DNA of 64,000 nt from an uncultured Burkholderiales bacterium. Its GTDB lineage: Bacteria; Actinomycetota; Acidimicrobiia; IMCC26256; JAGPDB01. The notes under the pieces are model-generated. The model saw only the letters and a list, made by a program, of their open reading frames with translations. It ran no database searches and was not told the DNA's origin. Position numbers and translations under genes: made by a program. The DNA is taken from the NCBI GenBank assembly GCA_964561855.1, contig CAZLQP010000002.1:64475-128474 (forward strand), written 5' to 3'. Below are positions 1-64,000 of the stretch, in pieces; position 1 is the first letter of the stretch; each line of letters opens with the position of its first letter.

Positions 1-225
1 ACCATGAATTTTAGGATGCAGAGTCACAACGCGATGATCGAACATCTCCGGCATGCCTGTAACGTCTTCAACAGTGATTACAGGGATATTCGCATCCGCT
101 ATTGCTTTTGCAGTTCCTCCTGAAGAAACTATTTCTATACCTAATTGATGAAGACTTTGAACAAACTCTACGACACCAGTTTTATCGAAACATGAAATCA
201 AAGCTCTTTTGACAGGAAAACTCAT
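1..225 (-). CDS. purH: AICAR formyltransferase/IMP cyclohydrolase PurH, first 75 codons only (gene runs off the left edge)
   Basis: Hand translation of the reverse strand from the ATG at 225 gives [75 protein letters not shown]. This is the MGS-like PurH N-terminus. It starts 2 nt after the purN stop. Confidence 0.85.
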
Positions 226-227
226 AA

Positions 228-839
228 TTACCTTTCATCTGATTGTGCAAAGTGTTCTGCACAAAATTCTCTGATTGCCTTTGGATACAATCGATGTTCT
301 ACTTTTTGAATTCTTTCATGAAGTGTGTCTTCATCATCATTGTCAAAGACTTCAACCGATTCCTGAGCCAAGATCGGGCCCGCATCGACTTCTTCTGTCG
401 CGATGTGAACAGTGACTCCGGTTAGCTTGACACCTGCTTTCAGAGTTGCTGTCATGGTCCCTCTCCCCCAAGTTCCAGTAAAAGCCGGCAACAAACTCGG
501 GTGTATGTTAAGAACTCGATTTTGATAACTTCTAAAAAATTCCGACGACAAGATTGTCATGAAACCAGCCATAACAACTAGATCAATTTCTTCTTGCTGT
601 AATGCCTTTAATACTCGATTTGTAAAGCCTTCTCTATCCTTCGTAAAACCAGTTCGATCGATGACAACGTATTTTACATTTGCTGTTTTCGCTTTTTCTA
701 TGGCGCCTATTCCATCGCGATCGCAAACTAAAAGTGCTACCTCAATACCGTCATCTAGGATTGCCTGAAAATTAGTACCAGAACCCGACGCTAAAACTGC
801 GATCCGAGGAGCATAAGGTTGTTTCATGGTATCTTTCAA
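228..839 (-). CDS. purN: Phosphoribosylglycinamide formyltransferase
   Basis: 203-aa [21 protein letters not shown] and [10 protein letters not shown] motifs. purH lies directly downstream. Confidence 0.93.
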
Positions 840-848
840 GTTTTAATG

Positions 849-885
849 CTCTCACATCTCGCACTACATATGCCAAATGTGAGAG
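849..885 (-). other. Inverted repeat hairpin (9-bp stem ctctcacat/atgtgagag, 19-nt loop) between the membrane-protein gene and purN
   Basis: Read directly from the sequence. No clear U-tract follows, so its role is unknown. Confidence 0.4.
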
Positions 886-910
886 ATCAATACTTCACAA
901 AACTAAGGTT

Positions 911-1348
911 TTATTCGAAATCGTATTGGTAATCCCATGTTGTGGAATCAGTCAATAGCGAAAGTAGTAAACCTCCAACTATTAGAGCGATCACAACAAT
1001 TCCAAGAACAAGCCCTGCAATTGCCATTCCCTTACCTTTAATTCCATTCGGTGAGTTTTTGAATTTCACCAAAGACAACGCACCGAAAACTGTGGCGACA
1101 ATAGCTAGAATTGCTGCAAGAGGCCAACAGCAAATCGTTACTCCACCGACAATACCAGTAACCATTGATGTAATTGCAAAAGGTTCGTTCTTTGGTCCTT
1201 GGTTGTACCCACCACCTTGATAGTTCGGATTCATTGGTGGCATTGGAGGAGTAGGTGGCATCGGCGGTGGCGGTGGAGGCGGTGGAGTTGCTCCATAGTC
1301 GCCAGGATTAATACCATCATTATTTCCGTTGTTTGTTGGATCTGTCAT
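911..1348 (-). CDS. Pro-rich small membrane protein (DUF4190-like architecture)
   Basis: ORF with a PPPPPPPPPMPPTPPMPP tract followed by two hydrophobic helices. I prefer the ATG at 1348 (MTDPTNNG), which is preceded by GGGGGGA, over the ORF-track start at 1384. Confidence 0.7.
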   Translation of the reverse strand: MTDPTNNGNNDGINPGDYGATPPPPPPPPMPPTPPMPPMNPNYQGGGYNQGPKNEPFAITSMVTGIVGGVTICCWPLAAILAIVATVFGALSLVKFKNSPNGIKGKGMAIAGLVLGIVVIALIVGGLLLSLLTDSTTWDYQYDFE

Positions 1349-1415
1349 GTTTCCCCCCAAAGTCGATAAAAGACTAGTACCCATCTACTTAAAATGCGTG
1401 GATTTCGAAACAACT

Positions 1416-1487
1416 CCGGAGGACTGACCCTCCAAAAGGGACGAATTGCCTGAGCGATTAGTCCCTTTTGGAGGGTCAGTCCTCCGG
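1416..1487. repeat. GC-rich palindromic intergenic repeat, full-length copy (27-bp perfect arms ccggaggactgaccctccaaaagggac, 18-nt loop)
   Basis: Arms verified as exact reverse complements. The same element recurs at 39322, 56950, 35092 and 47363. Confidence 0.9.
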
Positions 1488-1491
1488 AAGG

Positions 1492-2376
1492 TTAAAGGGC
1501 TTTGACTATTTCTTCCATTGCTGGGCCGATTTCAGTCGGATTCAACACTACTGTTGCTCCAGCTTTCTCAAGTGCATCCATTTTTGACTGAGCTGTACCT
1601 TTACCACCAGAAATAATTGCACCAGCATGCCCCATCTTTTTACCTTCTGGCGCTGTAACTCCAGCAACATAAGCAACAACAGGTTTGCTCATCTTATTGG
1701 CAATAAATTCAGCAGCTTCTTCTTCAGCAGTCCCACCGATCTCGCCAATCATAATTACAGCTTTAGTGTCAGGATCTGCCTCAAAACGTTCTAGACAATC
1801 AATATGACTGATTCCAGGAACTGGATCTCCACCGATTCCAACACACGTTGTCTGGCCGATCCCTCTCATCGTGATCTCATGGACAGCTTGGTAAGTTAGC
1901 GTTCCTGATCGAGAAACAACTCCAACTGGACCGCCAGCCATTGCAATTTGGCCTGGGATAATTCCAATGTTGCACTCGCCAGGAGTGATGATACCTGGAC
2001 AGTTTGGTCCAAGGATACTTGTATTTGGAAATTCAGTTTTCACATGATTATAGAACTGCGCTTCATCGTGACTAGGTACGCCTTCAGTGATCACAACAAC
2101 TAGTTCCATACCAGCTTCAGCTGCTTCTAAAACCGCTCCCTTAACACCAGGTGCTGGAATGAAAATACAACTTGCTGTTGCACCAGTAGCTTCTTTAGCA
2201 TCTGCAACAGTCGCATAAATAGGAACACCATCAACATCTTCGCCTGCTTTTTTTGGATTAGTTCCAGCGACTACCTGGGTACCATAATCGCGATTTCGTA
2301 GACCGTGAAAACGCCCTTGGCTACCTGTTAAACCTTGATAGATAACCTTGGTGTCTTTGTTTACATAAATACTCAT
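1492..2376 (-). CDS. sucD: Succinyl-CoA ligase alpha subunit
   Basis: 294 aa. VIYQGLTGSQGRFH and SRSGTLTYQ motifs. Downstream of sucC. Confidence 0.96.
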   Translation of the reverse strand: MSIYVNKDTKVIYQGLTGSQGRFHGLRNRDYGTQVVAGTNPKKAGEDVDGVPIYATVADAKEATGATASCIFIPAPGVKGAVLEAAEAGMELVVVITEGVPSHDEAQFYNHVKTEFPNTSILGPNCPGIITPGECNIGIIPGQIAMAGGPVGVVSRSGTLTYQAVHEITMRGIGQTTCVGIGGDPVPGISHIDCLERFEADPDTKAVIMIGEIGGTAEEEAAEFIANKMSKPVVAYVAGVTAPEGKKMGHAGAIISGGKGTAQSKMDALEKAGATVVLNPTEIGPAMEEIVKAL

Positions 2377-2389
2377 ACTTCTCCTTAGT

Positions 2390-2425
2390 TAGGGTCAGAC
2401 CCTATTCGCTATAGGGTCTGACCCT
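2390..2425. repeat. Nested palindromic repeat (tagggtcagaccctat / atagggtctgacccta, 4-nt loop) in the sucC-sucD spacer
   Basis: Read directly. Each arm contains the self-complementary 13-mer agggtc(a/t)gaccct. It lies immediately 5' of the sucD Shine-Dalgarno AAGGAG. Confidence 0.85.
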
Positions 2426-2458
2426 ATAACAGTTTTGGGAGTTCGGACTCCCGATTGA

Positions 2459-3598
2459 TCACTTCGAAAGTTCCACTGCCTTTTTAGCTGCGTCCAACAT
2501 TGTTTTTGCTGGAATAACTTTCGGATTTGGATTCGCTTCTAAAATAGCGCGTCCTTCTTCGGCATTAGTTCCATCTAAACGAACAACAATTGGTGACTTC
2601 AATTCAACACGCGAAGTTGCTTCAATCACACCGTTTGCGACATCATCGCATTTCGTGATTCCACCAAATATATTCAAAAAGATAGCCTTGACTTTTTCGT
2701 CACTATTAACAACCTCGATTGCATTAGCCAATAACTCGGCGTCTGCACCGCCTCCGACATCTAGAAAGTTCGCAGGAGTTCCACCGACTTGATTAACAAC
2801 ATCCAGAGTAGACATAACAAGTCCTGCACCATTTCCTATGATTCCAATTTCTCCGTCAAGACCAATGTAATTTAAGCCTTTTTCTTTCGCCATTTTTTCT
2901 CTATCATCCAGCTCTTGTGTGCCTTCATAAGCTTCCCATTCTGGATGACGATAACTGGCATTTTCATCTAGGGTTACTTTTGCATCAAGGGCATGGACTT
3001 TGCCTTGGGGAGTTAAAATCAGCGGATTGATTTCAGCTAAATCACAATCTCCTTCTACATATGCTCGATATAATTTCAACAAAATTTCTACTGCACCTTG
3101 CTTAGCTTCTTCATCTAAGTTGGCAGCTTCAACCCACGCTCTACATTGTTCCTCAGTTAGGCCAATGTATGGATCAATCCATATTTTCGAAATCGCATCT
3201 GGATTTTCTTCTGCAACTACTTCTATTTCTACTCCACCTTCGGCGCTTAACATCCCAAGATGCTTTTTTGCAGAACGATCTAAAGTAAATGATGCGTAAT
3301 ATTCCTTTTCAATATCGCTTGCATGCTCAATCCACAATATTTTTACAATGTGCCCTTTGATATCGAGCCCTAGAATATTGTTTGCATGTTCACGAACTTC
3401 CGCTTCGTTATTTGCCAGCTTTACTCCGCCCGCTTTACCGCGTCCTCCAACTAAGACTTGGGCCTTAACCACAACTGGATAACCGACTTCATTTGCTACT
3501 GCAACAGCAGATTCAACATCAGTAACGGCCTTTCCTGCACTTACTGGTATATCAAATGAAGCAAATAGTTCTTTACCTTGATACTCTAAAAGATCCAT
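2459..3598 (-). CDS. sucC: Succinyl-CoA ligase beta subunit
   Basis: MDLLEYQGKELF N-terminus, ATP-grasp region. The ATG at 3598 sits 5 nt after AGGAG and is preferred over the GTG at 3604 in the ORF track. Confidence 0.96.
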   Translation of the reverse strand: MDLLEYQGKELFASFDIPVSAGKAVTDVESAVAVANEVGYPVVVKAQVLVGGRGKAGGVKLANNEAEVREHANNILGLDIKGHIVKILWIEHASDIEKEYYASFTLDRSAKKHLGMLSAEGGVEIEVVAEENPDAISKIWIDPYIGLTEEQCRAWVEAANLDEEAKQGAVEILLKLYRAYVEGDCDLAEINPLILTPQGKVHALDAKVTLDENASYRHPEWEAYEGTQELDDREKMAKEKGLNYIGLDGEIGIIGNGAGLVMSTLDVVNQVGGTPANFLDVGGGADAELLANAIEVVNSDEKVKAIFLNIFGGITKCDDVANGVIEATSRVELKSPIVVRLDGTNAEEGRAILEANPNPKVIPAKTMLDAAKKAVELSK

Positions 3599-3677
3599 CA
3601 ACACTCCTATTTAGGATGGTATATATTAACGCTGATACGTTACTAGAAGGCCTTAGGAAATCTCTAAATTAGAGAGC

Positions 3678-6215
3678 CTAACTAACTATTTGTAACGGAG
3701 GTGAGAGTGAAGCCATGAAAATTCGGATTTTGTCATCTGGAAAATCCACTTTAATCTCAACATCTCCGTTTCTTTGCTCTGAAACTTCTACTACTCTACC
3801 GGTTCCATATTTGGAGTGCTCAACAACTATACCGGCTTTAAAGGCATCGACATCAAAATCATCTGGGATCATGCTGAAATTCTCATCATTTACATCATCC
3901 GAAACATTACCCCATATTCGGTCGTGGATTTCTTGAGATGCTGCTCTATCTTGTTCGGCTCTTCTTTGCTTGTAGATAGAATTGCCGACGCTTTGCCCAA
4001 ATACTTTGCCACCACTGACTTCATCTGGGTGGATATCATCAAAGACCACATCGTCATATACATCTGAATATCTCGACTTGGGTCGAGATGGTTTTGAGCT
4101 TTGCTGAGTGTCATTAAAACCAGCAGGATCACGGTTAGCATTCACTAACTCGGCTGGGATTTCTCTTAAGAACCTGCTTGGCGAATAGTAATCTACAGAT
4201 GCATACATCATCCTCGACAGCGCACAGCTCAAATAGAGTTTTTCCATCGCCCTAGTAATACCCACATAACAAAGTCTGCGCTCTTCCTCTAGTTCTGAAA
4301 CATCTCCCATTGAGCGTTCATGTGGAAATAATCCTTCTTCTAATCCGACGATGAATACAACAGGAAATTCAAGGCCTTTGGCGCTGTGTAGAGTCATTAG
4401 CGTCACAAAATCTTCACTCTGATTTGTCTTATCTGATTCACTCAAAAGTGATACAGCTTCTAGAAAAGCATCGACTCTTTGTATTGAAGAATTGATATCA
4501 ACCAACCGCTCATCTTGGTCTCGAAATGCTTCCAATCGGTCTGAAAGGCCATCACTTTGCAATACTTTATTTGCAGTGCGCTCTGCATTTTTTTCTAAAG
4601 CCAAATCAAAATCATTAGCTTGTGTTACTAGTTCTATCAAGTTTTCAAGTCTTCCTTGAGATTCGAATGAACCCTCATCTTCTAATGCTTTAATATATCC
4701 AGTCTCTTTTAATAAGGAATCCAAAATGTCGGAAACTCTAAGCAATTTAGAATTAAGAATAGAATCGTATGCATCGTTTAAAGTTTCAAGACCTTTAATG
4801 ACTTTCTTTGAAACACCTATATTTTGAGCAGTCCTACAAGCCTCACCAAAAGAAACATCATTAATTCGAGCGTACTGTGCAATCTTTGAAACACTAGTTT
4901 CGCCAATTCCCCTTTTAGGTTCATTGATGATTCTTCGCCAAGATGCTTCGTCTGCTGGATTGACTAGCACCCGCAAATAAGCAATTGCATCTTTGACTTC
5001 TTTACGGTCATAAAACTTTGTACCCCCAATCAACTTATAAGGAATAGATCTTCTTATCAGCTGCTCTTCTATCAAACGCGATTGCGCATTTGTCCTATAA
5101 AAAACAGCAATATCATCGAAAGAATATTCTGATCTGAGCTCACTAATTGTCTCAGCTACATAATTTGATTCACCACGGTCGTCATTTGCATAATAAACAT
5201 TTATTTGTTCACCAAGACCTTTGTGAGAAACTAAATCTTTCTTATGTCTAGATGTGTTGTTTGATATAACCGCATTTGCAGCATTAAGAATGTTTTCTGT
5301 CGAACGATAGTTAGTGTTGAGCACAACTACTTCTGCATTTTGATATTGCTCTTCGAACCTCTGAAGATTTAGATGATCTGCTCCTCTAAATTTATAAATC
5401 GACTGGTCAGCATCACCTACTACTGTAATGTTTTTATGCTTTTGCGAGATTAGGTTCACTAGCTCCCATTGTGCAAGGTTTGTATCTTGGAACTCGTCGA
5501 CCAATACATGCGTGAAACGACTTTGATATTTTTCTCGCTTGTCTTCATGGTATTTTAAGAGTTCAACGCATTTAATCAAAAGATCGTCGAAATCAACGGC
5601 ATTAGCTGCCCGCAATCGGTGTTCATATTCGGCATATATCTTCGCAACAGTTGTTTGTGTCTCCATTTCGGCACGATCTAAAGCTTGGGCTGGCGTAATC
5701 AACTCATTTTTAAAACCGGAAATTGTCTTATATAAGCTTTTAGCTGCAAACCTTTTAGAATCGGCACCTATTTCTCGCCGCGAATACTCAATCAGCCTTG
5801 TTGCATCTGCAACATCATATATAGAAAAACCGCTTTTTACCCCAACTGGAGATCCATCAATACGCAATATACGAGCACAAGCAGAGTGAAAAGTAGATAC
5901 CCACATTCTTGCAGCAATAGGTCCGACTAAATGTGAAACGCGTTCAACCATTTCTGCTGCAGCTTTATTTGTAAACGTGATGGCTAAAATTTCGAATGGA
6001 GAAACTTTTTGTTCTGCAATTAAATAAGCAATTCTTCTAGTAAGCACTCGAGTTTTACCAGAACCGGCACCGGCCACTACTAACAGCGGGCCATTACCAT
6101 AGGTCACTGCATTATATTGCTGTTCGTTTAAATCCGCAGTAATTTCGTTCGAAGTACTTCTTAGCTCTTGATCTTGCAAAGATACGTCTGAGAAAATGTT
6201 CGCTGGAAAAGTCAC
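3678..6215 (-). CDS. pcrA: ATP-dependent DNA helicase PcrA/UvrD family with a long C-terminal tail ending in a Tudor-like segment
   Basis: 845 aa. Walker A AGAGSGKTRVLT, DEFQDT, and helicase motifs through VGITRA. The C-terminus has HSKYGTGRVVEV. Confidence 0.93.
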   Translation of the reverse strand: MTFPANIFSDVSLQDQELRSTSNEITADLNEQQYNAVTYGNGPLLVVAGAGSGKTRVLTRRIAYLIAEQKVSPFEILAITFTNKAAAEMVERVSHLVGPIAARMWVSTFHSACARILRIDGSPVGVKSGFSIYDVADATRLIEYSRREIGADSKRFAAKSLYKTISGFKNELITPAQALDRAEMETQTTVAKIYAEYEHRLRAANAVDFDDLLIKCVELLKYHEDKREKYQSRFTHVLVDEFQDTNLAQWELVNLISQKHKNITVVGDADQSIYKFRGADHLNLQRFEEQYQNAEVVVLNTNYRSTENILNAANAVISNNTSRHKKDLVSHKGLGEQINVYYANDDRGESNYVAETISELRSEYSFDDIAVFYRTNAQSRLIEEQLIRRSIPYKLIGGTKFYDRKEVKDAIAYLRVLVNPADEASWRRIINEPKRGIGETSVSKIAQYARINDVSFGEACRTAQNIGVSKKVIKGLETLNDAYDSILNSKLLRVSDILDSLLKETGYIKALEDEGSFESQGRLENLIELVTQANDFDLALEKNAERTANKVLQSDGLSDRLEAFRDQDERLVDINSSIQRVDAFLEAVSLLSESDKTNQSEDFVTLMTLHSAKGLEFPVVFIVGLEEGLFPHERSMGDVSELEEERRLCYVGITRAMEKLYLSCALSRMMYASVDYYSPSRFLREIPAELVNANRDPAGFNDTQQSSKPSRPKSRYSDVYDDVVFDDIHPDEVSGGKVFGQSVGNSIYKQRRAEQDRAASQEIHDRIWGNVSDDVNDENFSMIPDDFDVDAFKAGIVVEHSKYGTGRVVEVSEQRNGDVEIKVDFPDDKIRIFMASLSPPLQIVS

Positions 6216-6224
6216 CCTTATAAT

Positions 6225-6488
6225 TTAGGTGTTATTTGCGACAGAAACGCTGTCGTAGGAATTTTGGTATTCATCGAGTGCGATATAACCTCTCATGATC
6301 TGAGTCTTTTCACTATTTAGAAAAACCACGAATCCGCCACTATCGGCATCAATTTCCAATTCAAAGTAATTTTTCCAATCTCCATTTGGAACAATTTCTT
6401 CTGGATCGAGATCTTTCGGAATTCTTCTGAATCGTGAATTTGGTTCATCGAAAATCCACCAACTATTTGATGTAGGCAAAATAATCAT
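6225..6488 (-). CDS. Small hypothetical protein (87 aa, MIILPTSNSWWIFDEP...)
   Basis: Start moved to the ATG at 6488, which is preceded by GGGTGGTG. The longer ORF-track N-terminus has no RBS. No family recognised. Confidence 0.5.
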   Translation of the reverse strand: MIILPTSNSWWIFDEPNSRFRRIPKDLDPEEIVPNGDWKNYFELEIDADSGGFVVFLNSEKTQIMRGYIALDEYQNSYDSVSVANNT

Positions 6489-6582
6489 GAACACCACCCT
6501 GTCAAATATAAAGTAGATAAATTCTACAACGCAGGCCGATTTTTCGCCAATAGGACCATGAGTCCAGCATAAACTTCCAGGT

Positions 6583-7194
6583 CTAAGCGATCTCGAATGC
6601 TCTACAGCGAGCGATACCTGACCGACTACCAATAGACAGAACTTCTTTAAATGCTAAGTCGAGCTCTTGAAGATTTTGAGTATATTGTGTCAACAATGTA
6701 ATCAATTCTTGCGCAATTTCTAGTTGCCGAGAGATGTCTTGGGAAGTTTCTTTCTCTTCTAATAGCGCTACATATTGATCATATTGTCCCTTAATCTCGG
6801 TAAGGGTATCTTCCATAGTCTGTAGATTTTTAATACCACTATCCCAATCCTCGCGTTGATTAGCTGGAGGATTTAAAGCAGAAAAACCTTCTCTTAGTGA
6901 CTTTAACGACGATATCGCTTCATCGAAAGTCTCACCGTAGGTCGGATCTTTTGCAGGATCTAAACCAAACAACTTCTTGAAGACTACTGGATCCACAGAA
7001 TTACACACGTCTTGAACCTGTGTTTTAAATTCTCTAGTTCCATCCGCTCGAGTCGCTGTGACTTTTTGAGAATCGCGAGTACTAGTTGTTTCTCCTCCAC
7101 CAGATTCGCTAGATGAACATGATACGAATATAAAGACGATAATCAAAAAGAATGGTATCAAAAATCTAGTCTTCAAAATCAAAACCTTGTACAT
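6583..7194 (-). CDS. Putative lipoprotein (paralog of 7179..7739)
   Basis: Signal peptide with lipobox FVSC. Helical acidic body. Conserved N-proximal and C-terminal Cys. Confidence 0.7.
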   Translation of the reverse strand: MYKVLILKTRFLIPFFLIIVFIFVSCSSSESGGGETTSTRDSQKVTATRADGTREFKTQVQDVCNSVDPVVFKKLFGLDPAKDPTYGETFDEAISSLKSLREGFSALNPPANQREDWDSGIKNLQTMEDTLTEIKGQYDQYVALLEEKETSQDISRQLEIAQELITLLTQYTQNLQELDLAFKEVLSIGSRSGIARCRAFEIA

Positions 7195-7739
7195 TCACGG
7201 ATGTCATGCTCTTCTGCAAATTCTACAATAGCGTTGACTCTCAAATCGTTTCCTTTTACAAGCATGTCATATTCTTTTTGTAAATCTTCAATAACTTTTT
7301 GCTGCTCTTCAAAAATCTCAGGCTCAACCACTTCCCCTCTGCTTTGTTCGAACCTTGCTAACTTATTCAACGCCTCAAGAATTAAAGGAAATGAATCTCT
7401 AATCGCTGTGAAATCATCTATAAATGTTTCCCACTCATCTTTTAATTCCTCATCTGGATCAATCGCGGTGAGCTGAGCAATTATTTTGTCAAATTCCTCT
7501 TCGGCACTCGAAAGTGTCTCATTGAATTCATCGGTCTCTCTTAAAGAAAAATTAGCATTCAATGCATCCAGTGCAGTTTCGTCTATTGAAGTACATACTA
7601 AATCGACTTCGCTTTTGAAACGATCGCTAATTACAAAAACTTCGTCTTGGGAACTATTTTGTGAAGAATCAAGTAAAGAACAACTGACTAAGGACAACGA
7701 AACTATAACTACTAAAGATAAGGTTTTAATTATTCCCAT
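7179..7739 (-). CDS. Putative lipoprotein (paralog of 6583..7194)
   Basis: [20 protein letters not shown] lipobox. Start overlaps the guaA stop by 10 nt. Confidence 0.7.
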
Positions 7740-9280
7740 TCGATTGTTCCTGGAGGTTTCGATGTCACATCATATGCTACACGGTTAACTCCTGGAACTT
7801 CGTTGATAATACGTTGAGCCATCTTCTCTAAAACTTCGAAAGGAATACGTGCAAAGTCAGCTGTCATTGCATCATCAGAAGTCACTGCACGAATAATAAT
7901 TGGGTAATCATATGTGCGTTCATCGCCCATGACACCTACCGATCTCACTGTAGGTAACACAGCAAAACTTTGCCATATCTCTCGATATAAACCAGCTCTT
8001 CTAACCTCTTCTACAACTATATTGTCAGCAGCCCTTACAATTTCTACACGCTCAGGGGTAATATCGCCAATGATACGAACGCCAAGACCCGGACCTGGGA
8101 ATGGTTGACGCCAAACAATCTCTTCAGGTAAACCTAGCTCTTCTCCAATTGCGCGGACTTCATCTTTGAATAGATTGCGCAGAGGTTCTACGAGTTCAAA
8201 TTTCATGTCTTCAGGCAAGCCCCCTACATTGTGATGGCTTTTAATCGTCGATGCGTCATCATTACCTGATTCAATAATGTCCGGATACAATGTACCTTGC
8301 ACAAGGAATTGTGTGTCAGATAGATCTTTTGCAATTTCTTCAAATACTCTGATGAAAGTCTCGCCGATAATTTTTCGTTTTTGCTCAGGCTCGCTTACAC
8401 CTGATAGAGCTTCATAGAAACGTTCTTGTGCTTTTACATGTATTAAATCAACTTTGAATTGATTCCGAAAAGTCGCTTCTACTTGCTCTGACTCGCCTTC
8501 ACGCATCAGTCCAGTGTCAACATATACACAGGTAAGTTGATCACCAATTGCTTTGTGCACTAAAGCAGCAGCAACAGCTGAATCTACACCGCCTGAAAGT
8601 CCACAAATCACACGTTCGTTACCAACTTGTTTTTGAATTGCTTGAACAGAATCAGAAATGATTGTTGTATAAGTCCATGTAGGATCGCAATGCGCTGCAT
8701 CATACAAAAATCGTTTAAGCACATCTTGACCACGGTCGGTATGCTTTACTTCTGGGTGAAATTGGACTCCATAAATTCCTCTTTGAGGGTTTTCTAATAC
8801 AGCCACAGGAGCATGTGGGGTATTTGCAGTTGTTCTAAAACCTTCTGGAGCCTGAGTGATTGCACATCCGTGGCTCATCCAAACATTTTCTTGTTCTGCA
8901 AGATCAGTAAGCAAAGTTGAAGAGTCCAATACGTTAAGTTCTGTCCGGCCATATTCTCCTGGCCCATCTTTAGTAACAGTGCCACCTAGTTGCTGTGCAA
9001 TTAATTGTGCGCCATAACAAATACCAAAAATTGGTATCCCGAGTTCATAGATCTCCGGATCCAAAGTAGGAGCTCCTGGTTCGAATACCGATTTTGGACC
9101 ACCAGATAAGATGATTCCTTGAGGTTTCTTATCTTTAACTTCTTTAGCCGTAATAATTCTAGGAACTATTTCTGAATAAACATGAGCTTCACGTACACGA
9201 CGGGCGATAAGCTGTGCATATTGAGCACCAAAATCAACTACTAGTACGATCTGATCAGGTTTAAGTGCAGAATCACTCAC
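7730..9280 (-). CDS. guaA: GMP synthase (glutamine-hydrolysing)
   Basis: 516 aa. GATase-1 CYGAQL, ATP-PPase SGGVDS, C-terminal GTIEWE. Confidence 0.97.
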
Positions 9281-10443
9281 GATTTTTTACCCATTCCTAT
9301 TTGTTGTGCTTGCTGTAAAAGTTTTCCTTCAGTTTGAAGTGATGGAGCAATCATTACTTCTGCTTTTTGAAATTCTTTTAGACTCGCATGACCTGTCGTT
9401 GCCATTGAAGTGCGCAGTGCGCCACAAAGGTTAAGAGTTCCATCATTTTCTTTTGCAGGTCCGATAAGAATTTCTTCAAGTGATGCTTTTTGACCAGCAT
9501 AAACTCTTGCTCCGCGAGGAAGCGTCGGATGAAATGTAGCCATACCCCAGTGATATCCTTTGCCTGGCGCTTCAGTCGCACTTGCTAAAGGTGAACCAAC
9601 CATTACTGCATCTGCTCCACATGCAAATGCTTTAGATATATCTCCACCGGTACGCATTCCGCCATCTGCAATAACATGTACATAAACACCAGTTTCATCT
9701 AAGTGCCTGATTCTTGCACCTGCTGCATCTGCAATAGCTGTGGCTTGTGGTACACCAATTCCAAGAACACCTCGCGAAGTACAAGCATGCCCTGGACCTA
9801 CACCAACCAAAATTCCAGCAGCACCGGTACGCATTAAGTGAAGTGCTCCTGAATAACTTGCACAGCCTCCGACGATCACTGGAATTTCTAGCTGACGAAT
9901 GAATTTTGTTAAATCTAGTGTCTCACCTGTTTTAGATACGTGTTCCGCACTAACTACGGTTCCTTGGATTACAAGTAGATCCAAGTCAGAATTCGAAACA
10001 TACTTCATATACTCGTTGACTTTTTGTGGAGTCAAAGAAGCACAAGCAGTAACTCCTGCATCCTTAATTTCTTTAATTCGCTCGGTTATAAGCTCGCCCT
10101 TGATCGGTTCTTGATAAATTTCTTGCATACGTTGCGTAGCTTTCTCTTTATCAAGTTCCGCAATTTCCTCTAAGACCTTTTGCGGATCTTCGTATCGCGT
10201 ATAAATGCCTTCCAAATTTAGACAACCAAGTCCTCCAAGTTTGCCCATCGCGATTGCAATTTGAGGAGAAACCACTCCGTCCATTGCTGAACCGATTATT
10301 GGAATATCGAATTTATATGCGTCAATCTCCCACGAAATATCTACATCTTCTGGATCACGAGTTCTTCGAGAAGGCACAATCGCAATGTCATCAAAGCCAT
10401 ATGCACGTCTACCTGATTTTCCTATACCAATTTCAACTTCCAC
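9277..10443 (-). CDS. IMP dehydrogenase-family protein without CBS pair (GuaB3-like)
   Basis: 388 aa. IMPDH barrel motifs ([13 protein letters not shown]). The size and the position beside guaA resemble mycobacterial guaB3. Confidence 0.8.
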
Positions 10444-10493
10444 AATATTTACCTGTCTAGTTGGGGACTAATAAGTCATCCAGTCTACTTCAA

Positions 10494-11240
10494 TTACTCC
10501 CCAGTAGAACAATGGAGAAGTTCTGTCAGGATATGTGCCGTTGCACCCCAGATAAAAACATCTTTTAAATTGTGATCCTTTACGAAATACATATGAATAG
10601 GAACCGCCATTTCTCCAAAATCCCAAATCTCACAGAAGTAATTATCAGGAACCAGCAACTGCGCAATTGATATTTGATGCAGTGTATCGACTTCATGTGG
10701 GTTCAATGAAACGTCTTGTAGAGAACCTAGTTGGGTTGTAGCTACAACGGGAAGGATCTTTGAGTCTCGTGTTTTTGTTGTTACCGGATTTAATTCTCCA
10801 ATAAAAGTGAATTTGTCTGGCGAAATACCGATCTCTTCGTGGGTTTCTCTTAATGCTGTATTTCGAAAATTATTATCTTCTTTTTCAACCATTCCGCCGG
10901 GAAAAGAAACCTGACCTTTATGATGTGATACTTCAACAGTACGAGTCATAACGACTACTGAATCTATAGTTTTATCTTCATTGATTATTAGTGGAACTAG
11001 AACAGCTGAAGGTTTAGATTTTTGATCATTGTCTCCTAAATCCTCTAGTGCTGATTGAGGAAGTTCAAAACTCGAATTCTGTTTATTATCCTCTACATTA
11101 ATTTTCGCCACGAATTGTTCGATGTCACCCAATACAAGTGACCGTGAATCAGGGTTCAATTTCGACCATGGCGCTGGCGGTCCCGGCATCCAACTTTTAG
11201 GTCGCGGTAACGATTCATAGTTATTATAAATTTCTTCCAA
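10494..11240 (-). CDS. Nudix hydrolase, CoA pyrophosphatase-like
   Basis: MTRTVEVSHHKGQVSFPGG (NuCoA-like) followed by the Nudix box ALRETHEEIGI. Confidence 0.75.
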   Translation of the reverse strand: MEEIYNNYESLPRPKSWMPGPPAPWSKLNPDSRSLVLGDIEQFVAKINVEDNKQNSSFELPQSALEDLGDNDQKSKPSAVLVPLIINEDKTIDSVVVMTRTVEVSHHKGQVSFPGGMVEKEDNNFRNTALRETHEEIGISPDKFTFIGELNPVTTKTRDSKILPVVATTQLGSLQDVSLNPHEVDTLHQISIAQLLVPDNYFCEIWDFGEMAVPIHMYFVKDHNLKDVFIWGATAHILTELLHCSTGE

Positions 11241-11241
11241 G

Positions 11242-13380
11242 TTAAATACTTCTGCTTCCTAAAACATCAGATATCGTAGGTACATCCATTAAATCTAGAA
11301 TTTTATTAACACCTTCGGAAATTTTCATACTCTGAGGAAAAATTACATCAACACCCATTGCATGAAGAGTATCATGATCATCAGATGGGATTACACCACC
11401 CATTGCAACGACAACTTTCCTATTAGGATTTAAACGACTCAACTCTTTCATCATTTCATCAACTTGTGCAACATGTGCACCTGAATGACATGAAACACCT
11501 ATCACATCGATTGATGGATCATTTGCAATTTTATGTGCTGTCGATTTAGGAGTTTCACTTATGACTCCAGACCAAACAACATCAAATCCAGCATCTTTAA
11601 ACCCAGCTGCAACGATATTAGGGCCTCGATCATGTCCATCTAAGCCAAAAGTAACTAGCAACATTTTCGGTTTAGCTCCTCGTGCCTGAGAAGCTGTTTC
11701 AACACGATGCTGTGTTGCTAGAAACTCTTCATTAGTTTTCATTTCATTTGCATAAGTCCCTATAGAAACAACTGCAACACGTTCGCGAGGACCAAATGCC
11801 TTAGTCAATGAGGTCGTAATATCTTCCCAAGTTGCTCCAGCTGCCATCGCATCAATTACCGGTGGCATAAGATTTTGATTTCCAAGTGCTGCATTTGTAA
11901 CATGGCCAGTTAAGCGCTCAACTTCACCAACGTCAGAGTGAGACCGAACGTACTCAATTGAAGCTAACTGGGCTTTACGAGTTGCCGTTGCATCTATGCT
12001 TAGACCGTCGAGCTCTGGTGCGTTTTCATCTACGAATTCGTTAACACCTACAATCTTTGTCTGACCTGAATCTTGCCAGGCTTGACGAACAGCTGCGGAC
12101 CTAGTTATTCGTTCGCGTAACCATCCGTTTTCAGTAACAGCTCTAATACCGCCATTAGAAGCTATTTCCTTAACAACGTCATTTGCATCACGCACCATTT
12201 TCATGGTCATTTCTTCGATCGCGAAAGAACCACCGAAGGGATCGATTAATTCATGCAGTCCTGCTTCAAGCATTATTTTTTGTGTTGCTTCAGAGATCCT
12301 TCGAGCATCATCAGATGGGAGCCTTACTCCTTCATCGTAACTACTGGTATGCAAACTTTGGGTACCTCCCAAAACGGCTGCCATCGATTCTATTGTCGAT
12401 CTAACGATATTGAACATCGGGTCCTTAGACTGTAAAGAGACACCTGACGTATGTGAATGGAATCGCATTCGTTTTGCATCATCAGTTGTTGCTCCCAACT
12501 CAGATACATATCGCTCCCACAGGATTCGCCCTGCTCTCATTTTGGCTATTTCGCCAAAAAAGTCGATGCCCACCGAATAAAAGAAAGAGAGTTGAGGTGC
12601 AAAGTCGTCGACTGCAATACCTCTGCTCTTCATGGTTTCAATATATTCAACTCCAGCTGCGAGCATATAACCTAACTCTTCATGCAGAAATGCTCCACCT
12701 TCTTGATAGTGATATCCGGAGATAGAAATAGGGTTGAACTTAGGTAAATTAGTAGAGCAGAATTCGATAATGTCTGTAGCGATCCTCATGCTTGGACTGA
12801 CACCAAACATCTCAGTATTTCTAACATTTAGTTCTTTAATTGGATCGTTTTGAATAGTCCCTCTCAAGAATTTAGGATCGACTCCTTGGTTACGCGCAGC
12901 AACGATCAAACCAGCTAGCGATTGTAATACTGCACCATTCATTGTCATCGAAACTGAAACATCACCTAAAGGAACTCCTTCGAAAAGACGCTCGAAATCA
13001 TATGCACTGTCTAATGCAACACCAGACATTCCTACCTCAGCTGCATACGTTTCGTTGTCGCTATTCAAACCATGATGCGTGAGGATATCAAATGCAACAG
13101 ACATTCCCTTATCTCCATTTGCATATCTATCACGATAGATTTTGTTTGTTTCGACTGCTGTCCCATATCCTGCATATTGTCGAGTTGTCCAAGGACGACC
13201 AACATACATTGATTCGTACACTCCCCTTGGAGATCCTGGTGTACCTGGCAACCTATTGGCCCACAAATATTCGCTTCTACCATTGCCGCCATAAAAAGCC
13301 TGTTGAACGCGATCTGGTCTAACGGTAGAAAGTTTCCTTAAACGATTAAGTCTTTGTTGCTCTTCATTCCCATCAGCCAT
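11242..13380 (-). CDS. Methylmalonyl-CoA mutase-family enzyme, catalytic barrel fused to a B12-binding domain
   Basis: 712 aa. RPWTTRQYAGYG, MSVAFD and the C-terminal DxHxxG motif (GLDGHDRG). Substrate not assignable by eye. Confidence 0.85.
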   Translation of the reverse strand: MADGNEEQQRLNRLRKLSTVRPDRVQQAFYGGNGRSEYLWANRLPGTPGSPRGVYESMYVGRPWTTRQYAGYGTAVETNKIYRDRYANGDKGMSVAFDILTHHGLNSDNETYAAEVGMSGVALDSAYDFERLFEGVPLGDVSVSMTMNGAVLQSLAGLIVAARNQGVDPKFLRGTIQNDPIKELNVRNTEMFGVSPSMRIATDIIEFCSTNLPKFNPISISGYHYQEGGAFLHEELGYMLAAGVEYIETMKSRGIAVDDFAPQLSFFYSVGIDFFGEIAKMRAGRILWERYVSELGATTDDAKRMRFHSHTSGVSLQSKDPMFNIVRSTIESMAAVLGGTQSLHTSSYDEGVRLPSDDARRISEATQKIMLEAGLHELIDPFGGSFAIEEMTMKMVRDANDVVKEIASNGGIRAVTENGWLRERITRSAAVRQAWQDSGQTKIVGVNEFVDENAPELDGLSIDATATRKAQLASIEYVRSHSDVGEVERLTGHVTNAALGNQNLMPPVIDAMAAGATWEDITTSLTKAFGPRERVAVVSIGTYANEMKTNEEFLATQHRVETASQARGAKPKMLLVTFGLDGHDRGPNIVAAGFKDAGFDVVWSGVISETPKSTAHKIANDPSIDVIGVSCHSGAHVAQVDEMMKELSRLNPNRKVVVAMGGVIPSDDHDTLHAMGVDVIFPQSMKISEGVNKILDLMDVPTISDVLGSRSI

Positions 13381-13462
13381 TGGAACTCCTTTTTATAGTT
13401 CCAGGAATCTTAGCCCTATTTCGAAAACCCAGTAAAACGAATTTGAACTCTAAAAAACGAAA

Positions 13463-13509
13463 AAGGGTCTGACCCTATAGATCGGATCGATCTATAGGGT
13501 CAGACCCTT
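13463..13509 (-). terminator. groES intrinsic terminator built from the agggtc(a/t)gaccct palindromic repeat (22-bp arms, 3-nt loop, then TTTCGTTTTTT on the minus strand)
   Basis: Arms verified as exact reverse complements. A U-rich tract follows on the transcribed strand. Confidence 0.85.
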
Positions 13510-13522
13510 AAGAAAACAAAGA

Positions 13523-13813
13523 TTATTTAGATATCTTTGCAAGTACGTCACGAGAAGAAAGAATAAGTAGATCTTCTCCATCTACTGAAATTTCTGTTCC
13601 ACCGTATTTTGAATAAATAACAGTGTCTCCGACAGCGATTTCCATTTCTATTCTTTCGTTGTCATCTCCAACTCGACCTGGACCTACTGCTAAAACTTCA
13701 CCTTGTTGTGGCTTTTCTTTGGCAGAGTCAGGAATTACAAGTCCACTTGCGGTTGTTTCTTCAGCTTCTGCTGAACGTATAACGATTCGATCTTCTAATG
13801 GCTGCAGATTCAT
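13523..13813 (-). CDS. groES: Co-chaperonin GroES
   Basis: [13 protein letters not shown]... 96 aa from the ATG at 13813, preceded by GGAGG. The ORF-track N-extension is rejected. Confidence 0.96.
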
Positions 13814-13848
13814 GCAGTGCCTCCTAATATATTTAAGATTGTTACCTC

Positions 13849-13874
13849 TTAGCACTCTCGAGTGAGAGTGCTAA
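13849..13874 (-). promoter_or_regulatory. CIRCE-like HrcA operator TTAGCACTC-N8-GAGTGCTAA
   Basis: Both 9-mers match the CIRCE consensus exactly. I count an 8-nt spacer where the canonical one is 9. It sits in the groES 5' leader. Confidence 0.9.
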
Positions 13875-13875
13875 T

Positions 13876-13905
13876 ACGCTACCAAGTGTTGATAGTCGTA
13901 TTCAA
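13876..13905 (-). promoter_or_regulatory. Candidate groES promoter TTGAAT-18 nt-TAGCGT
   Basis: Hexamers read on the minus strand immediately upstream of CIRCE. Confidence 0.45.
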
Positions 13906-13948
13906 CCTGGGTGAAGGGTTAATTGTCCGAATAACCCAAAATGGGGGA

Positions 13949-14953
13949 TCAGACCCCCAGCTTCCAGGTGGGGTTAATGCCAGTCGTTAGTGGAGACGGA
14001 CCATCAAGTTCGTATCTTATCTTTCCGGTAATAGCTATCATCGCTGCATTATCTGTGCACATTGACCGCTGAGGTATTAGAGCACGAATCGAATACTTGT
14101 CAGCAAGCTCTTGGGCCCTAGATCTCAAATAAGAATTTGCGGCAACTCCTCCGCCAATTGAGAAAGCTTTCGACGGTGTGCCACGAGAATTTAACAATTC
14201 AATAGCAGCTTCGCTTTTAGATATTAACGAATCAACTACCGCTGCTTGGAAACTTGCACACAAATCTTCTACCTTTGCATCTGGATTATCTCTGACAACA
14301 TGTTTCATTGCTGTTTTCAATCCAGAAAACGAAAAATTGAACGGATCTTTTTTCAACGGACGAGGAAGATTGAATGCTTTAGGATCTCCCTTTTCTGCAA
14401 GCTGATCGATCTTTGGTCCTCCTGGATATCCAAGTCCAAAAAGTCTTGCTACCTTGTCGTAGGCTTCTCCAGCAGCATCATCAATAGTGGCACCTAAAAT
14501 CTCATATGCCCCTGGTTCATTAACGATCACAACCATTGTATGACCTCCAGATACCAACAATGAAACATGAGGAAACTCAACATTTTCATGTTCTAAAAGC
14601 ACGCTCAAAATATGTGCCTCATGATGATTGACTGCCACGAAATCTTTGCCTAAAGCATAAGCGTATGCTTTTGCAGCAGTAGAGCCCACTAACAATGCCG
14701 CAGCAAGTCCAGGTCCGGTACATCCAGCAAATAGATCAACATCACTTAATTCAATATCTGCTTGTTCACAACTTAATCTAACAACATTGTTTACCATTTC
14801 AATATGGTGTCTTCCAGCTAGTTCTGGAACCACTCCTCCGTATTTAGTTTGAACATCAATTTGGCTTGATACAACAGAACTTAAAAGAACATCATCTTTA
14901 ACAACTGCAGCTGCGGTTTCATCACATGAAGATTCGATACTTAGTATGATCAC
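13949..14953 (-). CDS. tsaD: tRNA N6-adenosine threonylcarbamoyltransferase TsaD
   Basis: ILSIESSCDETAAAV and HHxEAH motifs. The GTG at 14953 forms a GTGA overlap with the rimI stop and follows AAGGTGG. Confidence 0.93.
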   Translation of the reverse strand: MIILSIESSCDETAAAVVKDDVLLSSVVSSQIDVQTKYGGVVPELAGRHHIEMVNNVVRLSCEQADIELSDVDLFAGCTGPGLAAALLVGSTAAKAYAYALGKDFVAVNHHEAHILSVLLEHENVEFPHVSLLVSGGHTMVVIVNEPGAYEILGATIDDAAGEAYDKVARLFGLGYPGGPKIDQLAEKGDPKAFNLPRPLKKDPFNFSFSGLKTAMKHVVRDNPDAKVEDLCASFQAAVVDSLISKSEAAIELLNSRGTPSKAFSIGGGVAANSYLRSRAQELADKYSIRALIPQRSMCTDNAAMIAITGKIRYELDGPSPLTTGINPTWKLGV

Positions 14954-15408
14954 GTTCGTGCCACCTTTATTGAATCTAGCCACATAATCTCAGCATCCTC
15001 ACCATTGTCACGATAGTAATGCTTTCGTTTTCCTACACTTTCGAATCCAAGCGATTCATAAAGACTGATTGCAGGAAAGTTAGAAACACGAACTTCCAAG
15101 GTAGCTTTTTGCGCCCCGAATGTTTTCGCTTTTCCTAATAGCGCTACTATCAACTTTTTTGCAAAACCTTTACGTCGAGAATTTTCTTGAATAACCAAAG
15201 AATAGATATGAAGTTCATCGCCGATTACCTGCCCCACACAAAAACCTTTGATTTCGTTATTGTTTACATACACCAACGAGATATGAGAGGGGCTGTGTAG
15301 TTCCTTTAGAAAAGTTTCACCACTATTTGGATTTACATTTGTTTCATTCTCAATCTTGACGACACTGTCAATGTGGGATTCTTGCATTTCCATCACGTCT
15401 ATATTCAT
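14950..15408 (-). CDS. rimI: Ribosomal-protein-alanine N-acetyltransferase (GNAT)
   Basis: 152 aa. GNAT motif RRKGFAKKL. Embedded in the tsaB-rimI-tsaD order. Confidence 0.85.
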   Translation of the reverse strand: MNIDVMEMQESHIDSVVKIENETNVNPNSGETFLKELHSPSHISLVYVNNNEIKGFCVGQVIGDELHIYSLVIQENSRRKGFAKKLIVALLGKAKTFGAQKATLEVRVSNFPAISLYESLGFESVGKRKHYYRDNGEDAEIMWLDSIKVART

Positions 15409-16124
15409 TTTGGCTTACCCCACGAAAGTTCAGCATCGGATTTCCTAAGATACAAAGCCTTTGGAGTAAATGTGTCTACCATCAGATCTTTAGCAACTGC
15501 CTCTTGAACAAATTCAATGGCATGCTGTGGATTTATCGACAATAGTTCTATTCTGGATTTTTGCAAATGATCAATTTTCTCGAACTCTGAATAAGCTTCA
15601 GGATCATCTAGAACTATTTGGCCCTCAAAGCCATTTATTCTTTCCACCAATTCACTAGGAGAAATCAAAGTCTCACTAATTGATCGTGAAAACGATGTTG
15701 CAATACTTATACCATCTACATCCAAACCATGCACTTGGTCCTGGCTATTAAATTGGGCACAATACACTTCATGTCGACGAGCATCTTTTGCAATTAATAT
15801 AGATCTGCCTTCATCGTGAGATAAAGCAGCAAGTTCTAGTGACGACATTGGAACTATAGGACAACCTATGGCATGCGAGATGCTATGTGCTGCAGTTATT
15901 CCGACTCTAAGCCCAGTAAACATTCCAGGGCCAATTCCTAAACCTATGGCTTCGATCTCGCCGATTTTAAGGCCTTGATCTTTTAAACACTCCTCAATAG
16001 CTTTCAAAATGTTCTCAGAATGCGAAGATCGCTGTGTAAGAATCGAAACTGAAGATGTTGCGTTCTGCTCTCCACATGCAATTGATACACAATCGCTTGA
16101 AGTATCGATAACCAATACTTTCAT
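15405..16124 (-). CDS. tsaB: t6A biosynthesis protein TsaB
   Basis: MKVLVIDTSSD N-terminus. 4-nt overlaps with both neighbours. Confidence 0.85.
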   Translation of the reverse strand: MKVLVIDTSSDCVSIACGEQNATSSVSILTQRSSHSENILKAIEECLKDQGLKIGEIEAIGLGIGPGMFTGLRVGITAAHSISHAIGCPIVPMSSLELAALSHDEGRSILIAKDARRHEVYCAQFNSQDQVHGLDVDGISIATSFSRSISETLISPSELVERINGFEGQIVLDDPEAYSEFEKIDHLQKSRIELLSINPQHAIEFVQEAVAKDLMVDTFTPKALYLRKSDAELSWGKPK

Positions 16125-16555
16125 TTCACTAACTCACATTTAATGTTACGAAATTCATCATTAGAATCGTCAAAAGTCAATCGATAATGCTCACGATCTA
16201 ATAGCTCTTCTATTCTTTCTCCCCACTCAATCATGGTAATTGCATCATCGGAAAATAAGTTCTCAATGCCTAAATCAAAAATCTCGTTTACATGTTCTAA
16301 ACGATAGGTGTCAATGTGTATAACTCGAAAATCAGTACCTTGATACTCTGCAACTATCGCAAAGGTAGGAGAAATTACTTGTTCTTTTATGCCAACTGCC
16401 TTACAAAATAATGAAACGAATGTGGTCTTTCCAGCTCCTATGTCTCCAACAAGAACTATTACATCACCCGGTTTAAAAACTTTTGTACACTCACTGGCAT
16501 ACAATGGCAATTCGCCCAAAGTGATTTCTTCTCTAGTTAGGTTTTCTAGTATCAC
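16121..16555 (-). CDS. tsaE: t6A biosynthesis ATPase TsaE
   Basis: 144 aa. P-loop GDIGAGKTTF. Confidence 0.88.
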   Translation of the reverse strand: MILENLTREEITLGELPLYASECTKVFKPGDVIVLVGDIGAGKTTFVSLFCKAVGIKEQVISPTFAIVAEYQGTDFRVIHIDTYRLEHVNEIFDLGIENLFSDDAITMIEWGERIEELLDREHYRLTFDDSNDEFRNIKCELVK

Positions 16556-17152
16556 TTAACTATCCAATACTTTTTTTACAATCCGAAGATCGTTGCGCAT
16601 ATCTTCTTCTGCGCGCTTTCCATTACGCAATACAAATGCTGGATGAACCGTGGGTATAATCACACTTGAATCTTTTACGGTTTGAGTACCTCGTAATTTG
16701 GTTATACCTTCTTTAGTTTGAAGGACATATCGCGTAGCAAAGTTTCCTACTGGGACGATTACCTTAGGCGATACGAATTCGATCTGACCTTTTAAAAATG
16801 CACTACATCTTTTTATTTCTTCTCGGTTAGGATCTCTATTTTCTGGCGGCCTACATTTCAAAACGTTTGCTATATATATCTCTTGTCTTTGAATCCCAAT
16901 TTCCTCGAACAAACGAATGAGAAGCTGGCCTCCTCTACCGACGAAAGGTTTGCCGGTCTCATCTTCGTTAGCACCGGGCGCTTCGCCAATTACCATGATT
17001 CGTGCCGAAATTGGCCCATCACATAACACTACATTTTTTCTTGTTTGACAAAGATCACATCTAGTACAGTTCAAAGCGTCCATTGCCAACAACTCATAGC
17101 TGGCATATGTCCGATCATCATCCAATATATTTTGATCTGCGGTTTTTGGCAC
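16556..17152 (-). CDS. Uracil-DNA glycosylase, family 4 (Fe-S type)
   Basis: CTRCDLC cysteine cluster and the GEAPGANED...GKPFVGRGGQLL motif. Confidence 0.85.
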   Translation of the reverse strand: MPKTADQNILDDDRTYASYELLAMDALNCTRCDLCQTRKNVVLCDGPISARIMVIGEAPGANEDETGKPFVGRGGQLLIRLFEEIGIQRQEIYIANVLKCRPPENRDPNREEIKRCSAFLKGQIEFVSPKVIVPVGNFATRYVLQTKEGITKLRGTQTVKDSSVIIPTVHPAFVLRNGKRAEEDMRNDLRIVKKVLDS

Positions 17153-17154
17153 CC

Positions 17155-18129
17155 TTATAGCGTAGCGATTTTGTTGAGGAATTCGCCTAGCGCAGCATTA
17201 AATTCATCAGGAGATTCAAGCATGGGAGCATGTCCAACGTCTTCAATGATTATTTCCTTTGTACCTAAAGCCCTAGCAACGATATCTGCATCTTTTATAG
17301 GAGTAACCGGATCTGAGGTTCCGACCACGACGAGGGCTGGAGATGAGAATTTCTCGAGTGTTTCTAAATAGTTAAAGTCTGCCAACATTTTCAATGCATC
17401 AGAGCAAACTTGGCGATCTGTCGAATTCACACATCTCCTCACGAATTCAACAACTGCATTCGATGCTTTTTTACCTAAGGCGAACCTTGCCATCGGAAAG
17501 CCGACTATTGGAAACTCGGAGAAAAAGTGAAATGCTTTTCCAGTTAAAGAAAACTTTGCAAGTGCTTCTGTAATATTTTCAACATGATGATATGGAGGAT
17601 GGGCTAATGTTGAAACCAAACCAAGCCCTCGAACATGTTTATCTGCGTGGGCTGGATATTGATCGAGGTAAGCCATTGCTGCAACACCGCCCATTGAGTT
17701 TCCGATAAAGACCACGTTGACTAATTCTAAAGTTGTAATCACATCATGCAAATCATTGGCGAGCAACTCTAACGTCATACCTTGATCGCCAGCTTCAGAA
17801 CCACCATGACCTCTAATGTCTATTGCAACAAGATCGAATTGTTCTCTGAGCTCCTCGAATTGATGTGCCCAAATCGCCGAACACAATGCGAAACCATGTA
17901 AAAAAATCAAGGTTGGTTTAGTTTTACTCCTCGGACCGTCACGATATACCATCAATTTGGCTCCGTCGCGCGTTTCGATAATGAATTGTTCTTTTGTTAA
18001 AAACTCAAAATCTACTTCTGTATTCGACAATGCATTAACGACAATTTTCTGCGCACCATAAGCTGCCGAAGCAACACCAATAGCTGCAGTAGCTGCAATA
18101 CCTATAACTTTTAATGGATTATTTGCCAT
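17155..18129 (-). CDS. Alpha/beta-fold hydrolase
   Basis: 324 aa. HGF oxyanion motif, nucleophile elbow GNSMGG, C-terminal H. Confidence 0.8.
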   Translation of the reverse strand: MANNPLKVIGIAATAAIGVASAAYGAQKIVVNALSNTEVDFEFLTKEQFIIETRDGAKLMVYRDGPRSKTKPTLIFLHGFALCSAIWAHQFEELREQFDLVAIDIRGHGGSEAGDQGMTLELLANDLHDVITTLELVNVVFIGNSMGGVAAMAYLDQYPAHADKHVRGLGLVSTLAHPPYHHVENITEALAKFSLTGKAFHFFSEFPIVGFPMARFALGKKASNAVVEFVRRCVNSTDRQVCSDALKMLADFNYLETLEKFSSPALVVVGTSDPVTPIKDADIVARALGTKEIIIEDVGHAPMLESPDEFNAALGEFLNKIATL

Positions 18130-18143
18130 ACGAACTCAATAGC

Positions 18144-19247
18144 CTACACGTAAATTCTTTGTACCCTTGGGCCAATACCACACAAGATTTCATAAGATAT
18201 TGTGTCTGTTGCCATAGCCCAATCATCGGCACTAATTTGCTTTTCTTTACTTTTCCCAAAAAGCACAACTTTAGTGCCTACTTGATATTCATCATCTCCT
18301 AAATCAACCATTAATTGGTCCATTGTCACTGCCCCTACAATTGGGTAGAACTTATCCTCGATTAGAACATTTCCACCTTTAATTCCTAAGTTCCGCGGCA
18401 CTCCATCGGCATAACCTATAGGGACCACCGCAATATTAGTGTCCTTTGGAGTTCGAAAGAGCGAAGAATATGAGACGCCTTCCCCTGCATTTATGCGATG
18501 TATGTAAGAAATCTCAGAGTAAAGATCCGCTATCGGTTCAAGATCGAGAAATTGTTTCATATCTAACGAAGGATAATAACCATAGATACTCAAGCCCACT
18601 CTGACTAGATCGAATCTAGACCCTGGAATCGAGATTGCAGCAGCGGAATTAGCTGAATGTACATAGTCAGGATTTAGTCCTCTACTTTTTAGTTGTTCTA
18701 GCTCATACTCAAAAGTTTTTAGCTGCCCTAAAGTTTCATCTTTTACTTGGTCGTCTGCTGATGGAAAGTGAGTATATATTCCTTCTAGTTTTAGATTACT
18801 CGCTAAAGAAATTATGTCTGCCAGTTCCGAAACATTTTCTATTCGACAACCAACCCTATTCATACCGGTGTTTATTTTTAGATGAACGTTGAAGTCTCTC
18901 TTTACACTAGCAATCCGCCTTAAAAAATCTCTTGAATATACACTCAGCGAAACTTTCAAATCTGAAAACTGTTCAAGATCTCCAATCCCTGGTTCGCTTA
19001 AAAGAAGGATTTTTGTTTTAATCTGGTTTTTTCTAAGCTCAATTGCTTCATCCGGTGTCGCAACGCAAAGAAATTCAACACCTAAATTTTCTAGAATTTT
19101 TGCTACTGGGATAAAACCATGCCCATAAGCATTTGCCTTTATTGCCACTGCGACTTTTGACGGACTTACTAACTTAGAAATATTAACAAAGTTCTTTTCT
19201 AGCTTATCTAGACTAATTTGAAAACAATTCCTTGAAGAAAATTGCAT
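18144..19247 (-). CDS. alr: Alanine racemase
   Basis: VAIKANAYGHG PLP-lysine motif. 367 aa. Confidence 0.93.
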   Translation of the reverse strand: MQFSSRNCFQISLDKLEKNFVNISKLVSPSKVAVAIKANAYGHGFIPVAKILENLGVEFLCVATPDEAIELRKNQIKTKILLLSEPGIGDLEQFSDLKVSLSVYSRDFLRRIASVKRDFNVHLKINTGMNRVGCRIENVSELADIISLASNLKLEGIYTHFPSADDQVKDETLGQLKTFEYELEQLKSRGLNPDYVHSANSAAAISIPGSRFDLVRVGLSIYGYYPSLDMKQFLDLEPIADLYSEISYIHRINAGEGVSYSSLFRTPKDTNIAVVPIGYADGVPRNLGIKGGNVLIEDKFYPIVGAVTMDQLMVDLGDDEYQVGTKVVLFGKSKEKQISADDWAMATDTISYEILCGIGPRVQRIYV

Positions 19248-19259
19248 AAAATAACACTA

Positions 19260-19637
19260 CTAGATTTTCTTAAGTGCAATAACTACAGCCACGGAACTAA
19301 TGTCAGAATGACTAATAGAGCACTGGAAATCAAGATCTGAAAACTCTTTTATATCAAGCCTAATCTCAGGTGCACCGTTTTCGCTTTTAATGATTTCAAT
19401 ATTTTTTAAACCTAAACTAAATGGGATTCTTCCTAGAGATTTCGATAGTGCTTCTTTTGCGGCAAATCGAGCAGCAATAGAACTAATCATTTGTTTTGAA
19501 AGGCGATCATAACTATCGATGCCGAGCTCTTTAATCTCGAGACTTGTCAACATCTTGTCGATAATTTTTGGGTGCCTCTTGATTGCTAAAGCCATACGAT
19601 CATTGTCAACAATGTCGATTCCTACTCCAACGATCAT
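19260..19637 (-). CDS. acpS: Holo-[acyl-carrier-protein] synthase
   Basis: MIVGVGIDIVDNDRM start at 19637. The ORF-track N-extension would overlap the upstream gene. Confidence 0.9.
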   Translation of the reverse strand: MIVGVGIDIVDNDRMALAIKRHPKIIDKMLTSLEIKELGIDSYDRLSKQMISSIAARFAAKEALSKSLGRIPFSLGLKNIEIIKSENGAPEIRLDIKEFSDLDFQCSISHSDISSVAVVIALKKI

Positions 19638-19641
19638 TTGC

Positions 19642-22600
19642 TTACAACCAATACTGTTCAGCAAGATCCACAACAGGCTTCGTCAGAAGTTCCATAATGC
19701 TTACTTTTTCGAGAATAGTTTCATCAAAAGAATCTTTTTGCTCAGTAACAGCATCTCTTAAAGCAAACAATCTTTGTTTATACCCTTCCAAAATACGCTT
19801 TCGAGCTTGAAGTGAAATCTCTAATTCATCTTGTAAATCAATATGCAAAAGCGTAATACCTGTAGTCTTTGTTCGCTTCACTTCTGGGATTAAGATCACA
19901 TTGCGCATGTCGCTTTTACCTTGTGTTATCCAGACAACTTGTTCACGTGCGGTAAGGCTCTTCGTACCACGCAATTTAGGGTTGTCAGAAATTCGCGATT
20001 TAAGATCTTTAGCGCTACCAACTTGCTCTATGATCACCAAGTTAGCTTCACCAGAAGAGACATCGCCTTGAATTTCATATCGAGTATGACCCGTTATAGA
20101 TGCAACCATTTCATCTAATGCAAGCAAAGTACGAATCACAGGATATTGCAACGTATCTCTTTCGATACCCTTCTCTAATAGATAGGAAACACTTGGCGAT
20201 CGCAAAAGCGTGTCATCAGATCTAGAAATACCGACTGTTACCGTCTTTGCTTGGTGTCTGATCGCATCAATTGGACGGGTTAATTGATCAATCGATCTTG
20301 TTAATATCGAAACTGCACAATTAGCTAGCACTTGTGGAGTTTGCACACCTTGACATTGGTCAGCTAATAGCGCGGGCATGAACGGAGGCGTTAGAGCTAC
20401 GAATAACTTCGTTAGATTAGCCGCATCACTAGCATCCAAGATGGCATCATATTGCCTGTCAGCCAACATCTTGAAGTATTCAGTTGACGGTGTAGCAAGT
20501 TTTTGGCCAAGTTTTGAAAGTCCCATTGCAGTATCAAGTTCGCTAGGAGTTAGATCTGCTAGCGCCCCTCGAGCTTCTCTTAAAACTTTGGCCGTTGAAT
20601 CAATAGCTCTTGCTGATTCATAGCCAAAAATATGGCCTGCCATAACTGAAAGTATGAAACTAAGGTGTTTGTTAGTCTTAGGCACTGTAATTACGGTATC
20701 TGTAGAATCGAATCGTTCAGATACATCATCGGTTATGACAATCGGACATGCTTTATGCGCTTTATATATCGCGACTTCTTTTGCTACGTCATCAGCATTG
20801 GATCCGTCTAATCCTGTTGCACACACAACAATAAGAGGTTCCGAAGATAAATCAATATGTTTTTTATCTTCGGTTGAATCTTCTGCAATTGCTTTGTAAC
20901 AAAGCTCTGAAGATTTAATCCTTATTTCTCTAGCAGCGATAGTGTTTGCGCCGTTTCCAACAGTTGCCCAAGATCTCCTGGATAAAACATTAGCCTTAGC
21001 AATCTCCCCGATTCTTTCCCGATTGGCTAAAACCTTGGCCATCAACTCAGGCAGTCCATAGAGACCATCTACTATTTGGTTCACTAATTCCTTATCCAAT
21101 TCAGATTCATTTCTGATCTGCTCAATGGCAATTGACAAATAGGCAGAAGCTGCGACTTGCGCATAGAAAGCTTTGGTAGACGCAACGGACATCTCCACAT
21201 CTCTACCACTAGATGTATAACACACACCATCGGCTTTAGAGGTGAGATCGCTACCTCTTCTATTTACAATCGCAATGATACTTGCACCGCGATCTTTTAA
21301 AAGATCGACAGTACGATTTGTGTCAGTTGTAGTACCAGACTGAGAAACCGCAATCGCAAGCACATTACTCATATCGCCTTTAAGCGCAAACCCCGATAGT
21401 TCAGTTGCGAGAGTTGCCTTCACATTAAGAGATGAATTTAAAGCATTGAAAAAGTATTCACAAGACTGAGCAGCGATTGCAGCAGTACCTTGACCTATTA
21501 AGAACACCTGATTTATTTTCCCTGATTTCAGGTGCTCTTGAATATGATCAGGAACAATGTCTTCAATAATTATTGGATAATAATTGTCGCCAATACGTTC
21601 AAACTTTCCATGCAATGTAGTAGAAAAACTTCTTGGTGCTTCGTTTATCTCTTTCCATAAATAGTGTTCGAACGATCCTCTATCGATATCTCGAGTTGTT
21701 ACTTCACTATTGATAATGTCATCTTCGTTGACTTCTAAATTCTGGCCGTCATAAGCAATCCGCACCAAACCTTCAAGGCTTCCAGCCTTTTCAGAATGTA
21801 GACAGAAGATCTGTCCCCTAGAAGAAACTGGCTGATTCGGATCATGTGGAGTTTCTCCATCTACTCGAACGTATTGTTCCGCTACTTCAACGACTCCATA
21901 AGGTTCGCTCGCAATCAAGTATTCATTTTCACCTAAACCTACAAAGAGGCCTTGTCCTCCACCACGCAAGGCTAGAAATAAACTTTCGGGTTCCGCCTGA
22001 GCCATCAATGAAACTGCTGTTGAGCCTTCAAACCGCGAGACGACTTTACGAAATGAGTTGATTACGTCTTCTTTATTGTTTTCTTTTCGCTCATGACTAT
22101 ATAAAACAGGAATCAACTTTGCATCTGTAGTTATCTCAGGATTTATGTCGCACTCTGCACGTAAAGCATCATGATTATCTATGTCTCCATTGAGTGCACC
22201 TAGAGCAACTTCAAAATTTCCGTTACTTAATTGCTCTGTCATGTCCAAAGGATGAGTATTATCTTCACTTATAACGCCCATAGATGCCCATCTCGTATGG
22301 GCCATAACCATTTCATGAGCATCAGTATTGCGAGAAATAATGTCAAACAAAAACTCGTCACTAGAAATTGAGTCGCGGAGAAATTTGACGTTGTCCCCTA
22401 ATTCCCCAATTTCTGCAGCTCGCTTGTATACGAAATATAGAATTGAAGTTGAATCTAGAAGAGCCTCACGCACTGTTCTATTGGTGAAGTTCGAATAGTT
22501 TCGTTTTTCAATTATCTCTCGGTCGTGTTCATCCAAATTTACATTTGTCAAAGAAAAACTTATACCTGCGCTGTCACGTCCGCGAACTTCGATACGATCT

Positions 22601-23049
22601 AAGCTTCGTAAAACTAAATTGATGGAACGATAGATTGCGATCACATTGTTAGGAATCGAGCTTAAATCTTGCTTATTCTGTGTTATGAGATCCGAGATCT
22701 GATCTGCACCAATACACGCATCTTGTTCTATTCTCCATAACGAATCATTAATTTCGATTAACTTATTTTTTGTGTCTTCATCGAGTTTTTCGCCATCGAG
22801 TATGCTTTGTGTTTTTTCACGTGCGTTTGCAGACTGATTTCTAAGTTGGTCGCAAAATTGTGAATTTTTTACTAAATTTATAACTCCACCAACGCTAATT
22901 GCTCTTTTAGCTAATTTTGACAACTCTTCAATATCGATATCATCGTTTACTGGATCCGTATTTATAACTTCGAGAATTGAAATCAGACCACTCAACTCAT
23001 CAGAAACTGGGTCTGTTTGTTTTCTAACTAAAGCTACAATTCCACACAT
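19642..23049 (-). CDS. Oversized GlmS-like glutamine amidotransferase (class II) with two SIS domains, 1135 aa
   Basis: MCGIVA N-terminal nucleophile, RGRDSAGI, HTRWAS, WKEINEAP, SQSGTTTDT. About 140 aa are inserted after the nucleophile strand and about 330 aa follow the second SIS domain. Adjacent to glmM. Confidence 0.75.
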   Translation of the reverse strand: MCGIVALVRKQTDPVSDELSGLISILEVINTDPVNDDIDIEELSKLAKRAISVGGVINLVKNSQFCDQLRNQSANAREKTQSILDGEKLDEDTKNKLIEINDSLWRIEQDACIGADQISDLITQNKQDLSSIPNNVIAIYRSINLVLRSLDRIEVRGRDSAGISFSLTNVNLDEHDREIIEKRNYSNFTNRTVREALLDSTSILYFVYKRAAEIGELGDNVKFLRDSISSDEFLFDIISRNTDAHEMVMAHTRWASMGVISEDNTHPLDMTEQLSNGNFEVALGALNGDIDNHDALRAECDINPEITTDAKLIPVLYSHERKENNKEDVINSFRKVVSRFEGSTAVSLMAQAEPESLFLALRGGGQGLFVGLGENEYLIASEPYGVVEVAEQYVRVDGETPHDPNQPVSSRGQIFCLHSEKAGSLEGLVRIAYDGQNLEVNEDDIINSEVTTRDIDRGSFEHYLWKEINEAPRSFSTTLHGKFERIGDNYYPIIIEDIVPDHIQEHLKSGKINQVFLIGQGTAAIAAQSCEYFFNALNSSLNVKATLATELSGFALKGDMSNVLAIAVSQSGTTTDTNRTVDLLKDRGASIIAIVNRRGSDLTSKADGVCYTSSGRDVEMSVASTKAFYAQVAASAYLSIAIEQIRNESELDKELVNQIVDGLYGLPELMAKVLANRERIGEIAKANVLSRRSWATVGNGANTIAAREIRIKSSELCYKAIAEDSTEDKKHIDLSSEPLIVVCATGLDGSNADDVAKEVAIYKAHKACPIVITDDVSERFDSTDTVITVPKTNKHLSFILSVMAGHIFGYESARAIDSTAKVLREARGALADLTPSELDTAMGLSKLGQKLATPSTEYFKMLADRQYDAILDASDAANLTKLFVALTPPFMPALLADQCQGVQTPQVLANCAVSILTRSIDQLTRPIDAIRHQAKTVTVGISRSDDTLLRSPSVSYLLEKGIERDTLQYPVIRTLLALDEMVASITGHTRYEIQGDVSSGEANLVIIEQVGSAKDLKSRISDNPKLRGTKSLTAREQVVWITQGKSDMRNVILIPEVKRTKTTGITLLHIDLQDELEISLQARKRILEGYKQRLFALRDAVTEQKDSFDETILEKVSIMELLTKPVVDLAEQYWL

Positions 23050-23057
23050 ATTTATCC

Positions 23058-24404
23058 TTAATTACAAACTTTTATTACTGTTTCTTTTAACTGTTCTATA
23101 GCGCTTAATGCTTCACTTTCATCTGATGCTTCTACGCTAATGCGAACGACTTCTTCAGTGCCAGATGGACGAATGATTATTCTTGAATTTTGCCCAAGTT
23201 GTTTGAGTAAATCTTCTTTCTGGCTTAAGATTTCTTGGCTATCAGTTGCATTCTTTTTAAAAGCTACTTGAACTTTATCGTGTTTTTGAATTAGTGGAAC
23301 AAACAAGTTCAATATCGACGATGCATCACTTCGATTCAACTTTGATTTAACAATGCTAGCTACAGATAAGGAGTTCAAAATTCCATCACCCCAGAATTGT
23401 TTATCCGATCGAATTATATGACCTGACTGCTCTCCGCCTAGAGAGAAATTACCTCGAAGCATCTCTGCTAAAACATACTTATCGCCAACATCGGTTTCGA
23501 CAAACTCAATATCATGCTCGCGTAAAAACAATCTCAGAGCTCCGTTACTCATTGTTGTCGCTACTACTGCATTGTTTGATAAAGAACCTAGGGCTTTCAT
23601 ATCAATCGCAAAAAGAGCAAGAATTTTATCTCCATCAACAATATTGCCTTTGTTGTCAACGACCATCACTCGGTCGGCATCACCATCAAAAGCAAAACCT
23701 ATATCAGCGCCATAGCTCATAACTGCTTTCTGCAAGTCTTCAAGATGAACAGCTCCACAGTTTTCATTAATACGCTTACCATCAGACTCAGTATTAATTG
23801 CTTGCACATCAGCTCCACAATGTTCAAATACATGCGGTCCTACAAAATGAGCAGCTCCATTAGCACAGTCTAAAACAACCTTTAAGCCATCGAGTTTCGG
23901 TCTATCGGCAAACTCAATTAAGTACTTTGCATATTCGTAGATGGCTTCATTCGTTGATGGACTTTCACCTTCTTCGAAATCAATTTCTTCAAATCTCGAT
24001 AGACAATCAAGCATCGATGACTCGATCTGTAGTTCCATTTCTGAAGTGACCTTTTGTCCGCCAACACCTAAGACTTTAATCCCATTATCTTCAGGCGGAT
24101 TATGGCTAGCAGTTATTACAACTGCGGGAACACTGTTTTTCTGAGCTAAAGCAGCAACCCCTGGAGTGGGGATTATTCCGAGATCTCGAATTGTTCCTCC
24201 AGCAGTTTGTATTGCTTTTGCTATTGCAGAGCTAAGTTGCGGACCTGAAACTCTGGTATCGCGACCTATATAAAAATCTGATTGAACACCAATTACATCA
24301 GCGATTGCATGGCCCAAACAATAAGCAACTTTTAAAGAAAGCACATCAGGAAATTTGCCTCTAATACCGTCAGTCCCAAACCTGACTTGATCTGCTATAT
24401 CCAT
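23058..24404 (-). CDS. glmM: Phosphoglucosamine mutase
   Basis: FGTDGIRG and TASHNPPEDNGIK motifs. 448 aa. Confidence 0.95.
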   Translation of the reverse strand: MDIADQVRFGTDGIRGKFPDVLSLKVAYCLGHAIADVIGVQSDFYIGRDTRVSGPQLSSAIAKAIQTAGGTIRDLGIIPTPGVAALAQKNSVPAVVITASHNPPEDNGIKVLGVGGQKVTSEMELQIESSMLDCLSRFEEIDFEEGESPSTNEAIYEYAKYLIEFADRPKLDGLKVVLDCANGAAHFVGPHVFEHCGADVQAINTESDGKRINENCGAVHLEDLQKAVMSYGADIGFAFDGDADRVMVVDNKGNIVDGDKILALFAIDMKALGSLSNNAVVATTMSNGALRLFLREHDIEFVETDVGDKYVLAEMLRGNFSLGGEQSGHIIRSDKQFWGDGILNSLSVASIVKSKLNRSDASSILNLFVPLIQKHDKVQVAFKKNATDSQEILSQKEDLLKQLGQNSRIIIRPSGTEEVVRISVEASDESEALSAIEQLKETVIKVCN

Positions 24405-24466
24405 CCAACCATGCTAGCGATATGTAGAACTGATTCTTTAATATTAAGTTAAAACAGATTAAATTA

Positions 24467-24865
24467 TTAACGCTTAGAGAACTGTGAAGCTTTTCTAGCT
24501 TTCTTAAGTCCGTACTTCTTGCGCTCTTTTTCACGAGGATCTCTTGTAAGCAATCCTGCAGCCTTAAGGTCTGTTCGTTGGTCTGGATCTAAACCTAAAA
24601 CTGCTCGTGCAATACCCAGACGCAAAGCTCCAGCTTGTCCTGCAACTCCACCACCGATGATTGTTGCATCAACATCATATACATCTTTTGTATTAGATAC
24701 ATTAAGTGCTTCAACAGCATGTCTTACCAACAAATCACTGTTTAAATATTGTTCAATAGGTTTCTTATTTACAGTAATTGTTCCATTGCCTGGGCGTACT
24801 CTCACTCGAGCAATTGAACTTTTTCTTCTACCTGTTGTTTGAATTAGTGGTTTTGTTTTAGGCAC
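24467..24865 (-). CDS. rpsI: 30S ribosomal protein S9
   Basis: 132 aa, ends [11 protein letters not shown]. Confidence 0.97.
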
Positions 24866-24890
24866 TTAAATTTCCTCTAGTAGTCACGCA

Positions 24891-25346
24891 TTAGGCGCTA
24901 ACTTTGTCTTTCTTGGATTTAATTTCAAATGGTATAGGTTTTTGTGCTGCATGAGGATGCTCTGCCCCTCTATACACATGAAGCTTCTTGATCATTTGTC
25001 GACCTAAACGGCCATGAGGAAGCATTCCCTTGATCGCTAGCTCAACTACTTCACGAGGATCTTTTTTCATCATGTCTTGTAAAGTCATTGATCGAAGTCC
25101 ACCTGGATATCCTGAGTGGAAGTAGTAGTTCTTGTCTTCGCCCTTACGGATAGAAATATCAAGTTCACTCGCATTGATGATGATCACATTATCGCCGACA
25201 TCCATATGTGGTACCCACATTGGTTTGTGTTTTCCTCGCAAGAGATGAGCAGCCTCTGTGGCTACTTTTCCAAGCACTAGACCTTTTGCATCTATCACAT
25301 GCCATTCACGAACAATGTCTGTCGCTTTTGGTTGATATGTTCCCAT
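24891..25346 (-). CDS. rplM: 50S ribosomal protein L13
   Basis: MGTYQPKATDIVREWHVIDA from the ATG at 25346, preceded by GAGGAA. The longer ORF-track start is rejected. Confidence 0.96.
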   Translation of the reverse strand: MGTYQPKATDIVREWHVIDAKGLVLGKVATEAAHLLRGKHKPMWVPHMDVGDNVIIINASELDISIRKGEDKNYYFHSGYPGGLRSMTLQDMMKKDPREVVELAIKGMLPHGRLGRQMIKKLHVYRGAEHPHAAQKPIPFEIKSKKDKVSA

Positions 25347-25504
25347 TATTTCCTCTGTAGTCGATTTTGTTGAGCAGCTATTACTGCACATAAGAACATA
25401 TAAATCTAGCGCGTTTTCGCCTCTCTTAGCAAAGCGAGCCCACAATTCCGCACGATGGCGTTCTAAACACTGACATTTCGATAGTTAAACACCCCAACGC
25501 AGGG

Positions 25505-26293
25505 CTAATAGGAGACGTTAACCAAGAATAGACCATGTGGCGGCGCAATTTGGGAGCCCAAAACTCGATCGGTACCTTGCAACATCAATTCGACGTATTC
25601 AAGAGAAATTTTTCCTTTCCCCACTTGAACAAGTACTCCAACGATTGAACGTACCATCTGCCAACAGAATGCATTTGCAGAAATTTCAAAGCAAATCAGT
25701 CCTTCTGAGCTGAGGCTAATCAAATGGCTTGGAGGATCAGCGAATCTAGCTGCTAGAACTTCGCGAATATTATGTTTAGAATTTGGGTCTTCCCGGCATA
25801 CGCTTGAAAAATCCTTCTCTCCAACAAAGTATTCTGCGGCTTTCGACATCGCATCTAGGTCAAGTTTATTTGGGATATGCCAAGAAAAATCGCAGCTAAA
25901 CATATCTATATTTTTGGAGTTATTTATGAGGTAATTATAAGTTCGAGATTTTGCAGAAAATCTTGCATGAAAATCTTCTTCAACTTCCACGATTTCAGAA
26001 AAGACTATTTCAGGATTTAATCGCTGATTCAAAACGTGTTTCAATCTTGAAATATCTAGGTCCATCTCTGGAGTGTCAGGAAAATTGAAGGACATAACCT
26101 GATGCAATGCGTGAACGCCTCGGTCAGTCCTTCCAGCAATAGCGAAATTTACATTTTGCTGAGCGACCATTTCAATGACTTCGCGAACTTTACCCATAAC
26201 TGTAGGTACACGATCTAAATCCTCTGAAGTTTGCTCGGCAACACCATGAAAATATTTCCCATGATAAGAAAACGTCGCCTTATAGTTCTTCAT
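25505..26293 (-). CDS. truA: tRNA pseudouridine(38-40) synthase
   Basis: 262 aa. GRTDRGVHA catalytic motif. Confidence 0.92.
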   Translation of the reverse strand: MKNYKATFSYHGKYFHGVAEQTSEDLDRVPTVMGKVREVIEMVAQQNVNFAIAGRTDRGVHALHQVMSFNFPDTPEMDLDISRLKHVLNQRLNPEIVFSEIVEVEEDFHARFSAKSRTYNYLINNSKNIDMFSCDFSWHIPNKLDLDAMSKAAEYFVGEKDFSSVCREDPNSKHNIREVLAARFADPPSHLISLSSEGLICFEISANAFCWQMVRSIVGVLVQVGKGKISLEYVELMLQGTDRVLGSQIAPPHGLFLVNVSY

Positions 26294-26357
26294 AACTAGT
26301 CAATTCTATCCATTTTTTCATCTTTTGTTATCTCGGACGTAGCTCGTTCAGCGTGAT

Positions 26358-26470
26358 GTTTTGGCTCGATAAGTGAATCGTGAGCATTTGCAGCAAGTGA
26401 GGAGACCTTAGGCTCCGAACGTCCGCATAGCGGTGCGAAACAGCGAGCGATCGACTTATCGAGCCAAAAC
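26358..26470 (-). ncRNA. Unclassified multi-hairpin element, copy A (candidate structured RNA in the rplQ-truA spacer)
   Basis: 17-bp perfect outer stem (26358-26374 / 26454-26470) enclosing a 58-nt core (26384-26441). The core is 46/58 identical and co-linear with 59188-59245. The inner hairpins show compensatory changes. Confidence 0.6.
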
Positions 26471-26514
26471 GTCGAAATAAGGAAATTAGTATATGAGGAT
26501 TAAAAACTGAAGGA

Positions 26515-26868
26515 CTATACGAGTTCGATGCGTGCCATTGGAGCTTTATCTCCAGGGCGTGTACCAAGCTTTAAGATACGTACATATCCACCTGGACGAG
26601 AAGAATACTTTGGAGCAATCTCTGTCACAAGCTTATTGACTACAGCTTTGTCGCGAAGGTCAGAAACAAGCTGACGTTGAACATGCTGAGAGTTTTCTTG
26701 ACGAGCTTTTGTGATCATCTTCTCTAGTTCTGGTCGCATGAACTTTGCTTTAGCTAACGTTGTTTCGATTGCACCGTATGTAAAGAATTGGCGTGCCAAG
26801 TTAGACACAATTAATTTTTGGTGCTTTGGATCGCGTCCGAATCGTTGTCCTTTTTTTGGAGTTGCCAT
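26515..26868 (-). CDS. rplQ: 50S ribosomal protein L17
   Basis: 117 aa. Follows rpoA. Confidence 0.96.
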   Translation of the reverse strand: MATPKKGQRFGRDPKHQKLIVSNLARQFFTYGAIETTLAKAKFMRPELEKMITKARQENSQHVQRQLVSDLRDKAVVNKLVTEIAPKYSSRPGGYVRILKLGTRPGDKAPMARIELV

Positions 26869-26879
26869 TTTTCTTTTCC

Positions 26880-27815
26880 TTAGTGCTTGTTAGGTAGTGC
26901 CAAACCACGTTCGTCAAGTTTTTCGATAACTTCATCGAGTGACTTTTGACCGAAGTTTGTAAGTGCCAATAATTCTTCTGGACTTTGTGAGAGTAGTTGT
27001 CCAATAGTTTCAATACGTGCTCGTCGTAAACAGTTACGAGGACGCTCTGAAAGATCAAGTTCATCTACGCTTAATTCTAGGTCTGGAGATGTTGTACTTG
27101 CAGGTGCAATTTCTCCAAGCTCAAGACCTTGTGGATTTTCTGAAAGTTCAGAAATGAGTTCCATCAAGTTCTTTACAGTTGAAGTAGCAGAAGCTAATGC
27201 TTCACGAGGAGTCATTGATCCATCTGTTTCAATTTCAATTGTAAGTTCATCGTAGTTTGTAGCTTGTTCTACACGGGTTGGTGCGACAGAATAGCTAACT
27301 CGACGTACTGGTGAATAAATTGCGTCAATTGGAATAATTCCTATAGTTCCACTTGCTTTTTGACGGTCAATTGCTTGATAACCTCGACCCTGTTCGATTG
27401 TGATATCACATTGGAATTGAGCTTTGTCGTTAAGGTTTGCGATCACCAAATTTGGATTGTAGATAGTCACTTCTGGACCTACTTGAATGTCGCCAGCAGT
27501 TACTTGTCCAGGACCACTCTTATCTATTCTTCCTGTTATAGGCTCATCTGCCTCACAAGAAACAACAACGTCTTTTAGATTCAAGATAACATCAGTAACG
27601 TCTTCTTTAACACCAGCAATAACATCAAATTCATGCAAAGCAGCATCGAATCTTACTTGTGTAATTGCAGCACCTGGAATAGACGAAAGCAATGTACGAC
27701 GTATTGAGTTACCTAGTGTCTGTCCGAATCCTGGCTCGAGTGGAGAGATAACAAACTTGCAAGTATTTCCTACTTGCTCTCCTGCTTCTACCTCTGGTCG
27801 TTGGATGATGAGCAT
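26880..27815 (-). CDS. rpoA: DNA-directed RNA polymerase alpha subunit
   Basis: 311 aa. LEPGFGQTLGNSIRR motif. Confidence 0.97.
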   Translation of the reverse strand: MLIIQRPEVEAGEQVGNTCKFVISPLEPGFGQTLGNSIRRTLLSSIPGAAITQVRFDAALHEFDVIAGVKEDVTDVILNLKDVVVSCEADEPITGRIDKSGPGQVTAGDIQVGPEVTIYNPNLVIANLNDKAQFQCDITIEQGRGYQAIDRQKASGTIGIIPIDAIYSPVRRVSYSVAPTRVEQATNYDELTIEIETDGSMTPREALASATSTVKNLMELISELSENPQGLELGEIAPASTTSPDLELSVDELDLSERPRNCLRRARIETIGQLLSQSPEELLALTNFGQKSLDEVIEKLDERGLALPNKH

Positions 27816-27845
27816 TTTGTCTCCTTGTGTAAGACGAAAGTGTGA

Positions 27846-28469
27846 TTACTTCGAGTAAAGCTCGACTATGAGCTGTTCACGAACTGGTATATCTATTTGT
27901 TCTCGGATTGGAATGTCAGCAACGGTAATAGTTGCATCATTCTTGTTAACTTCAAGCCATTGAGGAGCTTCGTGATCTACAACCTCAATTGCGTGACGTA
28001 CAACAATCATTGCTTTTGCGCGATCAGTTAGAGCGACTTTGTCATCCTTCTTGAGCTGGTAGCTAGGTATGTTTACTCGTTTACCATTAACAAGAATGTG
28101 TCCATGTCGAATGAACTGACGTGCTTGAGATCTAGATGCAGCGAATCCTGAACGGAAAACAACATTATCTAGACGAGTCTCTAGAAGCTGTAACAAGTTG
28201 TCACCTGTCTTACCTGTTCTACGTGCTGCTTCTTTAAAGGTAATACGGAATTGCTTTTCAAGTACTCCATATATACGACGTGCCTTTTGCTTTTCACGTA
28301 ACTGGAGTAAGTACTCAGTCTCGCGAACTCTTCCTCGGCCATGTTGACCAGGAGGGTAAGGTCGTCGTTCGATAGGGCACTTCATTGAGTCACATTTTGC
28401 ACCCTTTAGAAATAATTTCATTCGCTCGCGGCGGCAAAGACGACAAACAGGTCCTGTATATCTCGCCAT
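27846..28469 (-). CDS. rpsD: 30S ribosomal protein S4
   Basis: MARYTGPVCRLCRRE N-terminus. Confidence 0.97.
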   Translation of the reverse strand: MARYTGPVCRLCRRERMKLFLKGAKCDSMKCPIERRPYPPGQHGRGRVRETEYLLQLREKQKARRIYGVLEKQFRITFKEAARRTGKTGDNLLQLLETRLDNVVFRSGFAASRSQARQFIRHGHILVNGKRVNIPSYQLKKDDKVALTDRAKAMIVVRHAIEVVDHEAPQWLEVNKNDATITVADIPIREQIDIPVREQLIVELYSK

Positions 28470-28471
28470 GA

Positions 28472-28867
28472 TTACACTCTCCGTCTCTTAGGTAGACGAC
28501 AACCATTATGTGGAAGTGGAGTCACGTCTTTAATACCTACAACTTCAATACCAATATTTTGCAAAGAACGAATAGCTGTTTCTCGACCAGAACCTGGCCC
28601 CTTAACTAGCACATCAACTTTCTTTACACCATGCTCCATCGCTAATTTTGCTGCTTGTTCAGCAGCAGCGCCAGCAGCAAATGGTGTTGATTTTCTTGAT
28701 CCTTTGAAACCTACTTGACCAGATGACGCCCAAGCAATTACGTTTCCTTGCTGATCAGCAATCGTGATAATTGTGTTATTAAATGAACTTTTTATATGTG
28801 CCACACCATAAAAGACATCTTTGCGGTCTTTTTTCTTCATGCGGCGGTTTTTAGTTGCAGTAGCCAT
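28472..28867 (-). CDS. rpsK: 30S ribosomal protein S11
   Basis: 131 aa. [13 protein letters not shown]-terminus. Confidence 0.97.
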
Positions 28868-29244
28868 TACTTAGTTACCTTCTTCTTACCAGCAACAGTC
28901 TTCTTAGGACCTTTACGAGTACGAGCATTAGTGCTTGTACGTTGCCCACGAACAGGAAGACCACGACGATGTCGGATGCCCTGATAGCAACCTATTTCCA
29001 TCTTTCGTTTGATGTTCTGAGAAACATCTCTTCGAAGGTCACCTTCTACTTTGATGTTGTCATCAATATATTGTCGAAGTTTTGCAACTTCCTCTTCAGA
29101 CAGATCGCGAACACGAGTCTGGCCTGGAAGATTCGTTGCTTCACAGATACTGACCGCTGTTTTGCGACCAATACCGTAAATATAAGAGAGTGAAATGTCG
29201 AGCCGCTTTTCACGGGGTATGTCGACGCCGGCGATACGTGCCAT
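28867..29244 (-). CDS. rpsM: 30S ribosomal protein S13
   Basis: [15 protein letters not shown]-terminus. Confidence 0.97.
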
Positions 29245-29276
29245 AAATACTCTTAAACCTTTCTTTGCTTAAACGT

Positions 29277-29390
29277 TTAACCTTGACGTTGTTTATGTCG
29301 AGGGTTTTCACAAATGACGCGTACTGATCCATGCCTACGAATAACGCGGCACTTCTCACACATCTTTTTAACGGATGGACGAACTTTCAT
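29277..29390 (-). CDS. rpmJ: 50S ribosomal protein L36 (not in the ORF track)
   Basis: Hand translation gives [37 protein letters not shown], then a stop. Located between infA and rpsM. Confidence 0.93.
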
Positions 29391-29439
29391 TGCTACCTTT
29401 TGATTTTTATCGGTGTGACGGAAAAATTGTTCTTAAAAC

Positions 29440-29664
29440 TTACTTGTACCTATAAATGATACGTCCCTGGTTGAGATCATATGTTGTGAGCTCAACTTGT
29501 ACTTTATCTCCAGGAAGAATTCGGATGTAGTGCATCCTCATTTTCCCAGAAATTTGGGCAATGATTTTGTGGCCATTCTCGAGTTCAACTCGAAACATAG
29601 CATTACCTAAGGCTTCTGATACAGTACCGTCAAGGACGATTACGTCTTCTTTGCCTGAGGTCAA
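29440..29664 (-). CDS. infA: Translation initiation factor IF-1
   Basis: 74 aa, [11 protein letters not shown]...[12 protein letters not shown] start, 5 nt after GGAG. Confidence 0.95.
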
Positions 29665-29828
29665 TTTTACTCCATCATTGTTTTGTCGAGGTGATCACGA
29701 ATTTGCCGCGACGATCACACCTCATAAGTTTTTAAGACAGAGATAAATACTAGACCATTTGGGACCTTATACGCCAAGCTGGGCGAACTATTAAGTCAAC
29801 ATTGGAGTTTAATACTTGAAAAATTGGA

Positions 29829-29853
29829 AAATTGGCAGCTATATTGCCAATTT
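29829..29853 (-). terminator. Intrinsic terminator of the 1457-aa gene (aaattggca / tgccaattt, 7-nt loop, then UUUCCAAUUUUUC)
   Basis: Read directly. The stem includes the stop codon. Confidence 0.65.
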
Positions 29854-32800
29854 AGCTCTCAATTTTGGGCATATGACGCCTTTTTCGTAATTCTCTTACT
29901 AAAAATGTAAGACCAACAATATTAAGTGCGACCAAAACAGAATAGATCAAAAAGGTGTTCAATTTTTTAGGATTGATATTGAGAGGATTTTTCTTAAGGT
30001 CATCAGAATCTGAATCGGCTTTAGGATTCGAGCTGGTAGCTTGACCCTCTGAATTTGTCTCATCTAACTCATCAACATCTTCAAAATCTGAGGATTCGAG
30101 ATTAGTTTGCGCCTGATTTTGCTCTCTTTGTTCATCGACAGGAAAATCCGATATTTGTGATGGGTAGAAACCAGCAAAGATTCCTTCTCGGATTTCTCCC
30201 TCACTCAAAACAAAGACATCTGATTGTTGACTCTCCGGATCGATTGAAGAAACGATAGTCTCTTCAATGCCCGTTCTCTTCGGGGACAAATCGAAACCTT
30301 GCGGGGTAACAAATTTGAGTTGATATCCTTCTGCAGGTAAAACATTTGTAAATTCTGCTACACCACTTTCATTAGTAGTTACAGAATCAAGCACTACTCC
30401 TTCTCTAAGTAGTTCAACTTCAATTCCTTCCAAGGCAATTTCATTTTCATCCGCAATACCATCTTCATTCTCATCCATCCAGGCATTTGCTCTAACTAAA
30501 GAATATGTTCCTATTTCGCTATAAGCAGTGTAAATATTGTTGTACGGGGTCGGATCATCAGACAAAACTGCGTTCGTCAATAACAACAAATTTCCTTGTG
30601 AACCTTCATCGACGCGAATCGTCAACTCGTAGACTTGAGAATCAAAGCCATCTAAATTGAAAGTCGGCCATTGGACTCTGTCTTCTATAAAAGTTCCCCC
30701 ACTCGAAGAAACATAAGAGGTATTAAGTGGCAAATAGCTAGTTAAATTAATATCCTGCGCTCTGGAAAGAGGGTCGTTACTTGCGATATTTGTAACCTCG
30801 ATTATGTAGTTAATAAGTTGCCCTGGAAATACTTTACCGGAATAGCCAGTTGTCGTTATTCGAATATCCGGAATACACATTTCTCCGTCTTCGTATTGCA
30901 CAATAGCTGTTGAACTTAAACCAACATTGTGAACTTCTTGAAGTTGATCTGTGACTTGAATCTGACCGGAATTCGTTAAGGGAGTAATAATATTGCATGC
31001 ATCTTCCACAACAGTTTGATAACAAATCTCAGGATCATCACCCGAAAATGTTAGAACTACCAGAGGATTCATATTTTCACTCGCCCACGGCAGCGAGTTA
31101 TTTGCTTTAAATTGAAAACTGGCTTCAAGTTCAGAATAGTCGTCAACTGAAATTCCAGAAATGTCTAGAATCCCCGGTTCTGTAACATTGCCCGCTACCG
31201 TCAAGAGATCGATCATCTCATAACCTGTGACAGGATTAGATTGCGAATCTACTATGGTGACGTAAAGCTCTGATAAGTCTTCGATCGAAGTACCGATCGG
31301 CATAACTAACTTTGCTTCATTCCAACTATCAACTTTCGAGGATAATACTTCGCAATAAAATCGTGAAGGCTCGACTGTAACATTTTGAGTATATCTTCTA
31401 CAAGGGGCACTTCCCGTTGATGCATCAAATGACCAGGTGTCACCATTTCTTCCTTTGGCCCATACGCATCCGTTATTGTCAGGTACATATCCAATATCGT
31501 TTGTATCACCAGTAACGCCAATTTCACTTGAGGTAATACCATTAAACGTCCAAGGATCCCATCTAGAAGAACCAGCTCCTTGATGACCAAAACCTGAACA
31601 CAAAGCATTCTCAGTCCAGTTGAAACATACAGCCTTACCCGATCTCGGAGAAGCTATTAGATATGCTTTTTCCCATGCAAAAATTGTGGCTTGATCGCCA
31701 TCTGAAAGAGTGACCTCAGCCGCATGAAATGTCGGCAAGAAGTTGGCCATATCAACGGCTTCTCTTCCGGCTGTAGTCACTGTATTGAGTTGGTCCGTAA
31801 TAGCTACTGATGTTCCTGTTTGTAAATCATTACAATTGATGCCCAAATATGTAAAGTTCTGTGGCCGGTAGGCAAATGCACAAACTGAATTATTGATTGG
31901 ATTTATGAATGGTTGTGTCAACCTGCAAAAACGGTCGTTGTAACAGTTAGGTCGAGGATTAGAAAAGTATCCGCCATCTCCATTACTGCAACGTCCATCT
32001 CCTGTAGTTGCATCAAAACAGACCAGTCGAGTTCCTTTGCAGATATCGACTACAAAATTACATCCAAAAATATCTAGATTCGATTCAAAAGCATAATTCA
32101 TGTAAATATACATCTTTGTGCCTTGCACTATCGATTGAGCAATAGGGCCAGTTGAGCCATAATCCGTATGATTAGCAGGAGTATATGCCGTTACAACTCC
32201 ACCATAAGAAGCTACAAGATCTTTGGTTGTATGACTCCCACATGGTGTAGAACCTATCGCAGGATCATAACTATAAACTTTCAACGTAATGTCATAGGTG
32301 AAAAGACAATCCCCAATTTTATTAAGTTGTTGAATGCGACTCTGGCGTTGACCTCCGAGGGGTGCGCCTGCGGAACTTAACTGTATGTATTCTTGCCCTT
32401 CACACATGTCGTTTGTATTTGTGTCAAAACAGACTATTCCGAAACCAAGATTTCTTTGTGTTGAAGTAAATATTCGACCGTCTTCATCTAAATAGTGCAA
32501 CGGTGTCACAGGAGAACGAAAATCGCTATTGCCTTGAGAATCATAAAAGTCTTTTGGATAACCTGCGCAGTTATCACCTGTTGCTTTTTCGACACACCCG
32601 ATATCGAACTTTCTCTGTCCAGGACCTTCACCTGCAAGAGTAGAAGTAAACAGTGTAAAAATTCTTTCTCCATGAACTATTGGAAGATATCCTGAATTGT
32701 CAGATGTTGAATTGGTAAATATTTCAGAAGTCTGAGTAACTTCTGCAGAATCTCCCTTCGCGCCGACAGGTACATTTTCTTTAGAAACTCTTATCGCATT

Positions 32801-34225
32801 TATTCCAGATAGATTTGATTCACTGGAAAAATTTTCTCCCCCATCATTCGAAAATTGCTTTATGTAACCAGGAGGAGTAACCAACGAGTCTTGAACATAC
32901 TGCTGACGAGACGATATTGTTTCATTCAAGAGTAAATCCATTGGAGAAGCTAAGTCATTTTGAATCGTAAATTTCCAGTTCATTTCTGAACCTGGTCTGA
33001 CTTCCTCTAATTCGTTGCCATTTTCATCGGTCAGCGTTTTTGAAGCTATCGAGATCGAAGTCCTTCCTCCGCCAGGGCCAAAAATTGAGTCTAAATAATC
33101 TGGAATTCCATCGCCATCAGAGTCATCATTACCTAAATTTCCGTCGCCGTTTACATCTTCTTCGATGTTCGTAATTCCATCGCCATCATAATCGTCGCTG
33201 TCTTCAGCACGATACGGTAAAACGAATTGAGGGTTTGCCATTCGTCTTCCTAGAGTTAATTGAGAAGCTGCGGTCAGGTGAATAAAGTCGGCTCCTCTCA
33301 ATAAATCTTCTGTTTCTACGACGAACGTTTTAGGGTCGCTATCAGCAATGTTTTGAATGGCTTGACGGACATTGTTATTGCCTTGAGTTACTTTTTCAAA
33401 AGTTGAACATGGATGGACTGCAAGTATGCAAACGCTAACGGCACATCCTGATGGATTGTAAATCAGATTGTAGACATTCGATAAACATTGCTGACCAGAG
33501 ATCTTTCCCAAAATATTGATTGCATCAGGATGCATCTCTAAATCCTGTTTAACCGAATCAAGCAGTTCTGTAAGGTTTGCCTGATAATTCTCCACAGTCT
33601 CTGCCTTTACAGCATCTGATTCCCCTTGCATCCAATAAAACGCGTCTATCGAATACGTATCGCCATTTGCCTGCATGATAGCTGCAAGATCAAGTCTTCT
33701 TTGTTTCAACATGTCATATGATTTTCCGACTGAATTAACATTCCAATCGGCAAGACCACCAAATTCGTTACTCGGAGTTTGAGCGAGTCTCTGCAAACCA
33801 TAGGTCACTTTCAAAAAGACCATGTTTCTTCGCCCTTGATCCCACAAGTTTCTTGCTATACCTATTTCAGGTCCAAAGTAATTTTTGGGTTGGACAGAAG
33901 TTAGCGGTAAAAGTTCAGTTGATGAACTATTAAATCTTGTAACAGTCAGTTGATCATCACCAGTAGACCACATAATTTTTGTTGCACTGTCTGCGGGATG
34001 ACTTCCAAGTGGAGGGTTCATTGAACTCACAAAGCTTGTATCGCCTTGTGCGTTTGATTGTCCTGCGAGAACTAGTACCGAATAGTGGGTTGAATTCTCG
34101 TTCGCTACAATTTCGTCTTGGCTTGTTAAAAATGTAGAAACGACCAAAACTGAAAGAATCACTCTTAATGCGTACGACAGTAAAGGTGTTTTATGTTTGA
34201 GCCTGAGAGTATGCAGAATTAACAC
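29852..34225 (-). CDS. Giant secreted/anchored multidomain surface protein: SGNH/SASA-type esterase-like domain, TSP3-like Ca-binding repeats, Cys-paired repeat region, DUF11-like and SdrD/Cna-B-like domains, acidic spacer, C-terminal TM anchor
   Basis: 1457 aa. N-terminal signal-like segment. VLVLAGQSNAQGD. DSDDYDGDGITNIEEDVNGDGNLGNDDSDGDGIPDYLD. SdrD-like DENEDGIADENEIALEGIEVEL. C-terminal hydrophobic helix plus RKRR. GTG start, uncertain. Confidence 0.8.
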   Translation of the reverse strand: MLILHTLRLKHKTPLLSYALRVILSVLVVSTFLTSQDEIVANENSTHYSVLVLAGQSNAQGDTSFVSSMNPPLGSHPADSATKIMWSTGDDQLTVTRFNSSSTELLPLTSVQPKNYFGPEIGIARNLWDQGRRNMVFLKVTYGLQRLAQTPSNEFGGLADWNVNSVGKSYDMLKQRRLDLAAIMQANGDTYSIDAFYWMQGESDAVKAETVENYQANLTELLDSVKQDLEMHPDAINILGKISGQQCLSNVYNLIYNPSGCAVSVCILAVHPCSTFEKVTQGNNNVRQAIQNIADSDPKTFVVETEDLLRGADFIHLTAASQLTLGRRMANPQFVLPYRAEDSDDYDGDGITNIEEDVNGDGNLGNDDSDGDGIPDYLDSIFGPGGGRTSISIASKTLTDENGNELEEVRPGSEMNWKFTIQNDLASPMDLLLNETISSRQQYVQDSLVTPPGYIKQFSNDGGENFSSESNLSGINAIRVSKENVPVGAKGDSAEVTQTSEIFTNSTSDNSGYLPIVHGERIFTLFTSTLAGEGPGQRKFDIGCVEKATGDNCAGYPKDFYDSQGNSDFRSPVTPLHYLDEDGRIFTSTQRNLGFGIVCFDTNTNDMCEGQEYIQLSSAGAPLGGQRQSRIQQLNKIGDCLFTYDITLKVYSYDPAIGSTPCGSHTTKDLVASYGGVVTAYTPANHTDYGSTGPIAQSIVQGTKMYIYMNYAFESNLDIFGCNFVVDICKGTRLVCFDATTGDGRCSNGDGGYFSNPRPNCYNDRFCRLTQPFINPINNSVCAFAYRPQNFTYLGINCNDLQTGTSVAITDQLNTVTTAGREAVDMANFLPTFHAAEVTLSDGDQATIFAWEKAYLIASPRSGKAVCFNWTENALCSGFGHQGAGSSRWDPWTFNGITSSEIGVTGDTNDIGYVPDNNGCVWAKGRNGDTWSFDASTGSAPCRRYTQNVTVEPSRFYCEVLSSKVDSWNEAKLVMPIGTSIEDLSELYVTIVDSQSNPVTGYEMIDLLTVAGNVTEPGILDISGISVDDYSELEASFQFKANNSLPWASENMNPLVVLTFSGDDPEICYQTVVEDACNIITPLTNSGQIQVTDQLQEVHNVGLSSTAIVQYEDGEMCIPDIRITTTGYSGKVFPGQLINYIIEVTNIASNDPLSRAQDINLTSYLPLNTSYVSSSGGTFIEDRVQWPTFNLDGFDSQVYELTIRVDEGSQGNLLLLTNAVLSDDPTPYNNIYTAYSEIGTYSLVRANAWMDENEDGIADENEIALEGIEVELLREGVVLDSVTTNESGVAEFTNVLPAEGYQLKFVTPQGFDLSPKRTGIEETIVSSIDPESQQSDVFVLSEGEIREGIFAGFYPSQISDFPVDEQREQNQAQTNLESSDFEDVDELDETNSEGQATSSNPKADSDSDDLKKNPLNINPKKLNTFLIYSVLVALNIVGLTFLVRELRKRRHMPKIES

Positions 34226-34376
34226 CGATATCCATATCCCTACTGTTCGTTTGCCGATTCAATACATATATAATCGACATTTTACGAACCTGTAGGACTA
34301 GGCAATTTGATTCATTTCTGAAATAAAAACACTAACAATGCGAATCAGGCGAAAATCTAGAGGTAATAAATCGTCC

Positions 34377-35045
34377 CTAGCTGATTCTACGTTCCAGAAT
34401 CTCCAGAATTCTATTCAGTACGTTGCCTGCTTCACCTATTCCGCCGACTTTTTCTAAGAGATTCTTGCTGTCATAAAATTCTAAAAGCGGAGCAGTTTCT
34501 TTTTCATATAGTTCGAGTCTCGTCTGAATTGCTTCAGGAGTATCATCTTTTCGCTGTTTCACATCTCCGCCACAAACATCACACGTCCAGTCAGATTTAG
34601 GAGGATTGTCGATATGATAAATTGCACCGCAGTCTGCACATACTCTTCTACCAGTGAGTCTGTGCATCACGATATCTGTATCTACCTCGATACTAATTGC
34701 ACAATGCAGAGGTGCATTTTTCTGATTCAATATTTCTTCTAGTGCAGATGCTTGACCTTGTGTTCTAGGAAAGCCATCAAGGATAAAACCGTCAGATAAC
34801 AATTCAGGAGAGTTATCGAATTTTTCAGCTACAACTTTTATTACTGTTTCATCTGGGACTAATTGTCCCTTATCTATATAACTTTGCGCTTCCTTACCGG
34901 CAGGTGTTCCAGCTTTTATCGCTGCTCGAAAAATGTCTCCTGTAGAAAGATGGTGGCTGCCGAAATGCTCGACCAATAAAGCAGCTTGAGTACCTTTGCC
35001 TGCACCCTGCTTTCCAAAAAGAATAATCCGAGGTTTCATAGTCAT
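34377..35045 (-). CDS. adk: Adenylate kinase (Zn-lid type)
   Basis: GKQGAGKGTQ P-loop. Lid with CADCG...CDVCG. Confidence 0.95.
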   Translation of the reverse strand: MTMKPRIILFGKQGAGKGTQAALLVEHFGSHHLSTGDIFRAAIKAGTPAGKEAQSYIDKGQLVPDETVIKVVAEKFDNSPELLSDGFILDGFPRTQGQASALEEILNQKNAPLHCAISIEVDTDIVMHRLTGRRVCADCGAIYHIDNPPKSDWTCDVCGGDVKQRKDDTPEAIQTRLELYEKETAPLLEFYDSKNLLEKVGGIGEAGNVLNRILEILERRIS

Positions 35046-35091
35046 ATATTGAGTAGTAACTATAGTGCTAAAAGCTTCACTGAATCACTTT

Positions 35092-35118
35092 GTCCCATTT
35101 GGAGGGTCAGTCCTCCGG
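35092..35118. repeat. Half copy of the palindromic repeat (gtcccatttggagggtcagtcctccgg) abutting the secY stop codon
   Basis: Matches one arm of the 1416..1487 element except for one base in the A/T tract. Confidence 0.8.
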
Positions 35119-36453
35119 TTAGGATTTAGAGAGGAAACCTTCGTAGTTTCGAAGTGACATTTGTGAATCTATCTGCTTCATAGTTTCAAGCGATACTCCA
35201 ACCATGATCAACATTGATGTTCCACCAAATGGGAACTGTGTAATGTTCCAAAGAATCGTTACGAATATCGGGAAACCTGCGATGAACGCCACCATTATTG
35301 CACCAGGCAGAGTAATACGGTTGAGAATACGAGTTAAGTAACGTTCAGTATCTGCACCTGGTTTGATACCTGGGATATAACCACCTTGTTTGCGAATAAT
35401 ATCTGCTTGTTGAGAAGGATTAAAAGCAATATATGTATAGAAATATGAAAATCCAAGAATCAAAACAACTTGAGCTGCTAGATACCACCATGATTGACCG
35501 TTAATGAAATTATTTTCAACAAATTGACGGAAACTTTCATTGTTTGCCAAACCTGCAATCAACGCTGGAAACAACAAGAGTGACTGAGCAAAAATAACTG
35601 GCACGATACCCGCAGTATTTACTTTCATCGGAATATATGAACTTTGACCACCCATCATCTTTCTTCCGACAACTCGTTTTGCAAACTGCACTGGTATTCG
35701 TCTCTGCCCAGATTCTACGAACACAACACCTGCGATCATTGCAAGGCCGATCATAAGGAATACGACGAATTGTTCACGAGATCCTTCTGTCCATATTGCA
35801 GCAAACTGAAATGGAACGGTACTTGCAACAGAGGCGAAAATCAGAATAGACATTCCATTTCCAATTCCCTTAGAAGTGATCAATTCTCCCATCCACATCA
35901 GCAACGCTGTACCTGCCACAAGCGTAAGAATCATCAATAAATATTTTGGAGTAGTCATGTTGTTGACAAGGAAAGAAGTAACAGCTGTACCATCTGCATC
36001 ATTGAAGCTTTGTCCGTAAAGCTGGCCTTGATTTAGCTGGTAAACCAAAACTGAAGATTGTAGTAGCGCTAAAAGAATTGTCACATACCTTGTAGTCTGT
36101 GTAACTTTCTTTTGACCTTCCGGGCCTTCTTGCTTCCAAGTTTTAACTTTTGGAATTATTTCTCCCAGCAATTGCATGATGATGCTTGCTGTAATGTACG
36201 GCATAATTCCGAGAGCAAAAACTGCAAGGTTTCGAAGTCCACCACCGGCAAGGAGGGCAAAGTAGTTAAGAAGTCCGCCACCTTGATCAGAGAAAATTTC
36301 TGGGTTTCCTAATGTAGCTCGAACTCTTTCATAGTCAACATATGGCAATACAATGAATGATCCAATTCGGTAAAGGACAATGATTGCAAGGGTGAAGAAA
36401 ATCTTTTTTCTCAAGTCCCCTATTCGGAACATCAATGACAGCTTGTCGATCAC
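35119..36453 (-). CDS. secY: Preprotein translocase SecY
   Basis: 444 aa, 10-TM profile, GIMPYITASII motif. Confidence 0.96.
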   Translation of the reverse strand: MIDKLSLMFRIGDLRKKIFFTLAIIVLYRIGSFIVLPYVDYERVRATLGNPEIFSDQGGGLLNYFALLAGGGLRNLAVFALGIMPYITASIIMQLLGEIIPKVKTWKQEGPEGQKKVTQTTRYVTILLALLQSSVLVYQLNQGQLYGQSFNDADGTAVTSFLVNNMTTPKYLLMILTLVAGTALLMWMGELITSKGIGNGMSILIFASVASTVPFQFAAIWTEGSREQFVVFLMIGLAMIAGVVFVESGQRRIPVQFAKRVVGRKMMGGQSSYIPMKVNTAGIVPVIFAQSLLLFPALIAGLANNESFRQFVENNFINGQSWWYLAAQVVLILGFSYFYTYIAFNPSQQADIIRKQGGYIPGIKPGADTERYLTRILNRITLPGAIMVAFIAGFPIFVTILWNITQFPFGGTSMLIMVGVSLETMKQIDSQMSLRNYEGFLSKS

Positions 36454-36583
36454 TTAGCTTTCCTCTCAAATTCTTTCATCTACGCACAATTTATCAGGTA
36501 GAAATATTGCTAAAGCAGTTATTCATACTAGTTCATCACTTTCGATAATCTTGAGATTGTCGAGTCAATTTTCTCGAGATTTT

Positions 36584-37072
36584 CTAAATTGTGAGCTTTC
36601 TTCCTGGTGTATCTGCGCCAAAATTAGCGATTTCTAGATCAATATTGAGTGGTACAGTTTTTAGTTCGTCGTTTTCACCCATGAGCTCCGAAGGTACGGC
36701 CCACATTACTTCAAACTCGATGCCATCTGGGTCTTTACCATATACGCTTTTAGATGCTCCATGATCAGATGCACCAGTGTATGAATTTTGTTGCATTAGT
36801 TTCTCAGACATTTCTTTAAGATCACGCAAAGTTTCAACTTGCCAAGCTAGATGATACAAACCCACATTTTGTCCGCGAGGAGCTGAAGCAGCATTTTCTC
36901 CAATACTGAATAGTCCTAGATCGTGATCATTGTTTGAAAGAGGTGATCTCATAAATACAGCACCTGGTAGTTGTGCTGCAATTTCGAATCCGAAAACATC
37001 CTGATAAAATTCTGCAGAGCTTTCAGCATTTCTAACAAAAAGTACTGCATGATTAAGCCTAGAAATACTCAT
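36584..37072 (-). CDS. VOC/glyoxalase-family protein
   Basis: 162 aa. LNHAVLFVRNAESSAEFYQDVFGF and a second beta-alpha-beta-beta-beta module. Confidence 0.75.
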   Translation of the reverse strand: MSISRLNHAVLFVRNAESSAEFYQDVFGFEIAAQLPGAVFMRSPLSNNDHDLGLFSIGENAASAPRGQNVGLYHLAWQVETLRDLKEMSEKLMQQNSYTGASDHGASKSVYGKDPDGIEFEVMWAVPSELMGENDELKTVPLNIDLEIANFGADTPGRKLTI

Positions 37073-37091
37073 ACATCCACATTAGTGAAAA

Positions 37092-37640
37092 CTATCGTTC
37101 TGCGAGGTATTGATTCATTTGGTTCCATAGATCTTGATCGGCCTTCGAACGGATCAAAGGTTCAAATCCGAGGCTTTTGTAGACCTTAACTGCGATCACA
37201 TTTTCCAAATGAGTTTTCAAAAAGGTTTTAGGATACAAATCGTTAAGCTGGTTCAAAATTTTAGCTACTAAAGGCTTCGCAAGATTATTTCCTTGAAATT
37301 CAGGTATTATTGCAACCCAATGAAGCAAACCAAGTAATTCTCCATCAAGTTCTCTTTCCCACGATGTTGCTGTTCCAATTTCTTTATTGTCAGAGACCAA
37401 GAACCAACAGCGTTGTTCTAAAAGATCTTCTTGTCCAGAGGTGAAACTATCAAATTTTTGCTTAGCTTGATCTAAATTTTCAAAAGCACCTGCAGCAAGA
37501 TTTATTTGACACCATTTTTGGGCATCATCTAATTCATTATTAAATAGCCTAAATGAATATTCATGATCGAGCTTGAAACATAACTCGTCTTGAGAATTCC
37601 GAATCATAAACAATGCCGTATCATCGTTTGAGTACGACAT
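37092..37640 (-). CDS. GNAT-family N-acetyltransferase
   Basis: 182 aa. VAIIPEFQGNNLAKPL (motif A) and YKSLGFEP. Confidence 0.75.
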   Translation of the reverse strand: MSYSNDDTALFMIRNSQDELCFKLDHEYSFRLFNNELDDAQKWCQINLAAGAFENLDQAKQKFDSFTSGQEDLLEQRCWFLVSDNKEIGTATSWERELDGELLGLLHWVAIIPEFQGNNLAKPLVAKILNQLNDLYPKTFLKTHLENVIAVKVYKSLGFEPLIRSKADQDLWNQMNQYLAER

Positions 37641-37646
37641 TATTTA

Positions 37647-38144
37647 TTACCTATTTGTGTGTTGATTTCCTTGAGCAGGTCTACGCTTATCTCCCCATGG
37701 AAGTGGAACGATCTCACATGTACCACCAGCAGCTTCGATTGCTGTTTTTGCACTTGCTGAAAATGCATGAGCTTTCACAGTCAAAGCCTTATCGATATTT
37801 CCTCGACCGAGTACTTTTACAAAACCTTGTTTCTTTAAAACTCCAGCAGTTCTCATTGAGCCTGGATCTGCAGTAGCTCCAGCTTCAAATGCAGAAGAAA
37901 GAGAATCTAAGTTAATTGAAAGATACTCAACTCTAAATGGGTTCGAAAAGCCTTTGGCTTTTGGAGAACGACGATATGTTGGAACTTGTCCACCTTCGAA
38001 ACCTGCAAACACAGTGTTGCGTGCATGTTGACCTTTAGTACCACGACCAGCAGTTTTACCGCCTTTACCAGCGATACCTCGACCTACGCGTTTTTTAGTT
38101 TTCTTTTCGCCTTCGTTAGGACGCAAATCATTAATTTTGATCAT
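37647..38144 (-). CDS. rplO: 50S ribosomal protein L15
   Basis: 165 aa, Gly/Lys-rich N-terminus, spc-operon position. Confidence 0.95.
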   Translation of the reverse strand: MIKINDLRPNEGEKKTKKRVGRGIAGKGGKTAGRGTKGQHARNTVFAGFEGGQVPTYRRSPKAKGFSNPFRVEYLSINLDSLSSAFEAGATADPGSMRTAGVLKKQGFVKVLGRGNIDKALTVKAHAFSASAKTAIEAAGGTCEIVPLPWGDKRRPAQGNQHTNR

Positions 38145-38347
38145 TACTGATCCTTTCGCCCAGCTGTGCTGGCATCCTCTACACTAACCAAGTGGTCAAC
38201 GCTGGCAATCATGCCACGAACTACAGGGTTGTCTTCATGTACTCTGCTTCTACCGATTTTTCCTAAACCTAAAGCACGAATCGCACCGCGATGCTTTGGC
38301 TTAGATCCAATAGTGCTTTTAATTTGTGTAACAACTATTTGTGCCAT
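38144..38347 (-). CDS. rpmD: 50S ribosomal protein L30
   Basis: 67 aa. VTQIKSTIGSKPKHR. Confidence 0.95.
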   Translation of the reverse strand: MAQIVVTQIKSTIGSKPKHRGAIRALGLGKIGRSRVHEDNPVVRGMIASVDHLVSVEDASTAGRKDQ

Positions 38348-38931
38348 TATGCCTTCACCTCTGTTTTGGCGTCACGCTTATTTCGTTGTGACTCTTTGTA
38401 TGCAGCATACATTCCTTTGGTGGTTACCTCTTCAGGAGACTTTCCACGAAGTCGAGCTACATCTTCAGGACGTTTAAGAGTTTTAAGACCATGAATTGTT
38501 GCACGAGATACGTTAATCGCATTTGCAGAACCTTGAGATTTTGCCAAAATATCTTGCACTCCTGCGGCTTCTAGGATTGTACGTACTGCTCCACCTGCGA
38601 TTACTCCAGTACCAGGAGCTGCAGGCTTTAACATAACTCGAGCTGCATCATGAATACCTGTATTCATGTGTGTAACGGTACCTCCAGCTAGTGGCACAGA
38701 AAAAACATTCTTCTTCGCTTCTTCAATACCTTTTTGAATAGCCGCTGGAACTTCTTTTGCTTTACCATAGCCAAGTCCAACATTACCGTTTCCGTCACCG
38801 ACGACGACAAGTGCAGTAAAGCCGAAACGACGCCCACCTTTAACTACCTTCGCAACACGATTGATCGCGATAACTCGCTCTTCGAGGTTTGAAGTATTTT
38901 CTTTTGTTTCAGTTGTGCTTTCTTGAGCCAT
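38347..38931 (-). CDS. rpsE: 30S ribosomal protein S5
   Basis: 194 aa. [12 protein letters not shown] motif. Confidence 0.97.
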
Positions 38932-38949
38932 GGTTTTCCCGTTCTGTTC

Positions 38950-39303
38950 CTAAAACTTAATTCCTGCTTCGCGTGCAGCATCAGCCACTGCAGCTACACG
39001 ACCGTGATATTTGTATCCTCCGCGATCGAATACCACTTTCTCGATACCTTTTTCTTTTGCTCTCTTTGCAACCGTTTCTCCGACTTTCTTAGCGGCTTCC
39101 ACATTAGAGGTTGAAGATGAGAGACCCTTTTCATGTGTCGAAGCTGCCGCGATAGTAACTCCAGTAATATCGTCGATGATTTGAGCAACAGTGTGTTTGT
39201 TTGATCTATATACAGCTAAGCGAGGCTTAGTAGCTGAACCTTCGATCTTTTTTCTAACGCGCAAGTGACGTCGTACTCTTGCGTTTTTCGATGTCTTCAA
39301 CAT
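38950..39303 (-). CDS. rplR: 50S ribosomal protein L18
   Basis: 117 aa. [11 protein letters not shown] motif. Confidence 0.97.
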
Positions 39304-39321
39304 TGTTGTTTTCCTTTTCTT

Positions 39322-39391
39322 CCGGAGGACTGACCCTCCAAAAGGTACTAATCGCTCAGGCGATTCGTACCTTTTGGAGGGTCAGTCCTCC
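39322..39391. repeat. GC-rich palindromic intergenic repeat, full-length copy inside the spc operon (rplF-rplR spacer)
   Basis: ccggaggactgaccctccaaaaggtac ... gtaccttttggagggtcagtcctcc. Same element as 1416..1487 in the opposite orientation, with a paired gggac/gtccc to ggtac/gtacc change. Confidence 0.9.
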
Positions 39392-39395
39392 TCTA

Positions 39396-39935
39396 CTACT
39401 TGGCTGACTTACCAGCTTTACGACGAACGTATTCGCCTTCGTAACGTATACCCTTACCTTTGTATGGTTCTGGCTTTCTGATTTTTCTGATATTGGCAGC
39501 AACTTGACCTACAAGTTGCTTATCGATTCCAGATACTTCAATTCTTGTTTGAGTTGGAGTCACAAAAGTAATTCCTTCTGGAGCTTCAAAAACTACAGGA
39601 TGAGAAAAACCAAGTGCCATATCCAACTTTGATGAACCTTGAGCATTTGCTCTATAACCCACACCTTGAATTTCTAAAGCTTTTGTATAACCCTCAGAAA
39701 CACCTACGATGTTGTTAGCAATCAATTGTCGAATCAGACCATGAAGAGCTTTGTTCTCTCGCTCATCATTAGCTCGAGCAACTTTTACTTCATTGTCTTC
39801 AACAGTTACTGTGATATTTTGTGGAATTTCGTTTTCTAGTTCGCCTTTAGATCCTTTGACCTTAACAACTGATCCAGAAACAGAAACTTCTACACCGCTA
39901 GGAACGGGAATCGGTTTCAATCCTACACGTGACAT
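39396..39935 (-). CDS. rplF: 50S ribosomal protein L6
   Basis: [18 protein letters not shown]-terminus. Confidence 0.97.
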
Positions 39936-40340
39936 TTACCACACCTCACAAAGTACTTCGCCACCGACGTGAGTTTCACGAGCTTGACGATCTGTTATTA
40001 CACCTTTTGATGTAGAAAGAATAGCAATACCCATTCCACCTAACACTCTAGGAATTTCATTTGACGGTTTATATATACGAAGACCAGGTTTTGAAACTCT
40101 TTTAATACCTGTAATTACTCTTTCACGCTTTGGTGAATATTTCATTTTAATATTCAAAACTTTATATGGTTTATCAGCTGGGTCTTCAACACTGAATTCT
40201 TCAATGAAACCTTCAGAATGCAATATTTTTGCAACTGCTTCTTTAAGTTTGCTTGAAGGCATTGATACTTGGTCATGCATAGCAATATTCGCGTTACGAA
40301 TACGGGTAAGCATATCTGCGATTGGGTCTGTTACGTTCAT
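39936..40340 (-). CDS. rpsH: 30S ribosomal protein S8
   Basis: [14 protein letters not shown] motif. Confidence 0.97.
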
Positions 40341-40352
40341 CTGCTTACCTCC

Positions 40353-40538
40353 TTACCATGATGCCTTGGTAACGCCGGGGAGTTCCCCATTGTGTGCCAT
40401 ATTTCTAAAACATATTCTGCAAAGGCCGAACTTCTTGAAAACACTACGTGGACGTCCGCAACATCTGCATCGTGTGTATCCTCGAACCTTGAACTTTGGT
40501 TCTCTTTGTTGTTTATTTACGAGAGCTTTTTTTGCCAT
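40353..40538 (-). CDS. rpsN: 30S ribosomal protein S14, short Zn-ribbon (type Z) form
   Basis: 61 aa. CRCCGRP...CRIC. Confidence 0.96.
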
Positions 40539-40557
40539 GTATTCCTCTACTTAGAAC

Positions 40558-41109
40558 CTATTGATTATCCGACTTAAACGGAAAACCAAGAGCTTGTAGT
40601 AATGCTTTACCGTGTTCGTTAGTTGTTGCTGATGTACAAATGGTGATGTCCATACCTCGAGGTGTATCAATATCGTCATAGTTGATTTCTGGGAAAATCA
40701 ACTGCTCATTGATACCAAAGGTATAGTTACCTCGACCATCGAAACTTTTTGGATTTAATCCTCGAAAGTCTCGAATTCTTGGAATCGCAAGAGTAACTAA
40801 GCGATCATAGAACTCCCACATACGATCTCCACGCAATGTAACTTTCGCACCAATCGCTTGATTCTCACGAAGCTTAAAACCAGCAATTGATTTTTTAGCA
40901 CGAGTGATCGCAGCTTTTTGACCAGATAGTGCTGTTAAGTCTTTTACTGCACCTTCAATCAAGTTACCTTGCTGTGTAGCTTTACCTACACCTGTATTGA
41001 TAACAATCTTTGTCAATGTTGGAACTTCATGAATGTTTTTTAGTTCCAAGTTTGATTTCAAGTTGTCAGCAACTTCTGATCTGAATTTTTCTTTTAGACG
41101 AGGAGCCAT
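40558..41109 (-). CDS. rplE: 50S ribosomal protein L5
   Basis: 183 aa, spc-operon position. Confidence 0.97.
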
Positions 41110-41435
41110 TAGAGATCACTTCCAGTCTTTTTTGAATAGCGCACTTTGACGCGCTTTCCGTCTTGTTCTTCAACGCGAACACCAACTCGAGTAGCTTGAC
41201 CATCTTGGTCAATTAACATCACGTTACTTACATGAATAGGCATATCTTTTTCGATAATACCTGCTTGCATAGTTGCACGTGTTTGCTTTTGGTGTTTTTT
41301 AGAAATGTTCGCACCTTCAACAAGAACTTTGTCTTTAGAAGGATATGTACGAATCACTTCGCCTTCTTTTCCTTTATTCTTTCCTGAGATAACACGAACT
41401 TTATCGCCTTTACGGATCTTCATAGTCTTAGCCAT
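41109..41435 (-). CDS. rplX: 50S ribosomal protein L24
   Basis: 108 aa. [23 protein letters not shown] motif. Confidence 0.97.
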
Positions 41436-41803
41436 TACAAAACCTCCGGTGCAAGAGAAACAATTCTCATAAATTTCTTGTCTCGAAGTTCACGACCAAC
41501 AGGACCAAAGATACGAGTTCCACGAGGAGACTTGTCGTCTTTGATAACAACGCATGCGTTCTCATCAAACCTTATATAGCTTCCATCAGGTCGTCTTTGT
41601 TCTTTCTTTGTTCGAACAACTACACATTTGACTACGTCACCTTTTTTAACTTGGCCACCTGGTTGTGCGTCTTTGACAGTCGCAACAAAGATATCTCCAA
41701 GTCGAGCGTAGCGACGTCGTGTACCACCCAAAACCTTGATGCAGAGAACTTCTCTTGCACCAGTGTTGTCGGCGACTTTTAGTCGACTTTCTTGCTGTAT
41801 CAC
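41435..41803 (-). CDS. rplN: 50S ribosomal protein L14
   Basis: [17 protein letters not shown]-terminus. Confidence 0.98.
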
Positions 41804-41809
41804 TTTTAC

Positions 41810-42076
41810 CTACTTTGCCTTCTCAACGATTTCAGTTAAACGCCAGCGCTTTTTAGCACTAAGTTTTCTTGTCTCTGAAATTCGAACTCTGTCGCCTTTT
41901 CCAGCTTCGTTGTTCTCGTCGTGTACATAAAACTTTTTAGATTGAAGTTGTGTTTTTCGATATTGTGGGTGAGGCTTACGGTAAGTTACAGTAACAACTA
42001 CTGTTTTATCCATTGCATCGCTAGTAACAATACCTTCGCGAACCTTGCGGCTTGCTCGTGTTTGTGTTTCACTCAT
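41810..42076 (-). CDS. rpsQ: 30S ribosomal protein S17
   Basis: 88 aa, S10-operon terminal position. Confidence 0.96.
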
Positions 42077-42294
42077 TATTTATCTCCCTGATCAGAGTCA
42101 GTAGATGCTATTTCTCGTTCACTTATAACAGTTTCTACTCGTGCGATTTCTTTCTTAACTTTTGATATTAAATTGTGCTTTTCTAATGAACCTGTTGCAT
42201 TTTGGAAACGTAAGTTGAAAAGTTCTTCTTTCAAATCAAGAAGCTTTGTCACGAGTTCTGCATCGCTAAGTTCACGGATTTCTGTTGCGTACAT
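42076..42294 (-). CDS. rpmC: 50S ribosomal protein L29
   Basis: 72 aa. ELFNLRFQ motif. Confidence 0.95.
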
Positions 42295-42710
42295 TATTCA
42301 CCTTCCTCACGAACAATGAAACGTGTCTTCATAGGAAGTTTCATTCTGGCTAATCTCATAGCTTCACGAGCTGTTTCCTCGTTAACACCTGAAAGTTCAA
42401 ACATAACTCTTCCTGGCTTTACTTTTGCAACCCATCCTTCAGGGTTACCTTTACCTTTACCCATTCGAGTTTCGTTTGGTTTCTTGGTTACGGGTTGATC
42501 TGGGAAAATATTGATCCAAACCTTACCGCCACGTTTAATATAACGAGTCATAGCAATACGAGCAGCTTCTATCTGACGGTTAGAAACTTTCGCAGGAGCT
42601 AAAGCTTGAATTCCGTAGTCACCGAAACTAATTTGAGTTCCACCTTTAGATAGACCACGCATACGGCCTCGCATTTGCTTGCGATACTTAACCTTTCGAG
42701 GCATTAACAT
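42294..42710 (-). CDS. rplP: 50S ribosomal protein L16
   Basis: [20 protein letters not shown]-terminus. Confidence 0.98.
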
Positions 42711-42713
42711 TTT

Positions 42714-43652
42714 TTAGTCCTCCCCGCCTCTAAAGTGTGGAGTTTCATGTCCACCCTTAGCTGTACGGCGTTCGATTTCTTCTTCCTCTTCAAGAAGCTT
42801 TTCTAATTCAGGATCAGCTTCCGCGATAAGTGATTTTGATTCTTCAACAATTTCTGTGTCTTTGATTGAATCAACTTCAACTTCTTCAGCAACAACGCTT
42901 GATTTACGTTTTCCGCCACCTGATTTAACAACTCGCGGAGTTTCAGTAGTCGTAGCTCCTGAAGTTTCACCTGTTGCCATTGCTGCTTCACGAGCAATTT
43001 TGTCATCGGCAGAAACTTTGTAAGGAACAATGTCGCCTTTGTATAACCAAACTTTAACTCCGATACGACCAGCAACAGTTTTTGCAGAAACTGAACCATA
43101 ATCGATATCTGCACGAAGAGTATGTAGAGGAACTCGTCCTTCACGGTACCATTCAGTACGAGCCATTTCAGCCCCACCCAGACGACCTGAACATTGGATC
43201 TTAATTCCAAGTGCTCCAGCTTTAAGTGCAGTTTGAACTGCACGCTTCATTGCACGACGGAACGAAACACGTCCAGCAAGTTGATCCCCAACTCCTTGAG
43301 CCAACAACATTGCATCCAATTCTGGATTCTTAATTTCTTGAACATTTAATTGCGCTTTAGGATTACCAGTAATCTGCAAAAGCTTTCTGCGGTGCTTATC
43401 AATTTCTGCACCTTTACGTCCGATGACAATACCTGGACGTGCAGTAAATACATCTACACGTACACGATCTCCTGCGCGCTCGATTTCTATTCGGCTAAGA
43501 GCAGCGTGTTCTAATGCTGAAGTCAAATAAGCTCTGATTTTTGCATCTTGAATAACGTTTTCTGTATATTCAGTTCCAGATGCAAACCAGCGTGACTTCC
43601 AATCGGTTGTGTAACCTAGGCGGAAACCATAAGGATGAATTTTCTGACCCAT
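42714..43652 (-). CDS. rpsC: 30S ribosomal protein S3 with an acidic C-terminal extension of about 90 aa
   Basis: [14 protein letters not shown]-terminus. 312 aa, against the usual 210-240. Confidence 0.96.
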
Positions 43653-44479
43653 TATGCGTCACCTTCTTTTTCTTCAGTTTTCTTCGTAGTCTTCTTTGCC
43701 TTAGGCGCAGCTTCTGTGTCTTCTGATTCAGTCACGGCTTCGCGCCCTTCGGGACTCTCGGAGCCTGAGGTCTCCTCGATCGCTGCAGATGTTCCTTCAT
43801 CAGAATCCACCGCAGCTTCGCCAGCCTTCTTAGCCGTAGTCTTTTTTGAAGTCGATTTCTTAGAAGCAGGCTTTTTCTCAACTTCTGAAGAATCCTCTAC
43901 ATCCGAGTCGGCCTTCTTCTTAGCTGGAGCTTTTTTAGCTTTTGGCTTGTCTTGGATTACTTCTTCATCTTCTGAAATTTCTTCATCAGTTGAAGCTGAA
44001 GCTTCCTCTTTAGCTTTTTGTGCAGCCTTAGATGCTTCTGCACGACGTCTGCGCTGTTCACGAGCATTAGCTGCACCTGAATTAGCTTCTTTCTGAGATT
44101 TCTTTTCAATCTCTTCTTCGCTCATGCGTTCAACAATGATCGTGATGTGACATGTTCGTTTAAAGATTCGAGTACCTCGTCCACGCGCACGTGCCCGGAA
44201 ACGCTTCAGCGTTGGACCTTCATCAACAAATGCTTCCGAAACTTTCAGTTCCTCTGCTGGAATCTGGTTGTTGTGTTCAGCATTAGCTATTGCAGAGTTA
44301 AGAAGTTTTGAGACTTCATGTGCTGGTCCACGATCACAAAGCAAAAGCTCAACTTGCGCTGCTTCTACATCTTTGTTTCTGATTAGATTTACTACTTGGC
44401 GAACCTTGTATGGTGAAGTACCAATATACTTCGCTACAGCTCGCACCTTTGGGCGCTCTTGGAGCTCTGTATCAGCCAT
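43652..44479 (-). CDS. rplV: 50S ribosomal protein L22 with a Lys/Ala/Glu-rich C-terminal extension of about 155 aa
   Basis: The L22 core ends near ITIIVERM. Total length is 275 aa. Confidence 0.95.
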
Positions 44480-44754
44480 TAGCGTCCCTTCTTTTCGTCT
44501 TTAGCATGACTTCTAAATGTTCGTGTTATTGCGAACTCGCCAAGCTTGTGTCCAACCATTGATTCTGAAATGAATACTGGAACATGTTTGCGACCATCGT
44601 GCACTGCAATAGTGTGTCCTACCATGTCAGGAATAATCATGGAACGTCGAGACCATGTCTTAATAACTTTTTTTGTTCCTGCTTCGTTTTGAGCTTCTAC
44701 TTTTTCGAGTAGATGATCATCAACGAAAGGTCCTTTTTTCAAACTACGTGACAT
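44479..44754 (-). CDS. rpsS: 30S ribosomal protein S19
   Basis: [16 protein letters not shown]-terminus. Confidence 0.98.
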
Positions 44755-44756
44755 AA

Positions 44757-45593
44757 TTACCTTCTTGATCCGCGACTTCGACGTCTACGAACAATCATTG
44801 AACTTGACTTCTTCTTCTTAGAACGAGTTCTAGTTTCTTTCTTACCCCAAGGTGAAACAGGATGACGTCCACCTGAAGTTTTACCTTCACCACCACCATG
44901 TGGGTGATCCACAGGGTTCATAGCAACACCACGAACATGTGGTCGCTTGCCTTTCCAGCGGTTACGGCCAGCCTTACCAACTTTGATAAGACCAAATTCT
45001 GAGTTACCAACTTCTCCAACTGTTGCACGACAGTCAATTGGAACTCGTCGCATTTCTGTTGAAGGCAAACGCAAAGTTGCATATTGTCCTTCTTTAGCAA
45101 CAAGCTGAACTGCAGCACCTGCACCTCGAGCCATTTTCGCTCCACCGCCAGGCTTTAATTCAATGTTATGAATTACTGTACCTACAGGGATGTAACGAAG
45201 TGGTAATGCGTTTCCAATTTTGATATCTGCTTTTTGGCCAGACTCAACTTTGGTTCCAACTTCAAGATCCTTCGGCGCAATTATGTATCGCTTTTCTCCA
45301 TCTTCATAGTGAAGTAAAGCAATACGAGCATTACGATTTGGATCGTATTCAATAGAAGCAACCTTTGCAGGAATCGCATCTTTGTTACGGTGAAAATCGA
45401 TGATTCTGTATTGTTGCTTGTGACCGCCACCACGATGACGTGAAGTCATACGACCAAGGTTATTTCTTCCACCTGTGCGGTTCTTTTTAGCTAATAGAGA
45501 CTTTTCTGGTTTTGTTTTTGTAATTTCTTCGAAAGTTGAAGAGCTTTGAAAACGTCGACCAGGGCTCGTTGGTTTTCTAGAACGGATAGCCAT
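44757..45593 (-). CDS. rplB: 50S ribosomal protein L2
   Basis: 278 aa. [15 protein letters not shown] motif. Confidence 0.98.
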
Positions 45594-45926
45594 TTATGCT
45601 CCCAACACTTCTATTGAGTCGCCATCTTTAAGAGTGACAACTGCAATTTTCTTACCAGGACGAGTACCGAATGTACCGGTCTTACGATTTCGTTTTCTTT
45701 TACCTTGACGGTTGTGTGTTCGAACACTTTCAACTTTTACATTGAATAGTTCTTCTACAGCATTTCGGATTTCAACTTTGTTTGAATCTGAAGCAACAAC
45801 GAAAGTGTAAACACCTTCATCAAAACCTTCGTAGCTCTTTTCTGAAACTACAGGGGCTTTGATTACTTCACGAAATCTAACTACATTTCTTGCTTTTGAC
45901 TGCGCAGATTGTTCTACAGTTTTCAT
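45594..45926 (-). CDS. rplW: 50S ribosomal protein L23
   Basis: 110 aa. Positioned between rplD and rplB. Confidence 0.93.
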   Translation of the reverse strand: MKTVEQSAQSKARNVVRFREVIKAPVVSEKSYEGFDEGVYTFVVASDSNKVEIRNAVEELFNVKVESVRTHNRQGKRKRNRKTGTFGTRPGKKIAVVTLKDGDSIEVLGA

Positions 45927-46669
45927 TTAGCAGCCTCCTTTTCAAGTGCATCAATGCCAGCATCGATAATGTTGTCGTAAGTTACGCTGTCGTCTTGTTC
46001 AGAGTAACTTGCAACATGTTCACCTTTAAGCATTCTTAGAAGTGCATCGAAAGTGTCTTGAGAAAAGACTACGTAGTCACTGCATAGAACATCGTATGCA
46101 TTTAACTCTCTTGGAAGAATTAGTTGTACTTGATCTGATAAACCACGAAGTGACTTCCACGTATTTTCATCTCGATGATCAACAACAACCAGGAGTCTTG
46201 GTAGTTTTTCTTTAACATTTGAGCTTCGAAGTTCTAGTGCTTCTAGGACTTTGATTGCGTCTTTAGTTTTAGGAGCTTCAATGTCCCAGCTATCGACGAT
46301 TACAATCTTTGAATCTTGTGCACGATCAGAAAGTGATTGCAACAAAGCTGCACGGATCATTTTCTTTGGTGTCTTTTGAGAATAATCACGTGGACGAAGA
46401 GCGTGTGTCATTCCACCACCACGCCAGATTGGAGAACGTGATGATCCTGCACGTGCACGACCTGTTCCTTTTTGACGCCATGGCTTTGATCCACCACCGC
46501 TTACTTCAGAGCGAGTTTTAGTTTTTTGTGTACCTTGTCGAGCTGCTGCTAATTGAGCAAGCACAACTTGGTTAAGTAAAGATATGTTTGGCTCTAAACC
46601 GAAGAACTCCTCTGGAAGTTCTATCTTCTTTGAGTCTTTACCTTGTGAAGTTTTTGAGGTGATCTGCAT
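45923..46669 (-). CDS. rplD: 50S ribosomal protein L4
   Basis: 248 aa. KPWRQKGTGRAR motif. Confidence 0.96.
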   Translation of the reverse strand: MQITSKTSQGKDSKKIELPEEFFGLEPNISLLNQVVLAQLAAARQGTQKTKTRSEVSGGGSKPWRQKGTGRARAGSSRSPIWRGGGMTHALRPRDYSQKTPKKMIRAALLQSLSDRAQDSKIVIVDSWDIEAPKTKDAIKVLEALELRSSNVKEKLPRLLVVVDHRDENTWKSLRGLSDQVQLILPRELNAYDVLCSDYVVFSQDTFDALLRMLKGEHVASYSEQDDSVTYDNIIDAGIDALEKEAAK

Positions 46670-47325
46670 TAGTTACTCACCTTCTTTGCTGGAGCTTTTG
46701 CTCCTGTCTTGATAAATACAACAGAACCTTTGTTACCAGGCACTGAACCTTTAATCATTAGAACATTTCGCTCTGGGTCTGCTGCTACGACTTTAAGATT
46801 TTGTGTAGTAACAGTAACTTGACCAAATTGACCGGCCATTCTTTTACCTTTGAAAACACGACCTGGCGTTGCACAAGCACCAATTGATCCTGGTGCACGG
46901 TGGTGTTTATGGTTACCGTGTGCTGCACCTTGACCTTTGAAGTTGTGGCGCTTCATTCCACCAGCAAAACCGTGACCTTTAGAGATACCAGTTACGTCTA
47001 CGATTTCGTCTTTTTCAAATTGGTCAACTGTAATTGCTTGACCAACTTCGTAACCTTCTAGATCTTGAACTCGGATTTCTGCAAGCTTGCGTGCAGATTC
47101 GATGTTTGCATTTTTTAAATGTCCAAGAGCTGGCTTGGTCATATTGCGTTCTTTTTTCTTTCCCATCGCTAATTGGATAGCACTGTATCCATCGCGTTGG
47201 GGAGTTTTAATTTGTGCAATATGACAAGGCTCACATTGAATAACGGTTACAGGAATAACCTTGTTGTTTTCATCCCAGAGTTGAGTCATTCCGACTTTCA
47301 CTCCGAGCATGCCTTTAGTAGTCAT
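46669..47325 (-). CDS. rplC: 50S ribosomal protein L3
   Basis: MTTKGMLGVKVGMTQLW N-terminus. Confidence 0.97.
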   Translation of the reverse strand: MTTKGMLGVKVGMTQLWDENNKVIPVTVIQCEPCHIAQIKTPQRDGYSAIQLAMGKKKERNMTKPALGHLKNANIESARKLAEIRVQDLEGYEVGQAITVDQFEKDEIVDVTGISKGHGFAGGMKRHNFKGQGAAHGNHKHHRAPGSIGACATPGRVFKGKRMAGQFGQVTVTTQNLKVVAADPERNVLMIKGSVPGNKGSVVFIKTGAKAPAKKVSN

Positions 47326-47362
47326 GACATTGGCTCGTTTCTAGTTGCGGGCTTATCTTTTG

Positions 47363-47390
47363 TACCTTTTGGAGGGTCAGTCCTCCGGTA
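47363..47390. repeat. Half copy of the palindromic repeat (gtaccttttggagggtcagtcctccggtac) in the rplC 5' leader
   Basis: Matches the right arm of the 39322..39391 copy. Flanking gtacc/ggtac can close a small stem. Confidence 0.8.
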
Positions 47391-47604
47391 CTTTTGGCGT
47401 TTATTCACACCAACGCTCCGACAGTGCTGGGCACTCGGAGCGCGAGATCAGTTGTGTTATCTGGTTCCTTGGAACGGAATTGTTCTAAGGCCTTGATAAA
47501 CGTCGGTTAAAACGTGTAGCTAATTTTGTTTCGCAAAATTGGCAAGGTGATATATATTAGGGCAACTTTAGGGCTTTTGTACAATCGGAGCGAAAAGTTC
47601 TCAC

Positions 47605-47635
47605 TAAACAAAAATGGCCCGACAAAAGTCGGGCC
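47605..47635 (-). terminator. Intrinsic terminator after the 595-aa gene (GGCCCGAC-TTTT-GTCGGGCC, then ATTTTTGTTT on the minus strand)
   Basis: 8-bp GC stem at 47616-47635 plus a U-rich tract. Confidence 0.85.
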
Positions 47636-47653
47636 ACAAAACTATTGCTTAAG

Positions 47654-49441
47654 TTATCTGGCAATACCTCGAGGCTTGATTGCTTGCCAAACAGATTTCG
47701 CAGTTTCAACTACTTGTCCTGCCCTTTGAGCAACCTGGCTCGCTCTTTCAGCTACTCTTCCAGCTAGATGTGCACCATTTGCAATTCTTGATGTTGAAGT
47801 AAATGGAGCAGGCTTTGACTCGATAACCGGTGATTCGCTCTCTTGAGCAACTACAGGCTCTGCAACTGGCACTACAACAGGAGCAGGTTCAAACGTTGTA
47901 GGTTGAATTGTTCCTAATAAAGCACCAGCCAAAAGGTTACCTTCGGCTTGTGAAAGCACTATTGGAGCTGTCTTAACAGTTGTCGCTTCAGGGTTCAATC
48001 TTAGTGATGCTGGTAATAATGCATCTGGCACTGAATAACCTTGCATCTGTGAAACTCGATTCTCGCCTTGAATATATGCTGGCTGAACTTCTGGTTCATT
48101 CGCAGGTGTTGATTCGATTGTTGAACTTGCAGTGGTAGTAGGTTCTGGAGTTAGAAATGTTTCAACTGGTGTGAAATATGGAGTTTCTGGTTCAGCCCAA
48201 AGCAGTGGAGGTGGTGTTGGAACCCCTGAGCTTTCGACAACTGGTTGAACTACAGGTTCTGAAAAGGCAATTTCTTCTGTCGCCCAGTCGTAAAGCTTTG
48301 GTCGATCAACTGTCATATCTACAACTGCTGGTTCAAAAGGTACTTCTGGAGTTTCAAAAATAGCTTCGAATTCGTCGATTACAGTTGGAGATTGTTCAGT
48401 TTCAGGAAATCCTTCAGTGTTTTCGAAGATTGCATCGATTTCAGCTGCAAGTTCTGGATTTAGTTCTGTTTCTAGGCTTTCTTGTCCATCTTTTCTTCTT
48501 CTAGCCGCCGCTGCCGCAGCTGCAGATCCAGCAAGCAATGCAGCTCCTGCGCCAACAGCTCCACCGCCGACCATAAGACCAAGAATCGGATTTATTCCTG
48601 TTCGCGGCAAAGTACCTTTAGGTCCTTCTGGCTGAGCTTGAGGTTGAGGTTCTGCTGGTGGAGCAGGTTGCGGAGCAACTGTTGTTGGAGCCTCAGTTGT
48701 TGGAGGTTCAGTTGTTGGAACAACAGTTGTTGTTGTGGTTGTAGTGGTTGTCGTTGTAGTTGTAGGAATCTCAGGTTCTTTTATTCCACATTCGTCTACT
48801 AAAAATGCCATCGCTTCTTCAAGAGTGAGAGGATTGTCTCCTTCTTCTTGAAGAATTCTCAAAGCTTCTTCAAAACCTTCAGGAGTTGTGATATCAACAT
48901 CTCGAAGTTCTAAACCTTCAAGAAATTCTGGACATGCACCTTCGTCATGAGGAATTGTTGTAGTAGTAGAAGGAGTTGTTGTTGTAGTAGTAGAGGCTGG
49001 AGGTTCAGTTGTTGTAGTAGTTGAAGGGTGAGTTGTAGTTGTTGTAGAAGCTGGTGGCTGTGTTGTAGTCGTTGGTGGTTCAGTAGTTGTTGTTGGAATT
49101 GTAGTTGTAGTTGTAGGAACTGGCTTTGGCTTTCCACACTCATCAACTAGATATGCATTAGCTTCAAAAGGAGTCATTTCTCTTTCGGAAATAAGGATTG
49201 TATATGCACTTTCCCAACCAGCAGGAGTAGTAATATCGATACCTCTTAGTTCAAGACCTTCTAAGAATTCTTCACAACCACCTTCATCTTGAACGAGTGT
49301 AGTTGTAGTGCCATTAGCACCCACTGGAGCAGCGTTATTTATGGCAAGACCAGCACCACCACCGAACAATGCTGCTGTTGCACCAATGGAAACAGCTGCT
49401 CGTCTGATTGGATTTGGTTGTCTTACTTTTTTGGGAGCCAT
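47654..49441 (-). CDS. Thr/Pro-rich exported protein with two copies of a two-Cys domain, an internal LPRTG + TM + RRRK sorting-signal-like segment, and a tail of about 280 aa
   Basis: 595 aa. N-terminal signal-like segment. Repeats at residues 53-103 and 167-219. LPRTG at residues 278-282. AAAGGA RBS 6 nt before the ATG. Confidence 0.8.
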   Translation of the reverse strand: MAPKKVRQPNPIRRAAVSIGATAALFGGGAGLAINNAAPVGANGTTTTLVQDEGGCEEFLEGLELRGIDITTPAGWESAYTILISEREMTPFEANAYLVDECGKPKPVPTTTTTIPTTTTEPPTTTTQPPASTTTTTHPSTTTTTEPPASTTTTTTPSTTTTIPHDEGACPEFLEGLELRDVDITTPEGFEEALRILQEEGDNPLTLEEAMAFLVDECGIKEPEIPTTTTTTTTTTTTTVVPTTEPPTTEAPTTVAPQPAPPAEPQPQAQPEGPKGTLPRTGINPILGLMVGGGAVGAGAALLAGSAAAAAAARRRKDGQESLETELNPELAAEIDAIFENTEGFPETEQSPTVIDEFEAIFETPEVPFEPAVVDMTVDRPKLYDWATEEIAFSEPVVQPVVESSGVPTPPPLLWAEPETPYFTPVETFLTPEPTTTASSTIESTPANEPEVQPAYIQGENRVSQMQGYSVPDALLPASLRLNPEATTVKTAPIVLSQAEGNLLAGALLGTIQPTTFEPAPVVVPVAEPVVAQESESPVIESKPAPFTSTSRIANGAHLAGRVAERASQVAQRAGQVVETAKSVWQAIKPRGIAR

Positions 49442-49535
49442 ATTAAATCCTTTTACTAGGTTTTATGAAGTAACGTATTATTTCGGACAAATTAACACAA
49501 ATAAGTGTAGCGGGTATTTCATGAGAATGCAAAAA

Positions 49536-50468
49536 TTATCTTGAAACTGGTTCTTTTTGTGGACAATCTCTAGCCAATACTGCTCCACCATTGATTCGCA
49601 CAATTGATCTCGGATGATTTGCCCCCAAGTTGCGCGCATTTTGTGCGAAGTCAGAACCTTGAATCACCATGCCTGTTTTCCCAGTTGGGACAGTATCCCC
49701 ATCCAAGAAACGATCTACGGCATCGGTTTCACCAGAATTGAGGTGTTCAACATACTCTTCGTCTAACAGCTCTGGTCTTAGTTGTTGAAAAATATCAGCC
49801 TTTTGTTCTTCCAACTCTTCAATTTGAGTGTCAAATTCACTCTTTTGTTCCAAATATTCATCGATTCTTTGATTTCTAAGTTGATCTATATAGTCCTTGA
49901 GCTGGTCAAAGAAGCTCAAATCTGCAATTGCGACTACAAATTCTTCCATCTGAGGATCAAAAATGACTCCGTCTGGTGTTTCAGAGAGACCTTGCCCATA
50001 AATTGGCAGATACATTTCTTTCAAATTTTCGAAGGCATAGCGCAAAACAACACTATTTTTTCCGCTTGGAGTTATCCCTTCGCTAAGAGCAAAAAGTCCT
50101 TCTAATTCAGTTCTAATTGAATCTTTACTTGGGTAAAAGCGAGGTCGCAATGGTAGTAGTCCAGATTCAAGCTGATCTATAGCTTGTTGCTCAAAAAGTG
50201 AATTGTCGCCTAACCCCCATTTCAAATGGCTTTTCTTCGACAATCTGGTTTGTCGCTTCAAAGCAGCCTCGATTACGACTCTTACTTCTTTGCCAACACG
50301 GTTTTCTATACCTCGTAAAACGTAATGCAAAGCCATCGGGTTTGAAATGACATTTTGGTGGTTACCTACAACAGACATTGAGCTTTGATATTGATTGATT
50401 CTATATTTTTCGAAAAAACCTAAATTGCGATCAATATCGTCACTGATTGCGTCATTCCTAGCGCCCAT
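49536..50468 (-). CDS. Hypothetical cytoplasmic protein, 310 aa, no family recognised
   Basis: Long ORF with an AGGA RBS 6 nt upstream. Contains a coiled-coil-like acidic segment (EYLEQKSEFDTQIEELEEQKADIFQQL). Confidence 0.65.
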   Translation of the reverse strand: MGARNDAISDDIDRNLGFFEKYRINQYQSSMSVVGNHQNVISNPMALHYVLRGIENRVGKEVRVVIEAALKRQTRLSKKSHLKWGLGDNSLFEQQAIDQLESGLLPLRPRFYPSKDSIRTELEGLFALSEGITPSGKNSVVLRYAFENLKEMYLPIYGQGLSETPDGVIFDPQMEEFVVAIADLSFFDQLKDYIDQLRNQRIDEYLEQKSEFDTQIEELEEQKADIFQQLRPELLDEEYVEHLNSGETDAVDRFLDGDTVPTGKTGMVIQGSDFAQNARNLGANHPRSIVRINGGAVLARDCPQKEPVSR

Positions 50469-50508
50469 TAGTCATCCTTGAGAATTATTAGTACTTTTTG
50501 TCCTAATT

Positions 50509-50539
50509 ATTCTAGTTCACAATGGATATGCACTGTCAA
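50509..50539 (-). promoter_or_regulatory. Candidate promoter TTGACA-19 nt-TAGAAT for the 49536..50468 / 47654..49441 gene pair
   Basis: Both hexamers read on the minus strand between the rpsJ stop and the 310-aa ORF. The spacer is one to two nt longer than optimal. Confidence 0.5.
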
Positions 50540-50587
50540 GAGGTCATGACAATTAGAGCTTAATATATTAAGAAAAGTGAACCTAGT

Positions 50588-50905
50588 TTATGCAGTCTGG
50601 ATTTTAATCTCGATGTCAACACCTGCAGGAAGATCAAGGCGTTGAAGAGATTCAACAGTATTTCCTGTTGGTTCCATAATATCGATTAGTCGCTTATGAA
50701 TTCTCATCTCAAAGTGTTCACGAGCATCTTTATCTACGTGTGGAGAAGTGGTAACTGTATAACGGTGTTTTTCGGTTGGAAGAGGGATAGGTCCTACAAC
50801 TCTGGCCTTAGTTCTAACTACTGTTTCTACGATTTTTTTAGATGACTGATCGATTAATTCATGGTCATATGCTTTTAGTCGTATACGAATTTTTTGGTCT
50901 TGCAT
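50588..50905 (-). CDS. rpsJ: 30S ribosomal protein S10
   Basis: [19 protein letters not shown]... 105 aa from the ATG at 50905. The ORF-track N-extension is rejected. Confidence 0.96.
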
Positions 50906-51026
50906 TCCTATTCCCTTGTCAAACAGCGGTTTTGCTTTTGTATCACAAAATAACAGAGGAAATACTAGTTCAAATATCATGCTTAAAACAAATGCAAGAC
51001 ATTTACCGATTCTATAAGATGTCTAA

Positions 51027-51506
51027 ATGTCCAGATATGAGAAAATCGCCTTTGTTTGCTTAGGTAATATCTGCCGCTCCCCAACTGCAGAGGCAATTAT
51101 GAAAGATATTTTGAAGAGAGAAGATTTAGACGGGATCAGTGTCTCATCTTATGGAACATCCTCATGGCATGAAGGTGACAGTGCTGATCCTCGGGCAATA
51201 GCCGAAGGTAAAAGACGCGGAGTCGAGATCGATTCGATTGCTAGCCCCCTGACTGCCGATATTGCTTTGAGCCTCGATCTTATTTTGGTGATGGATAAAT
51301 CTAACTATAAAAATGTATTAAAACTCTTGCCAGAAAACATGCACGACAAAGTTAAATTTCTCGGAAGTTTTGAGCCTGGAGCTAAAACTGATGCTGAAAT
51401 TTCAGACACTTATTATGGAGATTCCCAAGGATTTGCCAAAGGTTTTGAACACATCTCTCGCTGTTGTGAAGGCTTGTATGTCTATCTAGCAAAATTCAAC
51501 TCATAA
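51027..51506 (+). CDS. Low-molecular-weight protein tyrosine phosphatase / ArsC-like fold
   Basis: 159 aa. CLGNICRS (CX5R-S) P-loop, with a DP motif downstream. Confidence 0.85.
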   Translation: MSRYEKIAFVCLGNICRSPTAEAIMKDILKREDLDGISVSSYGTSSWHEGDSADPRAIAEGKRRGVEIDSIASPLTADIALSLDLILVMDKSNYKNVLKLLPENMHDKVKFLGSFEPGAKTDAEISDTYYGDSQGFAKGFEHISRCCEGLYVYLAKFNS

Positions 51507-51545
51507 CCTGCATTCATAATATGAAACTTAAGAATTGTCTTGAGC

Positions 51546-53915
51546 CTATGCGCTCTCAACACTTTTAAGAGTAGATCCTTTGATCATTGATAATGGAACG
51601 TCCGAAGCCTTTATTGCTTGAGAATACAAATATCCTTGTGCTTGGGTACAACCCAGATCACGCAACGTATCTCGAATTTCACTACTTTGCACACCTTCTG
51701 CAGTAACTACTAATCCCATCGATTTTCCAAGTGCAATTAATGCATTTACTATCGCTGTATCGTTCTCATCATGACCATAACCGCGAATGAACGAACCATC
51801 AATTTTAAATCCTGCAATAGGGAACTTTTTCAGATAAGACAATGAAGAATAACCTGTTCCAAAATCATCGATAACAACAGCAAAACCATGTGACTTTAAT
51901 TCGTTCAAAAGCGACATTACTCCGCGCGCATCTCCGAGTAGCGCAGATTCTGTCATTTCAAAAATTATTCTTGAAGGTGCAATCTGATACTTCGCACAGT
52001 AACTCATGATATCAAGCATAAATCTCGGATGACTAAGTTGACGTTGTGAGATGTTGATATTGATACTCATAGAATTAACACCATGGGTTCGATCCCAATT
52101 TGAAAGTTGTTTCAAACTTTCTCTAATTATTGCATCACCTAGATCAATTATTAAACCATTGTCTTCAGCAACGGGGATGAACTCATCAGGAGAGATGTAA
52201 CCATGCTCATGATGATTCCATCTAGCTAAAGCTTCGAATGCAACTGTTTTATTTGTTTCTAAATCAATAATTGGCTGGAAGAAAGTTTCGATTTCGCTTC
52301 TAGCAATAGCTTTATGCAAATCACTCAACGACCATATTGAGATGTCTCGCGCAGGCTTTAGGGATTCAGATGCATACTCAATTCTGTTACGTCCAAGTTC
52401 CTTTGCCCGATACATTGCAGCATCTGCATTTCTAAGTAATTCTTGAGGTTCAGCATTTGCTTCTGTATCACTCATTGCAATACCGATCGAACAAGTCAGA
52501 TACATTTCATTTCCAAAAACATCTATTGGCTTTATAACTTCATCCAAAACTCGCATTGCTAAATCAAAAGTGACATCTCGTTGAGCAGGTGGTGAAACCA
52601 AAATCGCAAACTCGTCTCCTCCTAATCGACAAACGAGCCCTTGGTCACCCACGACACCAGATATTCGATGAGCGATTGTCTTAATCACTAAGTCACCGCT
52701 TTCGTGTCCAAAGGTATCGTTAAGTTCTTTGAATCGATCTAAATCGATAAACATCACCGCCAATGAATCATCTTCATCGATTTGATCTAATTCACTTTCT
52801 AGAGACTCAATAAAATACGATCTATTGACCAAATCAGTGAGTGTATCGTGAGTTGCGAGTTCTTGATATTTTTCTTCGCTTTTCGAGATTTCAATAATCG
52901 AATTATGTTGAGATTCAACCAACTTCTTGTTGTCAAAGAAACCGACAATTTGTGTCACCAAAATAGCTGCAAACACCATCAGAAAACTGTATAAAACTAC
53001 ACTAGGGACTTCTTCAACACGAGATACTGTAGTAAATGCTATCCCCAATATCGCGGCGATCATAATATATGCAACTACAGCTAATTTGATTTCACTCTTA
53101 TGATTGGGTTGATGCTTTGGAATGCCATCTGCAGTTGTCGTACCGTGTACCCAAAACAATAGTGCAGTAAAAATCAAAATCCTCTGTATCGGTCTACCTA
53201 CCGATTCATCTTGAAATCTTCCAGCTACATAAAGAATGTCTGCTGTGGCATTACTAAACAAACCAAGCATGATGTAGAAGATAGATTTATCTATTTGACG
53301 ATACAAAATAAGCGCAATACCTACTGAGATAATGATGATATCGAAAGTAAATGTCGCAAAATCAATTAGATGATTTTCAAACAAGCTTTCTTTATTCGGC
53401 GCAACGAACAAAGAGATGTAGACAACACCCACGAAGGCTACACACGCACCAAAAGTTATGGAATGAACAAGTAGTTGAATCTTCTCTCTTTTTGGAAGAC
53501 CATAAAACCCAAGCATCAATATTCCGACCACAACAGTTGGAATAGCCATCAGAATGAAGTAGTCCGCGAGATTCGGGCTGATATGAGGATTACCTGAAGT
53601 AATCGGATGGATGATCATTACAAGCTGGCCTGGTATCCACAAAAGTGCAGCAATCATAATGAGTTTCCAAGCAAGCAACCTTGTTTTCTTTACTTTGTCT
53701 GCAACATGTACAATAAAGATTAAGTAAAATGCGAGCTTGACTGCTTCAAAAAATGAAACTCCAAAAATTGCACGGCTATCTGGAATCAGAAACATGGTCG
53801 AATAAAAAACCACTGCTGCAACATATCCAATAAGTAAAATACTAAAATAAGTTTTCTTTTGAACTGAGATGACTCGAACCACTATCTTGTTGAGAGCAGC
53901 ACTAATAGATTCCAT
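51546..53915 (-). CDS. Polytopic membrane sensor with GGDEF and EAL domains (c-di-GMP turnover)
   Basis: 789 aa. About 9-10 N-terminal TM helices. RLGGDEFAIL, EALARW and DDFGTGYSSL motifs. Confidence 0.88.
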   Translation of the reverse strand: MESISAALNKIVVRVISVQKKTYFSILLIGYVAAVVFYSTMFLIPDSRAIFGVSFFEAVKLAFYLIFIVHVADKVKKTRLLAWKLIMIAALLWIPGQLVMIIHPITSGNPHISPNLADYFILMAIPTVVVGILMLGFYGLPKREKIQLLVHSITFGACVAFVGVVYISLFVAPNKESLFENHLIDFATFTFDIIIISVGIALILYRQIDKSIFYIMLGLFSNATADILYVAGRFQDESVGRPIQRILIFTALLFWVHGTTTADGIPKHQPNHKSEIKLAVVAYIMIAAILGIAFTTVSRVEEVPSVVLYSFLMVFAAILVTQIVGFFDNKKLVESQHNSIIEISKSEEKYQELATHDTLTDLVNRSYFIESLESELDQIDEDDSLAVMFIDLDRFKELNDTFGHESGDLVIKTIAHRISGVVGDQGLVCRLGGDEFAILVSPPAQRDVTFDLAMRVLDEVIKPIDVFGNEMYLTCSIGIAMSDTEANAEPQELLRNADAAMYRAKELGRNRIEYASESLKPARDISIWSLSDLHKAIARSEIETFFQPIIDLETNKTVAFEALARWNHHEHGYISPDEFIPVAEDNGLIIDLGDAIIRESLKQLSNWDRTHGVNSMSININISQRQLSHPRFMLDIMSYCAKYQIAPSRIIFEMTESALLGDARGVMSLLNELKSHGFAVVIDDFGTGYSSLSYLKKFPIAGFKIDGSFIRGYGHDENDTAIVNALIALGKSMGLVVTAEGVQSSEIRDTLRDLGCTQAQGYLYSQAIKASDVPLSMIKGSTLKSVESA

Positions 53916-54035
53916 GCTTTACATTCGGCAAATTCAAAGCGGATATAGAGCAAAATATCGATAAATAATAGTGACGAATAAAGTATTCGCAAAACTGCGC
54001 ATAATTCGCCTCTATGCATGTAGGTTTAGAATTGT

Positions 54036-54506
54036 TTAGCTAATTTTACTTAGAATGTCCTTGTCGGAACACGCTTTTTTGAAAGCAATTAATCTTCTAT
54101 CGATGTCCCTTTGTAAAATTTTTGAGCCGAAATATTCCATTAAAGGTTTTAGCAGTTTTGGTTTGCAAACAAAATTGTAACGCCAGGTAACTAGAACTCT
54201 TCCTTCATCTGTATCTACAAAGTTCCATCCGCCGGAAAATGATTTGAAGAACCAAGGACCTTTAACCATTTTCATACCAACATGATTTGGAGGATTATAA
54301 GTAATATATTCCGAAATCATCTCGAGACCGTGTTTAGATTTCGTTTGGGTTCTAACACCCTTATCAGCTTTTGTTGCTCCATCTAAAAGATGTTGTTCTT
54401 TAACAAATGGATCCCACTTGTATCTGATTTTGCCATAGGTTTGTGAAAGCTTAAAAGCTGTTTGAATATCTAGATCTATTTCTACTTGTGACTGAACTCT
54501 GGGCAT
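54036..54506 (-). CDS. SRPBCC (polyketide cyclase/START-like) family protein
   Basis: 156 aa. The fold assignment rests on the length and a general sequence pattern only. Confidence 0.55.
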   Translation of the reverse strand: MPRVQSQVEIDLDIQTAFKLSQTYGKIRYKWDPFVKEQHLLDGATKADKGVRTQTKSKHGLEMISEYITYNPPNHVGMKMVKGPWFFKSFSGGWNFVDTDEGRVLVTWRYNFVCKPKLLKPLMEYFGSKILQRDIDRRLIAFKKACSDKDILSKIS

Positions 54507-54529
54507 ACATTCAATCTAGTTATTGGGTA

Positions 54530-54555
54530 CAAAAAAAGGACCTCATTGAGGTCCT
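54530..54555 (-). terminator. tuf intrinsic terminator (AGGACCTC-att-GAGGTCCT, then TTTTTTTG on the minus strand)
   Basis: 8-bp stem at 54537-54555, with a 7-A run on the plus strand at 54531-54537. Confidence 0.85.
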
Positions 54556-54577
54556 TTTCTCAAGTTTATTGCTTAAA

Positions 54578-55768
54578 TTACTTTGTAATTTTTGCTACAA
54601 CTCCAGCACCTACAGTTCGGCCACCTTCACGGATAGCAAAACGTAGTCCTTCTTCCATAGCAATTGGCTTTTGCAATTCAACTTCCATTGCTACATTGTC
54701 GCCAGGCATAACCATTTCAGTTCCTTCTGGAAGCTTGATTGAACCTGTCACGTCAGTTGTACGGAAGTAGAACTGTGGTCGGTAGTTTGCGAAGAATGGG
54801 GAGTGTCGTCCACCTTCTTCTTTTGAAAGAATATAAACTTCGCAAGTGAAGTCTGTATGAGGTGTAGTTGTACCTGGAGCTGCAAGTACTTGTCCACGCT
54901 CAACTTCTTCTTTCTTAGTGCCACGTAGAAGACAACCAACGTTTTCCCCAGCGCGACCTTCATCTAGAAGCTTGCGGAACATTTCAACACCGGTCACAAC
55001 AGTCTTCGTTGTTGGATTTAGACCAACGATTTCAACTTCTTCGTTAACCTTAACGATTCCTCTTTCAACACGTCCTGTAACAACAGTTCCACGACCTGTA
55101 ATTGAGAACACGTCCTCAATAGGCATCAAGAATGGCTTGTCTTCGTCACGGTCTGGTTCTGGAATGAATTCATCAACTGCATTCATTAATTCCATAACCT
55201 TGTCTTGCCAGTCAGAGTCGCCTTCAAGTGCTTTAAGAGCAGAAACACGAACGATTGGAGTGTCATCGCCTGGGAATTCATATTGTGTTAGCAATTCACG
55301 AATTTCCATCTCAACAAGTTCAAGAAGTTCTTCATCATCAACCATGTCTGATTTGTTAAGAGCAACAACGATTGAAGGAACACCAACCTGGCGTGCAAGA
55401 AGAATGTGCTCACGTGTTTGAGTCATAGGACCGTCAGTTGCAGCAACTACAAGAATTGCTCCATCCATCTGAGCAGCACCTGTGATCATGTTCTTTACAT
55501 AGTCTGCGTGACCTGGGCAGTCAACGTGTGCATAGTGACGCTTCTCTGTTTCATATTCAACGTGAGTAACGCTGATGGTAATACCACGATCGCGCTCTTC
55601 TGGAGCGTTGTCGATGTTTGCGAAATCAGTAAAAGTATTGTTTCCACCAATCTTGTCTGACAGGGTCTTTGTGATTGCTGCAGTCAGAGTTGTCTTTCCA
55701 TGGTCAACGTGACCGATTGTACCAACATTCAAGTGTGGCTTACTGCGCTCAAATTTTTCTTTAGCCAT
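54578..55768 (-). CDS. tuf: Elongation factor Tu
   Basis: [27 protein letters not shown] from the ATG at 55768. Confidence 0.98.
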
Positions 55769-55903
55769 TGATGGCAACCTTTCTTTTTACTTTCAAGGAT
55801 CTATTGGACATACATTTTATATCCGCGGACAGAAACTTTAGCCTATCACAAGCCATAATGTGAACTTGTGCTCCAAGGCTGCATTTTATACCGTTTATAT
55901 AGT

Positions 55904-56407
55904 CTATTTCCCCAGCTGATCTAAAGCATATTGTGGGATAAGTTTTCGCCACTCTTTTGGTTCGAATCTATATCCACGGCGACCCAATATCGATTTATCG
56001 AAGTGACGGATTTTGATCAATTCAAAACTGCCGAGATTTACATTTGAAAATTCTGATCCAGTTCTAGCATTCCAATCGTAGGATTCAATTTTTGCAGAAA
56101 ATAATACCTCTCGAGAATGCTTATGCAAACGAGACACGCTCAAGAACGAGCCAACTTCAATACCGGTAGCAGCTAGCTCTTCAATAAGTTCACGCTGCAA
56201 TGCTTTTTTGAGAGTCATTTCAAGGTTCTTTTGGCCATTATGAATTACAAGGTCGGATTTTTCGATCCGACCGCCGGGACAAATCAAAAACGATTTTGAG
56301 TGGCCAAAATGTGTCCTTCGGATAAATAGGTAATCATCGTTGCACTTCACAAGCCCACGGACTTTAATTCTTGCTATTGGCATTTTTGAAATATGCGGTA
56401 TTTCCAT
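55904..56407 (-). CDS. Nudix-fold protein with an atypical, insert-containing Nudix box (paralog 2)
   Basis: 167 aa. CPGGRIEKSD ... LQRELIEELAATG. Roughly 40-45% identical by eye to 56439..56936. Confidence 0.65.
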   Translation of the reverse strand: MEIPHISKMPIARIKVRGLVKCNDDYLFIRRTHFGHSKSFLICPGGRIEKSDLVIHNGQKNLEMTLKKALQRELIEELAATGIEVGSFLSVSRLHKHSREVLFSAKIESYDWNARTGSEFSNVNLGSFELIKIRHFDKSILGRRGYRFEPKEWRKLIPQYALDQLGK

Positions 56408-56438
56408 AGCATGAAAGTATCACACAAGTGAGGAGTTT

Positions 56439-56936
56439 CTACAAACTGAATTGACTTTGACGGTTGAGAATAAGCTTCTTCCATTTTCTGGGTTTTAGTC
56501 GATAACCCTTGGAGCCGAGTAATTTCTTGTCGAGGCTCTCAACTTCTACCAATTCATATGTGCCTTTGTGTTCCTGAGAGAATTCTTTTCCAGTTTTGTT
56601 TTCCCAATCAATTGAAGCAACGTCGACATGATATAGAACTTCGATTGAACCCCGCTTAGATTTTCTGACATCCAATAAATCACCTACCACAATTTCTCGC
56701 GCAGCTAATTCCTCTTGAAGTTCTCTTCTTAAGGCTTCCTTTAAAGTCTTACCGATGTTTTTCTTATCGCCTTTTATACGATCAGATTTTCTTAAACGAC
56801 CACCAGGAAATACTGTGTAGTGTTTTTTCTTTTCAGGTCGTGTGCGTTTTATAAAGATGTACTTATTACCGCAATGCACAAAACCGCGCACGGCGATCGA
56901 CTTAATCGGAGTCGTATCGAGCTCTTCAATTTCCAC
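56439..56936 (-). CDS. Nudix-fold protein with an atypical, insert-containing Nudix box (paralog 1)
   Basis: 165 aa. FPGGRLRKSD ... LRRELQEELAARE. GTG start. Confidence 0.65.
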   Translation of the reverse strand: MEIEELDTTPIKSIAVRGFVHCGNKYIFIKRTRPEKKKHYTVFPGGRLRKSDRIKGDKKNIGKTLKEALRRELQEELAAREIVVGDLLDVRKSKRGSIEVLYHVDVASIDWENKTGKEFSQEHKGTYELVEVESLDKKLLGSKGYRLKPRKWKKLILNRQSQFSL

Positions 56937-56949
56937 CCCACCATTTTAT

Positions 56950-57028
56950 CGGGGGACTGACCCTCCATAATGCTCAAAAGGGACACATTATGTGTCCCTT
57001 TTGAGCATTATGGAGGGTCAGTCCCCCG
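56950..57028. repeat. GC-rich palindromic intergenic repeat, longest copy (79-nt perfect palindrome) just after the fusA stop
   Basis: cgggggactgaccctccataatgctcaaaagggacaca t tgtgtcccttttgagcattatggagggtcagtcccccg. Symmetry checked base by base about 56989. Confidence 0.9.
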
Positions 57029-57035
57029 GGTAGAG

Positions 57036-59120
57036 TTATTCGCCTTTTACTTTGGCAACGATTTCTTCTGCAATTGCACCAGGCACTTGTTCATAATTAT
57101 GGAACTGCATTGAATATGCTGCTCGACCTTGTGTCTTAGAACGAAGGTCATTTACATAACCGAACATGTTCGCTAGAGGAACTTTAGCTTTAATAACTTG
57201 AGAGTTACCTCGTTGTTCCATTCCTTCAACTTGTCCACGACGAGAGTTGATATCTCCAATCACATCACCCATGTAATCTTCTGGAGTTGTAACTTCCACA
57301 CTCATCACTGGCTCAAGCAAAACAGGTTTTGCTTTACGAGCAGCTTCTTTGAAGCCCATAAGTCCTGCAATACGGAAAGCCATTTCAGAAGAGTCAACAT
57401 CGTGGTAAGAACCATAAGTCAAATCTACTTTGACGTCTACCATTGGATAACCAGCCAATACACCAGTCTCCATTGCATCGATAATACCTTTTTCAACTGC
57501 TGGAATGTACTCGCGAGGAATAACACCACCGGTGATTGAGTTAACGAATTCAAATCCGCCGCCAGGACCAGAGGGCTCAACTGTAATAACAACATCAGCA
57601 TATTGTCCAGAACCACCAGATTGTTTAACGTGCTTGTATTGAACCTTCTCAACTTTTTGCGAAATAGTTTCACGATAAGCAACTTGAGGTTTACCAACGT
57701 TTGCATCAACATTGAATTCACGCTTCATTCGATCAACCAAAACTTCAAGGTGAAGCTCGCCCATACCGCGAATGATTGTCTGTCCTGTTTCTTCGTCAGT
57801 GTTGACCTTAAATGTTGGGTCTTCTTCCGAAAGCGAAGCTAGAGCTTTTGCAAGCTTGTCTTGATCGTTCTTTGTTTTAGGTTCGATTGCAACACTGATC
57901 ACAGGTTCTGGAAATTCCATATTTTCCAAGATGATCGGATTTGATTTGTCGCAAAGAGTATCACCAGTTGTTGTTTGCTTGAATCCAAGTCCAGCAACAA
58001 TGTCACCTGCGTATGCAACTTCAATATCTTCACGATCATTTGCATGCATACGAAGAAGTCGACCAATTCGTTCCTTCTTATCACGAGTCGAATTGTAAAG
58101 ATCTTGACCCTTTTCAATCTTTCCAGAATAAATACGGAAGTAAGTAAGTTTTCCATAAGGATCCGCTACAACCTTAAATGCAAGTGCAGAAAATGGTTCG
58201 TTGTCGTCTGCATGGCGCTCATCTGGAGTTTCGCCGTCCATTTTTGTTCCGTTAATTGAAGCAATATCTAACGGTGATGGAAGGTAATCTACAACAGCAT
58301 TAAGCATTGGCTGAACACCTTTGTTCTTAAATGCTGAACCACAAAGCACAGGAACAAATTCACCAGCGATTGTTCCCTTTCGAATTGCTCTCTTTAGTTC
58401 TGCTTCGGTGATCTCTTCATCGTTGAGGTATTTCTCCATGATCTCATCATCAGTAGCAGTTACAGAATCCAAAAGCAAGTGCCGGTATTCATCAGCTTGC
58501 GCTTTTAGTTCTGGACGAATCTCGCAAACTTCAAACTCTTGACCTTCACTTGGATCGTCTAGCGCCCATTTAACTTCTTTCATCTGAACAAGATCAACGA
58601 TTCCTTCAAAAATATCTTCTGATCCAATTGGTAAATGAAGTACTGCAGTAGTTGCACCAAGTCGTTCTTGAATCATTCCTAAACACATGAAGAAGTCTGC
58701 ACCCGTTCGGTCCATCTTGTTCACGAAACACATTCTTGGAACACCATATTTATCAGCTTGACGCCAAACAGTTTCTGATTGAGGTTCTACACCTGCAACA
58801 CCATCGAAAACTGCAACTGCACCATCGAGCACACGAAGTGAACGCTCAACTTCAACAGTGAAGTCAACGTGACCCGGTGTGTCAATAATTTGGATCATGT
58901 GGTCGTTCCACATACATGTTGTAGCAGCAGATGTAATGGTAATACCACGCTCTTGCTCTTGAGCCATGTGGTCCATCACTGCTCCACCTTCATGTACTTC
59001 ACCGATTTTGTATGTACGTCCGGTGTAATACAAGATACGTTCAGTAGTTGTTGTTTTACCGGCGTCGATGTGAGCCATGATTCCGATGTTGCGAACTTTT
59101 TCTAATGGGTGACGTGCCAT
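57036..59120 (-). CDS. fusA: Elongation factor G
   Basis: 694 aa. [20 protein letters not shown]. Confidence 0.98.
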
Positions 59121-59154
59121 TTTTTTCTTTCTTTCGTTTTTTAAATATCTTAGA

Positions 59155-59282
59155 GTTTGGTGGTGGATCCAGCGAGTATCTGAGATCGCATTTGCAGCGA
59201 GAGAAGAGACCTTAGGCTCTTCTCGTCAGCGAAGCTGCGCGAAACGCGATCGAAGATAGTCGCTGGGTTCACCACCGAAAAC
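59155..59282 (-). ncRNA. Unclassified multi-hairpin element, copy B (candidate structured RNA in the rpsG-fusA spacer)
   Basis: Imperfect outer stem of about 23 bp (59159-59181 / 59254-59276, extendable). gatcgc/gcgatc helix. 58-nt core at 59188-59245, homologous to 26384-26441. Confidence 0.6.
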
Positions 59283-59288
59283 CGAGTG

Positions 59289-59774
59289 TTACCATCTAAA
59301 GTGAGCAAATGCTTTGTTAGCTTCTGCCATCTTTTGAAGGTCATCACGTTTTTTGATTGATGTACCAACACCATTTGCTGCATCGATAATTTCTTGAGCA
59401 AGTCGTTGCGCCATAGTTTTTTCACGACGTTTACGAGAGTGCTCTACAATCCATCGAATAGCTAAAGTTGTTGCACGACGAGGCTTTACTTCAACTGGTA
59501 CTTGGTATGTTGCACCACCGACACGACGAGAACGAACTTCCAAAGCTGGACGAACATTTTCGATTGCTTTTTTCAGCGTTGGAATTGGATCTCCTGCTTG
59601 CGCATCTTCTGTTTTCTTTTCCTTGACAATTTCAAGTGCGTCATAAACAATTTTTGCTGCAACAGATTTTTTTCCGTGCAAAAGAATTTTGTTAATTAAT
59701 TGTTGAACTACAACTGAATGATAAATCGGATCAGGTAATAGTTCTCTTCTGGGAGCTGGACCTTTACGTGGCAT
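59289..59774 (-). CDS. rpsG: 30S ribosomal protein S7
   Basis: [18 protein letters not shown] ... AFAHFRW. Confidence 0.98.
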
Positions 59775-60151
59775 TAGGACTTAGCCTCCTTCTTCGCACC
59801 ATAACGACTTCGAGCTTGTTTACGATTTGCAACACCTGCAGCATCGAGTGTTCCTCGAACTACTTTGTATCGCACACCTGGAAGGTCCTTTACTCGACCT
59901 CCACGAACAAGAACGATTGAGTGCTCTTGAAGGTTATGACCAATACCTGGAATGTAAGCTGTTACTTCAACTCCAGTGCTTAGACGAACACGCGCTATTT
60001 TTCTTAGAGCTGAGTTCGGTTTACGAGGGGTAAGAGTTTTTACTTGGGTACATACTCCACGACGTTGTGGTGACCCTTTCAAAGCTGGTACCACAGATTT
60101 TGTGGTTTTATCTTTTCGTCCTTTACGAACGAGCTGTTCAATTGTTGGCAC
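59774..60151 (-). CDS. rpsL: 30S ribosomal protein S12
   Basis: [11 protein letters not shown]... [12 protein letters not shown] start 7 nt after AGGAG. Confidence 0.98.
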
Positions 60152-60289
60152 TAAGGCTCTCCTTATTCCTTCAACGAGAGAAGGTTTGCTTTTCTTCGAC
60201 TATCAAAAGTCCTTACTAAGTTTTGACTTAGCTCCGGCAATCTTGATAAAAGTCAGCACGGCGCTCAGCAACGTCAAAACAGAAATCAT

Positions 60290-60319
60290 ATTCTACGCGT
60301 ATTGGACACCCTTGAGCAA
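60290..60319 (-). promoter_or_regulatory. Candidate str-operon promoter TTGCTC-18 nt-TAGAAT
   Basis: Read on the minus strand about 140 nt upstream of rpsL and downstream of the 60337..60391 terminator. Confidence 0.5.
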
Positions 60320-60336
60320 AATTGTGCGAAAAAGAT

Positions 60337-60391
60337 CAAAAAGCAGTTCGAAGTAGGACCAAATCGGCCTCATACTTCGGACTGCTTTTTT
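60337..60391. terminator. Bidirectional-looking terminator hairpin (gcagttcgaagta / tacttcggactgc), flanked by an A-run and a T-run
   Basis: 13-bp stem with one mismatch. AAAAA lies 5' and TTTTTT lies 3' on the plus strand. It follows the sigma/anti-sigma pair on the minus strand. Confidence 0.75.
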
Positions 60392-60417
60392 CTAATTGAG
60401 TTTAAATCCGTGTATTT

Positions 60418-60924
60418 CTATGGATTCGTCGATACTGTGTCGTCATCGTCATCGTCATCGTCATCGGAGTCGTCGTCATCAGAATCGTCATCAGAGTCAT
60501 CGTCATCGTCATCGGAGTCATCGTCGTCATAGTCAGGAGATGTAGAGACTGAACTACCTTCAGATCTAGAAGATGAATCATCGTCAGAAGAACTACTTCG
60601 GCGTGATGATTCTCGACGATCGTCGTCGTCATCGGAGTCATCATCAGATATTGTTGAGACAGTTGTATTTACCGTTGTCGAAGTTGAGTTATCATCTTGT
60701 TCGACCCGGACACGATCACGATCATCCGCTGTATCAATGTTGCTCGATGTATTTGTCACACCAAATGCAGCACCACCAATCGCAATTACTAAAAGACTCG
60801 CAAGAGCTGTTGCAACAATTCTCTGCCTTCTCACTCGTTGGCCAATAACAGCCTTTGCTCTTTGAGAGACATCATCAGGAACTATGATTTCCTGATCATC
60901 ATCTAAATCTTTAAAATTTGTCAT
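60418..60924 (-). CDS. Single-pass membrane protein co-translated with the ECF sigma (anti-sigma-like position), with an extreme Asp/Ser tail
   Basis: 168 aa. ATGA overlap with the sigma gene. TM segment IVATALASLLVIAIGGAAFGV. The C-terminal 90 aa are dominated by D and S. Confidence 0.65.
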   Translation of the reverse strand: MTNFKDLDDDQEIIVPDDVSQRAKAVIGQRVRRQRIVATALASLLVIAIGGAAFGVTNTSSNIDTADDRDRVRVEQDDNSTSTTVNTTVSTISDDDSDDDDDRRESSRRSSSSDDDSSSRSEGSSVSTSPDYDDDDSDDDDDDSDDDSDDDDSDDDDDDDDDTVSTNP

Positions 60925-61454
60925 GGTTTTACCTCCACCATTGTTCTTAATCGGCTAAGTGCGTCATGCAAAGTTGATTTAACAGTGCCTACGCTTAAAT
61001 TGAGCGCTGAAGCAGTATCTGCCTCAGATAAATCTGCAAGGTATCTCATTGAAACTATGTCACGCTGACGTGACGATAATTTTTTCAAAGCTTTTCTTAG
61101 ATCAAGTCGGATATCAGATAGGTAATTGGTTGATTGTTGATCTGTCGATTGAAAATTATGCGCATATTTCCTTCTGACCGCATCTTTACGCCAACCAGAT
61201 ATGACAAGCCTTGTAGCAACCTTTGCTGCATATCCATTTGCATAATTGTCTTCAAGCATGTTCTTTTCGATCAATCTTGCGATAGTCTCGATTGCGACGT
61301 CTTCTGATGCTTCTCGATGTCCTAACAATTTGAATGCAACTCGGTAAGAAACTTTGTAAATCTCTTCATAACGATCGTCATCCATTGATAACTTCTCGGT
61401 ATCAGTTAGTAAATTCATCCTTGTGACTGTAGTCCTAGTTTCATGTTTTGGCAT
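60921..61454 (-). CDS. ECF-type sigma-70 family factor (start uncertain: 61454, 61466 or 61418)
   Basis: Region 4 HTH: SMRYLADLSEADTASALNLSVGTVKSTLHDALSRL. Region 2-like EDVAIETIARL. The ORF-track start at 61565 is probably too long. Confidence 0.8.
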   Translation of the reverse strand: MPKHETRTTVTRMNLLTDTEKLSMDDDRYEEIYKVSYRVAFKLLGHREASEDVAIETIARLIEKNMLEDNYANGYAAKVATRLVISGWRKDAVRRKYAHNFQSTDQQSTNYLSDIRLDLRKALKKLSSRQRDIVSMRYLADLSEADTASALNLSVGTVKSTLHDALSRLRTMVEVKP

Positions 61455-61660
61455 TGTCACGCTCATACAAATACAAACGCTTCTCAACGTAAAAAGGTTG
61501 GGAGAAAATAAAAATGCCTTCTGAACAGGTATTATATAAAAAATGTTCTGATAATCCCTGTTCACGGCCGTTTTCTAGAAGATTTAAAATCTTGTAGTCC
61601 ATTTCCTTCTAAGGAGCGTCTTCTTATGATTAGCCCAAAAATGTACCCCACGGAGGAACA

Positions 61661-62500
61661 ATGAAATTAAGGAAGATCTCAACACTTCTAGGAATAATCG
61701 GTACCACGATGCTATTGACCGCATGCGTACCTCAAGTGCCTGGACTACCGACACCGCCCATTCCGACAACATCTACCAGCACTACTACTACAACTACCAC
61801 TACGACTACGCCTGAACCAGTTATTCAAAATGGATCAGCCCAAGTTTTATGTGGTGAATCATCTGGAAGCTTACCTCTTCCGGAAAAAGAATACTTTGCA
61901 ATCAATACAACAAAATCTGGCGATGTCCTACTTACATTATCTACAAAACCAAATTATCATGGCACTTTTGACAACCTAAATGATGGAGTATTGTTTAACA
62001 AAATTGCCGAAGCGCAAGTTGGAGTACCTAAAGCGATTGCCAAATCATCTAGCGACACTACTTGGTTTACTCTTATCTACAACTACGAGTACGAATACTT
62101 GAATGCGGGGTATACACAACTAGTAGAAACTGAAATCATTTTTGAGGTCCGTATGGAAGGAAATAGAATTTCTGTTAAGAGTAACCTAGGTTCTAGGGCT
62201 TACGCAGCAACTAATTTCGAAAGTTTGTCTTCAGTAACTATTGGACATTTCTCCACTGAAGATTTTCTTGCAGCCGAAAAATACACTGGCACAGATACAC
62301 TCGAACCAGATACACTCCTCGGAGATCCGACATTCGAGCGTCCGTTTGGTTGGGGCTATTCCGGAGATCAAATCGGAATCTCATCGAATCCGACACCACC
62401 TGTTGGGCCTGTAGAAAATAGCGCTTCTATATTCGATCGAATCGCAATCGACGAAAAACAGACCAGATTCGGATGTGTTGCTTCTGCATCACTCAGCTAA
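61661..62500 (+). CDS. Putative lipoprotein with a poly-Thr linker
   Basis: MKLRKISTLLGIIGTTMLLTAC lipobox. GGAGG RBS. 279 aa. Confidence 0.75.
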   Translation: MKLRKISTLLGIIGTTMLLTACVPQVPGLPTPPIPTTSTSTTTTTTTTTTPEPVIQNGSAQVLCGESSGSLPLPEKEYFAINTTKSGDVLLTLSTKPNYHGTFDNLNDGVLFNKIAEAQVGVPKAIAKSSSDTTWFTLIYNYEYEYLNAGYTQLVETEIIFEVRMEGNRISVKSNLGSRAYAATNFESLSSVTIGHFSTEDFLAAEKYTGTDTLEPDTLLGDPTFERPFGWGYSGDQIGISSNPTPPVGPVENSASIFDRIAIDEKQTRFGCVASASLS

Positions 62501-62518
62501 TTAACCACCCATTTCAAA

Positions 62519-62549
62519 AGGCCCAGTTCTCTGGGCCTTCTTTATTTCC
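62519..62549 (+). terminator. Intrinsic terminator (AGGCCCAG-ttct-CTGGGCCT, then TCTTTATTT)
   Basis: Read directly, downstream of the lipoprotein gene. Confidence 0.8.
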
Positions 62550-62648
62550 CGTGCTTGTAGTCTTTTTTCGAGATTCCATAGTCTTCCTATTATGTTTGCC
62601 ATAATGTACGCCGAGAATCGAAGGTATCTTCAAATCCTTGGGGTGTCT

Positions 62649-63218
62649 ATGGCGTCTAATTCAACTCAACAAGACAATGTCATTGAATTAGCTTTGCGTG
62701 CAAACAGGGTTGACCTAGATTCAATAAAAAACGAATATGAGTCGAGCTATAAGAACTATTTTGGTTATGCATATTCTTTAACATCGTCGACAGATGCCTC
62801 TAAAGAAATAGTGCAGAGCGTTTTTGCTCGGTTAGTCTCGAGAACAAAGAAAAAAGGGTTTTTGCATATTGAAAATCTGGAAGCATATATTGTACGGAGC
62901 ATCCGAAACGAACATGTGGACAGGAACAAGAAAGAATTACGCAACATAACAATTAGATCAGAAGAAACTGAATCTCATCCATCAGCAGAGCACATTCATT
63001 TTGATGGTGTACAAAATGAGAGTCTTTCTCGAGCAATCCAAAAACTTCCCACCGCACAAAGAACTTGCGTTGTCATGCGCTACTTTGATGATTTCTCTGT
63101 CGAGAAAATCTCAAAAGAACTAGGTATTTCTAAAAGTGCAGTTAAGACTCACATTCAAAGGGCTCGAGCTGCTCTAAATCGACACCTTCAAGATATAGAA
63201 GGAGGTGAAGCTATATGA
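62649..63218 (+). CDS. ECF-type sigma-70 family factor (alternative start at 62592)
   Basis: Region 4: QRTCVVMRYFDDFSVEKISKELGISKSAVKTHIQRARAAL. Region 2-like segment EIVQSVFARL. Confidence 0.8.
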   Translation: MASNSTQQDNVIELALRANRVDLDSIKNEYESSYKNYFGYAYSLTSSTDASKEIVQSVFARLVSRTKKKGFLHIENLEAYIVRSIRNEHVDRNKKELRNITIRSEETESHPSAEHIHFDGVQNESLSRAIQKLPTAQRTCVVMRYFDDFSVEKISKELGISKSAVKTHIQRARAALNRHLQDIEGGEAI

Positions 63219-63979
63219 GCAACGATACCTTAATTAAAGAGGCCATTGAGCAAACTATTGATGAAGCTTCTCTTTACGCACCGGACTTGAATTGGGATGA
63301 AGTTTTAATCCTTTCGAAGGACACGAAACCATTTAATCAAGATAACTTTTATTTCAGTCACCGAAGACTGATTTCAATAGCAGCATCAATTTTATTGATT
63401 GCAGTAGTTTCGACTTTGTTACTCACAAACTACATTGGAGGATCCGATGATGTCGATGTAGTAGAAGACACCAAAGAGACAAATGAAATCGTCGAGACAG
63501 TACCGACTAGTATCACCACGACGACAACTCTGCCCGCCACTAGCACCACAGTAGCTCCGAACGCGAACAGATCTTCCACCACCCCGAGCACAGGTACACC
63601 TCAACCAACCGTCACACCCACAACGTCAATAGTTCAAAGCCTTGAGATTTGGGCGATGCAACCTGTCACATTGAACTACAGCAATACTGGTTCAACCCAA
63701 ACATACTACCCTCGTGTAGAGTTACGCACGCTTAGCGAAACTGGTAATTTTCCTGTAAACGTGACAGTCGAAATTGTAGACTACGCAGGAGTTAATTCCG
63801 TTTTTCATCAATACAAATTGAACATTCAACCGCAGCAGGATGCATACACCATCGTATCCCCTGTCGGAGTTCCCATAGGGCAATGCCAGCGATATTGGTT
63901 CTCCATGACTGTCGAATGGGACGGAAAATCACGCAGTTCGGGAACTGCAGACATAAATCCAATATCAGGTTGTCCATAG
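63215..63979 (+). CDS. Single-pass membrane protein translationally coupled to the ECF sigma (anti-sigma-like position)
   Basis: ATGA overlap. TM segment LISIAASILLIAVVSTLLL. Thr/Pro linker. C-terminal beta-rich domain with two Cys. No HxxxCxxC zinc motif. Confidence 0.6.
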   Translation: MSNDTLIKEAIEQTIDEASLYAPDLNWDEVLILSKDTKPFNQDNFYFSHRRLISIAASILLIAVVSTLLLTNYIGGSDDVDVVEDTKETNEIVETVPTSITTTTTLPATSTTVAPNANRSSTTPSTGTPQPTVTPTTSIVQSLEIWAMQPVTLNYSNTGSTQTYYPRVELRTLSETGNFPVNVTVEIVDYAGVNSVFHQYKLNIQPQQDAYTIVSPVGVPIGQCQRYWFSMTVEWDGKSRSSGTADINPISGCP

Positions 63980-64000
63980 CTCGTCGTAAGCAGGCCTTTT

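Follow-up and report, generated by a model that had tools for sequence, protein, structure and literature searches.

A probable interspersed palindromic element with a conserved three-way-junction core in the rpsG-fusA spacer of an uncultured acidimicrobial lineage

What is the large structured element that fills most of the spacer between rpsG and fusA, and does it belong functionally to the ribosomal-protein genes beside which it lies? The spacer is 168 nt long, and the element, here called copy B, takes up 130 nt of it. An earlier note on this DNA had placed it on the minus strand, from 6 nt past the S7 stop to 34 nt ahead of the EF-G ATG, and had suggested that it might serve intercistronic regulation, mRNA stability or processing, or the binding of a ribosomal protein. 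Within the window (the whole stretch of DNA that was analysed, 64,000 nucleotides) the element was found again at the same coordinates, the outermost pairs of the minimum free energy (MFE) fold lying one base beyond the limits in that note on each side. Copy B has the shape of a long imperfect hairpin with a three-way junction as its cap. Its MFE is -66.5 kcal/mol, compared with -34.6 +/- 3.2 kcal/mol in dinucleotide shuffles (z = -10.1), and none of the 200 shuffles was as stable. The fold contains every helix described earlier: the outer stem, in which 4 of about 23 positions are mismatched, the GAUCGC/GCGAUC helix inside it, the fully paired P2 and the P3 hairpin. Immediately 3' of the element is the sequence AAACUCUAAGAUAUUUAAAAAACG. 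A near-identical contig (L002) differs from copy B by three substitutions, all of which lie in the arms, a single one on the 5' side and the other two on the 3' side, and are not compensatory.

Table 1. Coordinates in the window of the three element copies, their parts and the neighbouring genes.
Feature	Position	Strand	Score or remark
Copy B, entire element (arms and core)	59154..59283	-	outermost pairs of the MFE fold
Copy B core, 60-nt three-way junction (inner P1, P3, P2)	59188..59247	-	cmsearch R1 86.7 bits, E = 2e-20; R2 75.6 bits
Copy B 5' arm of outer stem	59248..59283	-	pairs with 59154-59187
Copy B 5' block GUUUCGC, forming the 5' side of inner P1, conserved G.U	59239..59245	-	same in copies A to E
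Copy B P3 hairpin CAGC-UUC-GCUG	59227..59237	-	covaries among copies
Copy B P2 hairpin GAGAAGAG-CC-UAA-GG-U-CUCUUCUC	59201..59224	-	apical GAGCC-UAA-GGUCUC conserved
Copy B 3' block GCUGCAAAUGC, always 7 nt past GGUCUC	59188..59198	-	sequence and spacing the same in copies A to E
Copy B 3' arm of outer stem	59154..59187	-	MFE fold
S12 gene	59774-60151	-	NCBIfam
rpsG (S7), upstream neighbour of copy B	59289..59774	-	TIGR01029, 214 bits
fusA (EF-G), downstream neighbour of copy B	57036..59120	-	TIGR00484, 1117 bits
Copy A, entire element, rplQ-truA spacer (core 26384-26443)	26358..26470	-	R1 84.8 bits
RpoA gene	26880-27815	-	
L17 gene (rplQ)	26515-26868	-	NCBIfam
TruA gene	25505-26293	-	NCBIfam
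Copy G core, antisense within rplV coding sequence	43735..43792	+	R1 48.5 bits, R2 77.1 bits
rplV (L22), host of copy G	43652..44479	-	PF00237 at residues 14-117

A second such element, copy A, lies in the spacer between rplQ and truA; it is 113 nt long and has an MFE of -48.6 kcal/mol (z = -6.0). The genes that flank copies A and B are all on the minus strand. When the two copies are aligned, the centre is nearly identical and the outer arms are unrelated, so that the 60-nt core common to both bears out the earlier claim that these are homologues, both placed 3' of a cistron for a ribosomal protein. The core has a fixed order: GUUUCGC, P3, ACG, P2 topped by GAGCC-UAA-GGUCUC, exactly 7 nt, and GCUGCAAAUGC. 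It folds as a three-way junction in which P3 and P2 branch off an inner P1, formed by GUUU-C-GCR with YGC-AAAU and containing a conserved G.U; the variable arms lengthen P1 outward. A composite pattern of the core occurs twice in the window, versus 0.00 occurrences expected, and a covariance model of the core (R1) scores copies A and B at 85-87 bits, with E about 1e-20. Such a search had been proposed in the earlier note, and it brought further copies to light as well. It is scarcely conceivable, given these values, that the likeness arose by chance between unrelated hairpins or ordinary terminators: hairpins are generally abundant after genes, which is all that speaks for this idea, but copies are also found in other genomes and the hairpins carry no U-tract. 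(An exact GCTGCAAATGC at position 5272 of the window was considered as a further copy; it lies in a helicase-like ORF, is accompanied by no other feature of the element and was set aside as chance.)

No promoter consensus and no U-run of the terminator kind was found at copy A or copy B, and an identity as intrinsic terminators, which would call for a GC-rich hairpin with a U-run behind it, was rejected for both. The element had also been read as non-coding at the rpsG-fusA junction, and two similar peptides of the ORF track as the mere translated image of the core. Both statements hold, as no frame is open across all of the intergenic copies and stops fall in varying frames. A search of the whole window with Rfam 15 at the gathering score gave 0 matches, and with copies A and B only meaningless matches appeared up to E = 10. 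Among known ribozymes and riboswitches, the hammerhead, twister, pistol, hatchet and HDV classes were considered and dismissed for want of Rfam similarity; by eye, the hammerhead consensus (CUGANGA...GAAA) and the R''/R' boxes of integron attC sites were also a poor fit. Full-text literature searches with the core sequences returned nothing relevant, and a keyword search on palindromic or repetitive elements of Acidimicrobiia surfaced no relevant paper among the matches listed.

How widely the core is distributed was followed with two covariance models. R1, built on copies A, B and E and a hand-drawn structure, recovered copies C, D and F and revealed copy G, and R2 was built from ten copies. 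Together the models account for 10 distinct copies, with E values from 1e-24 to 1e-16, in at least six genome types; the contigs that carry them have 41-46% GC (window, 41%). With its filters off, R2 finds just A, B and G in the window, i.e. 3 copies per 64 kb. The earlier inventory thus stands for A and B and had overlooked the third copy, G, which lies within rplV. The palindromic arms of copy G extend to about 43704-43822. Its host protein, L22, has 275 aa, including a 158-aa acidic, lysine-rich, low-complexity C-terminal extension past the Pfam domain; the copy corresponds to about residues 230-249, in this tail, and leaves the L22 domain intact. Part of the L22 tail is the antisense translation of copy G.

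Copies within coding sequence are found in a second type of protein, the E2 acyltransferase. Copy C lies in sense orientation in the Ala/Pro linker of an intact E2 gene on contig L021, whose product retains intact lipoyl, E3-binding and catalytic domains despite the core copy in the linker. Copies H and I lie antisense in both linkers of one E2 gene, and copy J lies in sense orientation in the linker of another; the ORF is intact in each case. (H, I and J were located through an alignment of E2 homologues, two of which were fetched and checked at the DNA level; in the homologue peptides the image of the core reads EP[KE]VS..AANA when sense and ET.GS....GREA when antisense.) The copies in coding sequence retain palindromic arms of 20-40 bp. 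Contig L021 (CAZFAO010000006.1; 46% GC) is labelled as an uncultured Burkholderiales MAG, and the nearest named homologues of its E2 protein are all from Acidimicrobiia; judged from these homologues and the GC content, the Burkholderiales label is probably a binning or labelling error.

The remaining copies are intergenic. On L029, copy D separates tRNA-Thr from tRNA-Met, runs in the same orientation as the tRNAs and has a stem of 21 bp that is perfectly paired. Copy E occupies the rpsG-fusA junction of the L037 lineage, and has the loop CCUAGGG and arms that are shorter than, and unlike, those of copy B. Copy F occupies the rplQ-truA junction of a distant genome and has a diverged core (GUUUCGA, CCUAAUGU, CUGCAAAUGU), with a perfect 8-bp P2 of wholly different sequence (GAGUCGAA/UUCGACUC). 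Each of the five intergenic copies (A, B, D, E and F) stands between co-oriented genes, and all five are co-oriented with transcription as judged from the gene layout. Beside copy E, a second GCTGCAAATGC block is found 30 nt 3' of the element, i.e. GCTGCAAATGCGAG at L037 10600-10613; this orphan GCTGCAAATGCGAG is without a matching 5' half, and may be what is left of an earlier copy at this site.

The family appears to be thinly spread in the material searched. R2 with its filters off found no new copy in 262 kb of related loci, and about 150 kb of flanks picked independently of the presence of a copy held none. A profile of the antisense-frame peptide, run against 1.84 billion representative proteins, gave one further real match, a 42-aa ORF, and two other matches that were rejected as WD40 false positives. 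The 42-aa mini-ORF (P0397; MMADDVTNISERTSTAKDETTGSSRPEGREAVHLSKKLLEKI) carries an antisense-frame image of the core, and is probably a spurious gene call across another intergenic copy. A loose core pattern had 14 matches among viral contigs, all dismissed as chance, and a strict pattern permitting the loop variant had none there. Pattern scans of genome contigs and of metagenomes each yielded a single real match, L021 (the other 9 of 10 being chance) and L029 (the other 5 of 6 being chance), respectively; these two scans undercount, because the strict CCTAAGG misses loop variants such as those of copies E and F. Given the few copies found by R2 and the single peptide match, the family is small.

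Comparison of the copies supports the drawn structure. Across the ten copies, 88% of the pair cells are paired, versus 33-44% when the partners are slid by 1-3 columns, with the qualification that the alignment was fitted to the model, so that these pairing figures lean towards the structure; the pairing of P2 and P3 is also legible directly from the sequences. Changes on both sides of a pair are seen for 8 of 21 pairs, all of them in P2 or P3. In P3, 3 of 4 pairs have changed in this way and 100% of the cells are paired (variants include CCGC/GCGG, UCUGGC/GCCAGA and CCGGC/GCCGG). In P2, 5 of 10 pairs have changed on both sides and the apical part is invariant, reading GAGCC-UAR-GGUCUC across the family. 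P1 is nearly invariant, and its first pair is a G.U in 9 of the 10 copies.

Constraint on the core is far stronger than on its surroundings. Copies A, B, C, D and E agree at about 33 core positions that are unpaired or apical, while four-fold degenerate sites compared between the window and the L037 lineage have 0.46-0.55 identity, which is near saturation. The arms of A and B have nothing in common even though the two copies lie in the same genome, and the arms of B have no sequence kinship to those of D and E either. An invariant core with unrelated arms, at a distance where synonymous sites are saturated, argues for selection on the core, be it for competence to propagate or for a function in the host. 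Plain decay after insertion does not fit, since the core has been kept; recent copying from one master does not fit, since the arms differ. Core substitutions are more numerous in the copies within coding sequence and in F than in the canonical intergenic copies.

A conserved junction with covarying stems and a variable closing helix is the usual signature of a small ribozyme or aptamer, and the element sits within highly expressed transcription units. It might accordingly be asked whether the core is a small catalytic or trans-acting RNA, i.e. a new self-cleaving ribozyme or a processed sRNA embedded in abundant transcripts. This seems improbable. Beyond the lack of similarity to Rfam ribozymes, a junction with strands of 0-1, 2-3 and 4 nt does not match a hammerhead core by eye, and cleavage by the antisense or in-frame copies would be harmful. 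Moreover, folding does not favour the gene-sense strand: its complement is the more stable of the two in 10 of 10 copies, and in 9 of 10 when the arms are considered alone, many of the sense-strand mismatches being A.C. As far as these predicted folds go, such a bias argues against optimisation of the fold for the mRNA sense.

The presence of the element was compared at orthologous junctions, which were fetched through relatives of S7 and L17 (the window's S7 assigns it to Acidimicrobiia and clusters at >=90% identity with several MAG lineages). At rpsG-fusA, the element is present in 2 of 6 lineages, and at rplQ-truA in 2 of 5. The rpsG-fusA junction is without it in two groups of contigs despite an S7 that is 92% identical: L035/36, which has another long hairpin, and L047-56, where a long terminator hairpin is accompanied by an insertion, a DUF559/MTES_1575 gene for a 327-aa product. 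It is likewise missing from rpsG-fusA in L057, and in L003/4 (S7 86% identical) a terminator and then other genes stand in its place. At rplQ-truA, the element is missing from L058-61 (terminator), L066-68 (terminator and a 344-aa gene) and L069-71. A third state is seen in L063/L065, which have kept the core and 5' arm of copy F and lost the 3' arm.

Several of these relatives have features of their own at the junctions. The hairpin of L035 (10487-10600) is distinct, with z = -4.9 and an unrelated interior, and some stable hairpin lies directly 3' of rpsG in every lineage examined. The DUF559/MTES_1575 gene, which is restriction-endonuclease-like, lies at L047 10626-11609, exactly between rpsG and fusA, and is also found in L048-L056. 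The 344-aa gene, between rplQ and truA at L066 4453-5487 (also in L067), has no Pfam domain. The 327-aa and 344-aa products have no homology to each other, and since these inserted genes are unrelated they give no hint of a common autonomous partner. At L003 1254-1418, a terminator comes next after rpsG, and then an ORF of 54 aa and a gene for carbonic anhydrase; since fusA does not follow rpsG, the str operon is broken there. Elsewhere in the window, a 1457-aa ORF (29852-34225, minus strand), without an NCBIfam match, lies between adk and the S13-S11-S4-rpoA block, and at the corresponding position upstream of infA the relatives L058 and L062 have a large NHL-repeat protein.

The suggestion that the element is a ribosomal-protein binding site can be judged against this distribution. 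According to this idea, S7 (at copy B) and L17 (at copy A) would bind a mimic of rRNA and so control the neighbouring cistrons. The position of A and B directly 3' of ribosomal-protein genes speaks for it, and there is a precedent in the L17DE motif, a structured element downstream of rplQ. But one and the same core would need to bind two unrelated proteins, and that core is also found between tRNAs, within the L22 coding sequence and in the linkers of E2; it is absent from the same two junctions in several close relatives, and the Rfam search, even at E = 10, returned neither a ribosomal-protein leader nor L17DE. The link to ribosomal proteins drawn in the earlier note is contradicted by these findings, and an autoregulatory site is very improbable. 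An annotation as an S7 or L17 regulatory site was tempting but wrong, and has been removed.

A broader version of the host-function idea has more in its favour. The element could be a cis-acting structured RNA selected by the host, its core a module for a nuclease or RNA-binding protein that marks points of processing or stabilisation within highly expressed polycistronic transcripts (after rpsG, after rplQ and between tRNAs) and so takes the part that a terminator plays in sister genomes, with the copies in coding sequence being decaying or exapted by-products. The invariance of the unpaired core, in hosts whose synonymous sites are saturated, and the covariation of P2 and P3 are what would be expected of such an RNA; so are the occupation of orthologous junctions by A and F and by B and E, the uniform sense orientation of the five intergenic copies, the conservation of the P1 G.U pairs on the sense strand only, the intrinsic terminators found after rpsG or rplQ where the element is missing, and the greater number of core substitutions in F and in the copies within coding sequence. 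In particular, the perfect but differently sequenced P2 of copy F, at the same junction as copy A, looks, on comparison of the two, like locus-by-locus purifying selection and hence function. Yet the element is patchy among close relatives; the arms of B and E, at the same junction, are unrelated and of unequal length, and E has the orphan half-core next to it; the 3' arm has been lost in L063/L065 with the rest kept; the complementary strand folds better in every copy; copies with long arms lie within coding sequence in both orientations; and no known RNA family is matched. Host selection is a rather unlikely reading, though it is the serious rival to an interspersed element.

Taken together, these results suggest that copy B belongs to a family of interspersed palindromic elements with few copies, a reading to which a probability of roughly 0.6 can be assigned. 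It is based on the dispersal of the element to unrelated sites, on copies that lie in frame in disordered protein segments whichever way they face, on junctions that are occupied in one close relative and vacant in another, and on the half-core left over next to copy E. The non-homologous arms of B and E, together with that orphan block, suggest repeated insertion at the same junction, as far as the aligned copies can tell. The family members are about 110-140 nt long and are so far confined to an uncultured, low-GC (about 41-46%) clade of Acidimicrobiia; their sites are the spacers of two operons, one spacer between tRNA genes, the disordered C-terminal extension of L22 and the two E2 linkers. 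Several points count against the interspersed-element reading: the invariance of the core, the P2 of copy F, the low copy number, the single further protein matched by the peptide profile and the sense orientation of 5 of 5 intergenic copies. Further, no transposase was recognised in the gene calls and Pfam annotation next to the copies. Conserved terminal inverted repeats were not found, only a loose GGUUU...AAACC with which A, B and E begin and end. Inspection by eye for target-site duplications showed no consistent direct repeat (ACUC flanks B only), and none of the junctions compared formed an exact filled/empty pair.

As an interspersed element, the family would spread, or would have spread in the past, as DNA through machinery acting in trans, and would persist where harm is small, i.e. 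in transcribed spacers and in disordered protein segments. The core itself would be what a partner recognises, either the machinery of propagation or a host factor. Copy B would be co-transcribed within the str operon, and as a by-product its hairpin could act, in the manner of REP, ERIC and Correia hairpins, as a barrier to 3' exonucleases or as an RNase III or RNase E site, thereby uncoupling S12-S7 from fusA. Such a processing role is plausible, and not more, because sister genomes have a terminator at the same position. An effect on the processing or stability of the polycistronic mRNA is thus possible by analogy with other transcribed repeats, as a secondary property of a dispersed repeat.

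The strict conservation of the core, set against its patchy occurrence, would mean either that a partner acting in trans reads the core or that an RNA punctuates highly expressed operons. A tentative and somewhat doubtful extension joins these possibilities: the core would be a functional module under purifying selection at each locus, a recognition site for a nuclease, recombinase or RNA-binding protein or perhaps a new small ribozyme, that serves as operon punctuation in place of terminators after ribosomal-protein genes and between tRNAs, that can be duplicated to new sites, and that can be exapted as linker code. Whichever applies, a repeat family is now documented in an uncultured actinobacterial lineage without an Rfam match. 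Its architecture is unusual, with an invariant internal three-way junction and free arms in the place usually taken by conserved terminal repeats. It also displays the behaviour of a palindrome inside a protein for which the Rickettsia palindromic elements (RPEs) became notable, contributing sequence to the L22 tail, which is disordered, and to the flexible E2 linkers.

How does this family relate to known systems? Its likeness to the ribosomal-protein leaders and to L17DE is limited to the position of copy A directly 3' of rplQ; it differs from them in lacking a match to their Rfam models, in occurring in other contexts too and in the lack of conservation of the junction among relatives. RPEs are closer. 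They insert in frame in unrelated genes and add a peptide segment without destroying the gene (PMC10969869). The present family resembles them in its palindromic units of about 100-150 bp, in the lack of a transposase of its own and in having both intergenic and in-frame copies (here in the L22 tail and the E2 linkers). However, RPEs belong to another phylum (the host here is an actinomycetote), so that the likeness is one of description and no sequence relationship is expected; in addition, the copy number here is low, only two host proteins (L22 and E2) have been seen to carry copies in their coding sequence, and RPE families are not described as having an invariant 60-nt core with free arms.

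Transcribed palindromes that alter mRNA decay are known as well, ERIC and Correia elements doing so via RNase E or RNase III (PMC10969869). ERIC is an imperfect palindrome of about 127 bp in transcribed operon spacers of enterobacteria. Like the present family, ERIC and REP sequences have a centre conserved above neutral expectation and vary in presence between strains, and they influence mRNA decay (through an RNase E site; PMC10969869). In contrast, ERIC copies share their full sequence, including the inverted repeats, rather than only a 60-nt core; ERIC may face either way, whereas every one of the five intergenic copies here is sense; and there is no sequence similarity, as judged from the Rfam search. 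Correia elements and other MITEs are likewise short, non-autonomous, dispersed and polymorphic between genomes, and Correia elements, too, are transcribed as hairpins, which are cut by RNase III (PMC10969869). MITEs, however, are defined by conserved terminal inverted repeats that match those of a parent IS and by duplication of the target site; the present copies showed no conserved terminal repeats and, by eye, no consistent duplication, and here the conserved part is internal rather than terminal. By these comparisons, the family appears to be an undescribed repeat that resembles the RPE, ERIC, REP and Correia families but lies outside them.
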